A DNA stretch of 10,136 nt, counting the filler, from an uncultured virus (IMG/VR IMGVR_UViG_2061766007_000922) (lineage: Duplodnaviria > Heunggongvirae > Uroviricota > Caudoviricetes). It is 3 parts of one record of this genome, joined end to end, with 100 filler letters (N's around TTAATTAATTAA, not from the genome) between each part and the next. Parts side by side here need not be neighbours in the genome. Positions count along the whole stretch, not along the records: positions 8,839 to 10,136 come from IMGVR_UViG_2061766007_000922; 2 more parts are not named here. The stretch is one strand, 5' to 3'. Shown here in pieces: positions 1 to 10,136 of this stretch. A program made the translations under genes and the position numbers. Within the stretch, counting starts at the first letter, position 1. Every line of letters begins with the position of its first letter. The notes beneath the pieces are model-generated. The model made no database searches, was not told the origin of the DNA, and was given only the letters and a program-made list of their open reading frames with translations.

Positions 1-180
1 ACCGCGTTGCAAAAACTTCGATATAGTGTCGCTGTTGGCGTTGAGAATTGTCGCCTCCATCTCGTTATCGTTGAAAACGCGTGAACGGACGCATCGTGCG
101 TCAATACGCAATGCCGAAACATCGACCTGCACCATGTCGCGGTTCTGTGCCACAAGGCGTACAACTCTACCCCAAGCCAT
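1..180 (-). CDS. Putative baseplate hub protein, N-terminal part (runs off window start)
   Basis: Not in the ORF track. Reads MAWGRVVRLVAQNRDMVQVDVSALRIDARCVRSRVFNDNEMEATILNANSDTISKFLQRG from ATG at 180 with a GGAG RBS, overlapping the stop of the upstream baseplate gene. Function is inferred from its position after tape measure, Dit-like and small baseplate genes. Confidence 0.6.
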   Translation of the reverse strand, partial: MAWGRVVRLVAQNRDMVQVDVSALRIDARCVRSRVFNDNEMEATILNANSDTISKFLQRG

Positions 181-373
181 TAGCCTTCTCCCATGCCTTC
201 AAGTCGTTCTCGTCGATGTAGAACAAGCCCCATGAATCGCCAATAGCGTCATAATCGGAAAGGGGCTTGCCCTTGCCTTCGGACAACGGAAGCGCGATTA
301 TATCGCCCTTTATCGGTGAAATGGCCCTGTGCTCGTACAATATTGGGAACCGCTCCGTAATGCGGAACATGCC
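167..373 (-). CDS. Small phage baseplate protein (Pam3 gp18-like), C-terminal fragment, allele 1
   Basis: MFRITERFPILYEHRAISPIKGDIIALPLSEGKGKPLSDYDAIGDSWGLFYIDENDLKAWEKANGLG*. Overlaps the sequence of the gene starting at 2809. Confidence 0.65.
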   Translation of the reverse strand, partial: GMFRITERFPILYEHRAISPIKGDIIALPLSEGKGKPLSDYDAIGDSWGLFYIDENDLKAWEKANGLG

Positions 374-383
374 NNNNNNNNNN

Positions 384-730
384 ACGTTGTCAGATGAAAC
401 AACGATGTCCCACGCCTTTGCGCGTTCGCTCCATNNNNNNNNNNCTTGACTTCGGACAACGGAAGCGCGATTATGTCGCCCTTTATCGGGGAAATAGCCC
501 TGTGCTCGTACAATATTGGNNNNNNNNNNAATGAATCGCCAAGAGCGTCATAATCGGAAATGGGCTTACCCTTGCCTTCGGACAACGGAAGCGCAATTAT
601 GTCGCCCTTTATCGGGGAAATAGCCCTGTGCTCGTACAATATTGGGAACCGCTCCGTAATGCGGAACATTCCAAGTTCACCGTTGTCAGATGAAACAACG
701 ATGTCCCACGCCTTTGCGCGTTCGCTCCAT
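384..730 (-). repeat. Three further near-identical internal fragments of the small baseplate gene (384-434, 445-519, 530-730)
   Basis: Each matches 167-373 or 2558-2809 with a few mostly synonymous or conservative substitutions. They are separated by N10 gaps. Confidence 0.85.
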
Positions 731-740
731 NNNNNNNNNN

Positions 741-1034
741 GTTCCAAACGACTCAAACGGATACCTCAAGCGAAGCCGCAAGCACGCCGAGAAAGCCTGG
801 TCCAGCATTGGCCTTGTAGGGACGCTTGCACCCGAAGTCGAGGAGCGTTGGCCCATATTACGCCTGGTCGTGGATATGGGCTTGCCCTTGAGCGAAGTCG
901 AGCGCATGGACCTCAACGACATCCGACAGCTAAATGCGGTCCTGGATATGCGAAGGGACCACGACAGCGCCGCGGATGCGTGGCAGGCCGAAAACGTGAA
1001 GAAATCACAGAAGGAACGCACCAGTGGTAATTGA
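741..1034 (+). CDS. Pre-tape-measure ORF, probable tail assembly chaperone C-terminal part (5' truncated)
   Basis: Open frame ending ...EERWPILRLVVDMGLPLSEVERMDLNDIRQLNAVLDM...TSGN*, overlapping the tape-measure start. This is the usual position of tail assembly chaperones. Confidence 0.55.
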   Translation, partial: VPNDSNGYLKRSRKHAEKAWSSIGLVGTLAPEVEERWPILRLVVDMGLPLSEVERMDLNDIRQLNAVLDMRRDHDSAADAWQAENVKKSQKERTSGN

Positions 1035-2219
1035 GGAACTATACACTCGTCTCGGGTTCAAGGTAGACCCGAAGGGCATTGACAAGGCCAAGAGCTCACT
1101 CTCCAGCTTCAAGAAGTGGGTGGGTGGTATAGCCCTGGGAGCAGGTTTTGTGACTTTGGCAAAGACTGGCCTGGACGCTGCAATGACGATGGAGTCGCTG
1201 AATGCACAATTCACGGTCATGGCAGGGTCCGCAGAGCGTTCCCGAGACTTGCTTGCCGAGATTTCGGACTTTGCCGCAAAAACGCCATTCTCGAAGTTGG
1301 GGCTAGCGGACGCTAGTAAGACGCTCATGGCGTTCGGTCTGGAAGCCGACAATGTTGTCCCGACGCTCAAGATGCTGGGAGATGTCGCTGGAGCCGACCA
1401 GAACAAGCTAAATGGCCTCGCATTGGTGTTCGGACAGATACAAAGCACCGGCAAGCTCATGGGCCAGGATTTGCTCCAGCTCATAAATCAAGGATTTAAC
1501 CCGCTCACCGAAATATCGAAGCAGACCGGCATTTCTGTTGCGAAGCTGAAAGACGCGATGGCGCATGGGGCTATTTCCGCTGACATGGTGACTGCCGCGT
1601 TCAAGTCCGCGACAAGCGAGGGCGGTCTCTTTTACGGAAATCTCGAAGCACAGAGCCAAACGCTTCAAGGTCGTATTTCTACCTTGAAGGACAATTTCGT
1701 AACCGCCTTGCAGAACATGGCCGAGGCGTTCATGCCGCTATTGAAGGCTGGAGTCGATATGCTTGTCGCGTTCGACTGGACCCCGATTGTGGCAAGCATC
1801 CAGTCCGTCGGCGAAGCCATGAGCACGCTTCCAGAGATGCTGGAAACGATTGCGACCTGGGCCCGCCGTCTCGCGCCGCTGGTGTATGCCGTTTTCGCTC
1901 CTCGCATAAACGCCATGGTTATGCAGTATGTAGCGTCTATGCGGTCAGCGATTATGTCGTCGGGTATCTTTGCCAGAGTCCAAGGCGTTGTGCAACGCGC
2001 GGCGCTTGCAAGCGGTGCCGCCATGGGATACCAGGTGACGGCCATCGGGCTCCTAAAGTCCGCGATGTTTAGCCTGAAGGCGACCGCGGTTTCGTCGTTC
2101 AAGGCGATAGGGCTTGCCATGAAAACGGCACTCGGCCCGATAGGTATTGCGCTGATGGCGATTGAAGGCTTCGTCGAGGCGTACAACTATTTGAGCGGGA
2201 AGGCCGAACGGGATGCCAC
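1024..2219 (+). CDS. Phage tail tape measure protein, allele A (3' truncated at gap)
   Basis: N-terminus MVIEELYTRLGFKVD. Tape-measure domain motifs include FAAKTPFS, LKMLGDVAG, LALVFGQIQSTGKLMGQDLLQL and GGLFYGNLEAQSQTLQGRISTLKDN. The track ORF continuing to 2421 is a fusion across the gap. Confidence 0.9.
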
Positions 2220-2229
2220 NNNNNNNNNN

Positions 2230-2269
2230 AATTCCGGGCCTCCATCCTTATCTGTCTACCCCATACCAT
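2230..2269 (-). CDS. Baseplate hub start, divergent allele (fragment)
   Basis: MVWGRQIRMEARN aligns with MAWGRVVRLVAQN at 180 and has the same overlap with the upstream stop. Confidence 0.6.
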
Positions 2270-2486
2270 TCGCCACCTTCCAGTTCGCCACATCTTCGGG
2301 AGAAAGCCAGAAAAGACCCCAGGACTCGCCAAGCGCGTCATACTGGCTCAATGGCTTTCCCTTGCCATCGGAAAGAGGGAGGGCGATAATGTCGCCGTCG
2401 ATGGGGGAAATCGCCTTGTGAGAGAAAAGGATGGGCCAGCGCTCGACAATCCTGAAGGCGCCTATTTCGCCACGCTCCGAAGAAAT
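2256..2486 (-). CDS. Small baseplate protein, divergent allele (5' truncated)
   Basis: ISSERGEIGAFRIVERWPILFSHKAISPIDGDIIALPLSDGKGKPLSQYDALGESWGLFWLSPEDVANWKVANGMG* is colinear with allele 1. Confidence 0.75.
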   Translation of the reverse strand: MSSERGEIGAFRIVERWPILFSHKAISPIDGDIIALPLSDGKGKPLSQYDALGESWGLFWLSPEDVANWKVANGMG

Positions 2487-2557
2487 NNNNNNNNNNTAGA
2501 GAACGCAAGGCGATGGAACGAATAGTAGTCACCGTGTCCGTTCCGTTNNNNNNNNNN

Positions 2558-2809
2558 ATTGCCTTCGAACAACGGAAGCGCGATTATGTCGCCCTTTATC
2601 GGGGAAATGGCCCTGTGCTCGTACAATATTGGGAACCTCTCCGTAATTCGGAACATGCCCAGTTCCCCGTTGTCGGATGAAACAACGATGTCCCACGCCT
2701 TTGCGCGTTCGCTCCATACCAGGCGCAATGTCATTACAAGCTGTTCTGGAATAAGTACGCTTACGGTCTGGTCTGCACTTACGGAAGGATTAAACGGAAT
2801 ACGCAACAT
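2558..2809 (-). CDS. Small phage baseplate protein (Pam3 gp18-like), N-terminal part
   Basis: MLRIPFNPSVSADQTVSVLIPEQLVMTLRLVWSERAKAWDIVV with a GAGG RBS, directly downstream of the Dit-like gene. The IP...Q...L.W...W pattern is typical of this family. Confidence 0.65.
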
Positions 2810-2819
2810 GGTAAAAGCC

Positions 2820-3497
2820 TCACGGAACTATTTTGCCTATGATAAGTTGATTCTTGTCGGCATCGCTCGGCTCCGCAGCTACCTTCTGTCCGTTGTTCAC
2901 GCCGACCGCCGCAGAACGGTTTATGCCGGACTTCATGTCCTTCGGCTGAACCGGCCCCGATACTACAGTCTCCGTTAGGCTTACCGTCTGAATCTGCCGG
3001 AAATTTATCTTTATTTCGAGCGCTTCGCCTGTTTCTCCGTCTCGATCAGTCTCGATGTCAGTAATGACTACGTTGTCGTAAGTTTCGAGCGATGTAACGA
3101 TCTTGACGGTCTGTTTCTTGTCCATCAAGTCCTTCAAGTCGTTCCATGCGTCTCTAGCGCGGTTCTTGAGATGGTCTTTCCATTGCGCCATGTTCATCAA
3201 TGTCTCGGCGTTCTGTTTTTCATCGTCGATTTTCTGGACGTGCTTCAATGAATGGTTAGACACAAGAGCAGTGAGTGAGCCTTCGCGGAGCTGTAGATAA
3301 ATGCCATCGCTAACAGCGCGCCCGTCCTGTAACGGATTCTCCGTCACTACGGCATGTTTCGAATGGTTCTCGTCAAGTATAAGGTCAATGTCAATTTCGC
3401 CTACGCTGTAGCCTTCTTTCGGGTAAAAAAGGCTTGTAGGTATAAGAGACTTAATGTCGAGCCTGTCGCCAAAAATAGAATTGAGTACGCTAACCAT
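2820..3497 (-). CDS. Dit-like phage baseplate/tail initiator protein
   Basis: Complete 225 aa with a GGAG RBS, directly after the tape measure. Motifs IDLILDENHS..AVVTENPLQDG..VSD and VKIVTSLETYDNVVIT...LEIKINFRQIQ. Confidence 0.75.
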   Translation of the reverse strand: MVSVLNSIFGDRLDIKSLIPTSLFYPKEGYSVGEIDIDLILDENHSKHAVVTENPLQDGRAVSDGIYLQLREGSLTALVSNHSLKHVQKIDDEKQNAETLMNMAQWKDHLKNRARDAWNDLKDLMDKKQTVKIVTSLETYDNVVITDIETDRDGETGEALEIKINFRQIQTVSLTETVVSGPVQPKDMKSGINRSAAVGVNNGQKVAAEPSDADKNQLIIGKIVP

Positions 3498-3506
3498 GAC
3501 CCGCTC

Positions 3507-4406
3507 CTAGATTGTAGTTATGAAGGCTTCCTTGAGCTTTGTATTGAAGGCGGCATCGAAAGCCTGTCGGGAAATATCGCTAATGTTGAACTTGCGCGTG
3601 TTGTCCTCGACCGCCTTCGTGTTCTTTTTCGTCGATTTAGAACTTTCGTTTAGCGCCTTCGTCATTTCGGCGATTTGCTTTGCCAAGTCGGAACTGCCGG
3701 ACAACGGAGACTTGACTACACCAGCCTTTACTTCAAACTCCATGCCGGTCTTTTCCTTGTAAACATCCTTCAATGCGTTTACAAAGGATTCTCGTTTACG
3801 GATGTTCATCTGTAAAGACTCAAGTTCCTTTGACGCTTCTTTTCCTTCGTCGCCACCCATAGCGGCACGCTCCTGCAGTTTCTTAGCCCTAGCCTTCATT
3901 CCTTCCTGCTGGACTACAACTTCGCTAACAACCTGTTCGCGTGTCTTTTGTCCCTTGGCTACGTTCTGCGCTATATAGCGTCTTGCGGATTCCCGTTGTT
4001 CCTCCGTTGCCTTTTCCCTAGACTTTCCTTCAAGCCAGTTGTAAGCCTCTACAAAACCTTCGATAGCGATCAACGCAATACCGATTGGACCTAGTGCCGT
4101 TTTCATGGCGATTCCGATAGACTTTATACCGCCAACGGCAATGCCCTTGAAACTTGTAAAAGACAAAGTAAGATTGCTGAAAGCCGTCATTCCGGCTTCT
4201 GCCGCCCTTGCAAAAGACGTTACCAAGGTCCTCTGCAAATCCCTTGTCGCAAATGCTATCACGGCGATAGAAAGACGCCTAACCCATGTAATGACGGTCT
4301 CGAACGGAATTGATGTCAAGGCGTTTCCGAAAGATTTTACCGTTTCGACAATGGGTGTCCAATCATACGAAACAAGCATATCGACGCCGTTCTTTAGCAG
4401 CGGAAG
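3507..4406 (-). CDS. Phage tail tape measure protein, allele B, C-terminal part (5' truncated)
   Basis: Frame is open to the gap (LPLLKNGVDMLVSYDWTPIV...). Shares GVDML..DWTPIV and AMKTALGPIGIAL.AIEGFVEAYN with allele A and is followed by the Dit-like gene. Confidence 0.85.
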   Translation of the reverse strand, partial: LPLLKNGVDMLVSYDWTPIVETVKSFGNALTSIPFETVITWVRRLSIAVIAFATRDLQRTLVTSFARAAEAGMTAFSNLTLSFTSFKGIAVGGIKSIGIAMKTALGPIGIALIAIEGFVEAYNWLEGKSREKATEEQRESARRYIAQNVAKGQKTREQVVSEVVVQQEGMKARAKKLQERAAMGGDEGKEASKELESLQMNIRKRESFVNALKDVYKEKTGMEFEVKAGVVKSPLSGSSDLAKQIAEMTKALNESSKSTKKNTKAVEDNTRKFNISDISRQAFDAAFNTKLKEAFITTI

Positions 4407-4416
4407 NNNNNNNNNN

Positions 4417-4458
4417 AGTAGCGAGTAATGCCACGGTCATGATCAATTTGGTTCTCAT
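4417..4458 (-). CDS. Start of putative exported protein, allele 2 (fragment)
   Basis: MRTKLIMTVALLAT after a GGAG RBS; duplicate of 4540-4581. Confidence 0.5.
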
Positions 4459-4539
4459 TGAATTTTCTCCTTTATTTTTTGCAGTTCTTTGAACGGAATA
4501 ATCTTTTCCAGGTATTGGCAGGCATGCCANNNNNNNNNN

Positions 4540-4581
4540 TGTGGCGAGCAATGCCACGGTCATGATTAATTTGGTTTTCAT
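4540..4581 (-). CDS. Start of putative exported protein or lipoprotein (fragment)
   Basis: MKTKLIMTVALLAT has a basic N-terminus plus a hydrophobic stretch, like a signal peptide. GGAG RBS and ATGA overlap with the upstream stop. Confidence 0.5.
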
Positions 4582-4796
4582 TGAATTTTCTCCTTTATTT
4601 TTTGCAGTTCTTTGAAAGGAATAATCTTTTCCAGGTCTTGGCAGGCATGCCAAGGGTTAATCCAGCGGTTAATCATGAGGACAAGTTGTACATCGCTCGG
4701 GCATTCGTTCTGGTGATCCATGCGATGAGGAGCTACAATTGCATACAGCTTCTTTGCTTTTTCTAGACGCTGTTTATCATATTCTGTTAGCGCCAT
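4578..4796 (-). CDS. Hypothetical phage protein (72 aa)
   Basis: Complete ORF MALTEYDKQRLEKAKK... tightly coupled to both neighbours. Confidence 0.7.
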   Translation of the reverse strand: MALTEYDKQRLEKAKKLYAIVAPHRMDHQNECPSDVQLVLMINRWINPWHACQDLEKIIPFKELQKIKEKIQ

Positions 4797-4839
4797 TGTT
4801 TACCGTTCCTTCTTGAAAAATAGTTTTCCNNNNNNNNNN

Positions 4840-4990
4840 TTTTGGCCTGTTCCTTATGCTGCAAATTTTCGTAATTGTCGTTTGTAAGACTCTTTGCGAT
4901 GTCAATTAACTGTCTTGCATGTTCAAGTATATTATTGCAGTAGTACTTTGTATTGCTCCAATCTACTCTATTGTATTCTGTTAGCGCCAT
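4840..4990 (-). CDS. Hypothetical protein, alternative allele sharing the MALTEY start (3' truncated)
   Basis: Same upstream sequence and first six codons as 4578-4796, then diverges. Confidence 0.6.
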
Positions 4991-4993
4991 TGT

Positions 4994-5364
4994 TTACCGT
5001 TCCTTCTTGAAAAATAGTTTTCCTTCTGGAGTTATCCATAATGACGGCCTGTTTCCGTCCGCCAGTTCGTTGGCGTTTTCGTGGCACAGCTTGAGCCATT
5101 GAATTGTGTTCTTTGCGACTACTTTCGCCTTCTTGTCCTTTACCATGCCTTCGGCTTGCTCGATAAGCATGCGAATTGCGGCCCTGTAGCCTNNNNNNNN
5201 NNAGCTAGCTCGTTAGCGTTTTCGTGGCACAGCTTGAGCCATTGAATCGTATTCTTTGCGACTACTTTCGCCTTCTTGTCCTTTGCCATGCCTTCGGATT
5301 GCTCAATAAGCATGCGAATTGCGGCCCTGTAGCCTTCCATGAAGGCGATGTTTATGCGTTGCAA
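4994..5364 (-). CDS. Hypothetical phage protein, present as two overlapping allele fragments (4994-5192, 5203-5364)
   Basis: TTG start with a GGAGG RBS. Composite sequence MQRINIAFMEGYRAAIRMLIEQ...CHENANELADGNRPSLWITPEGKLFFKKER*. Confidence 0.7.
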
Positions 5365-5492
5365 ATCTTCACCTCCGTTATTTTTTCCCTAAATCCGTTT
5401 GCGCAGCATTCGCATAACGGCACGAACCCGCGCATCCATCGCATGCGATACTCCTTGCACTTTCGTTCACGTCTGCACCACCAGCAATTCAT
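5352..5492 (-). CDS. Small Cys-rich protein (46 aa), possible zinc finger
   Basis: Not in the track. MNCWWCRRERKCKEYRMRWMRGFVPLCECCANGFREKITEVKICNA* fills the gap between two genes, has a GGGGA RBS, and has a homologous C-terminus at 8680-8738. Confidence 0.65.
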   Translation of the reverse strand: MNCWWCRRERKCKEYRMRWMRGFVPLCECCANGFREKITEVKICNA

Positions 5493-5495
5493 GCG

Positions 5496-5942
5496 TCATT
5501 CCCCAGTGTGGATAATGACCGGCTTTACATCGCCTTCTATGGCTCGAATAGCGTCAAGTAGTGCATCTTCCAGGTCAAGATCAACGGCGCATTTTCTATC
5601 AATCGAAGGCCTGCAAGCCGCNNNNNNNNNNAGAATAGCGTCAAGTAGTGCATCTTCCAGGTCAAGATCAACGGCGCATTCTTTAGCGTTTGATGGCCTG
5701 CAAGCCGCCTTGGCGTAATCGTACACGCCTACAGCCAAACGAGCGCCATCCGGCAAAGTATAGNNNNNNNNNNCGTTTGATGGCCTGCAAGCCGCCTTGT
5801 CGTAATCGTACACGCCTACAGCCAAACGAGCGCCATCCGGCAAAGTATAGCCGACAATCGCATGGTCGAAATTATCCGGAAGAAGGATTGCCTTGCCTTC
5901 GATGACTTCAGCCGCCTTGAGTATCATTTCTCGTTTATTCAA
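5496..5942 (-). CDS. Hypothetical phage protein, split over overlapping allele fragments
   Basis: TTG start at 5942 after GGAG. Composite MNKREMILKAAEVIEGKAILLPDNFDHAIVGY...VGVYDYDK...GDVKPVIIHTGE*. The FD.AI.G...VYDYDK pattern resembles a common uncharacterised phage family. Further start fragments lie at 5974-6008 and 6505-6554. Confidence 0.65.
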   Translation of the reverse strand: MNKREMILKAAEVIEGKAILLPDNFDHAIVGYTLPDGARLAVGVYDYDKAACRPSNXXXXYTLPDGARLAVGVYDYAKAACRPSNAKECAVDLDLEDALLDAIXXXXAACRPSIDRKCAVDLDLEDALLDAIRAIEGDVKPVIIHTGE

Positions 5943-6274
5943 TCTGAACTCCTTTTTTAAACANNNNNNNNNNGCGGCGGCCTTCATTATTTTATCGCGA
6001 ATACTCAACTTTGAAACCTCTTTTTTTTGCATATAAAATTAGATTTTGCGCGTGCGCATGAAACTTATTTCTTTATTACAAAAAACTTACCGATTTCTGG
6101 CCCATGCCTCTCACTGGTGCAAATCCCAGCGGTGAGTTTATAGACAAAAGTCAATAGGTAAAACAAAATTTTTTCATTTTTTTTCTATGCAGCCTCCTTT
6201 TGCGTTTTCTTCATCGACCTTCTTGCNNNNNNNNNNTGTCATTTGTCTACCTCTTTGTTTTTGGTTTTCGTTTC

Positions 6275-6309
6275 GTCTATAATATACATAATTTATAGAC
6301 AAAAGTCAA
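6275..6309 (-). promoter_or_regulatory. Sigma70-type promoter with overlapping inverted repeat (candidate operator)
   Basis: TTGACT (6309-6304), 17-nt spacer, TATATT (6286-6281), with an A-tract upstream. Inverted repeat GTCTATAA-N10-TTATAGAC at 6275-6300. Downstream GAGG RBS and ATG at 6242. Confidence 0.75.
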
Positions 6310-6342
6310 TAGGAAAAACAAAATTTTTTCATTTTTTTTTTT

Positions 6343-6494
6343 CTATGCAGCCTCCTTTTGCGTTTTCTTCATCGACCTTCTTGCCTTGGCGCGGTATTCC
6401 TTGAGCCAGGCATCCATGGCGATGTGGGCCTTCTCGCTCGGCTTTATATCGTCCTTGTCCTCGTCGGCGTAGAATTGCCCCAGGGAACCGTCCG
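6343..6494 (-). CDS. C-terminal fragment of a phage protein, possibly PcfJ-like
   Basis: DGSLGQFYADEDKDDIKPSEKAHIAMDAWLKEYRAKARRSMKKTQKEAA*. The end is duplicated at 6185-6226. PcfJ resemblance (GQFY...P...W) is from memory only. Confidence 0.45.
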
Positions 6495-6634
6495 NNNNNN
6501 NNNNTTGCCTTCGATGACTTCAGCCGCCTTGAGTACCATTTCTCGTTTATTCAATTTGAACTCCTTTTTTACACATAAAACTAGAATATGCGGAGGGCGC
6601 AAGAAATTACTTTTTTATTACAAAAACATTACGT

Positions 6635-7362
6635 TCAAAAAAGAGACTGCTGGCAGTCCTTTTGCGCTCCATCGTCGTAGAATCGCCCCATAAGCTCGCG
6701 ATATTCGTCTGGAGTGCCGTTGTAATATAGCCTTTCCTTGCATGTCTTTCTTGTGGCGCCTACTGACACTGACATGAGCTGCATTTTCTTGAATTCGGCA
6801 ACGCAAGTAAACGGGGCATCGTATTCGCTTAAAAATGCGTTGATTTTTAAGTCTTTTTTAAGCGACTTGAAAAGGTCGTAAAATCTATCGTAATCGAACT
6901 CGAAATCATACTTGTTCGTTCCCTTGTACGGAATGTCAAAATAGACAACATCAAATTCCTTATAGTCAATATCGAAAATATCCAACCGTTCCAACCGTTC
7001 CAACCGTTCCAACCGTTCCAACCGTTCCAACCGTTCCAGCCGATACAGGCGTTCGAGCTTTTGCAAGCGATTTTTATCCTCGCTATCGTAGGTATTTATC
7101 AGCGCGTGGAATTTCAGGAAAAACTTTCGCCGTTGATCGAGCGTGTCGGCGGTAAGCATCTGCTCCGCAGCGAGCTTATATTCTTCTATCTGTTTTCCGT
7201 ACAGGTACGTCTTGCCATCGTTGCCGAACGAGGCACAATATTTGTTCACGCAGTCCTGAATGGTGAAGTCCCCGTTTTCGATGCGTTGTAGGCTATTTGC
7301 GAAATCGTCGCGGGTGCAGACGGGCGGGTGTTCGTATTCAATCTGCCCCTTGTGAATCAGTA
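6635..7362 (-). CDS. Dam-like DNA N6-adenine methyltransferase, C-terminal part (5' truncated)
   Basis: Frame is open to the gap at 7362. Catalytic-motif variant VVYFDIPY, followed by FDYDRFY and FLSEY, plus SFGNDG and an LER repeat as seen in this phage family. The SAM-binding motif is not visible. Confidence 0.75.
6981..7042. repeat. 9-bp coding tandem repeat (TCCAACCGT x6 plus one imperfect copy)
   Basis: Six perfect units at 6981-7034, encoding (LER)n in the methyltransferase. Confidence 0.95.
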
Positions 7363-7462
7363 NNNNNNNNNNNNNNNNNNNNNNNNNNNNNNNNNNNNNN
7401 NNNNNNTTAATTAATTAANNNNNNNNNNNNNNNNNNNNNNNNNNNNNNNNNNNNNNNNNNNN
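7363..7462. other. Artificial contig linker N44-TTAATTAATTAA-N44
   Basis: Exactly 100 nt, with stop codons in all six frames. Identical to 8739-8838. Confidence 0.95.
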
Positions 7463-7699
7463 CCCGTCCTTGTATTCGACGCAGATAGCCCAGCCGAATA
7501 TGTGCAGGAATCCGTTGATGAAGGTCAGCAGCCCGGTCGCCCTGAAAGCGTCCCATGACATTTCTCGAACTTCCTTATGGACGACAACCGGCGACACTTT
7601 ATTTTTGACGGCCGGACGCCCGGATTCCATCGAGACGAGCGCTTCCAGCACCGACTCTTTTGTAACTTCATCCATCTTCTCTACTTTGTTCTTTGTCAT
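7463..7699 (-). CDS. Hypothetical phage protein (3' truncated)
   Basis: ATG at 7699 after AAGGAG, with an ATGA overlap. Contains SWDAFRATGLLTFINGFLHIFGWAI, resembling a widespread uncharacterised phage family. Confidence 0.7.
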
Positions 7700-7757
7700 T
7701 GTTTCATCTCCTTTTCGTTCCAGGGGTTCTTGACTTCGATCGGCATCATGCAGGTGT
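7696..7757 (-). CDS. C-terminal fragment of the zinc-ribbon protein, alternative allele
   Basis: TCMMPIEVKNPWNEKEMKQ* matches the end of 8071-8372. Confidence 0.6.
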
Positions 7758-7767
7758 NNNNNNNNNN

Positions 7768-7821
7768 GTAATCGAGTCCGAGGTGTACGGCCTCGCAAAT
7801 CTTGAACGTGCGTTTATCCAT
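7768..7821 (-). CDS. Start of hypothetical protein (fragment)
   Basis: MDKRTFKICEAVHLGLDY after an AAGGAG RBS. Confidence 0.5.
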
Positions 7822-7825
7822 AATT

Positions 7826-7990
7826 TTAAAACTCCTTAAATTCTCCAGTTATGGTACTGGCTTTATATTTCTTTTTACACTTTGTACATTCAAACAAAGC
7901 GTAACCGAAAACTATTTGCATTAACGGTGATTTGTCAATCAAATCAAGATCACCGCCACAAGTACATGTTGGGTGTATTACGCGTTGCAT
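7826..7990 (-). CDS. Small zinc-ribbon protein (54 aa)
   Basis: Not in the track. MQRVIHPTCTCGGDLDLIDKSPLMQIVFGYALFECTKCKKKYKASTITGEFKEF* with an AAGGAG RBS and CxC...CxxC ligands. Confidence 0.7.
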   Translation of the reverse strand: MQRVIHPTCTCGGDLDLIDKSPLMQIVFGYALFECTKCKKKYKASTITGEFKEF

Positions 7991-8070
7991 TACTTCATCT
8001 CCTTATAGTTTATGTAGATCCGAAAAAGACTTCCAGCCACGTTCGGTGAACTGCGTGCTGTACACTTATC

Positions 8071-8372
8071 TTAATCCTTATTGTTCCAGGGGTTCTTGAC
8101 TTCGATCGGCATCATGCAGGTGTCGCAGATGCNNNNNNNNNNCCGTAGACCGTGCCGCAATTCGGGCAAATTGCGTTTAATTTCAGCCCTTCGCACATGG
8201 ATTCTATGCTTTCAATGTGGACTTTTCTAACGTTTTCAAGTCGCTTTATTTCGTCTTTTAGTTCTTCGTTTTCGCGCTTGAGGCTCTCGTACTCCTCAAG
8301 CGGTATTTCGCACGTCATGATTGGCGGGTGTTCAGCGCCGGGGTGAGTCGGGTAGTGTTTTGTGTTGCTCAT
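8071..8372 (-). CDS. Coiled-coil plus zinc-ribbon hypothetical protein (spans a gap)
   Basis: ATGA-coupled start MSNTKHYP..., coiled coil LKRENEELKDEIKRLE and CPNC, then after the gap ICDTCMMPIEVKNPWNNKD*. The join across the gap is inferred. Confidence 0.6.
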
Positions 8373-8680
8373 GCTGCTTGCTTCTCCTTTTTGCGTTGTC
8401 TGTAGTCCCTGTTCCACTTGGCTTTCCTCACCTTGTAGATGGGGTCGTCCTTGTGTCGTTGGCGATAATCTCTGTTGTGCTTCTTTACGGATTCGGGATG
8501 CTCCTTTTTCCATGCACGGGAAAGGGCTATGAAGTGCTGCGGGTCTTCGTCATAGTGCGCCTTGAAGATGCGCTTCTGTGCTGCCTTTTTGTTTCGGACA
8601 CGGGCGTCAGCGATAAGGCACGTTACGACCGTGCCGTGCATGGCGTTTCGCTCCGCTATCATTGATTCCCAATCTTGCAT
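8369..8680 (-). CDS. Basic hypothetical phage protein
   Basis: ATG at 8680 with a GGAGA RBS. Lys/Arg-rich, with NRDYRQR present twice. Confidence 0.7.
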   Translation of the reverse strand: MQDWESMIAERNAMHGTVVTCLIADARVRNKKAAQKRIFKAHYDEDPQHFIALSRAWKKEHPESVKKHNRDYRQRHKDDPIYKVRKAKWNRDYRQRKKEKQAA

Positions 8681-8738
8681 TACTTGCTCTCCGTTATCTT
8701 GTCCTTGAATCCGTTTGCGCAATTATCGCACAGGGGAA
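8680..8738 (-). CDS. C-terminal fragment homologous to the 46-aa Cys-rich protein
   Basis: SLCDNCANGFKDKITESK* versus PLCECCANGFREKITEVK. TAATG coupling to the next gene. Confidence 0.65.
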
Positions 8739-8838
8739 NNNNNNNNNNNNNNNNNNNNNNNNNNNNNNNNNNNNNNNNNNNNTTAATTAATTAANNNNNN
8801 NNNNNNNNNNNNNNNNNNNNNNNNNNNNNNNNNNNNNN
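8739..8838. other. Artificial contig linker N44-TTAATTAATTAA-N44
   Basis: Same 100-nt linker as 7363-7462. Confidence 0.95.
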
Positions 8839-8941
8839 TTTTGAGATATGCGCGCATATCCTCCCATCCGTCGCAGTCCTCTTTTATCCAGTGCTGATGA
8901 TTTTCAATAATCTTCTTTAGTTCTTCTTCGGTGTATTGCAT
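8839..8941 (-). CDS. Pentapeptide-repeat protein N-terminus, allele 1 (truncated)
   Basis: MQYTEEELKKIIENHQHWIKEDCDGWEDMRAYLK matches the leader that precedes A(D/N)L repeats in phage pentapeptide-repeat proteins. GGAGA RBS. The repeats themselves are not in view. Confidence 0.7.
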
Positions 8942-8965
8942 ACAACTTTCTCCGTTAAAATTTCG

Positions 8966-9016
8966 AGGCTCCTGCGGGACTCGAACCCGCGACCACCGTT
9001 AGACATGAGTTACGGT
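8966..9016 (-). tRNA. 3' half of a second allele of the tRNA-like element
   Basis: 8967-9016 is identical to 9139-9188, but the discriminator base and trailer differ. Confidence 0.6.
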
Positions 9017-9026
9017 NNNNNNNNNN

Positions 9027-9113
9027 CATGTTATCCCATCCATCGCAGTCTTCTTTTATCCAGTGCTGATGATTTTCAAGAATCTTCTTGAGTTCTTCTT
9101 CGTTGTATAGCAT
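9027..9113 (-). CDS. Pentapeptide-repeat protein N-terminus, allele 2 (truncated)
   Basis: MLYNEEELKKILENHQHWIKEDCDGWDNM with a GGAGA RBS. Confidence 0.7.
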
Positions 9114-9137
9114 ACAAATTTCTCCGTTAAAATTTAG

Positions 9138-9226
9138 TGGCTCCTGCGGGACTCGAACCCGCGACCACCGTTAGACATGAGTTACGGTTATTCACACCAA
9201 GCTCTACCCAACTGAGCTAAGGAGCC
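9138..9226 (-). tRNA. tRNA-like gene (89 nt) with atypical anticodon region; isotype undetermined
   Basis: Acceptor stem GGCTCCT/AGGAGCC, T8A9, D arm GCTC-AGTTGGGTA-GAGC, T arm GCGGG-TTCGAGT-CCCGC. There are 38 nt between D and T arms with no canonical anticodon arm, and no encoded CCA (A-CTA). Confidence 0.75.
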
Positions 9227-9231
9227 GTTTA

Positions 9232-9412
9232 CAAGCCGACCCGGAAGTAAACTCGGGAAACAGTGTTCTCTGGGTCGGCTTGGTGGCCACCGCGAGGCAT
9301 CAACAATGGAGATTCCACAAGTCTTCGTAGTACAATGCATTGTCCTATGCTGATTGTGTAATCGTCACGCGGCGGCCTTCGCCGTGGGCTAAAGTTGGGC
9401 TCGCACGGCGAA
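9232..9412 (-). ncRNA. Candidate structured RNA: three adjacent GC-rich stems
   Basis: Inverted repeats at 9232-9245/9269-9282, 9285-9294/9368-9377 and 9378-9386/9404-9412 fill the space between the HNH-like gene and the tRNA-like gene. Confidence 0.5.
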
Positions 9413-9421
9413 AACTTTGAG

Positions 9422-9949
9422 TTACGATTTAAAAGAATTGTAATTTATAGTAACAATAGAAATTTTAAATTTATCTTGTATAAAATCACAATGCTTTTTT
9501 ATCGTGTCTAGTTTTTCATTTGTTTCCTTTACATAAAATATTTTTTCTTTTTTGTTGTAAATCAACATTTGATGCAACTGTGCATGAATCCTTCTGTTTA
9601 AAGCAATCACGCTGAATAAATCGTTGTAATTCCAATGATGCAGTTCTATTTCATTATTAAGCTTTCCTAATTTTCTTTCTATACTAATTCGAACTGAATT
9701 TGTATTTTTATCGTTATGTTGTTTTTTGCCAGAGTAAAGCCTTTTATATTTTTCTCGTCCTCTTTCCCTTTCCTTTTCTACATAGTTTGCATCTTTTGAT
9801 TTTATACTGTAATTTTTTTGAACGTCTTTCTTTGCACATTTCTTGCATTTGTTAAGGTGTCCGTCACCCATTTGAGGGTGGCTATAGAACTCCGTTATAG
9901 GAAGTAAACGGCCGCACTTGAAACATTTTTTGAATGTCACTTCCATCAT
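9422..9949 (-). CDS. HNH-like endonuclease with N-terminal zinc finger
   Basis: KKCFKCG...[18 protein letters not shown], then IELHHWNY...[18 protein letters not shown]. Visibly AT-rich relative to its flanks. Confidence 0.65.
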
Positions 9950-9961
9950 GTGCGGCCTCCA

Positions 9962-10136
9962 TCAAAAGGGAGATCTTCGCAATCGTCGGCTTGCTGCTGG
10001 TCGTACTCGTTCTGGAACGAGTTGCGCTGCTGTTGAGCCTGCTGACCGTACCCGCCTCCGTTCTGCGTTCCGCGTGGCGTGAGGAGCTGGAACGTGTCGA
10101 GGGCTACTTCCGTTGTGTACCGCTTCTGTCCGTTCT
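9962..10136 (-). CDS. ssb: Single-stranded DNA-binding protein, C-terminal part
   Basis: Not in the track. NGQKRYTTEVALDTFQLL, a Gly/Gln-rich linker and the acidic tail DDCEDLPF*. Confidence 0.93.
   Translation of the reverse strand, partial: ERTEAVHNGSSPRHVPAPHATRNAERRRVRSAGSTAAQLVPERVRPAASRRLRRSPF

Follow-up and report, generated by a model that had tools for sequence, protein, structure and literature searches.

The array of stems at 9138-9412 of the window (the whole 10,136-nucleotide stretch of DNA analysed here) belongs to a conserved, structured RNA locus that is linked to tRNA genes and absent from Rfam. A preliminary description of this DNA had read it as either a polycistronic cluster of small processed RNAs or one RNA motif that it could not recognise, and that interpretation is supported. 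We consider it slightly better than an even bet (probability roughly 0.55) that the locus produces a phage-specific, minus-strand structured ncRNA that is matured with the tRNA machinery and whose conserved loops do its work. Conservation, structure, strand, and linkage to an SSB gene and to tRNA are shown by the present analysis.

Architecture of the array

The stretch is a stitched draft, with a contig linker at 8739-8838 and a 10-N gap at 9018-9027. The following features are relevant.

9946..10134, minus strand: phage SSB gene, C-terminal part, with the tail ...DDCEDLPF (phrog_44, E = 2.6e-09)
9949-9422, minus strand: HNH/EndoVII-like endonuclease ORF of 175 aa, a context gene outside the element
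9413..9421, minus strand: 5' flank from the ORF stop to P1, CUCAAAGUU, A-rich and then running into the UUUUC that opens P1
9378..9412, minus strand: P1 hairpin, a 9-bp inverted repeat without mismatches whose arms (9378-9386 / 9404-9412) lie 17 nt apart
9285..9377, minus strand: P2 domain, present in the MFE fold and in the CM and RNAalifold structure, with covarying helices 2-5
9281..9284, minus strand: ACCA linker after P2, its final two bases within the 5' arm of P3
9232..9282, minus strand: P3 hairpin, with 14-nt arms (9232-9245 / 9269-9282) that are 93% complementary, with one mismatch
9227..9231, minus strand: spacer UAAAC from P3 to the tRNA-like gene (family consensus N(C/A/U)AAC, 4-5 nt)
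9137/9138-9226, minus strand: tRNA-like gene, 90 nt (ARAGORN tRNA-Phe(gaa); Rfam tRNA 46.6 bits)
8955..9017, minus strand: partial second copy, the 3' half of the tRNA-like gene, within a tandem duplicate and interrupted by the 10-N gap

Read along the minus strand, P1 (9412-9378), P2 (9377-9285), P3 (9282-9232) and the tRNA-like gene (9226-9137) follow one another with gaps of 0-5 nt. P1 begins 9 nt past the stop codon (9424-9422) of the HNH/EndoVII-like ORF and meets P2 with 0 nt between them; P3 shares 2 nt with the ACCA, and 5 nt (UAAAC) separate P3 from the tRNA-like gene. The preliminary description had placed four stems here, and the inverted-repeat scan, MFE folding, ARAGORN and Rfam locate all of them where it had put them; the spacing of 0-5 nt that it described as a gap-free array is borne out as well.

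The core consists of three directly abutting helical domains. The first, P1, is a hairpin with an almost invariant apical loop, C(C/U)AACUUU(A/U). In the window, its 9-bp stem (UUCGCCGUG / CACGGCGAA) is prolonged by G-C, G-C and C-G pairs, with C and A bulged out, towards the apical loop CCAACUUUA, and the 17-nt loop region, CGAGCCCAACUUUAGCC, is almost invariant in the family. P2 has a basal helix of 12 bp, above which come an inner helix, an apex that varies and an unpaired stretch that is conserved. The basal stem of the window has 10 bp, one of them G·U, between GGCCGCCGCG (9377-9368) and CGCGGUGGCC (9294-9285), and is paired in the MFE structure. Inside it lie the inner helix P2a (GA(C)GAUU at 9366-9360 with AAUCUC at 9314-9309, then AC at 9357-9356 with GU at 9318-9317), the variable apical part (9355-9319) and the conserved unpaired 3' segment, CAUUGUUGAUGCC, at about 9308-9296. 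Competing pairings are available over the same segments of the P2 interior: a long apical hairpin, an apical and a second hairpin, or pairing of the 3' segment with upstream sequence. What had been called the ACCA stem is, in the window, a 10-bp stem followed by ACCA, but the ACCA as such is not kept in the family. P3 is a long hairpin with the conserved loop motif CCCGUAAUUYGC, and its loop in the window holds UUUCCCGAGUUUAC, the local version of the family's 3'-side loop motif CCCGUAAUU(U/C)GC.

The minus strand of 9130-9425 folds with an MFE of -112 kcal/mol, compared with -89.6 ± 5.2 in 200 shuffles (z = -4.28; 0/200 as good). The plus strand gives z = -5.85, and folding energy alone therefore cannot choose the strand. 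Terminator-like sites number 0 in 8839-10136 on both strands (shuffle mean 1.5), in agreement with the earlier remark that the stems have no minus-strand U tract: AAGG follows P1, and UAAAC follows P3. No promoter was identified in a sigma-70 scan, which is uninformative for promoters of the Bacteroidales type.

The flanking genes had been labelled HNH-like and pentapeptide-repeat, and both labels are right. The 175-aa ORF (9949-9422) finds its matches among the endonuclease, EndoVII and HNH families of PHROG, the best at E = 7e-09, and has zero Pfam matches. On the other side, the short ORFs at 9113-8955 and 8941-8783 each represent an N-terminus truncated by runs of N, and their full-length homologue in the related locus L049 is clearly a pentapeptide-repeat protein. 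This side also contains the 162-nt tandem duplicate (8855-9016 vs 9027-9188, 93% identical), which takes in tRNA-like sequence and the start of the pentapeptide ORF.

Homologues, covariation and strand

In addition to the window, 17 further copies were found in related phage contigs, metagenome contigs and two prophage-bearing genomes, together with one distant relative, L042. All copies have a phage SSB gene upstream and lie on its strand, and the element is located in a RecT-SSB module. In several homologues the SSB gene directly adjoins the element, or a different gene replaces the HNH/EndoVII-like ORF; SSB is the sole constant neighbour upstream. When loci were fetched by their SSB protein, 6/22 had the element, 0-400 nt downstream of SSB and on the SSB strand, and a CM search of 16 SSB-related loci without an nhmmer match (L085-L100) returned 0 matches at E ≤ 1. 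Among genomes of the host family, the element occurs in 2/151. The family is narrow, comprising a few related gut phages of one Bacteroidales-type host genus. Of the homologue search that the preliminary description had pointed to, the part directed at deposited phage genomes was fruitless (BLAST against 50,697 of them gave zero matches), but the phage and metagenome contigs and the prophage-bearing genomes yielded the 17 copies.

The core is about 200 nt long in the window and 195-233 nt in the homologues. The length of roughly 280 nt given for one motif needs correcting, as the conserved non-tRNA core (P1-P3) accounts for about 200-230 nt.

Most copies were found via the 17-mer of the P1 loop, and the invariance of this loop is partly a result of that route. 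In genome contigs, the 17-mer scan gave 12 loci, 1 of them true (the distant L042); in metagenome contigs it gave 30 loci, of which 11 were true and represent 7 new distinct sequences. The remaining 19 metagenome loci were rejected as chance matches, e.g., a stretch coding for a B12-binding domain. A scan of viral contigs for the 5' strand of P2 combined with the P1 arm produced 25 loci, 0 of them true (all chance or coding), and of the loop-independent gapped patterns, type A found only 4 known contigs while type B found 9 loci with 0 CM matches. Variants of the P1 loop occur at only 3 positions, in copies found without the loop.

At the gathering score, Rfam 15 recognises only tRNA, both in the window and in 10 homologous loci. 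With the threshold set at E ≤ 10, P1-P3 obtained a single noise match of 14.3 bits (HCV_SL1412), and the copy in the prophage-bearing genome G001 behaved alike. Since cmscan recognises the tRNA part alone, the objection of a known Rfam family, which the preliminary description had anticipated, does not apply. We also consulted a catalogue of candidate structured RNAs (csRNAs; Fremin, Bhatt, Kyrpides 2023, PMC10690425) with 10,006 entries from viral contigs, all supported by covariation. According to the accessible part of that paper, the catalogue was built on IMG/VR, which holds 7 copies of the element, and includes tRNA-like candidates. In the accessible portions of its supplementary files 3-6, none of four loop-motif strings is present, and contig ids were matched in 0/3 cases in file 4 and 0/6 in file 3.

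Covariation was evaluated in two alignments. In A3, an unfitted MAFFT alignment of 15 copies from which the tested structure was itself derived, 95.6% of 567 cells pair, vs 36-48% after the partners have been shifted by 1-3 columns, and both-side changes are present in 19/38 pairs. None of the shuffles of A3 (0/500) reaches any of five measures, a control that overstates significance because the copies are close kin. In A4, which was fitted to the CM and has 19 rows, 95.4% of cells pair, with both-side changes in 28/38 pairs. The 5' flank in the homologues (A3 columns 1-16) is comparable to that of the window despite the different upstream genes.

The signal extends over all three domains. Helix 1, in P1, is 97% paired, and its pair 17:45 occurs as U-A, G-C and C-G. 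Between the window and the homologue L080, the 73-nt interior of P2 is identical, yet both-side changes are found in 5/10 basal pairs. Helix 6 of P3 has both-side changes in 8/12 pairs in A3, with 93% of cells paired; the P3 stem sequence of the window is wholly unlike that of most homologues, with pairing retained, and the window, L080 and L049 have Watson-Crick pairs instead of the CGAA/CGAA internal loop of other copies. The many compensatory changes among homologues dispose of the concern that there might be none.

Given these data, we assign a negligible probability to the idea that the stems are due to chance or to a short conserved protein-coding gene, and regard it as already refuted. 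A 50-aa minus-strand ORF (9340-9188) does overlap the region, but the longest open frames vary in strand and frame among the copies, such that neither stays open throughout, and the possibility of a conserved coding ORF, also anticipated in the preliminary description, falls away. The fold z-score of -4.28 and the compensatory changes in 17 homologous copies speak against this idea as well.

As to the strand, G·U outnumbers A·C among the minus-strand cells (25 vs 7 in A3; 26 vs 10 in A4), an excess that favours the tRNA-sense strand, and the element shares its strand with the tRNA and the flanking genes. These counts bear on a further explanation, in which the element acts as DNA, its ssDNA hairpins serving as a replication origin or as a priming or recombination site beside the RecT/SSB genes, or in which a plus-strand antisense RNA is the functional product. 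The plus strand folds at least equally well (z = -5.85), the location in the RecT-SSB module would suit such a role, and the 7 A·C cells of A3 become G·U when read on the plus strand. Nevertheless, this explanation is very improbable in view of the 25 G·U cells set against those 7, the acceptance of U·G in helices 3 and 6 where the DNA complement would mismatch, the constant distance of 4-5 nt to a minus-strand tRNA, and the presence of element-bearing contigs in RNA libraries.

These contigs come from two runs. Run X15 contains a 364-nt contig whose ends lie 13 nt past the tRNA-like gene and, on the far side of P1, at 9434, and run X17 contains two contigs over P1/P2 of relatives; as assembled contigs, they show neither strand nor ends, and DNA carry-over is possible. 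By bridging P1 to the tRNA-like gene, the X15 contig fits an unprocessed precursor or DNA equally with processed RNA. Its depth of 13.2 over the element, compared with 2.7-5.5 over SSB contigs, was dismissed as evidence of abundance, as contig depth cannot rank genes.

The downstream tRNA and possible maturation

The tRNA-like gene at 9138-9226 (minus strand) matches the full Rfam tRNA model (RF00005, 1-71) with 46.6 bits vs a gathering score of 29. It has a canonical acceptor stem, D arm and T arm; its middle is 15 nt overlong (32 nt vs 17 in the model), and its anticodon stem is weak. In the best ARAGORN fold, the anticodon stem contains U·U and U·G, position 37 is a U, and the 21-nt variable arm is loose; an ACCGU/ACGGU hairpin competes in the middle of the gene. 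Phage tRNA-like genes of this family comprise 7 distinct members of 60-136 nt, whose centre ranges from absent (the 60-nt forms) to about 85 nt. The sister 60-nt copies have no anticodon arm and are rejected by ARAGORN. The tRNA-like genes behind other copies score 43-53 bits with Rfam, and ARAGORN rejects these same genes. Elsewhere, the downstream gene is a tRNA: Ser-GCU (L010, L011), Thr-UGU (L084) or Ile-like (G001).

The fourth domain is an exchangeable tRNA or tRNA-like gene and no fixed part of the motif. Every complete copy has it after 4-5 nt, apart from the distant L042, which keeps the P1 loop, the gap-free layout of three hairpins and the CCGUAA loop motif with no tRNA behind them; a tRNA is therefore not obligatory. 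A host origin of the tRNA-like gene was considered and rejected, as the tRNAs of G001/G061 match it only in the generic D arm. For tmRNA, the scores were 16.9 and 11.7 bits vs 47, with zero ARAGORN tmRNA calls. Bacterial Y RNA (YrlA, RF02553) scored at best 15.4 bits vs 69, on the partial tRNA copy at 8939-8999, and the 18 ORFs scanned in G001:C21, 1-20000, include no Ro-like gene.

In our preferred reading, the RNA would be transcribed as the tail of an early recombination operon (RecT ... SSB) and released by the host's tRNA-processing machinery, for which the tRNA or anticodon-less stub 4-5 nt downstream would be the substrate. An RNase P cut at the 5' end of the tRNA would leave an RNA 3' end just behind P3, and P3 at that end would protect the RNA from exonucleases. 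The working surfaces would be the conserved single-stranded motifs, not the stems, and these motifs would bind a phage or host protein or another RNA. Complementary targets of the loops in the 53-kb phage contig of G001 reach at least 10 nt in no case except the element's own antisense.

Three other roles for the loops were tried and rejected. A pseudoknot of the P1 loop (AACUUU) with the 5' flank (AAAGUU) has its complement in some copies only and shows no covariation. Pairing of the P1 loop with the tRNA D-loop (AGUUGGG) is found in the window only, and partly in L009, and involves generic D-loop sequence. The P3 loop motif, read as a Bacteroidales -7 box (TAnnTTTG), has the wrong spacing, and its TTTG is often TTCG.

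A possible, if unlikely, alternative is polycistronic processing, in which cleavage separates the domains: P1 would be a 3' stabiliser on the upstream mRNA, P2 would be freed as an RNA of about 97-125 nt, and P3 would be a leader of the tRNA. The ends of P2 may then, again with some reservation, be seen as like those of tRNA or 4.5S RNA, i.e., a helix of 12 bp at the terminus, opened by a 5' G that pairs with C, and then an unpaired A-C-C open to completion by the CCA-adding enzyme. The first pair of P2 is G-C in 15/15 copies (pair 49:170), the helix is followed by A in 15/15 aligned copies and by 'ACC' in 13/15 (ACCA in the window), and a basal helix of 12 bp has the length of a stacked acceptor stem and T stem. 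In E. coli, the precursor of 4.5S RNA is an RNase P substrate in which the terminal helix is followed by ACCC, a likeness that also favours separate processing. On the other hand, ACC is absent in L080 (AAC), L049 (AACC) and the distant L042 (no linker), and P2 lacks a T-loop-like motif. P1 and P2 are 0 nt apart, as are all three helices in L042, and such abutting helices fit coaxial stacking in one RNA. Moreover, the X15 contig crosses all junctions.

The array might instead be a purely cis-acting end module that blocks 3'-to-5' exonucleases and so keeps the early SSB mRNA stable once RNase P has taken off the tRNA, and it may insulate the tRNA from translated mRNA. This explanation, which we find quite doubtful, agrees with the position of the element, always 3' of the SSB operon and directly before the tRNA(-like) gene, and with the lack of an intrinsic terminator. 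Related SSB phages without the element also have other hairpins in the same slot and the same CAAC leader before the tRNA. However, a length of about 200 nt, almost invariant loops, and an interior that is kept while the stems drift (window vs L080) are more than a stabiliser needs, and the loop motifs are kept in L042 without any tRNA.

Returning to a trans-acting RNA, a more specific and rather unlikely version is a natural 'tRNA-scaffold' expression system. In it, tRNA-shaped handles (60-nt stubs that lack the anticodon, or tRNA frames whose anticodon arm is replaced by a foreign insert) would act as general modules for processing and stability, from which the phages would obtain non-decoding small RNAs of the early operon, and P1-P3 would be a new trans effector whose loops might, early in infection, capture a host tRNA- or RNA-processing factor or act as a decoy for a tRNA-targeting defence nuclease.

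Relation to known tRNA-linked RNAs

GOLLD and ROOL are structured phage or prophage ncRNAs of unknown function that often lie beside tRNA genes. They are about 3-4 times larger than the element, for which cmscan with Rfam 15 gives no match to either, even at E ≤ 10. The element is not a member of GOLLD or ROOL, and its link to GOLLD is one of context only. The tRNA cluster of phage T4 includes the stable RNAs species 1 and 2, which are co-transcribed and co-processed with the phage tRNAs; these RNAs are situated within a tRNA cluster, whereas the element is behind SSB.

Cluster A mycobacteriophages (L5, D29, StarStuff) make an abundant, stable, early structured Pleft ncRNA whose function is unknown, according to the available part of PMC5712189. 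In L5, the 3' end of the ncRNA region has a weak tRNA-like fold with an acceptor-like stem and T arm CGGGUUCGAUUCCCG, which scores 22.1 bits (E = 0.18) with the tRNA-Sec model and falls below the Rfam threshold; this fold goes unmentioned in the available part of that account. The likeness lies in an early, stable, structured phage RNA and in the weak tRNA-like 3' fold of L5. As far as the available description goes, the Pleft ncRNA differs in its host phylum, in having no sequence similarity to the element, and in its location at a genome end with its own promoter, not behind SSB.

A further parallel is found outside bacteria. The primary transcript of MALAT1 has a conserved 3'-terminal triple-helix element (ENE) and yields the tRNA-like mascRNA (PMC8457004, available part), and RNase P cleavage is crucial for its 3'-end processing (PMC4824109, available part). 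On these partial accounts, MALAT1/mascRNA and MEN-beta/menRNA resemble the phage locus in that a structured ncRNA is directly followed by a small tRNA-like element with no working anticodon arm, as in the 60-nt phage stubs; in the complete phage copies except L042, an acceptor stem, a T arm and an elbow lie immediately downstream. In MALAT1, cutting by RNase P gives the upstream RNA its 3' end, and the RNA is then protected by the terminal structure, whereas here such a cleavage is only proposed. From what these sources describe, MALAT1/mascRNA also differs in being eukaryotic and nuclear and in using a triple helix, not a hairpin, with no sequence or fold homology to the element. Unlike MALAT1/mascRNA, some phage copies have a genuine decoding tRNA as the partner.

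If real, a well-supported new fold would join the short list of tRNA-linked phage ncRNAs, nearly all of which, to our knowledge, are without known function. Given the narrow family, any biology may be lineage-specific. The conserved loops offer clear targets for mutation and pull-down experiments. Finally, the partners of the element are unusual, namely exchangeable tRNAs and look-alikes without an anticodon arm, and they thereby make an idea testable in bacteria: that tRNA-shaped handles of phages, together with host RNase P, may serve to cut and stabilise other RNAs, as in the case of vertebrate MALAT1.

Layout of the locus

The preliminary description had reported a gap-free array of four RNA stem domains between an HNH-like gene and a pentapeptide-repeat gene. 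Its stems, tRNA-like fold and spacing are present as described, as judged by stem coordinates, ARAGORN and Rfam, and a shuffled-fold test, and the pentapeptide-repeat label is correct, given the homology with the complete ORF of L049, one of the loci used for comparison. On the minus strand, the stop of an HNH/EndoVII-like ORF is followed by 9 bases and then by four consecutive helical domains. We call the first three, P1-P3, the element; the fourth is a tRNA-type gene.

Features of the locus in the window
10134-9946, minus strand: end of the phage SSB gene (tail DDCEDLPF; phrog_44, E = 2.6e-09)
9949-9422, minus strand: HNH/EndoVII-like ORF, 175 aa (best PHROG E = 7e-09; no match in Pfam)
9412-9404 with 9386-9378, minus strand: P1 hairpin, perfect 9 bp, 17 nt between the arms
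9377-9368 with 9294-9285, minus strand: opening stem of P2, 10 bp including one G·U
9284-9281, minus strand: ACCA after the P2 stem
9282-9269 with 9245-9232, minus strand: P3 hairpin, 14 bp with one mismatch
Between P3 and the tRNA-like gene, minus strand: UAAAC spacer
9226-9137, minus strand: tRNA-like gene, 90 nt (ARAGORN Phe-gaa; Rfam tRNA 46.6 bits vs 29)

It is important to consider that the window is a stitched draft, with a contig linker at 8739-8838 (an N run with TTAATTAATTAA mid-run) and a 10-N gap at 9018-9027. A 162-nt tandem duplicate (8855-9016 vs 9027-9188, 93% identical) repeats the tRNA-like gene's 3' half together with the start of the pentapeptide-repeat ORF. Positions 1-8738 match scattered parts of the phage-like contig of G001, a prophage-bearing genome, at 73-98% identity and in a different order; compared with this contig and G002, the same positions show up to 100% identity to a 12.9-kb viral record. 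On sequence comparison, these scattered, reordered matches indicate probable mosaic phage genomes.

Homologues, covariation and strand

In the nearest genome, G001, this locus lies on a phage-like contig of 53 kb. Scanning with a 17-mer from the P1 loop returned 3 loci in viral contigs (all true), 30 in metagenome contigs (11 true, with 7 new distinct sequences) and 12 in genome contigs, of which the one true locus is a distant relative, L042. As a route independent of the loop, we collected 22 loci via the SSB protein and searched them with nhmmer. Six contain the element, four of them new (L079, L080, L081 and L084), and nhmmer also picked up a second, full copy in L071. This metagenome contig carries copies at 679-829 and 1145-1372, the first truncated past the 5' strand of P2 and followed by an ORF. 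A covariance model of the element, R1, had no match in the 16 SSB loci that nhmmer had left unmatched, and two loop-independent pattern scans gave no new copies. Among 151 host-family genomes, R1 found the element in two, G001 and G061, which belong to the same genus. Beside the window's copy there are 17 distinct full or partial copies, plus L042, and the element family is narrow and phage-borne. Between 37 and 49% of sampled words of the DNA are present in public bovine or gut metagenome runs from five studies besides the possible source.

RNAalifold on two MAFFT alignments gives a skeleton that agrees with single-sequence folds. P1 has 9 bp and three further pairs, with an apical loop of 9 nt; P2 has a basal helix of 12 bp; and P3 is a hairpin of 12-14 bp. 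The middle of this basal helix is a symmetric CGAA/CGAA internal loop in most copies, with Watson-Crick pairs in its place in the window, L080 and L049. P2a, the inner helix of P2, generally pairs GA(C)GAGU with RCUCUC and is extended by CC with GG; the window has GA(C)GAUU with AAUCUC, plus AC with GU. Copies fall into three types by the length of the P2 interior: most have about 100 nt, the window and L080 about 73 nt, and L054 and L066 about 75 nt. Alternative predicted pairings compete within this interior.

Compensatory changes among homologues, which the preliminary description had made a test of its proposal, were found. In A3, an unfitted MAFFT alignment of 15 copies, 95.6% of 567 helix cells pair, compared with 36-48% for slid partners; 19 of 38 pairs are changed on both sides, and none of 500 shuffles reaches any of these measures, with the caveat that the structure was derived from the same alignment. 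In A4, itself fitted to the covariance model and comprising 19 rows, among them the truncated copy of L071 as well as L042, the values are 95.4% and 28 of 38. The copies are also kin, and many were found via the P1 loop. The sharpest single comparison is between the window and L080: they share an identical 73-nt P2 interior, and 5 of 10 basal pairs have both bases replaced.

For 9130-9425, the minus strand has a predicted fold of -112 kcal/mol (z = -4.28), which none of 200 shuffles equals. The plus-strand fold is just as good (z = -5.85), as a rival reading, in which the element acts at the DNA level or from the plus strand, would have it. The helix cells contain 25 G·U vs 7 A·C in A3 and 26 vs 10 in A4, and because each G·U would read as A·C on the opposite strand, this excess favours the minus, tRNA-sense strand, on which the flanking genes and tRNAs also lie. 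The other alternative raised earlier, a conserved coding ORF, fails because the longest open frames vary in strand and frame between copies.

The element is present in assembled contigs of two RNA-library studies; such contigs indicate presence rather than strand, ends or abundance, and may stem from DNA carry-over. In run X15, a 364-nt contig extends from 13 nt beyond the tRNA-like gene through a divergent P3, then P2 and P1, to an end at 9434, and run X17 has two contigs covering P2 and P1, or P1, of relatives.

The SSB gene and the downstream tRNA-type genes

The locus stands at the end of a minus-strand early block in G001, made up of genes for a methyltransferase, a RecT-like annealing protein, HNH, SSB and PHROG-419. 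SSB, the sole constant neighbour of the element, lies upstream at a distance of 0-400 nt, with 13 nt separating its stop from P1 in several copies. We therefore regard the window's HNH ORF as an insertion into the SSB-element spacer.

Downstream of every complete copy except L042 is N(C/A/U)AAC and then a tRNA-type gene, whose identity varies. Some are tRNAs: Ser-GCU (L010, L011), Thr-UGU (L084) and an Ile-like AAU (G001). The others form one odd tRNA-like family with common acceptor, D and T arms and a variable centre, which scores 43-53 bits with Rfam tRNA and is rejected by ARAGORN except for the window's form of 89-90 nt, called tRNA-Phe. Its shortest forms are 60 nt long and lack the anticodon arm:

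L066 875-934
L079 3491-3550
L080 1081-1140
L081 3560-3619
L071, second copy, after 1372

These are conserved over several contigs, with an acceptor stem, a D arm, a T arm and a covarying 3:70 pair. The four scanned (all but L071) reach 43-53 bits, and ARAGORN reports no tRNA in any locus with such a form.

In longer forms of 95-136 nt (L060, L009/L049, L065), a covarying stem carries a CUAUGNN loop, and the extra arm is long. This odd class occurs in SSB-linked phages (L009 1702, minus strand; L060; L065) and also at L091 3045-3139, L094 3043-3134, L095 3046-3137 and L096 3763-3854. Its acceptor, D and T arms are normal, a 7-nt insert resembling NCAAAAG comes after the D stem, and the anticodon-like loop has the apparent anticodon AUG; in the last four loci, ARAGORN calls four-base anticodons. 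Beyond the D arm, the odd genes have no match among the host tRNAs of G001 and G061. Directly after the tRNA-like gene, L009, L060, L065 and L079 have a long conserved hairpin, AUCCCGAUGGCGGC ... GCCGCCGGAGGGAAA, with a variable middle, which is absent from the window.

Related SSB phages that lack the element have other hairpins in the slot, then the same CAAC leader and a tRNA. In L091, L092, L094, L095, L096 and L100, stable hairpins occupy the roughly 90 nt between SSB and the tRNA. The SSB-tRNA slot seems to be a general site for a folded RNA plus a tRNA.

Possible maturation and relation to known RNAs

We propose that the region is a phage ncRNA, which would be produced from the tail end of the early SSB operon; no terminator-like site occurs on either strand of 8839-10136. 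A rival reading of the same position is a purely cis-acting stabiliser of the mRNA end. The proposed ncRNA would be matured by the tRNA-processing machinery, and cleavage at the downstream gene would make P3 a protective 3' terminus. What RNase P requires is an acceptor/T-arm/elbow module. No other part of the downstream gene is retained in every case, and the module lies at a constant distance of 4-5 nt from P3. The same processing logic is described for MALAT1/mascRNA in the accessible parts of PMC8457004 and PMC4824109. In a rival scheme, the P2 domain would be excised separately; its first pair is G-C, and the base following the helix is A, in 15 of 15 copies each, then usually CC.

Several loops are conserved: the P1 loop region CGAGCCCAACUUUAGCC, in which 3 positions vary among copies found without using the loop; an unpaired CAUUGUUGAUGCC that separates P2a from the 3' strand of P2; and a CCCGUAAUU(U/C)GC motif on the 3' side of the P3 loop. 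In L042, the P1 loop is retained, the three hairpins again follow one another with no gap, and the third loop contains a CCGUAA motif. The stems and interior of L042 are otherwise unrelated. Constrained loop sequence on freely drifting stems points to loops that may bind something. A scan of the 53-kb G001 phage contig gave no complementary target for them.

With cmscan, the Rfam search proposed earlier, tRNA is the sole family found in the entire window at the gathering score, and P1-P3 belong to no Rfam 15 family. At E ≤ 10 over 8839-9500, P1-P3 have no match except a 14-bit noise hit, and YrlA (15.4 bits vs 69) and tmRNA (16.9 vs 47) touch the tRNA copies only. P1-P3 of the G001 copy are likewise unrecognised, and all 9 matches in ten homologous loci are tRNA. 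BLAST against deposited phage genomes gave no match, and we found no description of the P1-P3 fold in the literature. The one catalogue that might list the element comprises 10,006 unnamed csRNAs from IMG/VR (PMC10690425); the portion of it that was searched contains 0 occurrences.

The early non-coding region of mycobacteriophages is described, in the accessible part of PMC5712189, as abundant, stable, roughly 500 nt long and toxic as cloned DNA. In phage L5, the 3' end of this region yielded only a weak fold of tRNA-like type (L126 334-429, minus strand; Z18946, ~51133-51228), with a T arm, CGGGUUCGAUUCCCG, and an acceptor-like stem (tRNA-Sec model, 22.1 bits, E = 0.18). Phage RNAs of this kind, structured, linked to tRNA genes and perhaps cleaved by RNase P, are already known. 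As far as checked, the P1-P3 fold is new, and so is its association with anticodon-less tRNA stubs.
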